DNA of 64,000 nucleotides, from positions 35,094,001 to 35,158,000 of the forward strand of contig OZ076409.1 of NCBI GenBank assembly GCA_964187785.1. Reading direction: 5' to 3'. The stretch comes from Amphiscolops sp. MND2022. Lineage: Eukaryota. The notes beneath the pieces are model-generated. The model saw only the letters and a program-made list of their open reading frames with translations. It had not been told where the DNA came from and did no database searches. How positions within the stretch are numbered: the first letter of the stretch is position 1; each line of letters opens with the position of its first letter. Below, one piece after another: positions 1-64,000 of the stretch. Made by a program: the position numbers and the translations under genes.

Positions 1-533
1 TATCAGTCTCACTGTCACGAATATCTCCTTCCGAAAATGCAAACTGCGTCTCGTTACCACTCACAGCTACTGAATCAATACGACCACGGGACGTAGACAT
101 TGCAAAGCGATGAATCTGAAAAGTCAGAGGTGAAAACAACAACCGAAAATCTGATGTCATCAAAACGGTGACAAAACATAAAGTTGGCCAATAACCAACG
201 AAAATGGCGTCGACAAAAAGGTTATCAGGGTTAAGAAATTAATCCTATTTCCTAAAATGACGTCATCAAAACGGTGACAATATCAGAAGTTAGCTAAGCT
301 AACGAAATGACGTCAGCATAACGTTGACAAATTTGGCTAGATGAATTATTTTAATTTGCAGCCAACAAAAACTCGACGTCGTCATAGCGACAACAATAAA
401 GTCTGAAAAGGATTAAAATGATTGTTTAACCAATCCCGGGAGGGATTTATCCCGATATTCGCCTTAATCCCAAATAATCCTAAATTCATTGTGGAACAAA
501 CAAAACGAAGAAATCAGTTGATAAAGAAAGAAG

Positions 534-1292
534 ATGAGCAATCTCCTTGACATTTTTGAATTAATCGACATATCATCGTCAAGTGAGGAAGAAGGTGAAA
601 TCGAAAGAGCATCCACCCCGCTACCAAGAGACAGTCAGGTGAACCCCAGGATAATCATTGAAATTCCCCACTCGTCAGCAGAGGCGACGGCAGACGATGA
701 AGAATACCTCGAGTTGTCAATAGACTCATTGGAAACTGACTGTAAAAGAATAAAGCTGAGCGATTCTTATACCAGTTTTGAATCGGTGGAATCTGGGGAG
801 TATCCTCATTCAACTGACTCTGAAGAAGCACCAGCCGACTCCCCTGAAAGCCATGATGAACAACAAAAAGGGGAAGATAACAGCAGCCTAAATTCTGGAG
901 TGTTCGTTGTGGAAGGACATTACGCCCACAGCTCTAAATCAGTAACGAGCACGACCGTTGCGGACTATTTAGAATATGTTGCCCGAGAGGATGCAAGTTC
1001 TTTTTTCGTCACTCCCCCAGGACCATTGAGAAGGGTAAATCTTCGACCGATAAGCCCACTGAACGACCTAGAAGAAAGAGGGACAGCAGCAACAAGTTCT
1101 AAAAGGAATAACAACTACGAACAGTTCCAGCATCAGCTGTTCCAGTTCTGCCAACCCGGGAGAGCTTTTCGCCCCATGACAGTGGCCCTGTCACAGTCCG
1201 CTCCCGGACTGGATTGCGGCTGTAGACGAGTAGGATACGGACGTGGACACGGCTGTACAGCAAAATTGGCAAACAGGTATTTCAGATACTGA
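534..1292 (+). CDS. Acidic, Ser/Glu-rich 252-aa ORF of unknown function inside the giant LTR
   Basis: Uninterrupted ATG-TGA ORF with an acidic low-complexity N-half and a Cys/His/Gly-containing tail (CGCRRVGYGRGHGC). No family recognised. Confidence 0.5.
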   Translation: MSNLLDIFELIDISSSSEEEGEIERASTPLPRDSQVNPRIIIEIPHSSAEATADDEEYLELSIDSLETDCKRIKLSDSYTSFESVESGEYPHSTDSEEAPADSPESHDEQQKGEDNSSLNSGVFVVEGHYAHSSKSVTSTTVADYLEYVAREDASSFFVTPPGPLRRVNLRPISPLNDLEERGTAATSSKRNNNYEQFQHQLFQFCQPGRAFRPMTVALSQSAPGLDCGCRRVGYGRGHGCTAKLANRYFRY

Positions 1293-1649
1293 CTCAAACT
1301 GTAAGTAATGATTAAGATAAACTGTGACTGAAAATGAAAATACGTCTAGTGCGCGCAAATCTAAAAATGAAAATGGAAACAGAGAAACACTTAGCCAAAA
1401 TGATTTCACACATTTCCGGTAGGACGTTTCCATAACGCTGAATTAAATATTTTCCACCTGAAAATAAAATTAAAAGATGTCTTAGGAAAAGATCATAGAC
1501 TAAGCTAAACAAGAATACAGGCACAAATTATCTTCAAACAGAGTACATTAGCTGGATCTAAAGTGGAAAAACACTTTGAAATATATGTAGAGAGATTACG
1601 CCTTGTCAAAAAAAGGATATTTAATTGCGTTTGAACAGCAATTAAAGTG

Positions 1650-2860
1650 GTTTAGGACGCACAAATTGCGCAAAGCAAACAATACGGCAGTGAGAATTTG
1701 GCTACATGTATATTTGTTGTCTATAGGACGCAGACAAGTTTTGAAGGTATACTAAGTGACGTCACTGCCTCGTCTATGCATACCAAAACTCATTCCAATT
1801 ATCCGACTATATCAACCACTATGCTAGAAAATCATTCCGATTTACCGCCAGCGTGACGTCACAATACTAGTAACTAGCTGTTAACTTGTCTCGAGATATG
1901 CGTCAACGATGCGGCAAACTTGGCAGAGTTTAGTATTGCCAAGAAAATGCGTCACAGTGACGACGACAAGTTTATGAAATTAGTTGGAAATAGGCAAATC
2001 TGTCAAAATAACCGGTTTTATCCTCATGTTTAATTCGCAGCTTCATAAGGAAAATGATAACGGTCTTTCTTAATCCACAATACAAACATTTCGTCAGTGT
2101 TAAGCTATCTGAAATTACATCTTAAAATACATCCGATAGAAGTGTAATGTAAAATCCAGTTAGTGCGTTAGCTAGTCGTCATGCATTTTTGACAATAGAA
2201 GAAAACCTGCCCGGATATCTTTAAATGAGATTTTCACAAGAAGTTAGGCAAAAGTCACAGTTTATACTCATGTTCAGTGCGGGTAAAATATATTTTGTAC
2301 CCAGAAATGTATTTTCATAACTTTGTACCTTTATCTTCGATTTGGTAAACATGTACATGATGATTGTTGATGCAATTGTTTTCTTATACAAGTTCTCCTA
2401 ATGGGTTTGTAAACTGTTGTGCTGATGACGAAATCATAGCTGTGGAAGCGTTAATTGTTGTTATGCTATTGGTTTTGTAAAAAGTGACGCAATTGGTGCG
2501 ACAAACCAAGTTTTGTATCTGTTTTACTCCTTATTTTGTTGGAAATTCATGAATGCTAATTTTATTCCTATACTTATATTAATCTTCCGAAATTTTCTCC
2601 TAGCATCGATTAAATAATTCTAGTCTGGAATTAGCCATTGCATTTTCATCAAGTTGAAATTCAAAATCAGGTATTAGTTGTTCACGTCAGCGTCATCTCA
2701 GCGTCAATTTCCCGCGAACCGAAGCAGCAAAACAGGGAATTATTTCCGGTTTGATAGACTGAAGTAATATCTACTTCCTGCTCGGGAGGAAGCAAAAGGA
2801 CGCCGGAATGAAATGATATATGAATATGTGTGATGACTAATACTAAATGTAGGACATCGT
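1650..2860 (-). pseudogene. Decayed antisense Cys-rich (CxxC) ORF inside the giant LTR
   Basis: Minus-strand translations give FFYCQKC (~2180-2205), TKCLYCG (~2074-2095), LCQVCR (~1910-1928) and LCAICAS (~1655-1676), separated by stops and frameshifts. Confidence 0.35.
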
Positions 2861-2989
2861 GTCTCAAATTTTGTCGAATTGTCGACGCACTTTTGGGATT
2901 TTAATGATTTTTTCACCGAAAAAACAGGAAATGACTAATCATTTTAAAGAATTTGGGAATATGTACGTGATCAAATGATGCTAGGAGGG

Positions 2990-2997
2990 TATATATA
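2990..2997 (+). promoter_or_regulatory. TATA box of the LTR promoter
   Basis: TATATATAG about 165 bp upstream of the gag-like ATG at 3155. The same arrangement occurs at 11670-11677 upstream of ATG 11799. Confidence 0.5.
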
Positions 2998-3154
2998 GGA
3001 AGTGCAAATTTTCCTAAGGGACTCAGTCTTTTGCCAGTGCTACAACTTAGTTGTTTCAAACTTGTTATTCTCAAACTATCCTTATTCCTCTAACCTTGTT
3101 GAAAATCAGAAAGAAAAAATTGAATTCTTCAAGAACAAATCTTTCTTCAACAAC

Positions 3155-3554
3155 ATGTCTACAACAAGAAGCCAAAAGAGAAAGAATGCCCAGCGGGAAG
3201 CTGATGATAATGTAAGTGAAGGCTTCGTTTCACCGATAAATATGGAAAATTCCCATCCTTTAGACCAAAACGTAGAATTAGCAGGTCCTTCGAAACCCAA
3301 GTCCCCCTGGGTAGAAAATAGTTTCCTGGAAAGTATAAGGTCCTCCCTGAAGGAAGAAATAACGTCTGAGAATAAGACCCTTTTGCTCGAGTCGCAAAAG
3401 GAAATGTTGAAACTCTTGAAACCTGAAACGCGAGAAAACATAAGAGATCATGTATCGGAAGAATTAGAGAATGAAACGAGAAGTTTCTATACTCCAACGA
3501 AAACAGTGCGAATTAATTTTACCCAAAACGAAGATCAGAACATTATTCGTAACA
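3155..3554 (+). pseudogene. N-terminal fragment of a putative gag ORF beginning inside the LTR
   Basis: MSTTRSQKRK basic start, then coiled-coil-like SLKEEITSENKTLLLESQKEMLKLL. The frame runs off the LTR end (...IIRN) into flanking DNA and stops at 3592. Confidence 0.5.
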
Positions 3555-4900
3555 GTGTGGAAGCACTGCTTTCAGGTACAGGCATTTTCTGAATGACTAA
3601 TCAACTATAGCGCCAACGATAAACAAAGGAAGATAATAGTCCTCAAATTCAAGTCGGATAGGCCACCGATGAGCTAATCGTCCAGTGACCACACCGAACT
3701 CAACTCACAGGGCAAGAAAAACTTTGAACGTTAATTTTTCAAAGTTTGCTTCAAACGTTTCTTGAAACTCTTTTTCCTTTGAGAGTGTTTTTGCTGGAGC
3801 TTCTTGTATTTTGAGATAAAGCTTTAAGGTTGTTTCGATGCTCCAAAACAATGACCAAAGACTTTAATTCAATGTCTGCTACTGGATGAAGTCGGAAAAA
3901 CTCATTCAAAAAAGGGATATCACTCTCTTTTCTTCGAGAGGGAAGATTTTCTGTGACTCGAATAACAATGAAATCTTGATCACGAAGATCATCAAGTGCA
4001 TGGAGTGCACCGATACGTTCACAATAGACTAATGCTGTTATATAATGGAACGCAAAATGGAATTCCTACATGGAATCGTATGAAACATAGGTGCCAAATT
4101 TTCATATGTAGAATCTCATGGTACTGTATAGATCATTTAGTTAGACTGACTAGAATTACATGGAAGCGTTAGGGTTCAGATTCAGACTGTGTTTTTGCAT
4201 CATTTTAAGCTATAGAATCTTGCTAAGAGCGCTGTGAGTACCAGCAAGTGGGTACAAGAAACTTGAGTTTCTAATTCTTGAACCTTCTGTGCACGAATGA
4301 ATTGTCCAATTTAACTGTATCATAGGGTCAGCTCGATTACTTTGACGGTTTTTAAGTTTGATTTACATAATGCAAAATCTTTGATAGGCTCTTTTCTGTT
4401 CCCTCTCATACCATCAAATCTTTTTGAATCGGCGCAAATCAAAGTGAAATCTTTTTCTTTAACAGGAAGTTAACTTCTATCGGAATGTTTTGCGTTCAAA
4501 GAAAACATATTTCACACATTTTGACTGTGATTAGGTTGAAATTAACCAATTTCAGTAACTCAAAAACTGAGTTAGTCGATTTCCCAATCAAGAATGCGTG
4601 ACTTCATAAGGCGAAATAGTGTGAACAAAGTTCATAACTGGAGAAAAGAACCCTTTGATGTATCATTGCAAATTGACGAAAGGAACGTGAAACTTTTCCA
4701 TGCTGCTGAACTTAACTTCACTGAAAATATTGGTAATGAAAACAATCCGCAACATAAGAAATGCAAGTGTACACGAGTCGGTCTAAGAGTTATTGCCGAC
4801 CTTGAGACATTAGGAAAGAAGCTGAGAAGAAACAAAAACATGACACCAAATTGTATTTTATGGCGTTGGCGCTCAAACATACTTTCATGACGCCTGTGTT
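3555..4900 (-). pseudogene. LRR ectodomain remnant (TLR-like copy A), cut by the giant LTR
   Basis: ELKSLVIVLEHRNNLKALSQNT (~3805-3870). LRRCT-like KINVQSFSC-x-CEL across a frameshift (~3700-3740). KRFDGM and LKTVKVIELTL (~4320-4425). Confidence 0.45.
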
Positions 4901-5404
4901 AATGGGAAACATAAAAGCCGGTCGTAGATTGCATGGAATTCAAGGGTCTATTTGAAGATCAATTAAAATCCTGCGCTAAAATTGATAGAACAAATCTGTA
5001 TAACACTCTCAGATTAGTTTTTAGAAAAGAGGCAAGTTAAGATGGCTTTCAAATTCATGCAACATTTCATCAAAAACAACGTGTTGAACATTTGAAGTGT
5101 TAATCTAAAAAATCCATGAAATATTTTTTATATAAATGGTACAAACACGTTGACATGGATTTGTTGATACTGCGACGGCCAGTGCATTTATTATCGTCTT
5201 CAATACGTGACGTCATTGATAGAATGTAGAATGGTTTGTCTGGTTTTAGTGGTACTTGGTTAGTTTTGGTATCAAAGTTTGGAACGTTTAGAACCGGCGG
5301 TGGTGACGGGGGGTGATAGAGGACAACAGTGGCTACTATAACCAGTGGTTGGAACTCTGGAACAGTAGAATCACAGGCTGAATATTATTATTGTTCACAC
5401 CAAC

Positions 5405-6067
5405 ATGCAGCGCAGTTTGAGTTTTTCTCATTCCACACAACTGTCAAACAATAAACAGCCACGCGAGCTGCCATCAAGAAAAGAACAACAACAATGTTTC
5501 GCCAATTGCTCCTCTGCCTATGTTACTCTTGTGGCAAACACCAATACCAGTCATACAACAACCGATGGCAGCGGAGACGTCGACGACAACGGCGACGGCG
5601 ACGAGAAGGACCATGGAAGCCGCAATTGCTATTCCTTGGCAATTGTGGAATTGGCGGCATTGAGTTCGAGGAATATTAAACCGGTCGCCGCTTGTTCCCC
5701 ACCAGCAACGGCCTTGCACTGCAACAACCAAACCAACAGACCCCTCGGTCCCTCAGCTCGTTGCAACTCTTACCATTCTACCAGTGTTGAAAACTCACCG
5801 GTCGTCGCCGCCACAGGCACTGCTTTTACTTATTGTCTACCCACAGACACTACTACCAGCAGCCAAACCCAAAACACATCGAACCCTGCAAATGCCAACA
5901 ACGTCATCAAAGGATTCAAGATCGTGCCACCTTTATCTGTAGTGACCCAACCACACACTCATAGACCTAGATTGAGTCTGACCCGAGACAACCGGGGACC
6001 CAGTCTCAACCGCAAACTGGCTAAAATGTCCAGCCAGGCTTCTCACAACGCTTCTAACGAAGGCGAG
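5405..6067 (+). CDS. Possible first coding exon of a host gene (low-complexity Ser/Thr/Asn-rich)
   Basis: 221 open codons ending at a strong donor GAG|GTGAGT (6068). A candidate 88-nt intron ends at ttatttttag (6155), after which the frame reads ILIPGAYLEKQ. No further exons identified. Confidence 0.4.
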
Positions 6068-7669
6068 GTGAGTTATCTTCACTTGAACTTTACTACAGCA
6101 AAACTTGAAACAGATCTGTGTATGTTGTTTACCGACATACTTAGCTTATTTTTAGATTTTGATACCAGGCGCCTATTTAGAAAAACAGGACTGCTTATTC
6201 TGCGTTCACCCCCGTAATTGGGAAACAAACATTCTTTTCATCCTTAGCTGGAGTTCTGACTTTCACTTCATTTTTGGAATCAGCTGCAATTCAGCAGTCG
6301 TTGATGCGTGAAAAGAAACTTGATGTTTTTCAGGATTAGTTTTATGTTCACGTTCAAAGCCTATTTTGTGTTTCTAAATCTGCAATCTTAAATATCGGTT
6401 TTGCGAAGAATGCCTAGCCTGGAAAAGCGCAACAGTTGTTTTAATATCTAGCTAAGTGACTACGGTAATATTCACTTGTCATTCAGAGTCTGTCTTTCTT
6501 TCGATAAAACTTCAATACTTTGAATCAAGATAGATGCAAACTCCCACCACGGGGACTTATTTGTTGAAATAAAATAAAAAAGGCGCAAAAAACCAAAGGA
6601 GGTTGTTGCAGACTGAATAGGACCGTTCTGACTAAAAACGACAGGAATTGAAGACTTTGTAATGTGATTTTTCTCATGAAAATCGAGCAGTGTCAAAATC
6701 ACCCGAAAGAAAACTCTTTAGGCGTGAAAAACAATTTTTTTCCAACCATCACCAATCTAAAAAAACCACATAACAACTTTTTTGATTTTTGTGAAAACGT
6801 CGATGTAACGTCGAAAGTTCGGTTATAGCGTTCTGGTACAAATGGGAACGATTTTTTTCGAACCTCCGCCTCCTTAGTAAAACGCAATATAGTTCAGATA
6901 TAGCGTCAAAATTTTCGTCTGTACTGAAAAAATATATAGGTGGATATAAATTGAGAAAATCTACCTTCAGACAAAAATGAAAATTTTGAAACAGTCTCAA
7001 AGTCCCGAAAACGCAAAAAACTGCCTGAAAACGTTAAAAAAACTTGAAATGTCTGTTTTTCCAATATTTGGTCATTCAGAAGAAACTTTTGACAATAGAT
7101 TAGGCTTTTTTTGAAAAACGTGCTTCGGATCTAGTTTTTTTATCTGGAGCTTTTCGAAGCTTTTATTTTACCGGAATTTTCCAATCTCAAATAAAATTCA
7201 TTGAAAGTGTCACAAATCGACAAAAAATTTGACTTTTTGCGGTCAATTTTTAGCTGTTTTCCAACCGAAGTCTGCAAATTCCTTTAGAACCCATGGATCA
7301 TGAGTTAAGTTTTTGTTGAAGGTTTGCCAACATTCTGATTCTAAAACGATTCAAAAAGTACACGAGTTGCACAAAAACGAAGATGTTGAAATATTTCGAA
7401 ACCTTTGGAGTCATTCTGAAGTGTTTTTGAAGCAAAAACTGAAACTTTCTCTTGAAAAAAGGTAATGCATAGCTCGTTCTTTCGTTGTTGAGTTGATTGT
7501 GTTGGAACTTTGAACGGAATCTCTCGACAAACGTACACAAATTGCATGAGAAACAACAATAACTTCATTGATTTTGACGAATAAGCGTCAATTTGAGGCA
7601 TTTTTCTTTCAAAAATTGAAATTATCTCGTGGCGAAAGCTTACCGAAACAACACGTACACCCATGCCTT

Positions 7670-9280
7670 AGGCGTTTCAACATTCTAGTCCACGAAGTTT
7701 ATCGAAAAATTAACAAAAATTGAACACAATTAGTGAAATCCGGAATTTTTTTCGAAATTTTGTCTTTTTCGATGTCGATTCCGGACAGTCATTGTTTAAT
7801 AAACTGCATTAGTCTCCTTTCTAAGCATACTGAACAACACATTTTTTCAGTGTTGACCGTTTTCAACATTCCCATCAACGAAGTCTGTCAACAATTTGGA
7901 AAAAATGTATAAAATCTTTGAAAATTGGTAAATTTTGTGTTTTTTATCATTTCGGTGACAATTCGAGACATTTTCACATAGGAAACTCCAATAAACTCTT
8001 CGGAATAGCCTACTGGACATTCAATCTTTTCCTTGTTGATCCCTTAAGACGTTCCAATCTACCAAGTCTGTCGAAACTTTATCAAAAAAGCATAAAAACT
8101 ATGAAAAATGAGAATTTTGGGATGTTTGTCGTTTTCGGTGTCAATTCGAGACTTTTTCACTTAAAAAACTGTAATAAACTCTTCCGAAACGCCTACTGGA
8201 CAACAAGCTCTTTCTTGTTGACGCTTTTCAACGTTGCAATCTACACAGTCTAACAAAAATTTTGAGAAAATTCAAAAATTCTTTGAAAATTGAAAAAGTG
8301 TGTGTTTTTTGTCGTTTTTGGTGACAATTCGAGACATTTTCACTTCGAAAACTGCAATTAACTCTTCGGAAAAACCTAATGGACAACACAATTTTTGTGT
8401 TGATTGTTTGTAACGTTCGAATCCACTCAGTCAGTCTGTCAAAAAACTGGAACAAAATGAAATAAATCTTTGAAAATTGAAAAACTTTGTGATTTTCGTC
8501 AATTTTGGTGTCACTTTGAGACATTTTCGCATCAAAAACAGCAATAAACTCTTCGGAAAAGCCTACTGAACAACTCACTTTTTCCTTGTTGACCCTTTTC
8601 AATGTTCCAATTTATAAAGTTTGTCACAAATATGGTAAAAAATGCATAAAACCTTTGAAAGTTGGAAAATTTTGTGATTTTGGTGACATTTCGAGACCTT
8701 TTCACTTAGAAAACTGTAATACATTCTTCGGAAACACCTACTGGACAACACAATTCTTTGTTGACTCTTTTCAACGTTGCAATCTACACAGTCTCTCAAA
8801 AACTCTAATCACATTCTAATCCACTAAGTCTGTCAAAAATTTGCCGAAAAAAGCCTAAAAACTTTGAAAAAATATATAAAATTTTGGGATTTTTGTCATT
8901 TTCGGTGTCACTTTGAGATTTTTTATTTGGGAAAACTCTCTCTCTCTCTCTATCTCTTCCGAAAAGCCCATTGGACAACGAGCTAGTGCCATGTTGAGCG
9001 TTGTCAACATTCTAATCCACGAAGTCTATCGAGAATTTGACAAAAATTGCATAAAAACGTTGTAAATCTGGAAAGTTTTGGTGTTTTGTCATTTTTGGGT
9101 TTTTTCCCCGAAAAACTGCATTTATCTCTTCATAAATGGCTACTGGACAACGAGTTCTTGCTTTGTTGAACCTTTCCAACATTCTAATCCACGACATCTA
9201 TCGAAAAATTGACAAAAATTGCATTAAAACTTGAAAAAATTGGAAATTTTAGCGAATTATCTCTTTTTGGGGTCAACTAA
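7670..9280. repeat. Tandem satellite, ~185-bp unit, about 9 diverged copies
   Basis: Recurring caacattc(t/c)aatc..aagtct.tc.aaaa / aaactcttcggaaa.gcctactggacaac blocks starting near 7678, 7864, 8050, 8229, 8411, 8600, 8772, 9006 and 9177. Confidence 0.9.
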
Positions 9281-10489
9281 AAAGTCCAGAAATCTCCACA
9301 AATACAAATCACACGAAGCTAAATTCATGTGAGTTGAATTCCATGGGTAGCACCCTTAAAGTGAAATATAATTTTGGTGCTTGGCAAATTTTGTAAAAAA
9401 ATTGTAAAAAAACCGTTTGATTTAAATATTTTCCTTTCACATATGAAATATGGGTGGAAAATAATAAAATGTAGTTCCCAAAATTAAAGAATACCAACGG
9501 TTCGTGACTGGCAGAGATTAACTTTTACCCGAAAAAAAATACTGCTTGTTTCGAATTTTAGCAGAATTTTCGGTAAGATATGTTGTCAGTTGATGGACGA
9601 CTGGCAGATTGGATAAGAATGGGTTTGAACTTTAATCAATTGGCTTACCTGTATTTCAAAATCAAATTTCCTGATTTTGAAATGAGACTCCGCGAGACAA
9701 TGATCATTGCAATTTCTAAATTTCTAGCTACATATCTCTTTGCTGTTAAAATCAAGAAAGTGGACAAAGTAGATAATTCTTTCATGTAGCTTTTAAACAA
9801 ATCAACTATTCTGATTTGACAAGAAATGACACAAAAGCTTAACGAAACGTAAGATGATTTTTTTTCTGATATTTGAAAGTGGAAATCACATAAAGACAAT
9901 TACCCCCACCCTTGCAAAGGCATTCTAACAAGTGACCTCTCAAACCGTGCACTTCTTCGAAAAAGCATATCGGCCAACTTCCATGCAATGTATGTGTAGT
10001 CATTGATTCCCTTGCATTTTTGTTCCCAATATTTCAAACAAAATTACGCAATGGGTTCTAGGTTTTGAACAACTTTGATCATTCCACGTCGAAAGAAAAT
10101 TGAAAAATATATGCTTTTGCAAAAACCCTCTTTTTGGAGAACTCAATACAACTTTTGTATTTGTTGCAATCAAATTTGAATGGTAAAATTTGAAATTGTT
10201 GGGACTGGATTCCTGATGACCCGAATTTTGAGGTTAAAAAATCAGTAATTGTTCTCATCTGTTTGTCGCCCAACGTTTCTTTCAGTCTTGGTTTCTCTTT
10301 CCTTTTTAATTAATTATTCCTTGAAGTTGGATGTCAGGAAAAATTGCTATTTTTAGCCGGCGTTTTAAGAAAGCGCTAGCTATAGTAAATTGTTCTCACA
10401 GATTGACAAAATTTTGAAATTGACAGCTGTTTCCAGTTAGTATCTTTATAAATTAATATGCCTCTTCAAAAAATGTGCCACTTGAATAA

Positions 10490-12348
10490 TGTTAACTACA
10501 AGTGTGTTATACATATGTTATATGCGCTATGTACATACATGTATACTACGAAAGCTACACCGCAGTGTACACGAGTTGCATGAAAACATGTTTTCACTTT
10601 CCGGACATAAAGTTCGCGGACTCAGACTATCTCCCCGGTTGACCCTCCATGCAAGTCGCGGAATGATCATGCCAAAATCTTATCCTTGATCGTGCCACGG
10701 TTCGTAGTACGAGATCCATGGTTCATGTGATCTGTCTGCAATATTACTAGGCATGGTAGGGCGGGCCGGTAGGCATGATGATGATGTGAGAGTCAACCTG
10801 GCATAGCTAGATGTCGCAGGCGGCCGCCTGCGATGGCAACTGGTATTCGATTGACTACAATCACTACAACACTCTCCCTGGTACAATATCCCTTGACTAA
10901 GGAAAGTGGACACGCTGTCTAAAAGACAATATCAAACTAAAACTTTTTTCCCATTTTAATATTATTTTAATTTTGCCATTAGTTTAGCATTAACATTCGG
11001 AGCTATGAAGGATTAATCTCCATGTAATTTATTTCTTTTGTACGGTAAAACGTGCTATCATTTGATATAATTTCACATGTAAAAATACAATGCATTGTTT
11101 GTAATTGGACACCAAGGCATACAGGCAAAGGAAACGTGTTCAAATGTTTCCTTGCCTGTCGCCTTGGACGGCGAGTCCGAACAAGCTATTAGCCAATCAC
11201 AGCGCAGTATTCTAATATTAGCGCTTTATTCAGTGCTTTCAATTAATGGACTTGACAGCCATATGCCGCCTGTCAGCAAACAAATTAGTACTCTAATGTC
11301 GATTGGACACTGAGTCCAAATTTAAATCAAAAGTGCTTTGCGGTAAATGCAGTTGCTTGCATGCTAAAGAAGCCTTTGATTACTCATGAAATACGCATTT
11401 AATCTCAGAAAGCCTTACAGTCATATAGTTTCAAATACTATTAGTACATTTACGTATAATTTCCATGAAATGTTGCTGAAAGTTGAAACACATGCATTTT
11501 GTTGCTCTGTATATGTATCTACCTATTTTGTTATTAAGTTTAGATATTGTTCTAAGTTACGTCATTAAATGTTTGAAAGGACACGTAGTCCTTGTTGCTA
11601 ATTTTAGACATAACGGTGTTATAAATAGCACCGTGACTCTCATTATTTGAAACGTCATGTAGAATCTAGTATATATAGCCGGGACAACTGGTCCTGGGGA
11701 CATAAATTTTCGATCCTACATGCTGAAGTTACTTAGTAATAAAACGCTGATTTACAAGCCAAAGACAATTCATGTTTTTTCTTCTGTAATAATTTCTTAT
11801 GTCTTCCACAAGAAGAGAGAAAGCGAAAGCTAGAAAATCGAGGGAAAGGGACATGATGTCCGATTTGGATAACTTAGACATTATGCTAGGGAATGGGAAT
11901 GACAATCCTATAGAAAGAGAACTAGCAAGCGCTTTTGAACAACCTTCAGTCCAAGGAGACATTGAGGACAAAATACACTAAGGAAGTGATTATAGGGATT
12001 TTACATATGAAAATGATCCACTCAGGCAAAATGATGTTAGACAATCCTTTGAGACCTTTTCGAATGAGTTTAATCTCAGACTGTCTCAAGAGATGGACTC
12101 TATGAAGTCCATGGTTCACAATCAGATAAACAGTGCTATCAGCACTGCTATATCTGAAAGAGTTATTGCAGGGATTCAGAACATTGTAAGTTCGATGTCA
12201 TCTTCGGGGAAGAGGGACACTGAGGCCAGCATGTCCCCTAATAGCCAGGAAAACAAGGAAAGTACATCCGGGTTAAAAAATAAATTAGCAAAAAAGGACT
12301 CACGGTCCGCTTGTGATTTGAGAGACACCACGGGACGTGGGTCTTACA
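10490..12348 (+). mobile_element. Solo-LTR-like segment 2 with gag-like ORF start (left end uncertain)
   Basis: TATA 11670-11677. Disrupted ORF from 11799: MSSTRREKAKARKSRERDMMSDLDNLDIMLG...NEFNLRLSQEMDSMKSMVHNQINSAISTAISERV, ending at ...TCTTACA (12348) next to unrelated DNA. Homologous to the ORF at 39232-39777. Confidence 0.55.
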
Positions 12349-12353
12349 CTAGA

Positions 12354-12867
12354 TTTTTAGTCGGCGCGTTTTCCTTTTAAGGAAAAATGCCAGACTATAG
12401 CAGTGACCTTTTTTTTCTTCAGCCTCACACTGATCGGTCCACTTTTTAGAAACAATCCTGAAACCACCCAAGGCGCCCATTCCGGCAAAGAGGTCAAGGC
12501 AAATTTAGTGCAAACCTTTTTCAAGGTAACCTACACAACCGGACGGGACTACAGAGTCCCCCCTTTCGATTTTTTCGATTTTTTTCGGCACTGTGCGACT
12601 TTTTTTCGAAAATTTTTTTGTCTCCAAAGGGTCCCCCCTTTCATTTTTTTGACGTAATCTACAAAACCGTCCGAGGCTAAAGGGTCCCCCCTTTTGTTTT
12701 TTTTTCTGCACTGTCCGACATTTTCCTTAAAATTTTTTTTTCGAAAATTTCAAGTTTTTTCGAGAATTTCAAGTTTTTTTCGAAAATTTCAAGTTTTTTT
12801 TCGAAAAAATGTTTTGCGCTTTTTGAGCCTTAGATATAGCGCCGACTTTAGACGTTCTCGTCTTGTT
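12354..12867 (+). mobile_element. Non-autonomous Helentron (HINE/DINE-1-like)
   Basis: T-run plus subterminal IR AGTCGGCGC (12359-12367) / GCGCCGACT (12839-12847), 3' hairpin-like agacgttctcgtct, terminal CTTGTT, no TSD. Confidence 0.75.
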
Positions 12868-14996
12868 CTTCTTTCCTCCCCTCTCATCCCGACCGTAGAC
12901 CTCACACATAATAGCGCTTATTTACAGACATTTACTAACTTATGTCTGTTAGTAAAATATCTATATTAGTAAAATACCTGTTAGTAAAATACCTCATATC
13001 TACATCGCATTTCAAGCGCCTTCCTAAAGCTGCTTTTAATAGCCCTTTTAGGTCGAAAGCGTACCTATTAATTATTTTCGAGCTGAAAGAATTTTCAAAA
13101 CCTAATTTTTCCATCCCCAGAAATGACATTTCTGATAAAAATTTTGCATCCTGCTCGATGATAGGTTTTATCTGGAATGTCAAATTCTTCAAAGTTGAAA
13201 TCTTTTGAAATAAATTCTAAATTTGAACCCCTGTACCACACTCCCCATAATGGAAGCCCGTTTATGACTTTTGCTAGTTGTTTTACAACTGTGAGATTCC
13301 TTTTTACTTTCAATTGGCCGTAGGTTCAACTGAAGCTCCCTCCATTCGATACCATTTTGGATGGAATGACAATGCAAGGCTGACGCGGCGACATGTAATT
13401 TGAAAAGCTGCGAGTAAAATGGAACTTCCCGCAGTGGTTGCTTTTTGGCACACGCTGTGTTTTACATTATTCATGTCAGTGGAGTTGCTCAATCTTAGTT
13501 GCTCCATTTCAACTGACTGGCAAATTGGCATTCTATTCCCGTCATTCCATCATTTTATGACGTCACCGTACTTTGAGGAGTGACTGCTGAATGTGAGGGA
13601 GCAGACAAACATGCATGTTAGCCATAGATAATTAATATTCTTCTGTGACACCAATGGTAAGTTTTGCTCACCTCATTTTCTTAGAAATCTCACAAATACC
13701 TCACTTTTGTCACATAATACTTCACCTCATGTGTTGTTTTGCCTTAAAATGATATTTTTAAAGTTTGCAAAATCTGATACTTAAGCATGGAAAATCCTTT
13801 TGCAGCAAATGAAAGCTTCAACAAAATGGAACTTTGATTTTTTTGATTTTTTAAAACTCCAAATTGTGAATGGTGCTAAATATCAAGTGAATGCGAACAA
13901 ATATGATTGATTTGCCTTCTAGTTATGAATAATGCAGTGACATTAAACAAAAATTTCTTCTGAAAATTATTTCAAAGGAATGAGTCCCTGAAATGTATAT
14001 TTATAAATGGTTTTGACGGACCATTTTGTAATATCGTGTTTTTTTCTTTCGAAGTGTGACTGTTCTTCGTTTTCTTGACCAAAATAATGTTTCTTGTTTT
14101 AATAGAACCTAAGTAGGTTTAAGGAGGTTTTCCATTAGAGTTTTAATTATTTCGAATTCCTTCGCTCACTTATTTTTCCGCTGACAGAACTTTATATCCA
14201 AAATTCAATCGCAATGTTACAATAACTACTTTATACACGGCTGTTTGTCTCCAAAGGAAACGTTTTCAGGCACGACGTTTGCTCTTGTAATTCAACAGTG
14301 ACAGAACAATCCAAATGGTGTCAAACCGAAGTCCTAATCCACTCAAGGCGGTCCCGCAATGCTCTTGCTCTTTCAATTTCAACTGTTGTTCAAAGTTCGT
14401 TCATGCGCAAAGTTCCGCCCATGCGCTCAAATATCTTCATTTTTCCGTATGTTGTTCGAAAATAGTGAATTCAGCTTCAAAAAGGAAATTCTCTCCACAA
14501 CTGATCTGCCAGATAAAATTGTTTAAACGCTTTCACTCAAATTTTCGACCCCACCAATTTTTTTAAAGTATCGACTCCTCAATTGAATATGCTTTGATCT
14601 GGCAAGCAGCAAATTTATCTTGATATTTTCCCCCAATTTCGCAATTTGAAGAACAAATTGTTCTTATAACACAAAATGTACCATGTTTGGGGGGGGGATT
14701 GGGAAGGAGTAAAAAACAATGTTCAAATACCATTATCTCGACATGGAAAAAAATAATTAGTGTAGACATAATCCTACCTTTTACATTGATTGCTAATGTT
14801 AATTTCCAATATTTTTTCAAGAACTAAATTAGTTTGTTTAAATTCAAAAGTTTTTCAAAGAGTATTATAGCCACTTACAAATGCTAACCAAAGACTCAAT
14901 CAAATAAATAAAGACGTGAAACAATGGGATAACGTACATATGAAACATAAATAATCAAAAGTAGTAAAATATAATGAAAAAAGCATTGAAAACACT

Positions 14997-15386
14997 AACA
15001 AGACGGGAACGTCCCAAGTCGGCGCCATATCTTAGGCTCAAAAATATTCAAGGAACAACTATTGTAAAAATTTGGAAAAAAAATTTTTCAAAAAAATTAT
15101 TTTTGAAATTTTTTTTCGAAAAAAAGTATTTTTTAAGTCGCAAAATGCCGAAAAAAATCCAAAGGGGGGACCCTTTGGGCACGTCCGGTTGTGTATGTTT
15201 CCTTGAAAAAGTAAAAACTGAAAGGGTTGGAGTAAAGTTTGCCTTCTGCGCAGAATTGCAGAATTGTAAGAAAAGTGGACCACTCAGAGTGAGATTGTCA
15301 ACTGAAAAAAACAAAAAAAAAAAAAAAAACTACTCACTGTAAGAGTCGGGCTTTTTTCCTTAAGGGAAAAGGCGCCGACTAAAAAA
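14997..15386 (-). mobile_element. HINE/DINE-1-like copy
   Basis: AACAAGACGGGAACGTCCCAAGTCGGCGC at the left end and GCGCCGACTAAAAAA at the right end. Confidence 0.75.
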
Positions 15387-15907
15387 TAGCTCTTTGTGAA
15401 GAAGATGTTGCTGCTCTATTTTTCGTTCTGTTATAAAAAACGCGGTTTTTATTCTCATTCCATGAGCCTAACATTGTCATCGTTGAAAATTTCATTCCCA
15501 GGCAAGACGTTCTGTCGAAGAAAAATTCTAGTTGGGTATTTGTAACAGATTTCGTAAGTTTTTGTTGACAGGGCATGCAAACATTGAATGGTTGAAACGA
15601 AGGCATCATCATATTGAAAACACAAAGGCTGTGGTACTGAATTTTTTTACCATCTTGGCTCTTTATCTCGATCGCAACCCATCAAAATGTTGTAAATTAT
15701 GTTTTGTCTGATAGCCAGACGGTTATTTTATTTACTGATATTTTTGACAAAACTGATAAGGTTGTCTAGATTCGTTTTTAATTTTTCAGATTTTTCATGA
15801 AACCGTTCCATACCTTTCATTCGCTTCGATGAACGTAAGGCCAGCCTGATGGAAATATAGATCAATTTAATATATAAATATTAAAATTTAAAATATAAAT
15901 ATATATA

Positions 15908-18812
15908 CCGACTGTTTGGTTTCGACAAATGGAATCCCAGTTTGTCTTGGCTGGAATTACCACCGACACCACCAAATATCACCACATCCTCGCAGCAATC
16001 CCAGAAGACGTCGCAATCAACTTCCCAATGGAAATTGAAGATTACAGCAGCCTCAAGGATAGCATCACTCAAGTCTGCCAGAAGTCAAAAACAAAACTGA
16101 TTGAAGAAGCATTAGAAACGATTTCACTGGCTGGACTAAAGCCCTCAATTTGCCTCTTGCGCATCCAGCGCAAGCTTTCAGAATGTCATCTGACAATGGA
16201 AAACGATGTAATCAAACACCGCCTTATGCAAGCCATGCCAGTCTCAACGCGTTCCTCACTTTCCGCACATTTGGACCTGCCACCCGACAAATTCGCCAAA
16301 CTAGCTGACACCATATACAGCTACTCGAAGGACACGTTTCCGACTTCAACACGCCATGTACTCACAATACCACTCATCGCATCGCCGTTTCGTCTCAACC
16401 TAATTTTTGTACGCCTAGGAAGCTTTGTCCTGAAAAGCTATCTATCGCCAAATCTTCTTTCGACGAAATGCAACGCTTAGGAAACATCCGCCCAACGAAA
16501 AGCCTATACGCATCGCCTCTGCATATGGTACCGAAAAAAGACCCCGTAGACTGGAGACCGTTTGGAGACTACCGCGCCCTCAAGCATATTACCGTTCGCG
16601 ATTCTTACCCACTGTCACAGCTTTCATCGTTCGCACTTACGACAAACATTTTTTCAGCAAACTAGACTTAGACAAAGCTTATCACCGAAGTCCCATCCAC
16701 ACCGACGACATTGAGAAGACAGCCTATACGACTCCTTTCGGACTCTTTGAGTTTCTTCGCATGCCTTTCGGACTCAAGAACGCCGGTAAAACTTTCCAAC
16801 GAAGTCACCGACGGATTGCCAGATGTGTTCGCCTACGCCGATGATATACTCGTCGCCAGCAACAATTTGGTTGATCACATCAACGCACTAACAGAACTCT
16901 TCATCCGCCTCGAGAAGTTTGGACTACGCCTTAACTTCAAAAAATGCCAATAGATACAACACCTAATCGACTTTTTTAGGATACACCATAGTATCGGAAG
17001 GAATCAAACCACAGATAGCAAGGACAAAGACGCTCGCAGAACTACCAGAACCAACAGATTACAAAGAACTTCGACGTTATATGGGAATGTTCTCATTTTA
17101 TCGGCAACATATCCCACACTACGCACATATAGTTGAACCACTACAACAGCTTCTCAACGCAACACAGCCGAAACAATCCTACCGCGGGAAGAATTGCCAA
17201 CAACAATCAGCACTAACACCTTTCATCATGTTAGAAGATCACTGCAAAGCCTTCTCTACACTGAAGACCCAACTCGCTAATGCAACACTTCTTCATCACC
17301 TCACAGAAAACTCAACAGTTCCTCATACTACAAATGCTTCTGATTCAGCCATGGGAACCGCCTTACACGAGATAACAGACAACAGCAGCCGCCCTATTGC
17401 ATTTTTCTTTCGCCGATTCACTGCCGCCGAAAGAAATTACAGCACATTTGATAAGGAACTCCTCGCTATCTTCGCAGCAACACTAAAGTTCAAACATCTG
17501 ATTGAAGGACGCCATACCGTTGTTTTCACAGACCACAAACCCATCACCTGTTCTTTTCAACGAAGCCAAACCAACACCAACAACCCTCGACAGTCTCGAC
17601 AATTTTCTCTACTAGCAGAATACATCGACGAAATTCAACATATCTCAGGATCAACAAATGTTGTAGCCGACTGCCTTTCTCGACCTTCGACCGACAACAC
17701 ATCATTAACTGTAGCATCAACATCAACAGTTTCCATTGACACCTATGATCTACCAAGAATTGCCAGCCTTCAAGACACTTCATTTCAACAAGAGATGTCA
17801 GAACAAAACCAACATGGAACACAGATGATCAACATCGGAACCACGACTCTCACCTGTGATAAAAGCATTCCTCCGCGCCCTATTCTGCCCGAACAATGCC
17901 GTTATCCAATCTTCACCCAATTCCACAACCTTTGCCACAGCAACTGGAAATCAACGTCACGTATGATCCTCGCCCGCTTCACGTGGCCCAAAGCTCAACG
18001 CACTATCAAAGAATGGTGCCACAACCGCCTCACTTGCCAACAGATGAAAATCACTCGCCATATACATCCTTCAACACGCCAACTCAATGAAGCCGTCGCC
18101 CGTTTTACCCACGTTCACATGGATATCGTAGGACCACTACCTGCAATCAACAATTCGCCATTCCGATACCTTGTTACCTTCGTCGACCGCAGCACCAATT
18201 GGATTGGAGCCCACCCAGTACATTCCATCACAGCCGAAGAAGTTTGCCACGCTTTTCTCACATCCTGGTTTTCTCGCTTTGGAGTACCATTGTACATCAC
18301 GACTGACCGTGGAACCCAATTTGAAAGTCAACTGTTCGCTCAACTTTCTCAAACTCTAGGATTTTGCAGACTCCGTACAACTTCATATCATCCACAGAGC
18401 AATGGAAAAGTCGAACGTTTTCATCGAATCCTCAAAGCAGCGTTAATGTCATCAAAGACCGACTGGATAGCAGCACTACCCGTAGTTCTTTTCGGATTGA
18501 GGTCAAAACAAGACAACAATTTCATTTCATCACTACCAGCCACCACAGGACTAGATATACTTTACACGACAACAGCTGCAGAAAAGACAGCAGCCTCTCG
18601 CCTTCATCAAAAACCTGAAAAGACTCTCGCCTTCATCAAAAACCTTCAGGTTAACCTCGAACAGCTAGCTTTCACAAAAGATATCAGACAACATTCAACA
18701 CGAAAGACCTTCATTCCAGGGTGCACTAGACAACTGCAAATTCGTTTGGTTGCGCGTCGACCGAGCAAAGCAACCTTTGGAAGCACCTTACACTGGACCT
18801 TTACATTTTTTG
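15908..18812 (+). mobile_element. Decayed Ty3/Gypsy (CsRN1-like) gag-pol remnant, protease region deleted, no LTRs
   Basis: Gag WFRQMESQFVLAGITTDTTKY. RT PEKLSIAKSSFDEM..IRPTKSLYASPLHMVPKK..WRPFGDYRAL, YADD. RNase H NASDSAMG / ERNYSTFDKELLAI / TDHKP / ADCLSR. Integrase H..H...TC, HMDIVGPLP, TTDRGTQF, NGKVERFHR. GPY-like LEAPYTGP. Several frameshifts and stops. Confidence 0.93.
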
Positions 18813-19454
18813 CCCATTTAGAAATATTTTACATTTCATTTTCATATATATTGTTACATTTACCATGGTAGCGAGCAATTCATAGTTCGCCGATGACCTC
18901 TTGCGATAATGTTGGTGACTGGCCGGCCACGTGACCAGATAATTAGCGCTAGCCCCTGCAAACCAATGAGAGCGCAGAATGGTTAGAATTGCGCCTTATC
19001 ATTCGTTTACTACCTACAAAACTAGCGAAAGAGTTTTATCAAACCATTAACATTTGATACGATTTGCAACTTGACATTCACTTGATCGACGTACTATGAC
19101 ATTATCCATCGTTTGTAAACTAGACTCTGGAAATTGTTGTTCCAAACGATCGAGGAATAACCTTGATTTCTCTCCTTCGTAACAGCAAAGTAGACATCTT
19201 CGTCCTGTGATCCATTTTTTTGCAATTGTATGAATAGTTCTCCACCCGGGCAACTTGGAAGTAGGAAAACACTTCTTTCTGAAAATTCAAAACCTCAAAT
19301 AGAAGCAACATACAAAAATCACACTAGCACAATGAATCCGTGAAAAAATTTTGAACAACAAGATGCTCAGCCTCATTCGCAATCCCCCGCTTTGACGAAA
19401 GAGACTCACAAAGAAAAATGTGGAGAGGTTCGAGAAATTTCATGCCTACAATTA

Positions 19455-19650
19455 TATAATTCCATGCGATTCATGCATGGAACCACATGTTTCCATACGA
19501 TTCCATTCATGGAACCATATGATTCCATACGATTCCATGCATGGAACCACATGTTTCCATACGATTCCATGCATGGAACCACATGTTTCCATACGATTCC
19601 ATGCATGGAACCATATGATTCCATGCGATTCCATACATGGAATCGCATGG
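19455..19650. repeat. Minisatellite, ~32-bp unit (ggaaccacatgtttccatacgattccatgcat)
   Basis: About 5-6 tandem units. Related diverged sequence at ~4045-4165 and ~24760-24785. Confidence 0.9.
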
Positions 19651-20164
19651 AAGACTTATGAATTTGGATCCGGGTAGTTTTTGTTCAGTAGAAACTATTG
19701 TTTTGTATAGTAAAAGCATATATGAAAACACTTTGTTGAATTTTCGAAAATTTAAGGCCGTCCAAATGTATTATTGGCTTCCATACTCGGACTTTCTCCT
19801 TCCGGTGTATGCTTTTGTCACAACCGGCCGCCGACAACTAATGTTTCCTTATGCTCTAGCATTTAGGGCACTGGAGGTATGTCATGTAGCTGAGCAAGTT
19901 TACTTCCTCATAGATTCTTTTAGGCTCTGCATTCAAAACAAAGTAAATTTAAACCAATACGAAACATTGCATATTCTATCAGAATTCAGTTCAGGAACAT
20001 CGCGGCACAAGGTGTTTCGACTAAACCTTTTCGGAATCGTAAAAAGAGATATTAAACACAATCGTTTAACAAAAATGCTGTTTTTCCTTCCTTTAAGTTT
20101 CATTCATTCAATGTGATGCAATGAAGAGCGCTTTGAATCAACAAGGAAAAATGGACAATCACCG

Positions 20165-21050
20165 TTTTTCGTCGGCGTTTCAGGAACTGAAACGCGACTA
20201 TAATAGTGACTCTTTTTTTTCAATCCACACGAACTGACCAAAATAGTTTTTAAAAGTTCTACAAAATTTTAAGGGGACAAAGTGTACCTTTTGGCCCAGG
20301 AAACTGAACTATAACAGTTTCGCTTTTTAGCGTATTATACAAAACTACACGAAACTAAATGGTCCCCTTGTATTTTTTAAATATTTTGCAGCAGAATGGA
20401 TGTTAAAAATTCCCAGAGGGTCCCCTCGTTCGGTCCCCCTTTTGGTTTTTCGGGTACTGTAGAAAAGAATACTTGACACTTTCAAGTTCTTGTGCTGTTT
20501 TTAGTCGGCGCTTTTCTAGTGAAAAGTGCCCGACACTTACAGTGGCTAGTTTTTTTTCGTCAGACTACAATCTCACTCTGATTGGGCCACTTTTGTTACA
20601 ATCGACACTACTAAAACTACTACCATAAGGCCAAATCCGGCCAGCGAAAATTAGTGCAAAAAGGTCCCCCTTTTCATTTTTTACTATTTTACCGTAGCCT
20701 ATAAAACCGGACGACACTAAAGGGTCCCCCCTTTCGATTTTTTCCGGCATTGTGCGACTTTTTTTCAAAAATTTTTTAATGTATCAAAAGAGTCCCCCTT
20801 TCGAGTTTTTTGATATTTTGCAACAGAATATATGTTAATAAAGCCCAAAGGCCCCCCTTTTACATTTTTCGGCACTATGCGACATTTTCTGAAAGAAAAA
20901 AATTCAAAAATTTCAAGTTTTTCTTCAAAAAAAAGTCTTGCGCTTTTTGAGCCTTAGATATAGCGCCGACTTTAGACGTTCCCGTCTTGTTAAACCTGGG
21001 TATGGAGCCGACCCGGCTTGTTCTTTTTGAGCCGACCCGGCTTGTTCTTT
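20165..21050 (+). mobile_element. Older HINE with a younger HINE (20498-20991) nested in it
   Basis: The inner copy has AGTCGGCGC 20503-20511, GCGCCGACT 20963-20971 and ends CCCGTCTTGTT. The outer copy starts ttttcgtcggcg (20165) and ends in a duplicated gagccgacccggcttgtt. Confidence 0.7.
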
Positions 21051-22771
21051 TTAACTAAATTCTTTTAGCATTATTACAGGATATGTTGTATTTTTTAAAA
21101 CTCAATAACAACGTTCTGAAAGGTACCAAATAGAGAGTATAGATTTGTTTTCGGACATCATTGGACACCAAAAACAACTGAAATGATTGAAAACGCCTAG
21201 CAGAATTTACTCTTCCACAGTGCACTCTGCAAGTTTCGCAGTGATGACAAACCCGTAACTTATTTTGTCGCCAAACATTTTGTCGTCTGTAATTACGTTC
21301 TATAAAACATTGTCACTTGTTAGCTTATCTATTAGGAATCTTATATTATTTTTGAGTCTGCTTATTTTGATAACTATCGTTAATTGAGCAATAATTGCTA
21401 TCGTTGAGTGCTATCAATTATGGTTTTGAGAAAAAAGTTTCGCAAACAAAATGTTAATTATTCATAGAAAAACCTTTTGTGCATTTTTTTGTGAGATAGT
21501 TGGGAGAATAGTTCAGGCTTAAAAATATCTCGTTGCTTCTTGATTGAATGCAATTACCTTTTGGCCTCAAAGTTGGTGTCAAACAGGCTTCATTTTAATA
21601 AATAAAAAATTGACTAACTAAAATGGTCTTTTCGGGAACGCTGTTAATTCTAATCAATACGACGAATTTTCGGACGACGAAATCCCTTGATCAAATTGAC
21701 GAATGTACGCAGTATGATTCTGAAATTTTATAGGAAAAAGTGTCCGACTATTGCAGTGACTTTTTTTGGTCTGTGGATTTCATAAGAAAGTGTGACCGAC
21801 TATTAGTGACTAGGTTCTTTCGTAAGACCACGGAATGTACGCGAATGGCCAACTTTTCAACAGAGTTTGTTCTCGCCGGTTTTTTAAAAAACAATTTAGG
21901 TGTTTTTAGATCTTTTTGATAAAATAAAAAGCGTTTTAGAGGCCGCAGATCACCACTTCGAATATTTTATATCACACTGAAAATTTTGAAAAAAAAACCT
22001 AAAAACCATTTTGAGATTTTTAATGAGACTTTGAGCTTTTTCAGCCTTGAACGGCGTTGTAAGACGTTCCCATCTTGGTCGAATTTGAGTGATCGAATGT
22101 CTTGTTATGATAACCTTGAATGTTTTTTCAGACCACCCTAGTTTAGAAAAAAACACAATCCTTGCCAAAATCGTGCAAATTGTTTTTAGAAAAACAGATC
22201 TCTTGCAAGTTTCTTGCAAGAAAATAGAAACTTGGAAGATTCGTGCTAGTAAATGAACAAATTGCAAGCCAACGAAACAGAATCTTGCAATGGATCTATT
22301 GTTCTTGCAGGTGACTTGGAAGCGTAATACTTTGCCTTTCAGTAGAAGTGGTTCCGTTAGAAGCTGGTTTGGATTCAAAGAAGTACTAAATGCTGCAAAA
22401 CGTTTTTTTGTGAAAGTATTTTTGTATTCTTTGACCAGATGATTTACGAGTTGGGAGTTTCTCATACTATAACCATTGAATGAAATCCACAAAATAATGA
22501 AAAGTCAAAGTGAATTCCAAATTTTTACCCAAAACTACTGGTTGCCAATCGAAACACCACTCAAATTAGTGTAATTTTTATGAAAACAAGAAAAGTCACA
22601 AGACGTACTCGCAAATACCTTTCTGCGTCCCGGTTTACAAGTCTGTAGAAAGCCTGAATTAAAGGCTCTCTCATAGTGTATATTGGCTGCCTGAGCTTTC
22701 AGTAAATCATTATGAGAAGTTGAAATGAGTAAACAACCAGATAAGTTACAACTAACAACTGACAAATAGGT

Positions 22772-23350
22772 TGAACTTTGAAAACGTTACCTCCGAACTT
22801 TAAACTTTGAAAACGTTATGTTCGAACATTGAAAATGTTACATCCGAACATTGCAAGCGTTAAATCTGACCTTTGAAAACGTTAGAAATATTTACGAATT
22901 TCGAAAACGTTACATCCGAACTTTGACTTTATACCCGAACTTCGAACATGTTACATCTTATCTTTGAAAACGTTAAGTCCACATTTTTAAAGCGCAACAT
23001 TTGAACTTCGAAAACGTTATATGAGATCTTTGAAATTGTTACGACCGATCTTTGAAATAGAATCCGAACTTTGAAAACGCATCATCCGAACTTTGGAAAC
23101 GCCACATATCAGTTTTAACTACGATATATTCGAAATCTTAGAAAATGTTACAACCGAACTTTGAAAACGCATCATCCGAACTTTGGAAACGCCACATATC
23201 AATTTTAACTACGATATATCCGAAATCTTAGAAAACGTTCACCCGAACTTTGAAAACGGTCTATTAAGACTTTGAAAACACGTTACACCCGAACCTTGAA
23301 AACGTTACATCCTAAGTTTGAAACGTTGTATCCGAACTTTGAAAACGGTA
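22772..23350. repeat. Minisatellite, ~22-bp unit (ccgaactttgaaaacgttacat)
   Basis: More than 20 diverged tandem units, with a higher-order ~90-bp duplication at ~23064-23240. It sits between the TM and TIR of copy C. Confidence 0.9.
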
Positions 23351-26090
23351 TTTTAGAGCTTTTTATCGGGAAATTTTTCTAATTGTACAATATGGATGAA
23401 GAACAAAGACTTTTTGATTGTTGAGAAATTTGTTTTTCTCACGCAGGAAAAAGTCGCTAACGTGAGGAAATACACGAAAGCCGTAGTGATACCCAACATT
23501 GCTCAAGTCAGCCTCACCACTATGAATCAACTTTTCCAAATAAGAAATCCTGGTAAGCTGCAAGTTTTTCATGTTCGAGAAGTTGACTTTCATTACATGG
23601 TGACTTTTATTACATCGATCATAGCTATGATAAGAGCCCGAATCCGCCATGATGATCTTTGACAGAAATTTACGTTTTGTTAACCATGAAAGTTTTCAGC
23701 AAGTATGTGATAAAGGATGCTTTTCAACAAAAATCAATCAGAAGCGTTCGAGAATATTTGATTTATGTTTGTCAACGATTTCCTGTAACAAAATGGAAAA
23801 TTAAATTGAGAAACTTTTCAATTAGTAACTGAATATTGATTGTTGAATCAATTTCATAACGTTGTAATTGTATCAAACAAAGATCACTGCAAATTACTAT
23901 GCCGTTTTACTTTCAAACGTTGAACTACTAATTTGAGCTCATCAATGTTAGAAAAAAATTCAACTATAGAGATGTTTAAGAGCATCACCAATACCAAAAT
24001 TAGTCAGGAAAAACGGACTGCGGGGGAGAGTTAAGACAATGTTCAAATGCCATTATGTCGACATCGTTTGCGTTGAATTTTTGGTCCAATAAAATAACTG
24101 ATATCGACAACATGGGGGGATAAATAAGACACATGGTCCGGAAAACATCTAATTCGATGCAAACTGTTTCATAAGGTGAGTTTAAAATTATATTTTCGCG
24201 TCCATGATCATCCATGTGCACATGGCATTATGAACATCTTTACATGATCATGCAATGACTCCGGACATGGCCAAGTAAAGATGAGACTTTTTATTCAGTA
24301 TCTGTAAGCTAAAAATGATAAGTCATAATTTTTCCGAATTTTCAAGGAGGTCGTAGTGAATTAACTAACTAAAACGGGCTGTCAGATATTAAACTCGTTG
24401 ATAGCTTCCCTCAACTGATTTCGCCTTTGATGCTTGTTTGTCAATCAAAAGAATTCATGTAGAATTTCAAGATCAGTGACTGAATCGGAGACTGAGTCCT
24501 ACAAGTGTTGGTTAAGCTTCAGTGTAAAGCTTCAAATTCTTCAATATTGAAAGTTGCAACCGAAGAAATTTGCAATCCACACATGATTTACTGACTCAGT
24601 TTCTGACTGCAGCATATAAATAATGGTAGGTACAGAGATAATTTTTATGTTCAATTAAAATTCATATTCACACTGGATTTCAGGGATCCAAGTTTTAACC
24701 CCGCGCCTATTCCAGTGGGTAGCCACACAGTTTAAGGAATGGAGCCAAAAGGTACCTGTAATTCCATGCGATTCCAACCAGAGAATCATGAATCCAATTC
24801 AATTTGAGTGATAAACCCTATTAAGCTCATTTGGAAGGATCCAGAAGGAATTTTAGAACAGGTACATTAATAGCGCTGATGGTTCTAATACCCAAATGCT
24901 TGAAAGTCTTGGCACCGTCGTTTCTCGTTCCTTTTTATAAAGTATAGACGTGGGGTTTGTGATTGTGCCTTTGATTCACGCGAGAACAAACCAACCATAA
25001 AAACATCTAGATTTTTCATTGTTTTGAATGCAACAAAGCTAAGCAACTGGAAAAAGTTGATCAATTTATAACATTTACTTGCAATCGTCAAACAAAGGAC
25101 CAAGATCAAATTGTTTGCGGTTTGTATATGGCTCAATTGCTTTCATTCGTTCTAGAATTCCCCCTGCTTAGAACAGTTCCTGCTTTGTCGTTTTTAGCTA
25201 GCACTGCCAGTTCCTTCTGAACACATTTGGGGTTCTCTAATTCCATTTTATTGGTCAAATTTGGCACGCGCTGTTTAGCTTCCGTTCGCGAATTTAAGAG
25301 TTAATTTGTCTTACTTACTCTGTAGAAATGGTCAACTTCAAACAGCTGATTCAGGTGAGTTTCGTAGTAACGCATTTCTGTTTAGTAGTCAATTAGGCTT
25401 TTTGAACGTTTGAATAATTAAAATACCTTAATTAGGGATGAGAGTTTTAAACTATTTAAAATTTGGCGACTAATCTGAGGTCACATTCTCTGTCCTGTGT
25501 TTGGGCCACTAAAATTTCCACCTTTTCCTATCCTGAAATTGAAACATTAAAGTTCAGCTGGACATTAAATATAATCATACAAGTGTTTTTAATCGAGTTC
25601 TTTTTCTACAATTCCTGGGGCTTGATTCACATTTCCACAGAAATTGACTTTTTTCTCAATGTACGTTTTTAGTTTCGAACTGCTTTCAGGGTTATCAGCT
25701 ACAATAAGCTACATCGATGAAGATATTAAAAACTAGAGCAAAGAGAAATTCCTAATATCAATTCGAATGCCAGACATTAGGAAAAAAGGATTGCCCCAAT
25801 AATCGCGCAACGTAAGTCGATGAAGGCTGTATCGTCATTGCTCGATTAGAAAAGAATCTTAAGTTAATCTTCGTATTCTGATTTAGAGGGAGTCTTAATT
25901 TGTGTTTAATTCTTAACTCAATTTCTTTAGTCTCGACTGCTAAATGTTTGGTGCTTTTTCGTCATCACGGGTTAGTTCAAATATTCAGGTACACGTATTT
26001 TGTTTCATTTCTTCAGTTCAATGCAACTGACAACCATTCAACTACTTTCCTGAAGTCCAAACAGTGGAAGTTAAATTCTAATCCAGTTTA

Positions 26091-26680
26091 AACAAGCCGG
26101 GAACGGCCCAAGTCAGCGCCTCGCTCAAGGTTCAAAAAACCAAAATAATTAAATATGCAAAAATTCATTAAATTTGCAGTGCCGGAAAATACCCGAAGGA
26201 GGAAAGACTTTTCAAAAAAGTGAAGGGGGTACCATTTGACCAAATGATTTTTTCGAGAAAAAGCTACGCAGTGCCGAAAAGCTCAGTTTTTTTACAGGAA
26301 ACTGTGGTTTTCCCACAGATATTGCGAAAACTCCCATCAGTTCCACAGGACCAATAAATAATCAAAAAAGTCATCCTTACGACTCGGTGGCGAAAAACGT
26401 CAAAATCTTTTTTAAATTTCTTTCAAATTTTCGGTAAATCGCATTGTGCCGCAAAAATATGAGGTGGCCTGTTATGCTCGCGAAACGCTTCGATTCTGCT
26501 GAAAAGGGACGCACTTTGGTTTAAAACGTTCAGAAAATAATCGCATAGTGCCGAAAAAAACGAAAGGAGGATCGGTATCGTTCGGTCTCCTTTCTACCTT
26601 TGCAAGCATGAAATATTCCTGATTTAGTGGGAGACGACTCGAACTCACACCTTCCTGCTTCTCAGAAAATCCGTTTTAAC
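26091..26680 (-). mobile_element. Diverged HINE-like copy
   Basis: Terminus AACAAGCCGGGAACGGCCCAAGTCAGCGCC and internal gcatagtgccgaaaa motifs shared with other copies. Confidence 0.55.
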
Positions 26681-26687
26681 ATCTCAT

Positions 26688-27028
26688 CGGGAACGTTTAT
26701 TTAGGCCCGAAAAACTGAGGCCCGAAAATTTGTTCATCGAAATTATTATTATAACGTAGTCAGCTATATTCACATACCCATAGTGCCCTAAATACGAGAG
26801 CGAAGCGAAGCAGAGCGACGTGCCATATGGCCATGCCTCAATGTTGCTACTTGGCGAAGGGAGCGAAGCGACCGAGCCATACATCAAATATGCTAACCTT
26901 TTCAAATAAATCAAGTTATATACATATTGACTGATATAATTATCTGAGGCTAATAGTCACGAATTGATCGGGCCTCAAATTACACTAGCTTCGGGCCTCA
27001 ATTTTTTGGGCCTCAAATATGCTACCCC
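26688..27028. mobile_element. Palindromic MITE-like element
   Basis: Long imperfect inverted arms built of aggcccgaaaa / ttcgggcctca motifs, with central gagcgaagcga motifs. Confidence 0.6.
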
Positions 27029-27225
27029 TCTCGTCCAAGCGGCTGTTAGAAGTTACTGTTTCAGTTGTTTTATACAAATCTGTCACTCTTTTAAATAGCC
27101 ACAGCTATTGTCAATTATTACGTCGTAAGCACGGACTAAAAAGGAATTTTGATTGATTTACCAACTGAAATGGATTAGCGATCCATTGACTAATGGATGT
27201 AGAAAATGTGACCCACACTTCTCCG

Positions 27226-27604
27226 TGACATCAATGATGAAACTCATGAAGAAACTCATTGAAGAAAAAGAAACAGAGTCGAAATATTACATATAGTGAA
27301 GATCCCGATCTGACGTGAAACAAACTCGGCTGCGTGACTTAATTATGATGGCTTCAAGTGGCGTGACTCATGAATTTAGTATAACCACCCGACATCGTAT
27401 CTTCCCTGAGTCACGACCAATTAGCACCGGAAGCGGGGTAACTCAACGCCTATTTAACGCCTATTCAAAAAGACCATTTTCAGGGAAGGACGAGATCGGT
27501 CGTCATTTGTAGACAATTCGATCTAATCCCTGACCCTATGGGAATTAATTTGGCGAGTAGGAACGGCGTTACCCCTGAGCAAACAATCCCTGATTTGCAT
27601 GTCA
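27226..27604. mobile_element. Possible short solo LTR (379 bp)
   Basis: TGACAT...ATGTCA termini, TGACTCA and CCAAT motifs and a TATTTAA box. No TSD. Confidence 0.3.
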
Positions 27605-27607
27605 ATC

Positions 27608-29117
27608 AAAACAGGAGCGAGGTACGATCACCAAAACTTGCGCAAAACTTTCATGGATAGACCCTACATGGAATACAAACAATACGGAAATGTTCAAAGT
27701 CGGTGACAGAAGGCTCAAAAGAAGGCTATACAGAAGGCTCAAAAAGCGCCAAGTTTTGGAGACATCGGCCTTCTCCTGATTAAAGCGCAAAACTTCGGAC
27801 ATAACGTCAAATTTCGGATAAAGCGCACAAATTTCGATCCTCGGCTTCCTCCGCAGTAAAACAAGACGGGAACGTCTAAAGTCGGCGCTATATCTAAGGC
27901 TCAAAAAAGCGCTAAGTTTTTAAACTTGTAAAAGGGGGGACCCTTTCAGCTTTTTGAAAATCCAGTCTGTTGCAAAATATCAAAAATAATTGGAGACAAA
28001 AAAAAATCGGAAATTTTTTTGAAAAAACTTTCGAAAAAACGAAAAATGAGAATTTTGAAACAGTCTCACAGTGCCGAAAACTAGAGAGGGGGGACCCTTT
28101 GGGCTTTTTGGAACTTCAGTTTGCTGCAAAATATCAGAAAACTTGAAGGGGGACCGTTTGGCGACAAAAAAAAATTCGAAAAAAAAGTCGCACAGTGCCG
28201 AAAAAAATTCAAAGGGGGGACCCTGTAGTTCCGTCCGGTTTTGTATCTTACGTTAAAAATTGAGTACACGAAAGGGGGGACCCTTTGCAGTAACTCAGAT
28301 ATGATTCCGCTTGCCGGTGCAGTACTTTTAGTAGTTCTGTAAAAAGTGTCCACTACGCATACATTCTGTGGTCTGACGAAAAAAAAAGAAAAAAAAACTT
28401 GCCACTGTAATAGTCGGGCTCATTTTCTTCTAAAATGCGCCGACTAAAAATAGTTCGGATATAACGTCAAAAGTTCGGATACAGCGTGCTAAGATAAAAT
28501 GGAGCATTGTTTTCGAACATCCGCCTCCTCCTTAGTCAAACGCAAAGTAGTTCGGATATATTGTCAAAAGTTCAGATATCTCTCAATGTTTTCGAACTAC
28601 AAAACTACCCCGAACTTCCTCGTCTTTAGTGAAACGCAAGTTACTTCGGATATAACGTCGAAAATTCGGAAGGTTTTTAAAGAAATGATTGGATATATAT
28701 TGAGAGAAGGTGACATCAGACAAAAAATTAGAATTTTGAACAGTCTCAAAATAACGAAAAATGTAGGAGGGACCCTTTGAGCTTTTTAGCATCCAATTTG
28801 CTGCAAAATATCACGCAAATTGAAAAGGACTCTTAGGAGATCTTCAAAAACAAGTCTCACGGTGACGAAATAGTGAAAGGGGAGACATCTTAGTCTCGTT
28901 CGGTTTTGTATGTTTCGTTGAAAAAAAAAGAAAAATGAAAGGGAATTACACCTTAGATGCTTTTCCGCTGGCCGGATATGACCGGGCCAGTAGTTCAGTC
29001 AGTAGTTTTCGTAGTTTCTCTAAAAAGTGTCTCTAAGCATGCACTCTGTTGTCTGGCAAGAAAACTAGGCTCTGTAACCATCGCATTCATTTTATTTCAA
29101 AATGCGCGGATCAAAAA
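27608..29117 (-). mobile_element. Older HINE-like copy with a younger HINE (27860-28450) nested in it
   Basis: Inner copy AACAAGACGGGAACGTCTAAAGTCGGCGC...GCGCCGACTAAAAA. Both flanks carry the gttcggatataacgtc repeats of the older copy. Confidence 0.7.
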
Positions 29118-30959
29118 GACATTCGCAACATTGATACATACCCAGGTTGGTTTACCTAAGGCATATGGCGTAACTTGTGGAGGAAAAACTTTTGACCTTG
29201 AGGTCCAACACTGCAAACCAATGATTTTGAATGACGTCACTATCCAACCCGTATGGGGTCAGAATGATATCCTATCTAGGGACACCCAGTCTAAAGAAAA
29301 CAAGCGGTGAGGAAATTATGTAAGGTAACTCGAGAGCTCTTGAACCTATGATCACATAATTCAGCATGTGAAACTTCCAGGAAATTGAAACAACTTCACG
29401 GTCAGAGGTGGACCTCAAGGTCACTGCAGCGCGGCCACTGATCAGAAGAATGTACGTTAAAACAGAAATCGATCCATTTAACGAGAATTTATTCATTTTA
29501 ACTGAACGTGAGGATTCTTGATATGAGCCCAGTCATTCGGAGGGATCCCACACTCACTGCTGAGGAAAATGTAAAATCATGTTAAGGAAGGTTACGGAGC
29601 GGTTGCGGCTATGTCAGGAATATCGCGATTACATCGGATTGTCTAAGAATATAGATGTAATTCAAGTCGATAAAGTCGATATACCATACACTCGGGAATG
29701 TTTACTTGAAATGTGGTTAGGAAGGTCTCATGTTATCGAAACAGGTCGTCACAAAGACTTTAATTATTAAAGTAACAAACTGAATGTACACGAATTATTT
29801 TCTTCGTGGACATAATTGAAGCCTTGGGGCAAAATTTCGGTCGATATGAACAAATGAACGCAGTCCGAACGTAATTGTCATTATTATGAATTTCAACTGT
29901 CCCTGTCTGGGAACGAACCCAACAGGAGAGCCGGGCAGATCCTTGTTCGTAGAGCCCTATATGTGAAGATAAAAGAAATTTTTGGAGGCTGAACACAAGA
30001 AAGCTTTTGCCTAAAGGATAACACTCAAAGTTGTTGCATCTACATGGAAGTTGTACTACCACTCTTTAGCTCTCGAGCTCATTGTGATTCCGAAGTAAAT
30101 CTGATTTTTAAATGCTAATTGTCTGTGATTCATATAAGATTATTGTTTTTACTCTGAGTCTCTTGTAATTGGAACAGTTTTCAAGATAGTGCTGAAGCTT
30201 TGATTTACCTAGCGGGGATCCTGTAAAAGGAAATTCATAAACCAATGACAGAAAAAAACATCAATTGTTCGTTTAAAGGTTCAAAAACGCTCCCATTTTG
30301 TCTCAGAACGCTATTAGCGAACTTTTGACGTTTAATCCGAAGAACCTTGAGTCTTACCAAGAGGAAGCGAAGGTTGAAAACTACTCCGCCTTTTCCAAAC
30401 TTTGATGATGCATCAGAAGTAAGTTGCGCACTATTAAGGAGTAGGCAGACGTTCGGATTTTATCAGTTTCAAGGTTTCGCTTCCTTCTAAATTCGAAAAA
30501 AGCTCACTACAAATGCTTTTTGAAGTTATAACCGAAGTAATTAAACTTTCCGGTGAGAACAACTAGATAAAGGTGACATATATATTCGGCACCTATTATT
30601 CTACCTGCCAAACCTGGACGACGACACCCTTGAACCCATCTTAGAAGACGATCTACAAACTGATGAACAACTACGAAGAAAATCCACTCAGTATTCCGCA
30701 CCCTTGCCACGTGCGAGAAGATTTTATCCCCCGCAAGAAACTACCTGTAAACTTCAGAGATGCCTTTCTAAACTATGACTCAGTCATAATACAAATGAAT
30801 TTTGATAGCTCTTTTTCCCAAATTCCTCTTGCTAATATAACTCTCCTCATTTTCCACCTGTTCTCCAAAGCCCCCATTTTTGACCCTTCCTCAAACCCGC
30901 TCATCTTTGACATAATCCCTAAATTCTCTCATCCATTTTAACCCTGCCAGGGGGTGAGC

Positions 30960-32648
30960 TGTCGCGTTATGACTAACGCTTTACGATCAGTAATTGAAAA
31001 GCAACTGCAACAAAAAAGGAGCTTAACAAAAACATCTGAAATAATAAAAATCTCAATAATCATCCCAGGGCTACAGTACCGTTTTTATTCAAAAGTGACT
31101 TGCATAAATACGAAGAATAACAATCATCTTTGTGCTACAGCGCAGTTTATGATTAGAAACACCTGATCTAATAAAATACTCAACAATCTTCCAAACTTGC
31201 ACAAATTGAAAAACTCTATTGTTTACAGCGGTGAATTAGATTTTAAGCTAAGCAGTGATAGGTTGCTTGCAAAATATGCCGGCCAGGCACCTCAGCAGAA
31301 GTGCCGAACTTTTTTTATACTGCGTGCACAGGCCGGAGCTTCACTCTTCCCGCCAGCCGGCAAAGCTTCAACTGAAAGAAGCTCTCTCCATTTTTCGCTT
31401 CTCCTGCTTTTCTCTTCACTTGCTCCAAATCTTGAATTTTTTCTGTCTCTTGGACTTCACAAGTCTATCTCATTTTCTTCCCCTCTTTTGCTTTGGCTCT
31501 CATCTCAAAACAATTTCTATTGTCTCAAATTCGCTAAGTCAAACTCCCCCACTTTCTCTTCTAACCGATTTGGTCCCCGATTTGGCGAGTCTAAAATAAC
31601 TTAGTTTTCTTGTGGAGATATTTGACTCTTACATTTTCTAATTTCAATTCATTCTTAGAAAAATTCCGCTGATTTCACTGCGCGGTTGTTCAAATTTTAT
31701 CTTAGATTAGGTCCACTGATTTAACTCAGCGGTTGTTTAAATTTGTTTAAACTTTACCTTAGAAAAATTCCACATTCCACTGACTTTACTCAGTGGGTAT
31801 TTTAAATTCTATCCTAGAAATTTCCACTGTTTTCACTCAGGGGGTGGTAAAATTCTATCTAAGCATAATTGCACTGCTTTTACAAAGTGGTTGTTAAAAT
31901 TCTGTCTTAGAAAAATTCCGCTGATTCTATTGAGCGGCTGCTAAATTTCTATATTAGAATAAGAAGTAATTATTTGGTTAGCGTTTTACAAGTATTGCAT
32001 TAGTCATTTCACCAAGTTTATCTTATAATTTTGTTTTCTATCAAAAGTCTTAATTCTCTTTCAATACCCAACTGAACAGTGACTTTGAAAACTAAAACTC
32101 GTCAGTTTGAACTATCACTAACTATAACTTATATTTTTACGGAGCTAAACTAAGACGTTTTCAAAATGGAAATGTAAAGGTTCCAATACTATCTGTATAT
32201 TCTTTCCGATAAGACTGATAAAGCTACTTTGGTGATGAAATAATATACATTGTAAAATCTCAACTGAATATAGCTAAGAATGGAATAAGTACTGCTTTTC
32301 CTAGAAAAATTTTCAGACATAACTTCAGCTTCCCCCTTAATAATTCAACGTCTTTGCGCCCATTGATTTTTTTCGTAAACAGACCGCTCGTTTGCGTAAA
32401 CAGTCTTGCACCTAATCACGCAATTCCTTTGTTCGCACGTACACGCATGACACTTCCTCTTTAGTATAACACGGAGTAAGCGTTTGAGACTTTCTTACTC
32501 ACTCCTAATCAAAAATAGAACAGTCGCCTGAAATAACTTTACAAAATGCTAAAGCTGCTGAACTGACTAATATTGATAGTGATTGAACAGTCCCTTAAAA
32601 AAGAGAAAGCAGAAAATATTAAAGTAAAATTTACCCATGCGTGCGACA
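30960..32648 (+). repeat. Complete LTR (1689 bp)
   Basis: TGTCGC...GCGACA termini, preceded by AGGGGGTGAGC and followed by AAC-TGG PBS. Contains a ~42-bp tandem array at ~31655-31960. Confidence 0.8.
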
Positions 32649-32651
32649 AAC

Positions 32652-32668
32652 TGGTGCGACCAGTGAGG
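32652..32668 (+). promoter_or_regulatory. Primer-binding site
   Basis: TGGTGCGACCAGTGAGG. The complement CCTCAC-TGGTCGCA-CCA has tRNA 3'-end geometry (T-stem CTCAC, as in elongator Met/Ile tRNAs). tRNA identity is inferred. Confidence 0.7.
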
Positions 32669-35084
32669 CCCATTCTCTTAATTCAAAAGTAAATGAGCGC
32701 TTTTGGTAAATACCTAGTCATCGACGTTATGGTTTACTACTTACCCACTCTGATTTCGTTCTTTACTTTGTTTCTTTGCTTGCCACAACATGTTACAACG
32801 TTACCAGGGAAATCGCCCATTTCCGAGACAACAATCAGCAATAGAACACGCAGCCCTCACGGCCCAGCTTCTGGAATCACCTCGATGGAAAACCAGCATT
32901 TTCTGACGCCCACCTCGCCTGGTCAACCGTCAACTCCCAACCAACTGGCATTGAGACAACACTTCAAACCGCAATACAACCTTTTGCTATACCAAGAAAA
33001 TAGGTCCCCTGAAATTTTTTCCCAAATAACGCAGCTCCGAATATGTCAACTACGTCAAACACTCTCATACGCCACGACGACCCCCAACTAACTCTATCAC
33101 CCCCAACCCTTGCAAAAGTGTCTACAATAGGTGGAATGGAACGTATCAAGTTGGATCAAATCGCCGTCACACATCTGAGAACAGCCCGGTTGCCACACCC
33201 TTTTCACAGAAATTATTACCACTGGGCCACCACAGAACCCTTTGATTTGCAACCTCTCGAATTGCCTCCACTCTTGGCAACAGTCACAATTTATTGGAAC
33301 GGATGTTCTAAACAAGAAAGTAATAAATTTGTATCTGTTTTCGTTGAAATCCGAGAGCCTGACCGCAAAATTTTCTCCATCTCCTTCCTTGTACGGTTAT
33401 TTTACAGAAACTTCAAGAACAAAAACGGGCAGTCACCGCACCGAAACTCCAAATTAACGCCTTAGGGAAACAGCATCGAAGGTTGAATCAAGTCCTTCCT
33501 GCCCCTCACTATTTTCACGCTACTCTAGCCAACGACAATGTCGTCACTTTCACTTTCGGCATTCTCATCAAACGTTTTAACCTCCGCTTAGTGTTGTGCC
33601 AGCTAAGCTGTTGGTTTGATATTACAGCCTGCCTTTTTACGGCCTTACAACGGATCCAAACTTTAAACAAAACAATTATCCTGATTGAATACAAAAGACT
33701 GAAAAACTTCAAAAAAATATATATTTGGCTTCCACATCTTATGCGGCCATTACGCGCACGTTGTGGTATCACAACGTCAACGCATAACCTCGCTAGCGTT
33801 GGTAAAAAACTGCCAGTCACTCATTGCCTCTGTTATGAGATGACCCAAAACAAACTCTAGGCCTTGATTAAAGTAGACCAATGCAATGTGGCACCTCAAA
33901 ATCAAAAGGTAAGCAGTGCCAGCGTAACAATATACACTTAACACTTTCGCCGCACTATAAACGCTACTATGTGTCGTGTGAGATATTAGAGTGAAGAATG
34001 GCCATGTGGTTATCACGGCCACTCCAGTATGTCAATCCTCTGCAGTGGAACCGCCAGCGACTTTTTTCTGTCGCCCGAAACAATGGGTGAACGCAGACTT
34101 GCCGGTCGTCCCTGAGCACTGATAGACGCCTTGCTTGGCTTTACGATCGTCGGAAATCCCACTCACGTCTTCAGACGATGAATCAATGCTGTGAACTCAT
34201 CTGTATTTTCTCCAAAGTAGTTGCTGTCGCGGACCCACTCCACTTACCCGCCAAACCTTTCGAAATACGAACGTGCAGACTTCACTAATTGCATCAAGAA
34301 CCTCTTCCAAGGGAAAACATGGAAGAAAAAGATTTTACACTTACTCCGTCGCCTGAAAAATGGGACTGACACGCATTCTCCGGACCTAAAGATATCCACT
34401 CAATGATCACTAGGTCCTCCCCTGGATCACAAAATGCAGGAATGTACACGCCAAACAACTATCTGGTATTTGGTCCAACATCCTCATTAGCGCAGCATTA
34501 TTGAACGCCTTTCAGAAGTTTTTCAGCGAACTCAGTATACCCTCCAAAGCCCATATCGATAAAAAAGATGAAAATGGAAGACGAAAGAGGTAGAACGAAA
34601 GAAAAGAGTAGAACTCCGAAACCTGAAACAAAAAGAAGAGTCAATCTGCCCATCAGAGCAGAGATTTGTTACCCCAATCTAAACAAGGCCTCACAGTTAC
34701 TCAAATTTACTAATCGGAACCTATTATTCTACCTGCCAAACCTGGACGACGACACCCCTGAACCCATCTTAGAAGACGATCTACAAACTGATGAACAACT
34801 ACGAAGAAAATCCACTCAACATGCCGCTCCTTTGCCACATGCGAGATTTTATCCCTCGCAAGAAACTACATGTAAACTTCAGAGATGCCTTTCTATACTA
34901 TGACTCAGTCATAATACAAATAAATTTTAATAGCTTTTTTACCCAAATTTCTCTTGCTAACATAACTCTCCTCATTTTCGACCTGTTCTCCAAACCCCCC
35001 ATTCTTGACCCTTCCCCAAATCCGCTCATCTTTGACATAATCCCTAAATTCTCTCATCTATTTTAACCCTGCCAGGGAGTGAGC

Positions 35085-36520
35085 GGTCGCGTTATGACTA
35101 ACGCTTAACGATCAGTAATTGAAAAACAACTGCAACAAAAAAAGACCTTAACAAAAACACCTGAAATAATAAAAGTCTCAATAATCATCCCAGGGCTACA
35201 GTTCTGTTTTTATTCAAAAAAAACTTGCATAAATACGAAGCATAACAATCATCTTCGTGCTACAGCGCAGTTTATGATTAGAAACGCCTGATCTAATAAA
35301 ATACTCAACAATCTTCCAAACTTGCTTAAATTGAAAAACTCTATTGTTTACAGCGGTGAATTAAATTTTAAGCTAAGCTGTGGTAGGTTGCTTGCAAAAT
35401 TTGCCGGCCAGGCACCTCAGCAGAAGTGCTGAACTGTTTTTATACTGCGTGCACAGGCCGGAGCTTCACTCTTCCCGCCAGCCGGCAAAGCTTCAACTGA
35501 AAGAAGCTCTCTCCCTTTTTCGCTTCTCCTGCTTTTCTCTTCACTTGCTCCAAATCTTGAATTTTTTCTGTCTCTTGGACTTCACAAGTCTATCTCATTT
35601 TCTTCCCCTCTTTTGCTTTGGCTCTCATCTCAAAACAATTTCTATTGTCTCAAATTCGCTAAGTCAAACTCCCCCACTTTCTCTTCTAACCGATTTGGTC
35701 CCCGATTTGGCGAGTCTAAAATAACTTAGTTTTCTTGTGGAGATATTTGACTCTTACATTTTCTAATTTCAATTCATTCTTAGAAAAATTCCGCTGATTT
35801 CACTGCGCGGTTGTTCAAATTTTATCTTAGATTAGGTCCACTGATTTAACTCAGCGGTTGTTTAAATTTGTTTAAACTTTACCTTAGAAAAATCTCACCG
35901 ATTTTACTCAGTGGGTAATTAAATTCTATTTTAGAAAAATTCCACTGATTTCACTCAGGGGGTGGTAAAATTCTATCTAAGCATAATTGCACTGCTTTTA
36001 CTCAGTGGTTGTTAAAATTCTGTCTTAGAAAAATTCCGCTCATTCTATTCAGCGGCTGCTAAATTTCTATATTAGAATTAGGAGTAATAAATTGGTTAGC
36101 GTTTCACAAGTATTGCATAAGTCATTTCACCAAGTATATCTTATAATTTTGTTTTCTATCAAAAGTCCTAATTCTGTTTCAATACCCAACTGAACAGTGA
36201 CTCTAAAAACTAAAACTCGTCAGTTTGAACTATCACTAACTATAACTTATATTTTTTCGGAGCTAAACTAAGACGTTCTCAAAATGGAAATGTAAAGCTT
36301 CCCATTCTATCTGTATATTTTATATATTCTTTCTGATGAGACTGATAAAGCTACTTTGGTGATGAAATAATATACATTGTAAAATCTCAACTGAATATAG
36401 CTAAGAATGGAATAAGTACTGCTATTCCTTTAAAAATTTTCCGACATAACTTCATCTTCACATTAATAATTCAACGTATTTGCTCCCATTGATTTTTTTC
36501 CGTAAACAGGCCGCTCATTT
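35085..36520 (+). repeat. Second LTR copy, first base T>G, 3'-truncated by ~250 bp
   Basis: Colinear with 30960-32393, with scattered substitutions and indels. Confidence 0.8.
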
Positions 36521-38244
36521 ATGTATACAGCACTTATATATACTTTTATATGTATGTATTCAGATGTAAATGGACAAAGATGAAGATATATGGTTACAAA
36601 GCGTTTTGCAATTTCATTGGACATTTCTAGCGTTTTTCGAAACAATGAGTTTCTGTGTTTGAAGTGTACCCTACCAAGGTTGTGTTTTGGCTCCCCAAGA
36701 ATTTCAAACACTTTGCTTGTTTTGAACCTGGTGCCCGACTTGGTCCGTTTCCGGCTCGTTTCCTCTTACCCTTAAAAAGAAAATTTGTACAATGAATTTC
36801 CAAAAATGGAGACTTCAATAATAAATATAGAAGATTCACGAGAGTGACTTTTTTATGAGAAATCGAGGATTGCCTTATTGTTAATATACTTTTTAAAATC
36901 TTTAAACAAATCTTGAACAAGTCTGTTTTGATTCTTCTGGACTTTTTGCTGGTTTTGAGGAAGTAACAGCTGGTGTTGTCGGTATTTTGGCGTTTCTCAT
37001 CGCAAAAATATCTATCGTTTTTCGCTGAAACGGTATTAGCTCCAGCAAGTCTAATTCGAAGCAGGAACACACGTTTGCTTATAATTAATTTACAGCTTTT
37101 ATTTTCATTTTTTATGAATATTAATTAGAAGGAACTTGTGGCCCCTATATTTTGATCTCTTCTTCGTGTGAGGGAGAATAAAATTGTACATTTCTGCCAT
37201 TCTCGTCATTAATAACTCAATGAATTTGAATAAATCAATGTATCGACGAGCAGCAGAGCTTCCCTCAGCATAGCATCGACTGAGTGCTACTTTATTATTT
37301 TTAGTATCATCAGTTTTCGCAGTTATTTTGAAAACCGACCATTAACCAAACCAGATTCTATTCTTTCAGTGCACTTAAAATACCTTTGTTCGTCAGAATG
37401 AGTTACGTCACACAGAACGCAGGCAGAAAGTGTATTGCTTGCTATTCTTCTCTGAATTTTACTTCTACATTTTTGTATACATTTTTTTATTAGGAAAAGT
37501 GCCCAATATCACAATTGTGAATTTCCCGCGATATTTGGTATTTTAAATCTCGATGCGGCAAACTGTACTTATATCATTTTCTATTCTACAGTACCTCTAC
37601 ACTGGTATCCAGTAATAATCGCTATCCAGTAATAATCAGCTCATGGACTCTTCTGATTTGTAGAAAATACAACTTTGAACTAATTAGACCACAAAAATGA
37701 CGTCGACTTGGGCCGTTCTGGCTTTTTTAATCACCACATATAAAGAAAGTTATTTTCTTCTCAAATATTTTCCTTAGTTTACCATCGACCCATAATTTCA
37801 TAGTCAACTCAAATTTCTAGTCACATTTCAAAATTGCACGATTTACGCTTCACTTGAACACGTGTATCGTTGCATTTTCATAGACGTGCTCATGCATATT
37901 TTTTTTGATTCTTCAGTTTTTCCGGCTCATTGTCAAAATAATGATTGATTGATTTCAAACATTGAAAAACATTTTTGAAAGTTAGGAAATCAGATGTCGT
38001 CGTTTGTCTGCCTTGCAATATGCGATACATATCGTATACAGTTGAATAATTTTTTAAAACTGGCTTCCCTGGTATGTATGTCCCTAACATAGGTTTGTAT
38101 GAGATTTCACTCATATCGCAGGCTGCCGCCTTTGACGCCACGAGAATTACAACTTCAGCAACTGGGCGAGAAGCAGCCACAGGTACGCTGCCGATATACT
38201 AAAACTCATCAAACTTTGGAATGAAACTTAGTCTCCTTTTGTTT

Positions 38245-39777
38245 AGTTGCAATTAGTTGCAACCTAACAGTTGCTAGATTATCCAATTGATGAGTGAAAT
38301 ATTGAAACGTAAAATTAGCTGTAAAATTACAATTGCAATGTGAAAGTGAATGACTGCGTAGAAAAACAGAAACGAGTTCAAGTGAGCCGCCGTACTATTA
38401 CGGCAGCGAGACTTTCTGGCAAACAAATAGCCAATCACAGCGCTTCATATATTCTCGCAGTATTATTGCTCGCCGATTACGGCCATTTGACTGTACTTTA
38501 ATTCTGCTTAGTTAGAATTAGGTAATTGGCCCGTTCCGGCCAAATGATGTATTGATGCCATTATTTCACCTATGATGCTCTTATTTTGAGTATCTAGAGC
38601 ACATTAGTCATTGATATGAATAGTGCAATTGGTATTAATGTTGGAAATGGTCATTATTCAATTTGTGTGATATTGGAAATACCAGTCCCCGGACCGACCT
38701 ATTGCGGCTATTATTTGAGATGCAATTTTGTGCCAAATGACCGTGTTAGGCTGCAATGATATTTAATCCCCACACATGTAATTTGAAGTTCTCTCTATTC
38801 TGTAACCTAATATGCCTCGCGTGTCAGCGCGTGCCAAATATTGCGGATGCATATTTGTAGAAACTTATACTGTTTGTTGACGCTTTGAGAGATTCTTTTG
38901 ATCAATAGTGATACGTTGTTTTGTCTGAAGTTGCTCTCAAAACGTTGTGCGATAATTCTCAGAATTCCCCGTTGCTTTGATGTTCTTGGCCGATGACTGT
39001 CGGGTGAATCTTCAAGAATGTAGTAACCAGGATTCATGTGATGTTTCCTCTAATTGATGTAATTAACAAACAGTTGATGACATGCAAAAAATGTGTTCTG
39101 CCTTGAGGGGTTTGTATACCTCCAACCCATTACGTCTGAAACAATCTTTCCGAGCTAACCAGTGTTCAAGACGTTTATGAAACTCTCATTTTCCGATAAC
39201 ATAATCCAAATAATACTATCGGATATTCTTCATTCCTACCACAAGAAAACAGAAAAGTAAATTTAAGAAATCAAGAGAAGCCGATATGTTATCAGATATA
39301 AAGAATATGGACACAATGCTAGGTACCAATCACTTTGGGAGAGACGAAAGTGAACTTAGTAATTCAGTTAGAAGGTCTGAAAGTCCTAGCTTCACATTCT
39401 ATTCCTGGAGAGATTGAGATTAGGAATCTCGCCAGTTACGGCCGCAATTCAGGAGGAACTGAATCTAGTGGTGAATTCAATAGGTTATCGGTGGAGTTGA
39501 ACCAAAGAATCACACAAGAAATGGATGAATTGATGAGTAGCGCAGGTATCCAGATCCAGAGAGCAATAAGTGAAGCTATCAATGAACAGGTTCTGCCTCA
39601 ATTTCAAGCTTCATTAAAAGCCAATTCAGGACAAATGACTCAGAAAGGACAGAGCGTCCCGCCCGAGAGACCGGAACGAAGATCCGAAGAGACTTACAGT
39701 CAGAAAGTCAGAAGTAGGTCTAGGAGTGAGCTCCCTGAAACCGATTTTGTGACGAAGATAGGGAGAACACTCACACA
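38245..39777 (+). mobile_element. Solo-LTR-like segment 3 with gag-like ORF start (ends approximate)
   Basis: Decayed ORF from 39232: (I)PTTRKQKSKFKKSREADMLSDIKNMDTMLG...ELNQRITQEMDELMSSAGIQIQRAISEAINEQV, homologous to 11799-12348. It separates the TM and TIR parts of TLR copy D. Confidence 0.55.
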
Positions 39778-42700
39778 ACACAAGACTAGTTTTTGTTGCC
39801 GTTCAAACTCAGAGTCTTGATTTTTTCTTCGAACAGAAAATCGAATTTTCATTCATTGAAACAGTATTGGACTGCTAAAAAAACAGCAACTTAACTTATA
39901 CCCCAAGCAAAATTGTTTTGAATTTATTGGTGCTTATTCATGTACTGGGACTCTTTACATTAGGTTCTGATAATAGTTTTTTGCTTCGCCCTTTTTCAAT
40001 ATGGGAACAAATCATCCTAGCTACAGTGTTCTCCCAGGTTGTCACGCCATAGCCCGCCACTCACAACGAGAACGTGTCATCCGAAGAATCCCAAAAAATA
40101 GGAAAATTAAAAAAAAACGAATCCTAGACTCTCAAACATGAATGAATGTCGAAGTACCGAAATGATGGACGAAAACAATTCAAGTGAGTGAGCTTAAATT
40201 TTTATCGAGGCATTGATCTAGATACAAACTAGAATAATTCTGCATTTCCTCTAAAATTGATCCTAAAAGAGACGTTTTGTAACAAGATTTCTCGAAAAAA
40301 ATCTCTCCAATAGTTTTGAAAAAATCAAAGATAAGACCCTTTGGACATTTTCTATATATTACTTCAAAGTTTGTGAAAATCCGTCAACACTGTTGAAAAA
40401 GCCTATTCTCATTGTGCCGATCAACTCGGAATTTCGTCTGCGCGGCATTGAACATTTCTCGTTTATTAAACGTGCATTGCAAGGAATTAATAGAAATATG
40501 ACGTTTTTGGATAGATTTAAGCTCATTTGAAAATTATGTTGATTAGCTTTGCTTGCAACTGATGAAAAGTGAATTGTTGATGAGCTCAGGGCCCGCGCAG
40601 AACCTGCAGTTTGCAACTATCAATTGTTTTAAGAATAATGAATTGCATAGAATGAAAAACTTTTGATGTCTTGAATTCGATTAATCCATATCTTTTCATG
40701 CTTTCTCAGTTGCCAAAAATTTGATTCGATTCTTTCGTTGAAATGCTAAATAAAAAAGAATAAAATAAAATTTTGCTAATTTTGCTCCTTTCAGTTTGAA
40801 GCTCCCAAAAAAGAAAATTAAATTCTCGACCCAGCAATCAACCCGAGTTGTCTCGTGTATATACTTGGAGAGGAGAATAAATTTAATGAGGTCATTGCTG
40901 GGAGGGAAGGGAGTTTTTTTACCTTTGGTAACCCGGCGAAGACGTGGTATTAGTTTTCCCGTTGCCTTCAGACGCAATTCCGTAACTCAATTGACATGTC
41001 ATTATTGTATTGCGTGCCAATTAGCGCAAGAGGCATTTGAAGATAGGCTGCTTGAACCAAGACTTCCTCTTAATAGCTTCGTCCTCACTGGATCAGAATT
41101 CACGTGTTAAATGGTTTCACAACCATTCGCCATTATTACCAACCCAAATCAGTGCATGTCCGAATCCTCGACCATCTTTTGCTTCAATACTTTAGATTAG
41201 CCTCCGGAATTATTCAGAACAAAGACGTTACATTGGGTGGGTTAAAATTACCATTTTGTAGCCGCAGGGCAAAAGTGAAGAAGTAAATTTAATAATGACT
41301 TTAATTCTGAATTCATTCACGGCGTCGAAATTCACCACCTTCGTTTGAAATTAATCCGAATTAAACATTTCGAACCACGCTTCATTGACTAATTAGTTGC
41401 GGTCGGATTATTCAAGCTCCGTCTGCTTTTAATTCAGTGATCAAGGTTTCAACTTTCCACAAATCTAGATTTGCTTCATTTTTCTCAAGTCTGCTTTTAC
41501 TTGTGATCCGGAGGTTATCTTATCGATTTGACACCTAAGCTTTGATAATTTTTGATCAAAATCAATTTTCCCGAGCCGTTCCCGGGTCTCCTCAAATCAA
41601 GACTTAGTCTTTGAAAGTGCTTCGGAACAAGATAAAAATTGATGTTTCGATTGTTCAGATGTACGTGGATTTTCATTAGTTGTTCGACTTGAACGCCCCT
41701 TAGTGGGATTTTTCGTGCCTCCAAATCAGTCTTTGCCAAAAACTGCCGCTGTGCAAGTAGGGACACTACGCTTTGTTTCGACCATTCATTCAAGTCCCAG
41801 TAATAAAATCCGCTATGCTAGTATCTCCCAAGATCTGTCTGGTTATTTTGGCTAAAAAAAACTGGCGAACAATCATGATTTTTCTCATTTTCAAGTAGAG
41901 TCTTGGTTGAACAAAAGCAGCTGACCTAAAATTGTTGCCTATACGTAATGTAATAATTGCGCAATTGCCGTCATCTACCATTTTCCTGGAATTCAATAGG
42001 AAACATATTTGAACCAAATTGTTCCCCTAGGCTATATTGAATGTCCACAAATTCTCGAGACAATGAAGCAATTCAAGCAAATTACGAGAAAACCGAACCT
42101 TTCAATAGAAAATTAGTTCATTGAGTTTTACCGAATTTTGAAAATAGAAACGGTTCTAGTATCTGATAAAATAATCCTCTTATGGGAAGCTAATTCAATT
42201 AAATTTTCCAGCTGGTAAAAGAATGAAATGTATATCATTGATATTTCCAGGACAACTTTTCAAGGTCTACTTCAGTAGAAAGAATTATCTGCAATTTCTG
42301 CAGATGCTGGCTCTGCTGAGTTGGACTTGACTCTAGTTTTAAGTTAACTAGTGTTACATTCTCTCATATGAAAAATTCCCGCTTTTTGGTCTAAATTTTC
42401 CTCGTATTTTGAGATTTTATCCGGTCTAACTTTACTATCATGCGATGATTCCCAAAAATGCATCGACATAATCTCAACTAAACACCGTATGACTTGTCAG
42501 CCTTCAAGTGTCGTTCAAAACTTTATAAAGTGTACAAATTTCTTCGAACAGCATATGAAATTTAAACAATTAGAATCAAAATCTGGAACATTTAGAAATG
42601 GGGATATAAATTTGACTCGATCAAATTAATTCTGGAAATTGCTATGAACCATTCAATGAACTTTCTTGACGGTTCAGGCCAGCATGAAAACAAATTTCAC

Positions 42701-43686
42701 GCATGGTTTTGATGAAAAGCTCTCTAGAGACTTCCGTGATTCAGACAAAGATGCATCGATTTCGGAGACTGCTCGGCTTAGCTGACACGTTCACAGCAAA
42801 ACGTCCCAGTAATTGAGGGAAAAACAAGATGAAGACACTATTTCCAGACATTTAAATTTTTGTTCAGTCGAAACAAGTAGAAAAATTAAAGTATTTTCAG
42901 AAGAGGTAACACGTAGTCTGACAGAAAAGCTTATCTTTTGGGAATGTTCTTTGAAATTCTCGCATAGTTACAATCGTAATTGACATAAGCTGTCCGCAAG
43001 GGCCCCAAATTTTGTTCTCCACTCAAAGGGAACAAAAATAATCCTAACTCCCAGCGGCTTTATATCTTATGCAGATGATATTGCAGAAAATTATTGATAT
43101 TTGTCTCTTCTCCCCATTGTCATTGCTCGCATTTCCATCTGTGGCACGTCAAAAATCTGAACGGCTCCTGTTACTTAATTCGGAATTACTGAAGAATCAT
43201 GAATTCATAAAACCAATTGGTTTTTCACGCTTCTGGTTTTATTCAGCCATAATATTACTTCCTCTCTATCATAAAAGTTGTTTTCTCCAGCTCAAAAAGT
43301 CATTTTTGTTACTGAATCTTTTGTGAGCTGGATTGAAGCACTTCAAAAATGCCGCCCGTCTGAATAACCAGTCAGCGGACACTGGCTATATCTGACTGGC
43401 TTTATTCGGCTATCAGATAAAGTCGATGTTATAACATAATGATATTGTAAAGAAGCCAGCACAAATCTATATCCAAATAATCTCAAATAGTCTTCAATAC
43501 TCCCTACTTTAAATTAATCAGTCTTTCACTCCCTGTCGAATTAGCGGGCTATACATTTGGAACCTATTAGTTATAAATTATATCATGAAACCTGCCTCAA
43601 TCTGAACTCTTGCAATTTTTGGTCAAGCCTTTTCTGTTATTCTACTAATACTAACTTGTTTTTATCATTGTTCTTTACTACACTCC

Positions 43687-43878
43687 TGAAGTAACTCGGT
43701 GAAACAGGAGGATAAATACAGTGTATTATAAGCAAGTACGTATCGATCAAAGCAAAACTAAAAAGTATCTATCATCTCAATTTCTATATATGCATCAGTG
43801 TTACATGACGTCATAAAAGTGGCAGGTAGTTCACTGTCCATTTCGGCAGTATGGTTTGTTTAGCCATTTCATGCCACA
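43687..43878 (-). repeat. 3' LTR
   Basis: Identical by eye to 49406-49597. Contains TGACGTCA and a TATATA box. Confidence 0.97.
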
Positions 43879-43891
43879 TTCCCCTTCTTCC
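43879..43891 (-). promoter_or_regulatory. Polypurine tract
   Basis: GGAAGAAGGGGAA on the minus strand, immediately before the 3' LTR. Confidence 0.9.
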
Positions 43892-44009
43892 GGGACCTTC
43901 TAAGGGAACCACTGTTGTCGTGCAGTGTCTTTCTTGATTCGTGGAAAGGGGGTGAACGGGAATCGAGCTGGAGTGGTGAAAGTGTAGGTGTCTCCTAAAC
44001 GTAAAGGTT

Positions 44010-47000
44010 TTAAAAATATTCTACCCCACCTAGTTTCACTACTCTTCGTGCTGATTTTATCCTTTCGGATCTACGCGGTTCAGGTTCTGATTTTATTTGA
44101 TTTTTTTCAAAGTAAGAGTTTTGATCCGCCCTAATTTTACCTGTTATCCCGTCTCCTGGTTCGGCGATTTCGATTCCAGTGTCGAGCGTTGTTTGGCGGT
44201 GTATCGGTGTGCCCTGAATATCCGGCTGTGGTGGAGTATTGGCCCGTCCGGTGCTACATCCGACTTGTGTTTTGGGTGCCGGTGTCTGTTCCCGCAATCT
44301 TTCGATTTCACGTCCGATCTCGGCTCTGAGGTCTGCCTCTTCCGGATCCTCTTCTTCTCTATCGGAGTTTGGGGTGTCTTCTCCTGAGCTATGGTCGGTT
44401 GTGTTGGACGAATCGTAAACGGTTACCCGTTTGTATTTTTTCTTTGCGGGCATTGTCGGGAAGTTGCGGCTGGTGCTCGGTCCTTCCTCGGCATCGTTGT
44501 TATTGTTATCTAGTTGTCGGTGTGTTTCGCAGTATCTGTCGCTGCTGAATTTACCACATCTTTTGCATCGGGTGATGGCCTTCTTCGGTTCGTCTGGTTT
44601 CCTTTGGGTCTGAAATTTTAAAGGTTTAGAGGCAAGTTTTTTGTGTATTATTCTGCCGTCAGAGGTAGTGACCGTATGGTCGGTTTCTTTTGTTGCCGTT
44701 AAAATTTTATCCGTTTTGAAACCACATTTCATTGAATTGGGTCTGCTTTCTTTTTCTAAAAATTGATAGTTTTTGAATTTCCGGCTTACCGTACGACTTC
44801 TTTTTCGAGTATCGTTGAGCACCAGGTAGTCAGCCATTTCCCCTTCAGCATCGTTGATGGTGACTACTTGTAACTCTGTTGGTTGTGCTGAAATGTAATT
44901 AGTTAGTGTATTCTTCCAATTGGATAACAGACATTCAGGTTTACCGATTATGTTGATAAGTGCAGTTCTTGGCTTTCTGCCTAAGTGCATTTGAAATGGC
45001 GTCATATTTAATCTACTGTGTGGAGTTTGTCTGATTGTTTTGATTGCTAATTGGATGCTGTCTTCAAATTTTAATCCATCGGCCATATTCGCTCTAGTTA
45101 ATGACTTAATTGTCCGTATCGTACGCTCGACTAGACCAGTGCCGGTATGTAAGTTCGGAGTGCATCGTATTCGTTTTATGTTTTCATCCGCGCAAAATTT
45201 TTTAAATTCGCTGCTTTTGAAGCAGCTGCCGTTATCGGTTCTAATGCACTGTGGTGTCCCGTTGTTCGTGAAATATTCGGTTAAAAATTTCAAAACGGTC
45301 CGAGTATCCGCACTTTTGCATACTTGTGCGGTGGGCCACTTACTAAAACGGTCTACTGCTACTAAAATGTAAACGTCACCGCGTGATTTTGATTTGATTG
45401 GACCGGCGAAATCCAATTGAATCTCTTGATTCGGCTCGGTTAGAATTTCTAAATTATTTTTCTCCGTTGACGGAATTTGTGTAATGATGTTCTTACCTGC
45501 GGCTCTACAACTCGGGCATGTTTCCGCTTTTTCATGCACGTCTCGGTTCAGGCCGGGCCACCAGAAGGCTTCTGCAAGTTGTTCCATTTTGTTTTTGGAG
45601 ACATGGCCGTGATGCAGCATAGCAATGATTGTCGACCGCATGTTTTCCGGTATGACTATTCTGTCGTTATAGAATAGCAGTCCGAATCTGGTTGATAGAT
45701 GTAGGCGGTGGGGGCGGTAGGGGTAAAATATACTCTCCAATTGTTGCTGTTCGATTGCGGCAATTGTGTTTAGAATTTTGATATCGCGTGCTGTCTCCTC
45801 CACTAATAGGGGCAAGTCCAGTGCGAAATCCTTCTCAGCTTTCTTCAGTACGTTAGCGGTATTTTCGTTTTGCTCTGGATCTAGCGTGTTCAGTTTGGCC
45901 GTCTGTTTTAGTCTAATGAGATTAACCGTTTCGTGCTTCTTGAACCGTCTCAATGCGTTGGTGGGGCATTTGTCTTGCTTTATTTGGCTCGTCTGGCTTT
46001 CTCCATCGGACTGATTGCTGTTGATCCAGGATTCATTATTGTTCTGTTGGAATTCTTGTAGAGGGGTCGTGTTTAATGTTTCGCAATAGTGGAAGAAACG
46101 GTTATAAATTTCAATGTTTAATTCCGCAATTCGTTTTCGCCCCGCTTGATTTGGCCTGTATTCTTGAATTCTCTCGCTTTCTTTGCCCTTGCCCACTATT
46201 CGTGTTTTGTCCGGTTTTAGGATATGGTTTCTTTCAATCCATAGACGTTTCGTTTCTGGTGAGTGGCCCCTTTTTTTAAATATAAAATCCATATCGATTC
46301 CGTTGACTTTGTCCATTTTATTGCTTGGCGGTGGTAAAGTTTTGAATGAGTTTAGAATGCTGCTGTTTGGTAACGGTGAGGCTTTAAGCAAATGAGTATT
46401 TTGGTTCCGTTCGCGTGTGTTAAAGCCGCGTTGTGATTGGTTGAATTTTTCTGTCGTGTCGTTTTGTTCAGTGAATCGTTTTATGCTGCCGCATTTTTGG
46501 TTGAATTCTAATAAGCCGTATATTTGATTAATGACGAACTCTTCTTCGGCTTCCGCTTCAATTAATCCGTCCGCTTTGTTTTCTAGTTCGGTGATCTCGG
46601 ATGGTATAATCGGATGACGGCTCAAATAGTCCGTCAGCGGAATGTTTTTACCGGCCGTGTATTGGACATTAACGTCGAAATGGCTCAACCTATCCAGCCA
46701 GCGTGTTAACCGTGCGCTGTATTGTTTATGAGCTCGGTTCTTTTTTAACAACGGTTGTAACGCCTGGTGATCTGTTAACAAATTTACTCTTTTTCCGTAC
46801 ACAAAATACCTGAAGTATTCTAAACCCCACAGAGCCCCTAATAATTCTAGTTCATTGATTGCGTATTTCTTTTCACAATCAGTTAAAAATCTACTTGCGA
46901 ATGCTACGGGTCTAAAAATTTCACCTTCTTTCTGCCATAGTGTTGCGCCCAGTCCGGTATTGCATGCGTCTGTGGTGATATAGTTTTCCTTCTGTGGATC

Positions 47001-49370
47001 GAAATGTGCTAGGCATGGAGCCTCTGTAATCTCTTTCTTCAGCTTTTCGAAGTCTTCATCTATCTCGGGTGTCCACTCCCATTTGGTATCCTTTCTCAAG
47101 AGTTTCCTCATTTCATCGGTTTTCTTCGATAGATTGTTGATAAACTTTGATAAATGCTGTATTGATCCCAGGAATGATTTCAATTCTTTCACGTTCTTCG
47201 GGGCTTCTAATTTGGTTATTGCTTCCGTTTTGTCCTTGATTGGTTTGACACCGTTTTGGTTGATATAGTAGCCAAGCCAGGTTAATTCTCTTTTGAATAA
47301 TTCTGTTTTCTTTTCACTTGCCCGGTAGCCGGCGTCTTGCAGTTTTGACAAAACTTCTCGCAGTTCTTTTTCATGATCTTCGATGTCACCATTAGTCACG
47401 CATATGATATCGTCTAGCCAGACCGGTGTTTTGAATTCCAACACGGAGTCGATGTGTTCTTGGAATACCGTAGGAATGTCGGATAGGCCGTAGAAACCTT
47501 TCTTGAACCGGTAGTGTCCGGTGAATTCTCCCCCAATGATGGAAAATACGCAATGTCTTGCGGCTTCTTTCGACAATTTCGCTTGTCCGTATGCATAATC
47601 TAGATCAATTTTGGACATCCAAATATCCCCATTTCCTTTGGTAATTTTTGCGGAAATTTTGCTGATCAATTCTTCCATATTTGGCATTGCGGCTTTTCTT
47701 TTTATGCATGCGTCGTTCAGTTTTCGTGAATCCAAAGCTATTTTGACAGATTTGTCCTTTTTGATGGTGATGACTGCGGGTGATACAAAGCAATTTTCAG
47801 TTGTTCTGTCGGCCTTTTCCAGGTGTCCTTTGTCTATTAGTTTTTCTAACTCTTCACGGACAATTTTCTGGAAATGTATCGGGACTGGCCGTCCCTTTTG
47901 CTGGATTGGCTTGGCGTCTTTCTTCAACTGAATGTCGATAGTAAGGTCTTTGATAGTGTGGTTGTTTTTGAATAGGTCTTCGTATTCGTTGAGGATTCTT
48001 TTTCTTCTTTCGTCTTCTGTCACATGACGAATAACATTTGTTTTCTTGCTGCCTTGTAATCCAATTTCCAATTTATCAAGCCAGTCCAAGCCCAATAATG
48101 GTTGAGTATTTTTATTTTCTGTTATTAAGATAGGTAATATCTCTCTGCTTTTTTCTGTTTTCACTTCAACCATGGCTTCCCCCTTGAATTTTATTGGGTT
48201 CTTGTTTACATCCACAAATGTTTTTGTCGTTTTCTTCACTTCGGTCAAATCAATAATTGGCGGAATAATTGTGACCGGAGAGCCGGTATCGATAATGAAT
48301 TCTATTGGCTGGCCGTGGACCAATAGGACGGTTTTGTAGAAATCAACTCGGTTGATACCGTTCACGGATTGAATGTGGTCCACTTCCGGCCATGATTCGG
48401 TGTTACTGTCCGATGAAACCGTTTCGGCTATCCGGCTTACGGTCTTGGATTTGCATACCTTGGCAAAGTGTCCCATCTTTTTACAAATATTGCATTGTGC
48501 TCTCCGTGCCGGACAAATATGTTCCATGGACCAGTTTGGTTTTCCGCAAAAGCGACAGTTTTTGTTCGTTGATTTCTTTTTTTCGTTGTTTTGTGTCCTC
48601 CGCTTCCGTGATTGGTTCGTATGTCCGATTAGTTCGGTGCTTGTTGAGCTACTTGTGGAATCTCTCTTGGCTTTTTTGGTTTTGGATTTTTTATCACCGT
48701 ACTTTCTGTTGTAATTGTCGAGCTCTATGGTCTCCAATACCAGTTGTATTTTCAGAGGGCCCTTTATAAATTTGTCCCGGGCTCGTTTGTCTTTAATTGT
48801 GGCTGCAAATTTGTACGTGATGATTTCTTCTGCCGTTATGTTCCCAAATTCACACTTTCTTTCGATGTCCACTAGCCTCTTCCAATATTCATCTAGAGTT
48901 TCGTTATCGTCTTGCTTCATGTTGAAAAATTGGGCCCTGCTGTGGAAGACGTTTCTTGCCGGGAGAAATGTTTTTTTGAATAGTGTCAATAGTTCGGGCA
49001 ATTTGACATCTTTTATTTCTCGGCCCCATTGTCCTCTCATGATCTCATGTTTGGCTTTTGGGCCTAAAGCCCATATAACGTCACCTTTTATATGGTATAC
49101 CGTGTGGGGGTCCATGTATTCTACTCCTTCATCGGTAATTTCGTCCAAGTTTCGGTTGTAGGTCAGAAGAATGTATTCTGAAATTTGTTCCCACCACATC
49201 TTTGGGTTGGCTTTGGTAAGATCGGTTTCTCTATCAGACAAAATGGGAATCTTGTATTTACTTTTTTCCGCTCTTTCTGATATCGTTTGATTGTTGGTTG
49301 TCCGTGTTGTCTGTTCCGAAGACATCGGTCTGTCCTCCGTGGAGTTGAGGTCAGTGTTGTTATTATCCAT
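44010..49370 (-). CDS. Gag-Pol polyprotein (Gag with 2 Zn knuckles, aspartic protease, RT, RNase H, integrase), 1786 aa
   Basis: Knuckles CRFCGKPNWSMEHIC and CNICKKMGHFAKVC; protease IDTGS; RT KIDLDYAYGQ and WLDD; RNase H TTDACNTGLGA, ELELLG, TDHQAL; integrase HHGH...CPSC, LDFAGP, TDNGSCF, LVERTIRT. Domain order PR-RT-RH-IN is Ty3/Gypsy. Confidence 0.97.
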   Translation of the reverse strand: MDNNNTDLNSTEDRPMSSEQTTRTTNNQTISERAEKSKYKIPILSDRETDLTKANPKMWWEQISEYILLTYNRNLDEITDEGVEYMDPHTVYHIKGDVIWALGPKAKHEIMRGQWGREIKDVKLPELLTLFKKTFLPARNVFHSRAQFFNMKQDDNETLDEYWKRLVDIERKCEFGNITAEEIITYKFAATIKDKRARDKFIKGPLKIQLVLETIELDNYNRKYGDKKSKTKKAKRDSTSSSTSTELIGHTNQSRKRRTQNNEKKKSTNKNCRFCGKPNWSMEHICPARRAQCNICKKMGHFAKVCKSKTVSRIAETVSSDSNTESWPEVDHIQSVNGINRVDFYKTVLLVHGQPIEFIIDTGSPVTIIPPIIDLTEVKKTTKTFVDVNKNPIKFKGEAMVEVKTEKSREILPILITENKNTQPLLGLDWLDKLEIGLQGSKKTNVIRHVTEDERRKRILNEYEDLFKNNHTIKDLTIDIQLKKDAKPIQQKGRPVPIHFQKIVREELEKLIDKGHLEKADRTTENCFVSPAVITIKKDKSVKIALDSRKLNDACIKRKAAMPNMEELISKISAKITKGNGDIWMSKIDLDYAYGQAKLSKEAARHCVFSIIGGEFTGHYRFKKGFYGLSDIPTVFQEHIDSVLEFKTPVWLDDIICVTNGDIEDHEKELREVLSKLQDAGYRASEKKTELFKRELTWLGYYINQNGVKPIKDKTEAITKLEAPKNVKELKSFLGSIQHLSKFINNLSKKTDEMRKLLRKDTKWEWTPEIDEDFEKLKKEITEAPCLAHFDPQKENYITTDACNTGLGATLWQKEGEIFRPVAFASRFLTDCEKKYAINELELLGALWGLEYFRYFVYGKRVNLLTDHQALQPLLKKNRAHKQYSARLTRWLDRLSHFDVNVQYTAGKNIPLTDYLSRHPIIPSEITELENKADGLIEAEAEEEFVINQIYGLLEFNQKCGSIKRFTEQNDTTEKFNQSQRGFNTRERNQNTHLLKASPLPNSSILNSFKTLPPPSNKMDKVNGIDMDFIFKKRGHSPETKRLWIERNHILKPDKTRIVGKGKESERIQEYRPNQAGRKRIAELNIEIYNRFFHYCETLNTTPLQEFQQNNNESWINSNQSDGESQTSQIKQDKCPTNALRRFKKHETVNLIRLKQTAKLNTLDPEQNENTANVLKKAEKDFALDLPLLVEETARDIKILNTIAAIEQQQLESIFYPYRPHRLHLSTRFGLLFYNDRIVIPENMRSTIIAMLHHGHVSKNKMEQLAEAFWWPGLNRDVHEKAETCPSCRAAGKNIITQIPSTEKNNLEILTEPNQEIQLDFAGPIKSKSRGDVYILVAVDRFSKWPTAQVCKSADTRTVLKFLTEYFTNNGTPQCIRTDNGSCFKSSEFKKFCADENIKRIRCTPNLHTGTGLVERTIRTIKSLTRANMADGLKFEDSIQLAIKTIRQTPHSRLNMTPFQMHLGRKPRTALINIIGKPECLLSNWKNTLTNYISAQPTELQVVTINDAEGEMADYLVLNDTRKRSRTVSRKFKNYQFLEKESRPNSMKCGFKTDKILTATKETDHTVTTSDGRIIHKKLASKPLKFQTQRKPDEPKKAITRCKRCGKFSSDRYCETHRQLDNNNNDAEEGPSTSRNFPTMPAKKKYKRVTVYDSSNTTDHSSGEDTPNSDREEEDPEEADLRAEIGREIERLREQTPAPKTQVGCSTGRANTPPQPDIQGTPIHRQTTLDTGIEIAEPGDGITGKIRADQNSYFEKNQIKSEPEPRRSERIKSARRVVKLGGVEYF

Positions 49371-49391
49371 TGTTTTTCTTTTTGTTCAAGA

Positions 49392-49405
49392 TGCTGACTG
49401 CGCCA
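49392..49405 (-). promoter_or_regulatory. Primer-binding site, tRNA-Ser-like
   Basis: TGGCGCAGTCAGCA directly after the 5' LTR. The complement TGCTGACTGCG-CCA resembles the 3' end of invertebrate tRNA-Ser (from memory, not searched). Confidence 0.8.
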
Positions 49406-49597
49406 TGAAGTAACTCGGTGAAACAGGAGGATAAATACAGTGTATTATAAGCAAGTACGTATCGATCAAAGCAAAACTAAAAAGTATCTATCATCTCAAT
49501 TTCTATATATGCATCAGTGTTACATGACGTCATAAAAGTGGCAGGTAGTTCACTGTCCATTTCGGCAGTATGGTTTGTTTAGCCATTTCATGCCACA
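49406..49597 (-). repeat. 5' LTR
   Basis: Identical by eye to 43687-43878. Confidence 0.97.
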
Positions 49598-50611
49598 ACT
49601 CCGCAATTGCCATATACTTTACCCGTCACAAAATGGATTTGGGAGCCCGTATGGATTTCGACAGGAGACGCAAGTCTTGTTCTTGTTTTCACACCAGCAA
49701 TGACGTCACTGGCATGGCGTCTCTTCAAGTGGGGCCCCGTAGAGGCAGCTGTGCCTTCCCCAGATCAGGCTCTTTCATGATGCAGCCCATCTTTTTAAAC
49801 TTAAACACTACTGCCCAGAGAAGTCATTCCATTGTCTCTCAAGTTAAGGTGAGTGACCTCTACTGGCAAAAATCTGACCTCAGCGTCTGCCAAAAGGGTC
49901 TGAATTGAATTAGTCAAGTTCTGGACATTTGAAATACGTAGGATCGAAAAATGTGCAAAATTATCTAAGATCGAAAGAGGTGAAAGTTTCATTAATATCC
50001 CACCATACCTATAGTGCGTTACATGCAGGAGTGAAACGGAGTGGCGTGCTACTACTTGACGGCAGGTTTTAACGAAGGCCGACCTGGAGGGACGCATAGT
50101 GCCCCGGACAGACGAATGCTGGGTCAAACAATCGATTTTGATTTTTAAAATTATCTTGAAGTTATCATTTTCGAGCCTGTATATTCGGATTCTGAATAAT
50201 TCGACTCTGAAGAAGCAACTCCTCCCGACTAGTTTGGGGAATCCTGGAGTAGTCCTTGCTAGTTCAGGGAACCCTGAGGATGTGCTGCCAAGTTCTAGGG
50301 CAAAACTCAACCAAAAAACTGTCCAAGCCTGGTTTGGAGCTTCATTTAGGAATTCATGATGAGAAGGTTCGAAAGACACAAAAACAAAAAATCACTCCCT
50401 TGGGAGTAAGTCTTGGGTGCTTCTAGACGACATTTAAGGTATCATTTCTGAGAAGTAATATCTCTTGGGTACTTCAAAAAATTAAAGCTGCTAGAGCTGT
50501 TTGCAGATCTTCGATTTGATGAACTGACCTTTGTACGCTTAAAATCAAACTTGAGAATAAAAATTTAACACCGATATAGGACTCTATAACCTTTTCTATA
50601 GCTTGTATTTT

Positions 50612-51457
50612 AACAAGACGGGAACGTCCCAAGTCGGCGCTATACCTAAGGCTCAAACAGCGCAAACTTTTTGAAATATGCTAACAACAACGCTTCGAAA
50701 CACCCAACGGTAACTTTAATGCTCGGAAAACACTTCAGAAGGTCGGATATAGCGTGTTGAGACAAATGCGAGCACTTTTTTTGATCCTACGGCTCCTCCT
50801 CAGTAAAACGCAAATTACTTCGGCTATAAAATCCAAAGTTCGGATATAGCGTGCTGGGACAAATGGGAACGCTTGTTTTCAAACCTCCACCTCCAACATT
50901 CACATAATATTGAAAAACATGATCGGTGGATATTCATTGAGAGAACCTAATATCAGACAAAAAATGAGAACTGTGAACAGTGTCGTAAAGCCGACAGAAA
51001 GGATAAAGGGGGACAAATGAGGATGTTTACCATCCTACCTGTTGCAAAATGTCAAAAAAATTGAAGGGGGATCTTTTGAAGACACTGAAAAGTTTCGAAA
51101 AAAAAACAAAAAACGAGATTTTTGAACCTTGTCACAGGGCCAAAAAACATAAAAGGGAGACCCTTCAGGATTTTTTAAACATCCACTCTGTTGCAAAATA
51201 TCAAAAAAATGAAGGGGAACCCTTTAGTGAAATAAAAAAAATCGAAAAAAAGTCTCATAGTGGCGAAAGCAATCGAAGTTAAAAGTACCAAGATAGCGAA
51301 AGGGGGATCTTTAATGTGTTTACGGGGTTCTGGACGTGTTTTGTTTTGAACGCAGTTGAAGTTGAACAAATGAACAAAAAAATGGACCTTACGTGTCTAG
51401 AAAAATTACACATTGTGAGAGTTGGGCTCTTTTCTTGAAAAGCGTTGCTAATTAAAA
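50612..51457 (-). mobile_element. HINE/DINE-1-like copy (longer, more diverged)
   Basis: AACAAGACGGGAACGTCCCAAGTCGGCGC terminus. The opposite end is degenerate (gaaaagcgttgctaattaaaa). Confidence 0.7.
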
Positions 51458-53280
51458 TTAGTGCCCAATGTTGCTGAACTACAACATTTAGTTTTTCAGG
51501 AGTTCATCAGTTTTTTGTAGATGTAATGAAACAATACTTTCTTTTTGGATCATTTTGATCATTATCACCTAATTGAATAACTTTAATCCTGGGTAAATTC
51601 ACTGCTCAATATCTGAGACGTCATGAAGAAAAATTTACTCCCGAGAGTTTTTTGAACTGTATCAGTTTCAAATCTTGAACTCTCGCCTCTAAAGCGCACC
51701 AAAATAACTGTGTCTTGTCTTTTTCCAGTAGTTAAAGTTCAACACTGAGCAGCTGGATTAATTCTGCCCCGAAATAATCTAATGAAAACATAATTTTAAA
51801 GCTTGAAAGTAGCCTATGAAAAAGCAAAGAAGTTTGAAACACTAAAAAATTGACACCTGATTCATCTTGAAATTTCCTTTCATTTTAAAGGAAAACATTC
51901 AAGTTAGGAGCATGGTAGATACCACATGTTTTGTTGCTGAACTCTGTGGACACCGATACCAACCTAAAATTTCAAAAAAGCTATCAAGATGCCGAAAAAA
52001 GACGGAAGTTCCGAATAAAGAAAAAAAATCAACTTTCTCCCCAATGAGGCAAGGTCCGGGATTGGCCCTTGCTTGATTTTCGAATGCGGTACCCCAAAGC
52101 AAGCTGCAGTAACATATTTGCAACCACCGCAAGGTCAACTGCTGGTGGGTTTGAAGCTATGACTTCGAAGTGATTCGGTCTAGTTCACAAAGTCATGACA
52201 GCCCGTGGTTTGTTTTTCTAACTTTGTTTTCTCTTCCAAGTGTTTTTTCGAGACCATTCCACAGAGCTAGGGATTAGGAGGTTCTTCGAAACTCAACAAT
52301 ACTGAGTTCAAAGAGATTTGAACATGAATTCGCACCATTACATGCCAAATGCTTCAACAACTACGCCATGTTTCGCAGAAACAAAAACTTTTAAAAGCTT
52401 TTTCATGAAGTTTGACATAAAAACTGTGATTTCTCAAAACCAAAACCATGCTTAGTAGTTTAATATTTTGCTCTAGAACTATTTGAATCTTCACACCTCC
52501 GGAAACATCCCAAAGATGTTCAGAAATTGGGAAAAAACGTCAAACATTTTTTCATGACATTATCGGATCTTCCATGCATTTTTATCAGAAAATCATAACA
52601 ATTTTGCTACCAAATGATGCTGAATAGCCATCTAATGCTTTCTGTTGAACACTTTACTACTCTCAAAATTTTTGTCGTTGTGTATCTTATTCAAGGCATT
52701 ACTTCAAAAGAAAAACTTAGTTTTACCTGAACATCCAGAACACAATGTTTTTATCAGCCAGAATAAAGCTTTTGATGCATTCTAACGAATTTCTCTCTAA
52801 AATTTCTCTGGAATTTCTCTCAAAAATACGTATATTTCTTCCAACGAAAGCAGTCTAAACTTTCACAAAATAGCACAAAACGCCAAAGCAAAACACACTG
52901 GGCCAATTCCTTTTTTAAGATTTTGCATTTTTGTAAACATTCTGTTGCATTAAAGTATCATAAAGCAAAAAGTATACGGAAAAGATAACTGTTTTGTATT
53001 GGAACCCTTTGATTTTTCGTATCCACTGAATCATGTTCATTTTAGACGATCCGACACTTGAAAATTTGGAGAGCTCGGTCAAAGCGTATCTCTGTGGCCG
53101 TTTACTGGGGGTTGAATAGTCTAGTCGAAAAACCTAACGTTTTTCGAAAGATTTGATTTTTTTTCATTTTAACAATTCCATTTACCTGTAAAAACTACAT
53201 TTAAAAAGATCGTTTGTTTTTCATATGCAATTCGTGGTACGTTTTTAAGTAGGTGGATAAAGAGACGCAATGATGTCTTG

Positions 53281-56075
53281 ATGAGACAATAGAGACGTTC
53301 CAATAGTAGGGAAATATAATTCTAGCATCGATGGCGTCATTCATGCATTGAGTTCAATCTAACACTTGATTGTTTTGACCAATCAGAGCGCTCCATTCAA
53401 AGTTGTCAGAGCATTATTACCACATGAGCTTGTTTGGACATTAATTTCACTGCGTATAGTCGCTGTTTCATCAATCTGTAAAGAAACTATACATGTAAGA
53501 GACACTCTGTCAAAATTAACAGTTTCAAAGATTCAATGCTGAAAAACTTCTTTTTTCGAAGTTACCCTTCCCTACAAAAATGTCAGAACGAAGCTTCGAC
53601 GAGTTGTCGAACCTCACAGAAGTTGCTGGGCTTTGTAATTCTTCAATTGCCAACGATGCGCTTCGTCGAGTTACCACTCAGATGCTAGAAGAAGCAGAAA
53701 TCGAAAATTCAGAAATGGTCGGCGAACAAGTCCCAAACAATGATAAGCCATCAATTGAGAATGAACGATCCACATCTACACCAGTTGTGCCCAACAAAAC
53801 AAAATCAAGCCACGGGAAATTTCTATAGATGCAAAAATTGGCTCTGAAAGGAAAACGCCAGAAGCAGGATCGTCCCAAGGCTTGTTTTGTTTGCTCTAGG
53901 AATTATACCATTTAGAGACAGCATCTGACGAAGACACACCAGCTTTCGAAAAAACACCACAATTTCTTGCTATCGTTCCACAGAACGCAGCTTTGCACAT
54001 CTACGGTGTATCAGTGTAACACGTGTTGTGTACGTTTTACTGGAAGAAAAACACAAAAAGTCCTGCACAAATCCTCAAATTATTCGCGTGCGAGCGGATT
54101 CTAAGGACGAATATCCAATTGACATCAAAGATGATGTACCCACAACATCTGGAAACATCTCCCAAGTTCATCGCTTACTCGCAGATTACGATGAAAACCG
54201 AATTGATGCAGGAGACCAACCTCTGACTCGCTTCCAAAAAACGTCATAATCAAAGTTGTGGATGTGACGAAACTTTATAGGAAGCCAATGCACCTGAACA
54301 TTGTGTGCAACCAGGTTAAATCCGAGAAAAATCACACCTTCTAAACCTTGCGCAAATTCCTCTCCGAGACGTCTAGGCTGATCAGGTATTTGCAAGTGTT
54401 ACAAGCAGAAAGAGTATCGTTTCAACCCCGGCTTGATCACTCGAGAGTTGAGGACCCTATTACAAAACACAGCCTAAAAATCTGCAAAATTCAACAGCAT
54501 GACGATACAGAGGTTGGACAAATTATCCAATCTGTTTCAAGTTGCCTATCTCAAGCAAATGGTCAAGGAACTTCTGGAAAATCACCCACAGCAAGTTTTC
54601 ACTTATGTCTGCTGGTCTATCTGGTGCACTTGGAATCGAAAAGCCGCAAAGGACCTTTGTTGCAACTTTCTAAGGTAGAATTTGATGAAATGAAAAATAA
54701 GAAAGTCCTCACAACGTTGGAGCACAAAACTGGGTCCAATTTCCCCAATTTCGTTCGAATTACTGAAGAAAACCGCAAGTGGATCGAAGACCTTCACGAA
54801 AAATTTGTGGAAGAAAAAGATAGTGTTGCCCCAAAGTTTGCGTTTCCTTCTCCAAGTACCCAAAAAATTCACACGTCAGGCAAAGTGCCTCAAGAAGACC
54901 ATAAAACGGTTTTTCGCCACTGATGACAAGCTTTACAACCCAGACAACATTCGCAAAGCCTGGGACAGTTACCGAACCAAAACAAACTTTGTGGATGGCA
55001 CTGATGCGATCCTGAATACCGGTCTTTCTGAAGCCACACGAAACAAATACTACCTGAAACCGGCCACAGATGAAGAAATCACAAAATTTCTCGACAAACA
55101 ACTGAACTTGATTGAGGACCCCGTGAACTGTTATGTTGCGGACGATGACCGCCCAAAGCCCATGCCAGTTGTTGAGGATCATCGGAAGGAGGTGCAGGAA
55201 CAAGTAGATGATGGAGAATATGAAGATGAAGAACGAAGCAACGAAGACGTTCATGGACATTCATGACAGAGACGCCGTGACTCCAGACGCAGCTGAAGAG
55301 AACAAAACGGAGGATTCGGACAAAGAAATTAGCGCATCCGACACCCTATCCCTCGCGAATGACGACTCGTTTCCAGATATTGACGATTACGAGACACGGA
55401 ATAAGGCCAAGAAGAAGAATCCACCAAAAGAAGAACCAGTTGACGCATCTGCCGAGAAAGCCAAAGGATGATCCGAGATTAGAGTCAAACTTTTGAAATT
55501 AAAAGCGCTGAGGATCCATTGCGGAAACAGCTTATTACCCTGTTTCATCAAGTTTGCGACCGCATGCGCTACATTACACGTGGGGAGCTCAAACAATTGG
55601 CCCAAGCCCAGGGTGCCAGTGAGAGGGAAGCCAACATTTTGGCTGAGAAAGCCGTCAAAAAAGTGTGTAACGTAATGACGAGTTTGGGATACTAAAACTG
55701 GCTACAATTGCTTTTAATTGTTTTTACATTACTTTTTTGAGTTGTTCTTAGCTATACGTACCTTACTTTGACTTGTTATTTTGTGTTTTATGGTCATTTC
55801 AGCCGTTGAATGAAAAAGTTGTAATTTTCGTTGGAACGTTTTTATTGTCCTAAAAAGTCTAAGCGTCTTGTATCAGCATATCGAAACCTGCATAACGTAT
55901 CTATAGTCACCTACAATGGTGGTTCAAAAATTAGGAAAAAGTTTCAAACGTCTTTTGTTTTGATAAACTAAAACATTCCCGGTGAGAAAACAACGAAAAA
56001 CAGATTCTTTAAAATTCATCAATGGGGTATCCTGTAGGAACCTGGAAACTGGACTGAGCGTCTCTATTGTCACAT
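53281..56075 (+). mobile_element. Inverted-repeat-bounded element carrying a tyrosine recombinase (Crypton-like)
   Basis: 20-bp terminal IR ATGAGACAATAGAGACGTTC (53281-53300) vs GAGCGTCTCTATTGTCACAT (56056-56075), 18/20. No TSD seen. Encloses one decayed gene. Confidence 0.65.
53580..55680 (+). pseudogene. Decayed C2H2 zinc finger + tyrosine recombinase gene
   Basis: Stitched frames give CFVC-x9-H-x4-H, a second CxxC (CNTC), core-binding-like TLRKFLSETSRLIRYL, box I LESKSRKGPLLQL, HKTG, YNPDNIRKAW, ILNTGLSEATRNKYY (expected GHS; CAT>CTT) and an acidic tail. Confidence 0.7.
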
Positions 56076-57294
56076 TTCACAAGTATGCAATTAAGTTTTT
56101 TCTGTACTTTACCTGAATCATTTCGAGCAGAACAGTTTTCAAAATTGAATTACCGGTGCATCCGACACGTCCGTAGAAACATTGGAAACAAACGAGATTC
56201 TTTTTCTGTGAATTCTAGATTTTGCTAGAGCGTGTCTGATATAATCCGAATGGGGGGTCAAAACGTATAGTATCGACACTGAAAAGAGTCAGAGCGTATC
56301 CGATAAACGTCATCATTCAGAACTTGTAACAAGTGCGCCGAAATGTACCGAAAATGAGGAATTCTACGTTTTAAGAAGATATTTCTTGGTTTGTTTCGGA
56401 ATTGCTTCGATGCTGGAATTGACGGGTATTCTAATCTACGAAAAGTTACTAAGACTGTCAGATTTCAGCAGTACATTGTCGACAAATGGCTTTTGTGTTT
56501 TTTCAGGAAGCTTCTATAACAATAAACGTTTTAATTTGAAAAACCTACTGAACAGCTTTTTGTTTCAATATCAAAGTTGCCCAAAAACCTGTACAAAACC
56601 ATATCGCACAAAACTAAGCTCATGGTAGTTGTGTTCTGTGAGCAAAACTCTGCAATTAGAATATGAATTAGGAACATGGAAAATTTCCAGGAAAATGAAA
56701 AATTGCGGCTCAGTTAGTACTTTTGTCACTACCGTTTAGAAATATGGGCGGAAACACCTTGCTTTGAAAGATCAAACCGGGAACAGAATAAAGAAGGCAT
56801 ATTACTCTCGATAGATAAGGAACCGTTTGTGAGAAAAACTTCGAACAGGTCACAGTGCCAAAAATTATCAATGAGGCAGAAACGAGAACCCCTTGTGGAA
56901 AAAATTGCATAGTGTTGAAAAACTCAAAGAAGGACACTGTGGTGTGTCACAAGGCATTGAATTGAAATGAAATTATGAAAATTTGAAAAAAAAAGTTTCT
57001 GCAAATTTTTGACCATTTAAAGTTTAAGCGTATTGCAGAGCATTAGAGCCGGTAGATAATTTGTCTTATAATTCTTACAGCGCTTACTAAAAGGAAATCG
57101 TTCAATGAAGTTTCTTTTACTCTTGGAACACTAGCAGAAAGTGAAAAAATAAGCGCGTAAAGTTTTCCAATTGAAGCGTAAACTGATTGCTCATTGTTGT
57201 TGCCAGATTTTTCCTATCTTCTGCTATCATTTATACTGCTTATACATCATTGCTGAACCACTATGTTTCTTATGCACTCATTGATATTGCATAT

Positions 57295-58240
57295 GATAAT
57301 GCACTCATTGAAGAATGGAAGTTCCCGAATCACATGACGTCAGCTTTTGTAATCCCTTTTCATGAGAAAGGTGACTGCGAAAATCCCATTAAATACAGGC
57401 CTGTCTCTATCACTCCCGCATTAGCGAAATTGTTAGAAAACGTTCTACATGAACAAAAATCCGAGTATCTCTCTGATTTTTAAAAAAATTATATCTGAAT
57501 TGAACGCTGATAAAACCAAATTTATCACTTTAATTTACCACAGAACAAACAAAAACAACAAATACCAAAATACAAACTTGATTGTTAAAGATGAAATCAT
57601 TTGTTCAAATAGCACTATCGAATATTTGGGTGCCTACCTGCATCAAAATCTATCAATTAAAGAAAAAGTTAACCATATATTCCGAAAAATGGCATGCGGA
57701 ATCAAAACTCTCGATTCCGTCAGAGACTATTTTCCTGAAAAAGTCGGTCACTGCTATGAAATGCCCTCGTAATCAGTCATCTCCACTACCCGGCAATTTT
57801 GTTGAATGGTTCAACTGAAAATCATAACACGACCCTAGTGAAACAACTGAATTGGGGAATAAAATTCTGTTCCAATCGAACAAAGTACGATGGATCATCA
57901 GATCTTAAGATCAAACATAACATCCTACCGATCCGATACTTCCTTAAAAACAAAACAACATCATGCATCTGGAAATGGAAAAACAACCTAATCCCGGCAT
58001 TCCGAGACCCACCTCTGGACACTGGCAAAATACGAAAAGAATCCCGAACTGAGACTTTTTACTTCAATATCTTTTGTAGATCTAATTTTCTGAGAAACAG
58101 TTTTTTCAAGAAAACTGTGCCCCCGTGGAACACCCTGCCAAAAAATATACCCAAAAGAGTGTGTTTTTGCTACTGCCAAAATCAAAATCACCAACTTCTA
58201 TCTCACAAAAATGAACACCGAAATCAACTTTCCTGAATCA
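57295..58240 (+). mobile_element. Internally deleted non-LTR retrotransposon (CR1/L2-like) RT remnant
   Basis: FPNHMTSAFVIPFHEKGDCENPIKYRPVSITPALAKLLE (RT N-terminal motif) is joined directly to LNADKTKFI and IEYLGAYLHQNLS (RT C-terminal/thumb). The catalytic core is missing and there are frameshifts. Confidence 0.85.
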
Positions 58241-60002
58241 ACAAAGTTACCATAATTTTTACTCCGTTTTAATAGATGAACTTCTAAAAGGTATAATACA
58301 GTGTTTTTTTCGCATCACTTTGGTCAGTCTATTTTGAGGGAAATGTTATTCAGAAATTGGGCAGGGACGTACTTACTTACTTGGCGAACTGATCACGTTT
58401 CGTCAAAGCAATCAAATTTTTTTCTTCATTTCGAAGTGCTATAATTTTCTTCAATTTTCTATTCCATAAAATTTTGAGTTCCTTTCAATGCTTCAACTTA
58501 AATTGATTGCAAGAGAACTCATATTGTATCATAGGTATTAAAAGGAAATCGTTCTAGTGTAGTGAATGCGCGGTTTTTCGGTACATTCATTCAAGTTAAT
58601 TAAGTTTTCATTTGTTGAGTTTTCCCAGTTGAATTTTATTGTTTTCTTGCAGAACAAAGAATATTAAAAGCGGGAAATGTCAGGACAAAATAGTTTCTTT
58701 TTCATATTGTAAAACAAAAGTAACAATTTTGGTTGCATATCAAAAAGTTCTGAAATTTCTATTTTTTTTAAAAAATTCAAATTGAAGGCGTTGGTTCAAG
58801 ATATCACCCATTATTATGCGTTATCTAACTCAAAATTATATCCATGTTTTTGTTCTTCCCAACTTTACAGCATCTTTTCAACCTTTTTTATCAGTGCTTT
58901 ATAAAGCTAAAGATTTTGATCGGTTTGTCATTGTTGGCTTGAGGTTGTATGGATGTTTGTAAATGTCAATCATCTATGTTTGAAAAATTTGTGCTCTTGT
59001 TAAGTTCATCAAATAACATCATGGTATTGTGACATCAACATAAACCTGAGTAGAAGGTCAATTCCACATTAAAAATTGAGAGCTACTTTAAAGTAGATTA
59101 CCAATGTTAGCCTTGAAGCCTTGCCACTGTGTTATACGTTTTTTAGAAGTTATATGTAGTTCTCATTTCTATCAACACACAATCTATACAAAAAATAATA
59201 TCATTCTCGTCAAAAAAGTTGCATAACTAACTCGTACTTCATCATCACTGAATTCATAAAAGCATCGAAAATACAACTTCAAACAGTTGTTGTGGGTAGA
59301 CTAAACTTTTTATTCTAAACTGTAAAAAAAATTTTTCATATTCGAATACTTGATAAAACTACAGTGTCAACGAAATGTCTTTATCGTTCCCTCTTCGGTG
59401 ACACAAATTCTTATTTCGTAAACTGACAGCATCATACTGGGTCTACTTCGTTTTTTCCTAGGGACGGGACTTGATTGAATGGACAGTCTGCTCAGTTGGT
59501 GTTGTTTCAATTTGCTGCTCTCTCCCACGTATGTGTTTAATCTGAAGCAGTGTGTCTCTGTTCAAATTGATTGAAAATATGAATCAATGTCTCGCTATTT
59601 ACAAACTGAATTCGAAACTACTTGTGAATTCGCCTCAAACGTTGAGCAGATATATCTCTCTTGCTAGTCTAAGTGTCGACTTCAGTTTGGCACTTATTTA
59701 GAAATATTTATGCGAGTTACCGAATGAAGTGTAAAAGTTTTATACGCTTGCAAAGAAAACAACCGCTGTGGGTGTTTAAGCGTGAAACGAGATCGCATTT
59801 GATATGTAGATAACTAAATCAAAACATTTTGCCCAAACTTGCAGATAACAATTTCAAAGGAGTTCCAAGTCGCCATTTACCGTTTTTGAAGTTATAATGC
59901 CAACTAGCCTAACGATTTATTATTTGTCAGGAACGTTTATAGTTGCCTAAACACGCGAACGAAAGACGCTCGAGCGGCAACACTGAATATTGAGCTTATA
60001 AG

Positions 60003-60437
60003 CTGGGGTGTGGAACCGTACGGGTTGAATTGAAATTACGGTTTACGGGTTATCGTCTACGGTTTACGGTTTCAGGGTACGGTTTGAAAAACACTTTTGC
60101 TTCAGAAGTATTTAAATTTCTTCATCAAAAAATTTTGCTATGGTGGTATCAAAGCACTCATGTTTCTTGCCCCAAAATAGCATTTGAGGGAACGCCTTCT
60201 GCAAATTATAGCGTAAAAAATATTTTGAACGAATTCGACTTTTAAAGACGTTCTTATTTGAGAATGAACAATTGAATTCGCTCCAAACTTTTCATAGAAA
60301 CACTGCTGTTAAATGTATAAAACAATTCGCTCGCATTTCTCAAAAGTGTACGGTTCGCTTTTTTCACAACTACGGTTTACGGGTTACGGTTTGGCGCTAC
60401 GGGTTTCGGTCCACGGTCTAAAAATCCCACACCCCAG
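60003..60437. mobile_element. hAT-type MITE (435 bp)
   Basis: 11-bp TIR CTGGGGTGTGG / CCACACCCCAG, 8-bp TSD CTTATAAG (59995-60002, 60438-60445), subterminal TACGG(T/G)TT repeats. Confidence 0.88.
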
Positions 60438-62499
60438 CTTATAAGGAATTCCTACTGATGTTGCAAAGTTTTCTTCACCGCCGTGTTTCTCTTCAATTTC
60501 TTGATCCTAATAACCATGCAAACGTCAAAACAACGCATGAATTCAATTTCAGGTTTTTAGTCACCAACAAAACTAAATGCACACTAGATGAAGTATGTTT
60601 TTTGATACTTCGAAGTGTCACTTTTTAGGATGACTTCGTTTGAAAACTATCAAATTAGTGTAAAATTGTTTTGGAAAATTTATCTTTTCTACTACCTATT
60701 CGCACAAATAGCAAATTTTTTGACTGGACATCGTTTGTTCATCGAAAGTTAAGGATGTCAGCCATCTTTGATTCAATTGCAATTCAATTGAAAAAAATCA
60801 GGATTAGCCAACGATCGAATCACCGCCTAACAGTTTAGAACAAGTAAAACTAGCCGATTGTTGTACCGAACCTGATAATAGAAAGCATTTTTCTAAGAGT
60901 CCAGAAAAAAGTTTTCTATGAGTTTTATAGCGCCAATGAACATCTTAAGTGAGTCTTCTCAAAAGTCAAAACGACCCAGACCCAAACGACCCTCTAGGAC
61001 AATGATAACTTTAATCAAGCGTGAGTTGACATAAGGACTCAAACATAAACAAGTGTCAGAGTATGAGTCAGAAAAGTATTTTATAGGTGTTTGTTTCAAC
61101 AGAAAAAATGAAAATTGGCGTTGAACAACGACAATGTTCAAGAACAACGACACCTTACAACTAGGAGCGGTCTAGTAGAATACAAACTTCAACCGATATC
61201 GCTTAGAATCGTGTTCCTGAAAACCTTATTTTCTCCTATTAATTTGTCCAGTTTCCACATTTAGTCCCGCCACATGTTTGATGACTTTGATGAAGGGTAC
61301 GAGGAAAATCAACACAATGCAAAATACAGAAAAATCAACACTTGAAAATTCATACGGAAAATTTAACGCACTTTCACACTTCATAGATGATTAGGTTCAC
61401 ACGTGGGAAATTACATGGTATGCCTCATACCATGGTTGGACAGAATTGGAATTCTTTGAAAGAATGATTGAAATAAGATTTTTTAAATTTTAAAAACTTT
61501 CTTGAATTTGAACTTTTTGATTTTTTTTAAAAAAGATCAATTTCAAAGAATCAATAAACTTTTGACGTCCAAATCAATTTACTAGTTCAGTACGCGGAAA
61601 CAAAATGCAGGTTTTCCACATTCCTCAATTCCCAGATTGTTTTCTTTGTTTTTTATGTAGGGTCCCAGTCTTTACATCGTGTGTTGTAGTCCTACAAATT
61701 ATTACACGAACAAATTTGAGACTTGCATCAATTGATTTTAAAATACTGGTAAATGGTGTTGCTCTAATACCAGGAACGAATTATACCTGAATCAAGTAAG
61801 CATTTCATTCCGTGGAAAAATATCAATCAATATTTTTGATTTTCATTCTTTAATTCAAATGCGATTCAAATCATGATGATATGATTCAGCCAATTCGGCA
61901 TCATAGATTTGAATCAACTTGATATGAATCAACCAATTCTGCATCACTCCGTAATAGGAAAGGTTTGAACATTTTACCAGCAGTAATTTCTGGAGTTTTC
62001 AAGCATTGCAGATTAAAGCTATCCAAAATCTTCGGTTTTGTTCAAATAGAGAGTTTTTTCCAAAAAAGTTTTTTCCAAAAACGAGAAACACACATTTCAT
62101 TGAAAATTTCAGTATTTTCGTATGCCATAACGACTGTTTCTCTCACTTTTAAATTTTTTTTGGTAATTCATTGAACTTAACGTTGGTGAATTGTGAAATG
62201 TCGAGAGATCACTGAGATTTTCAATGCAAACGTGTTGAATTTTTTGTGTTAAGCCTTCATGCGTTGAGTTTTCACGTGTTGTGTAACGTCTTTCCAATAT
62301 GCAGAAATGCTCGAAAGTTGAAATGTTGCCGTTAATGATGACCGTGGCAGTCCAAACACCTGTCCCGACAATTCCAACGGACAAAACAACACGAAATACC
62401 GTGGCTGACGCGACTAACAAAGACAAACAAGCCAGAAAGCAAATCGCACAAGATTCATTAGCGAAGTTATAATTACGATGAAACGGAGAACTGATTGAA

Positions 62500-64000
62500 A
62501 CGCGCGTACCTCTTAGCTTGTTTCTACTTTTTGTAATAAACTCTTAATTGAGTCGTTTCGTTTAATTCTGCATACGGGGCTTCTGACCTCTTTCTTGCCG
62601 CTGTAATATGCCAATTATCTTGTAATTTGCCGTATTTTTGCATTGTCTTAACTTTTGAGCTACTAATTCTTGTTTTATTATCTTACCTGCGATCGGAAAA
62701 AATTCACTGGTTAGCACCAACTCATACGTTGTTAAGGGATCACTAAACGATGCTCGTCATTGATAGCAATTCCAGACTGGGATAGGTCGGCAAGTGCTCG
62801 AAAGAATCGGGACTTCTTCCCTTACGGCACATGTTTTACCTTGGGAGGCAATATGCACATGCCCATTCCATAGGTTCCTCCACTTCTATTGATGAAAGAA
62901 GCAACGGTTACAGCTTGTCGTTACAATGAACTTTTTGTGTTGAGTTTCCAAGTAATCTCTGATGATTTTGCTTCATGTACTTTTGTCAGCTAACATGAAA
63001 TTTAGCAACTACTTTGATAGATAATGATTCGAACTATAGCCCAGTTTGCAAAAGTGTCCTTTCACAAAATATACAAAAATACGCAAGATATGTCGAGTAA
63101 CTCTCCTCCCAGTACTAAAAAAAGTTGCCAAATAGCTGAAAGTACAATGGAGCTCCTAATTTCAAGTTAGTCGTTAAGCTCTGTTCGAAATGCTTGTTCG
63201 ATAGTCAATGACAAATTGATAGGCACAAGGGACTATTTGCCATTCTCTTGAAAGGATCAAAAGTTCTTTCATGTATGAATAGGAACTTGGGAAAGATAGC
63301 GCAATTGCTCCAGGAGCGCGCTTAAGTAGAAATAGGCATCTTTAAAGCCATCCAGCACTTCTTACGGAAAGTTACTCGTTTTCATTTATCTCATTTTCTC
63401 GTGAAAAGAAAAGAAACGAATGAATCGGGCCTTTTTTTGAATCTAATTGATTCTGGGTCTCAAAAAAGGAAAAATGCAGATGTTTGTTTACGCTTAGGGC
63501 TAAATTCTTATTATGAACACGTACGTCAAAATTCTTCTTCCTGTCGTTTTCATCTTACCCCAAAAATCATTGCGCCAAATGACCGAAAATTTTGTTCAGA
63601 AAACTTATTTATCAAATTGATTTATTTCTACTTGAGTTAGCAAGATGAATTATTTTATTCAAATGTGCCTAACCTGAATTCCGCCTTGATGAAAATATGT
63701 TTTTCGGATTTTTTCTTTCTTCTCCATGTTTGCCTGTGTTACCTTTGGGAGCGAAATTAATCATAAATTTTGACTGGAAATATTAAAAATAGAGCCAAGG
63801 GGAAGCCAGTATATTGGAAAGGAAAAAGATAAGAAAAGTTACTTTGTAGGATTTCACCTTTACATACCTCATACGCTACAGGTATTGTAATATACAATTC
63901 TGTAGTTACAGTGTTTTTGTTTAGCACTACCTGTAATTACTTTGCCCTGACTCCCTGTGGAGACGTGAAAAATAGACGAGAAAAAAGGGGAATTGTGGGA
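62500..64000 (-). pseudogene. Probable TM + TIR(-TIR) tail of a further TLR-like copy G, extending beyond the window
   Basis: TM-like KVTFLIFFLSNILASPWLYF (~63786-63845). Degenerate TIR-like RTCS**EFSPK...HSFLFFSR (~63400-63526) and HQRLLGNS (~62941-62965). Confidence 0.3.

What the first reader, a model, noticed from the sequence alone, without database searches (positions are those of the whole stretch)
53281..56075. 2.8-kb IR-bounded DNA element encoding a zinc-finger tyrosine recombinase
Seen: a 20-bp terminal IR (18/20) without TSD encloses a decayed gene with a C2H2 finger and R...HKT...NIRK...G(H>L)S...KYY spacing. LRR remnants continue on both sides. Known: R-K-HxxR-H/W-Y is the tyrosine-recombinase signature, and eukaryotic YR-only DNA transposons are Cryptons. 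There is no RT, so it is not DIRS/Ngaro. Inference: a compact Crypton-like family with an N-terminal Zn finger, a non-canonical HxxR (DNIR) and IR ends that may be recombinase-binding arms. Possibly an undescribed group.
Basis: partly seen in the sequence, partly recalled or inferred. Interest (0 to 1): 0.75.

Follow-up and report, generated by a model that had tools for sequence, protein, structure and literature searches.

The report
Broken microsatellite-seeking recombinase transposon copy
This is a dead copy of a 3.3-kb jumping gene whose single protein is predicted to fold as a DNA cut-and-rejoin enzyme (tyrosine recombinase); its family and five sister families sit in simple three-letter repeats, and one sister family has identical intact copies that would allow a test of whether such elements move as circles.

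Summary
The gene is real but the element was mis-bounded. All 13 copies compared are broken. An intact sister protein models as a tyrosine recombinase (XerA Z 12.6, Cre 11.0) behind two zinc-finger-like motifs. The HxxR histidine is absent from all 49 aligned relatives, so it is a lineage trait, not decay. Families A, B, C, F sit in (ATC)n, D and E in (TAA)n; E has 15 identical copies on 9 contigs, and empty paralogous sites show one repeat unit duplicated on insertion. Likely mechanism (inferred): excision as a circle with a loxP-like junction, then integration at one repeat unit. It behaves like CryptonV; membership could not be tested by sequence. The scan noted similar elements before, in this genome and others. 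New member of a known, thinly described kind.

The parts
53034..56312 (+). Whole element (family A copy), 3279 bp between the direct repeats
   Evidence: 12 other full-length copies at 75-87% identity align from 53030 to 56316
53031..53033 (+). Left 3-bp direct repeat (TCA), one unit of the (ATC)n target
   Evidence: 14 of 15 distinct left flanks end in TCA
56313..56315 (+). Right 3-bp direct repeat (TCA); the element's own last three bases 56310-56312 are also TCA
   Evidence: 9 of 10 distinct right flanks begin with two TCA units
53034..53051 (+). Left terminal arm, imperfect inverted repeat of the right arm; putative recombinase core site
   Evidence: 11/18 match in this copy, 16/22 in copy L005; role inferred
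56292..56309 (-). Right terminal arm; putative recombinase core site
   Evidence: role inferred
53281..53300 (+).
   Evidence: motif kept at 53291 in 10 of 13 and at 53261 in 12 of 13 copies; the non-coding derivative shares element bases 1-272/284 only
56056..56075 (-).
   Evidence: I13, I16; kept in 11 of 13 copies; the derivative shares element bases 3028-3287 only
53580..55695 (+). Broken recombinase gene, about 711 codons in the family; here 7 frameshifts and 5 stops
   Evidence: tblastn with natural relatives P0008, P0012, P0009; lesion count
53883..54066 (+). Two zinc-binding-like motifs: C-x2-C-x9-H-x4-H (53883-53939) and C-x2-C-x9-H-x3-C (54015-54066, broken by a frameshift near 54048)
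   Evidence: metal binding not tested; no Pfam C2H2 match for the intact relatives
54645..55053 (+). Catalytic region: Arg (54645), Lys of HKT (54726), Asp in place of the HxxR His (54943), Arg (54952), His changed to Leu in this copy (55024), Tyr (55051)
   Evidence: fold match of the intact sister protein
55450..55692 (+). Conserved C-terminal four-helix domain of about 80 residues behind an acidic linker; function unknown
   Evidence: present in in-genome families and distant relatives; model pLDDT 85; no fold match above Z 6.9

Best explanation
The window holds a dead copy of a 3.3-kb DNA transposon whose family sits mostly in (ATC)n microsatellites and whose one protein is predicted to be a tyrosine recombinase that likely excises the element as a circle and likely re-inserts it at a single repeat unit. 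Shown: the ends, the 3-bp direct repeat, the repeat-biased flanks, the non-coding derivative, the empty-site comparison in sister family E. Predicted: the fold. This copy landed off-target at a lone TCA and then decayed.
For: Ends and copies. Repeat flanks: 13 of 25 family A left-end matches have an (ATC)-phase flank; 27 of 27 family B right ends that matched the end pattern (of 30 loci examined) start with two TCA units, 26 of them with three or more; 18 of 20 young family E copies have 7 or more TAA units on the left; the 64-kb window has no tract of 5 or more units of either repeat. Different families stand side by side in one tract. At non-repeat sites 6 of 7 family A left flanks end in one TCA not preceded by another, and 6 of 6 right ends carry two TCA units. 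Empty sites: family E copies inside two host repeats (L124, L143; L141, L144) against unoccupied paralogues, 13 of 24 and 21 of 24 printed rows with the plain site, show a net gain of three TAA units beside the core and a minimum target of one unit. Terminal arms match as inverted repeats about the spacer in A 16/22, B 15/22, C 18/22. Fold: model pLDDT 84; top rows are all tyrosine recombinases, XerA Z 12.6 (244 aligned, rmsd 11.8), XerH 11.8 (264, 6.5), Cre 11.0 (266, 6.9), covering core-binding and catalytic domains; same order in the search without Foldseek. Catalytic Arg, Lys, Arg, His, Tyr kept in 43, 43, 47, 47, 46 of 49 aligned proteins. Fifteen identical 3330-bp family E copies on 9 contigs with an open 761-residue frame. 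Recombination sites of two 11-13 bp inverted repeats around 6-8 bp, and the circle model for Cryptons, are stated in PMC3212892; circles were detected for fungal Starships (bioRxiv 10.64898/2026.09.21.753150).
Against: No circle, excision or activity was observed. The HxxR histidine is replaced in all 49 proteins (N 28, T 16, D 3, K 1, P 1), so catalysis rests on the other residues and is untested. Foldseek E-values were weak (best 1.8e-3 in PDB; 9.3e-4 among viral models) and Pfam Phage_integrase matched only 3 of 49 members. Families D, E and F show no inverted match at the plain register (6/30, 7/30, 10/30); for E an inner 8-bp motif becomes symmetric only if one TAA unit is counted as part of the left arm. 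A 3-bp overlap is shorter than the usual 6-8 bp, and the data cannot tell a 3-bp stagger from a 6-bp stagger with half mismatch. Empty sites were shown for family E only; the window's own flanks are single-copy. About half of family A left ends are not in a repeat tract (12 of 25, some of them truncated or duplicate matches).
Confidence: 0.72

Rival explanations
1. The element is a recombinase transposon, but it does not seek existing microsatellites: it inserts at any single TCA (or TAA) and the two or three terminal units then grow into tracts by slippage.
For: A single unit suffices as a target; 6 of 7 non-repeat left flanks end in one TCA; each insertion adds repeat units.
Against: Identical, hence very young, family E copies already have 7 to 116 units on the left in 18 of 20 cases, while old off-target copies such as this one have grown no tract. 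Unrelated families share tracts.
Confidence: 0.1
2. The protein is a recombinase-fold DNA-binding protein that moves the element by another route (for example replicative, or through an RNA step supplied in trans), the missing HxxR histidine marking a changed chemistry.
For: No His at that position in 49 of 49 proteins; copy number rises, which plain excision and reintegration does not explain by itself; 3-bp overlap is unusual.
Against: Five other catalytic positions are kept in 43-47 of 49 proteins that are only about 20-30% identical; 15 copies without a single difference and with both ends intact fit DNA copying better than reverse transcription (inference); no poly(A) tail or 5' truncation series was seen in the full-length sets.
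Confidence: 0.1
3. The element is a stripped-down remnant or satellite of a large DNA virus (nimavirus- or Polinton-like) that kept only its integrase.
For: Telomere-inserting nimaviruses carry recombinases with a C2H2 domain and target simple repeats (PMC10871703, passages); the top structural neighbour of a distant relative in the ESM Atlas is a Preplasmiviricota cluster (TM 0.59/0.63, under the tool's bar for naming).
Against: All six families are 3.3-3.4 kb with one gene and host repeat on both sides; no relative was confirmed in viral contigs with two alignments; viral fold hits are generic, 9-15% identity. A shared ancestor with viral integrases remains possible and was not testable.
Confidence: 0.06

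Closest known systems
CryptonV (Kapitonov and Jurka 2012, Repbase Reports 12:2034; not seen, known here only from its title and one sentence in PMC8869645)
   Same: Recombinase-encoding DNA transposon of animals with families inserted specifically in microsatellites. ESM Atlas feature neighbours of this clade are unnamed eukaryotic proteins from Mollusca, Chordata and Cnidaria, which fits but does not prove kinship.
   Different: Cannot be stated: no CryptonV sequence or structural description was reachable. Whether CryptonV has the zinc fingers, the N/T/D in place of His, the 3-bp repeat or the motif arrays is unknown to me.
CryptonF, S, A, I (Kojima and Jurka 2011, PMC3212892; abstract, Background, first third of Results and the animal section read)
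   Same: One recombinase, no RT or DDE enzyme, short direct repeats in F and S, non-autonomous derivatives that keep a few hundred bases of each end (438 and 260 bp in CryptonI-1N1; about 272 and 260 bp here).
   Different: Those are described without terminal inverted repeats, with 4-6 bp direct repeats (F, S) or no terminal repeats and no C-terminal domain (A, I). Here: 3-bp repeat, imperfect terminal arms in three of six families, subterminal motif arrays, N-terminal zinc motifs, a C-terminal domain, microsatellite targets. DUF3504, NDC10_II and GCR1_C were not among the Pfam matches of 49 members.
Telomere-associated recombinases of endogenous nimaviruses (Kawato et al. 2023, PMC10871703; passages)
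   Same: Recombinase with a C2H2 domain and a SAM-like core-binding domain, only five of seven key residues located, insertion into a simple repeat, copies joined across a repeat tract.
   Different: Those enzymes ride on viral genomes of hundreds of kb and target (TAACC)n or 28S rDNA; this element is 3.3 kb, single-gene and targets trinucleotides. Sequence kinship was not tested.
Tn916/Tn1549 integrases, Cre-loxP, XerA/XerH (PDB 6emy, 1nzb, 5hxy, 5jjv)
   Same: Predicted fold, Z 10.7-12.6; inverted arms around a 6-bp centre in the inferred circle.
   Different: 7-14% identity; eukaryotic host; His of HxxR absent; repeat-tract target. Tolerance of a mismatched spacer by Tn916-type enzymes is recalled, not tested.
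Starships (bioRxiv 10.64898/2026.09.21.753150; passages)
   Same: Eukaryotic recombinase transposons with short flanking microhomology (TTAC) for which a circle was detected.
   Different: Giant fungal cargo elements with a different recombinase family; DUF3435 was not among the Pfam matches.

Membership tests
Tyrosine recombinase superfamily | Core-binding plus catalytic domain fold | tested here: met
   Model of the intact family B protein, residues 98-400, Z 12.6 to XerA, 11.0 to Cre; best unrelated row Z 7.0; same families lead
Tyrosine recombinase superfamily | Arg, Lys, Arg, His/Trp, Tyr catalytic positions | tested here: met
   43, 43, 47, 47, 46 of 49 aligned proteins; the window copy has lost the His (Leu)
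Tyrosine recombinase superfamily | His of the HxxR motif (R-H-R-Y tetrad) | tested here: not met
   0 of 49; N 28, T 16, D 3, K 1, P 1
Tyrosine recombinase superfamily | Recombinase activity through a phosphotyrosine | not testable with these tools
   needs an assay
Crypton (broad: recombinase-only eukaryotic DNA transposon) | Dispersed multi-copy element with defined ends and a recombinase as only enzyme, no RT or DDE transposase | tested here: met
   one long frame per intact copy, no RT or DDE Pfam match
Crypton (broad) | Short terminal direct repeat of 4-6 bp | tested here: not met
   A direct repeat exists but is 3 bp at non-repeat sites; inside tracts its length cannot be read
Crypton (broad) | No terminal inverted repeats (as described for groups F, S, A, I) | tested here: inconclusive
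   Imperfect arms in A, B, C (15-18 of 22), none at plain register in D, E, F
Crypton (broad) | Circular intermediate (proposed, PMC3212892) | not testable with these tools
   no sequencing run could be laid on the element
CryptonV | Insertion into microsatellites | tested here: met
CryptonV | Recombinase groups with Repbase CryptonV sequences | not testable with these tools
   no CryptonV sequence available; three papers name the group, none of the passages describes it beyond one sentence
CryptonA | DUF3504 recombinase, no C-terminal domain, no terminal repeats | tested here: not met
   no DUF3504 match among 49 members at E 0.05; a C-terminal domain and a direct repeat are present
CryptonF | GCR1_C C-terminal domain, 6-bp direct repeats | tested here: not met
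   no GCR1_C or NDC10_II match; repeat is 3 bp
DIRS/Ngaro/VIPER retrotransposons | Reverse transcriptase and RNase H within the element | tested here: not met
   3.3-3.4 kb elements with one frame and no RT match
Nimaviral telomere-associated recombinases | Phylogenetic grouping with those enzymes | not testable with these tools

The most novel reading that the evidence does not exclude
These elements form a lineage of animal recombinase transposons separate from the Repbase CryptonV set: a zinc-finger, N/T/DxxR recombinase with a C-terminal four-helix domain that reads its own terminal motif arrays, needs a single trinucleotide of homology, has switched between (ATC)n and (TAA)n targets within one genome, and is moving now (family E). 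It would be a 3.3-kb single-gene eukaryotic integrase system with re-targetable repeat specificity, and a possible source of the repeat-targeting integrases of large DNA viruses.
Probability: 0.3. Interest if true: 0.68.

Novelty: new member of a known kind. Interest (0 to 1): 0.42.

Why it matters
The copy in the window is a fossil and matters little. The clan behind it matters more. Microsatellite-targeting Cryptons are named in the open papers I could search only in one sentence and in class lists, and the circle model for Cryptons is given as a proposal (PMC3212892; still called a hypothesis in the 2026 Starship preprint). Here six families in one genome give ends, targets, empty sites, a non-coding derivative and intact frames, one with 15 identical copies. 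That makes three questions directly testable: whether a Crypton-type element makes circles, how a recombinase without the HxxR histidine works, and which domain picks (ATC)n against (TAA)n. A one-gene integrase that lands in harmless repeat tracts could also be of use as an insertion tool.

Tried and rejected
Pfam on the window's broken frames: nothing above threshold; on intact sister proteins: no recombinase family. Sequence searches of solved structures: 0 matches for the single protein, only chance matches for two profiles. The third homologue search, with the broad 49-protein profile, returned only its first member, so no named relative was found. Viral contigs: 25 and 176 pattern matches, none confirmed. 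Metagenome contigs: 405 and 597 pattern matches, none confirmed, so the ends of relatives in other organisms were not seen. Sequencing runs for family E: none was listed, so no reads were laid; this is no evidence on circles or expression. Empty site for the window copy: both flanks single-copy. C-terminal domain: no Foldseek match under E 0.5, best Z 6.9 among helical bundles; no family named. The zinc-finger region (model residues 1-95) was not covered by the fold hits and was not folded alone. Tree (44 of 49 rows kept, no outside reference recombinases): the six in-genome families fall in one 10-row clade (99/97) and A, B, F group (99/97), but D and E are not supported as sisters, so the number of target switches is open. 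Rejected: the 20-bp repeat as terminal repeat of a cut-and-paste element (copies extend beyond it; no DDE enzyme); DIRS/Ngaro (no RT); DNIR as decay (it stands in intact relatives P0005, P0008); insertion inside an LRR gene (no support on the right). Kojima's 2020 review and the Repbase report were not held (not seen). Supplements of PMC10871703 were listed but not read; they may bear on kinship with nimaviral enzymes.

Full report
Observation. The 20-bp inverted repeat is present at the stated places, 18 of 20, and the six-frame translation shows the stated motifs spread over three frames. A search of the own genome (G000, 1.07 Gb) with 53100-56250 gave 50 matches, 12 of them other full-length copies at 75-87% identity that cover the query end to end. 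With flanks, the alignments stop at 53030 and 56316.

True ends. Lined up, the copies begin after TCA and end with two TCA units. Among distinct flanks that matched my end patterns, 14 of 15 left flanks end in TCA and 9 of 10 right flanks start with two units (pure repeat flanks collapse into one row). At non-repeat sites, this window among them, 6 of 7 left flanks have a single TCA and 6 of 6 right ends have two. The element is thus 53034-56312 with a 3-bp direct repeat. The first and last 18-22 bases form an imperfect inverted repeat: 11/18 here, 16/22 in copy L005.

Target. Thirteen of 25 family A left-end matches have an (ATC)-phase flank (the 25 include the window copy, duplicates and truncated ends). 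A protein search of G000 scored 150 of 702 candidates and showed several sister families. I fetched examples: B (726-residue frame), C (766) and F lie in (ATC)n, D (669) and E (761) in (TAA)n, all 3.3-3.4 kb with one long frame. Each family kept one orientation to the repeat in the copies inspected; F faces the other way from A, B, C, and D from E (one copy per family shown). For B, 27 of 30 loci matched the right-end pattern and all 27 start with two TCA units, 26 with three or more. For E, 15 copies on 9 contigs are identical over 3330 bp, and 18 of 20 young copies have 7 or more TAA units on the left. The window itself has no tract of five units of either repeat. Families stand next to each other in shared tracts.

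Empty sites. The window's flanks are single-copy. Family E, however, entered two host repeats twice each, once as a young and once as an older copy (L124, L143; L141, L144). Unoccupied paralogues (29 loci each) read plainly through the site in 13 of 24 and 21 of 24 printed rows, the rest being sequence variants, none with the element. The empty sites hold two and one TAA units, the filled ones five and four. One unit is enough as a target and ends up on both sides. If one TAA is counted into the left arm, an inner 8-bp motif lies at the same distance from both ends and E follows the same rule as A: one unit left, two right.

A short motif recurs in both ends, facing inwards: at 53261, 53291, 55895 and 56058 it is kept in 12, 10, 8 and 11 of 13 copies, with a degenerate copy at 55831-55849. 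B and C carry related subterminal pairs. I infer that the repeat marks the inner limit of the sequence needed in cis and is an accessory binding site. Binding is untested.

Protein. All 13 full-length family A copies compared are broken; this one has 7 frameshifts and 5 stops. Natural intact relatives give the plan: acidic N-terminus, two zinc-binding-like motifs, core-binding domain, catalytic domain, acidic linker, C-terminal four-helix domain. The family B core, folded with 19 sequences, has mean pLDDT 84. Foldseek ranks XerA, Tn1549 integrase and Cre first, with weak E-values (best 1.8e-3). The structural aligner gives XerA Z 12.6, XerH 11.8, Cre 11.0, the best unrelated row 7.0, and the same families lead the search over 48,161 chains. 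A profile search found 216 proteins at E 0.001 or better, 45 at 1e-30. In 49 aligned proteins (7 from this clan's close families, 42 chosen by me for length from the 150 listed) Arg, Lys, Arg, His and Tyr are kept in 43, 43, 47, 47 and 46, while the HxxR His occurs in none. So DNIR is a lineage trait and only the H>L change is decay. Pfam matched Phage_integrase in 3 and Phage_int_SAM_1 in 4 of 49 members; DUF3504, NDC10_II, GCR1_C and DUF3435 are not in the list. None of 20 clusters looked up carried an informative name. Atlas feature neighbours are unnamed proteins of molluscs, chordates and cnidarians.

Mechanism. Shown: ends, direct repeat, target bias, empty sites in E, derivative, conserved residues. 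Predicted: fold. Inferred: recombination between the two ends releases a circle in which the arms face each other across two repeat units, matching the 6-8 bp spacer plan for such enzymes (PMC3212892); the circle recombines with a host tract, needing a match at one unit only; accessory motifs help assemble the complex. Copy gain would need excision or integration coupled to host replication (inference). Whether the cut is staggered by 3 or 6 bp is open. D, E and F lack a plain-register arm match, which counts against a uniform loxP-like site.

Comparison. The behaviour is that reported for some CryptonV families (PMC8869645, one sentence and a citation). The Repbase report and sequences were out of reach, so it works like CryptonV and membership is untested. 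It fails the tested marks of CryptonA, CryptonF and DIRS-type elements. Nimaviral recombinases with a C2H2 domain that target telomere repeats are a second lead (PMC10871703, passages), not testable here. Eight paper searches listed no paper describing the anatomy of microsatellite-targeting Cryptons; I read only passages or sections of eight papers: PMC3212892 (abstract, Background, first third of Results, animal section), PMC8869645, PMC10871703, PMC5753468, PMC13465315, PMC6681497, PMC12220804 and bioRxiv 10.64898/2026.09.21.753150 (passages). Subscription papers and Repbase are not covered. Earlier scan notes report similar elements in this genome (with SET domains, in (CTA)n) and in others; they are unchecked and my CryptonV reading was written before the first look-up.

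Verdict. New member of a known but thinly described kind. Interest 0.42.

Noticed in passing
G000 family E, e.g. L078:1444-4773; L122-L136: Fifteen identical 3330-bp copies on 9 contigs with an open 761-residue frame, nearly all in (TAA)n; the best candidate for a currently mobile member.
   Followed up: yes
L030:1435-2965 (minus), L037:2387-3918, L039:1844-3379 (minus): A 1.53-kb non-coding family with family A ends and an unrelated 1-kb middle that carries one more copy of the end motif.
   Followed up: partly
L032, L033, L034, L086, L088, L089: Chains of different families separated only by repeat tracts, forming element clusters; D and E lie back to back in one (TAA)n tract in L089.
   Followed up: partly
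protein P0062 (JGI/IMG, 895 aa): A relative with an N-terminal SET domain (Pfam E 1.2e-5) before the zinc fingers and recombinase; its DNA could not be fetched.
   Followed up: partly
L074:1647-3653 (family D): The frame ends without the conserved C-terminal domain and with a hydrophobic tail; an intron may follow. Not checked.
   Followed up: no
window 44013-49385 (minus): Open 1791-residue gag-protease-RT-RNase H-integrase frame of an LTR retrotransposon; a second, partial pol frame at 16967-18868 (plus).
   Followed up: no
window 49804-51750 (minus): Scattered leucine-rich fragments with one LRR-like motif near 49857; no Pfam match; possibly a decayed LRR gene.
   Followed up: partly
window 57187-58236 (plus): Frames that look by eye like the end of a LINE reverse transcriptase; no Pfam match.
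   Followed up: no
L101 / L006 left end: The first 16 or so bases of the element appear twice, just upstream of the left end and separated by repeat units: a possible aborted or repeated insertion.
   Followed up: no
G000:C1100:199205-205073 and 74472-80334: A full family E copy followed by 13-15 TAA units and an internally deleted E copy, present twice on one small contig.
   Followed up: no
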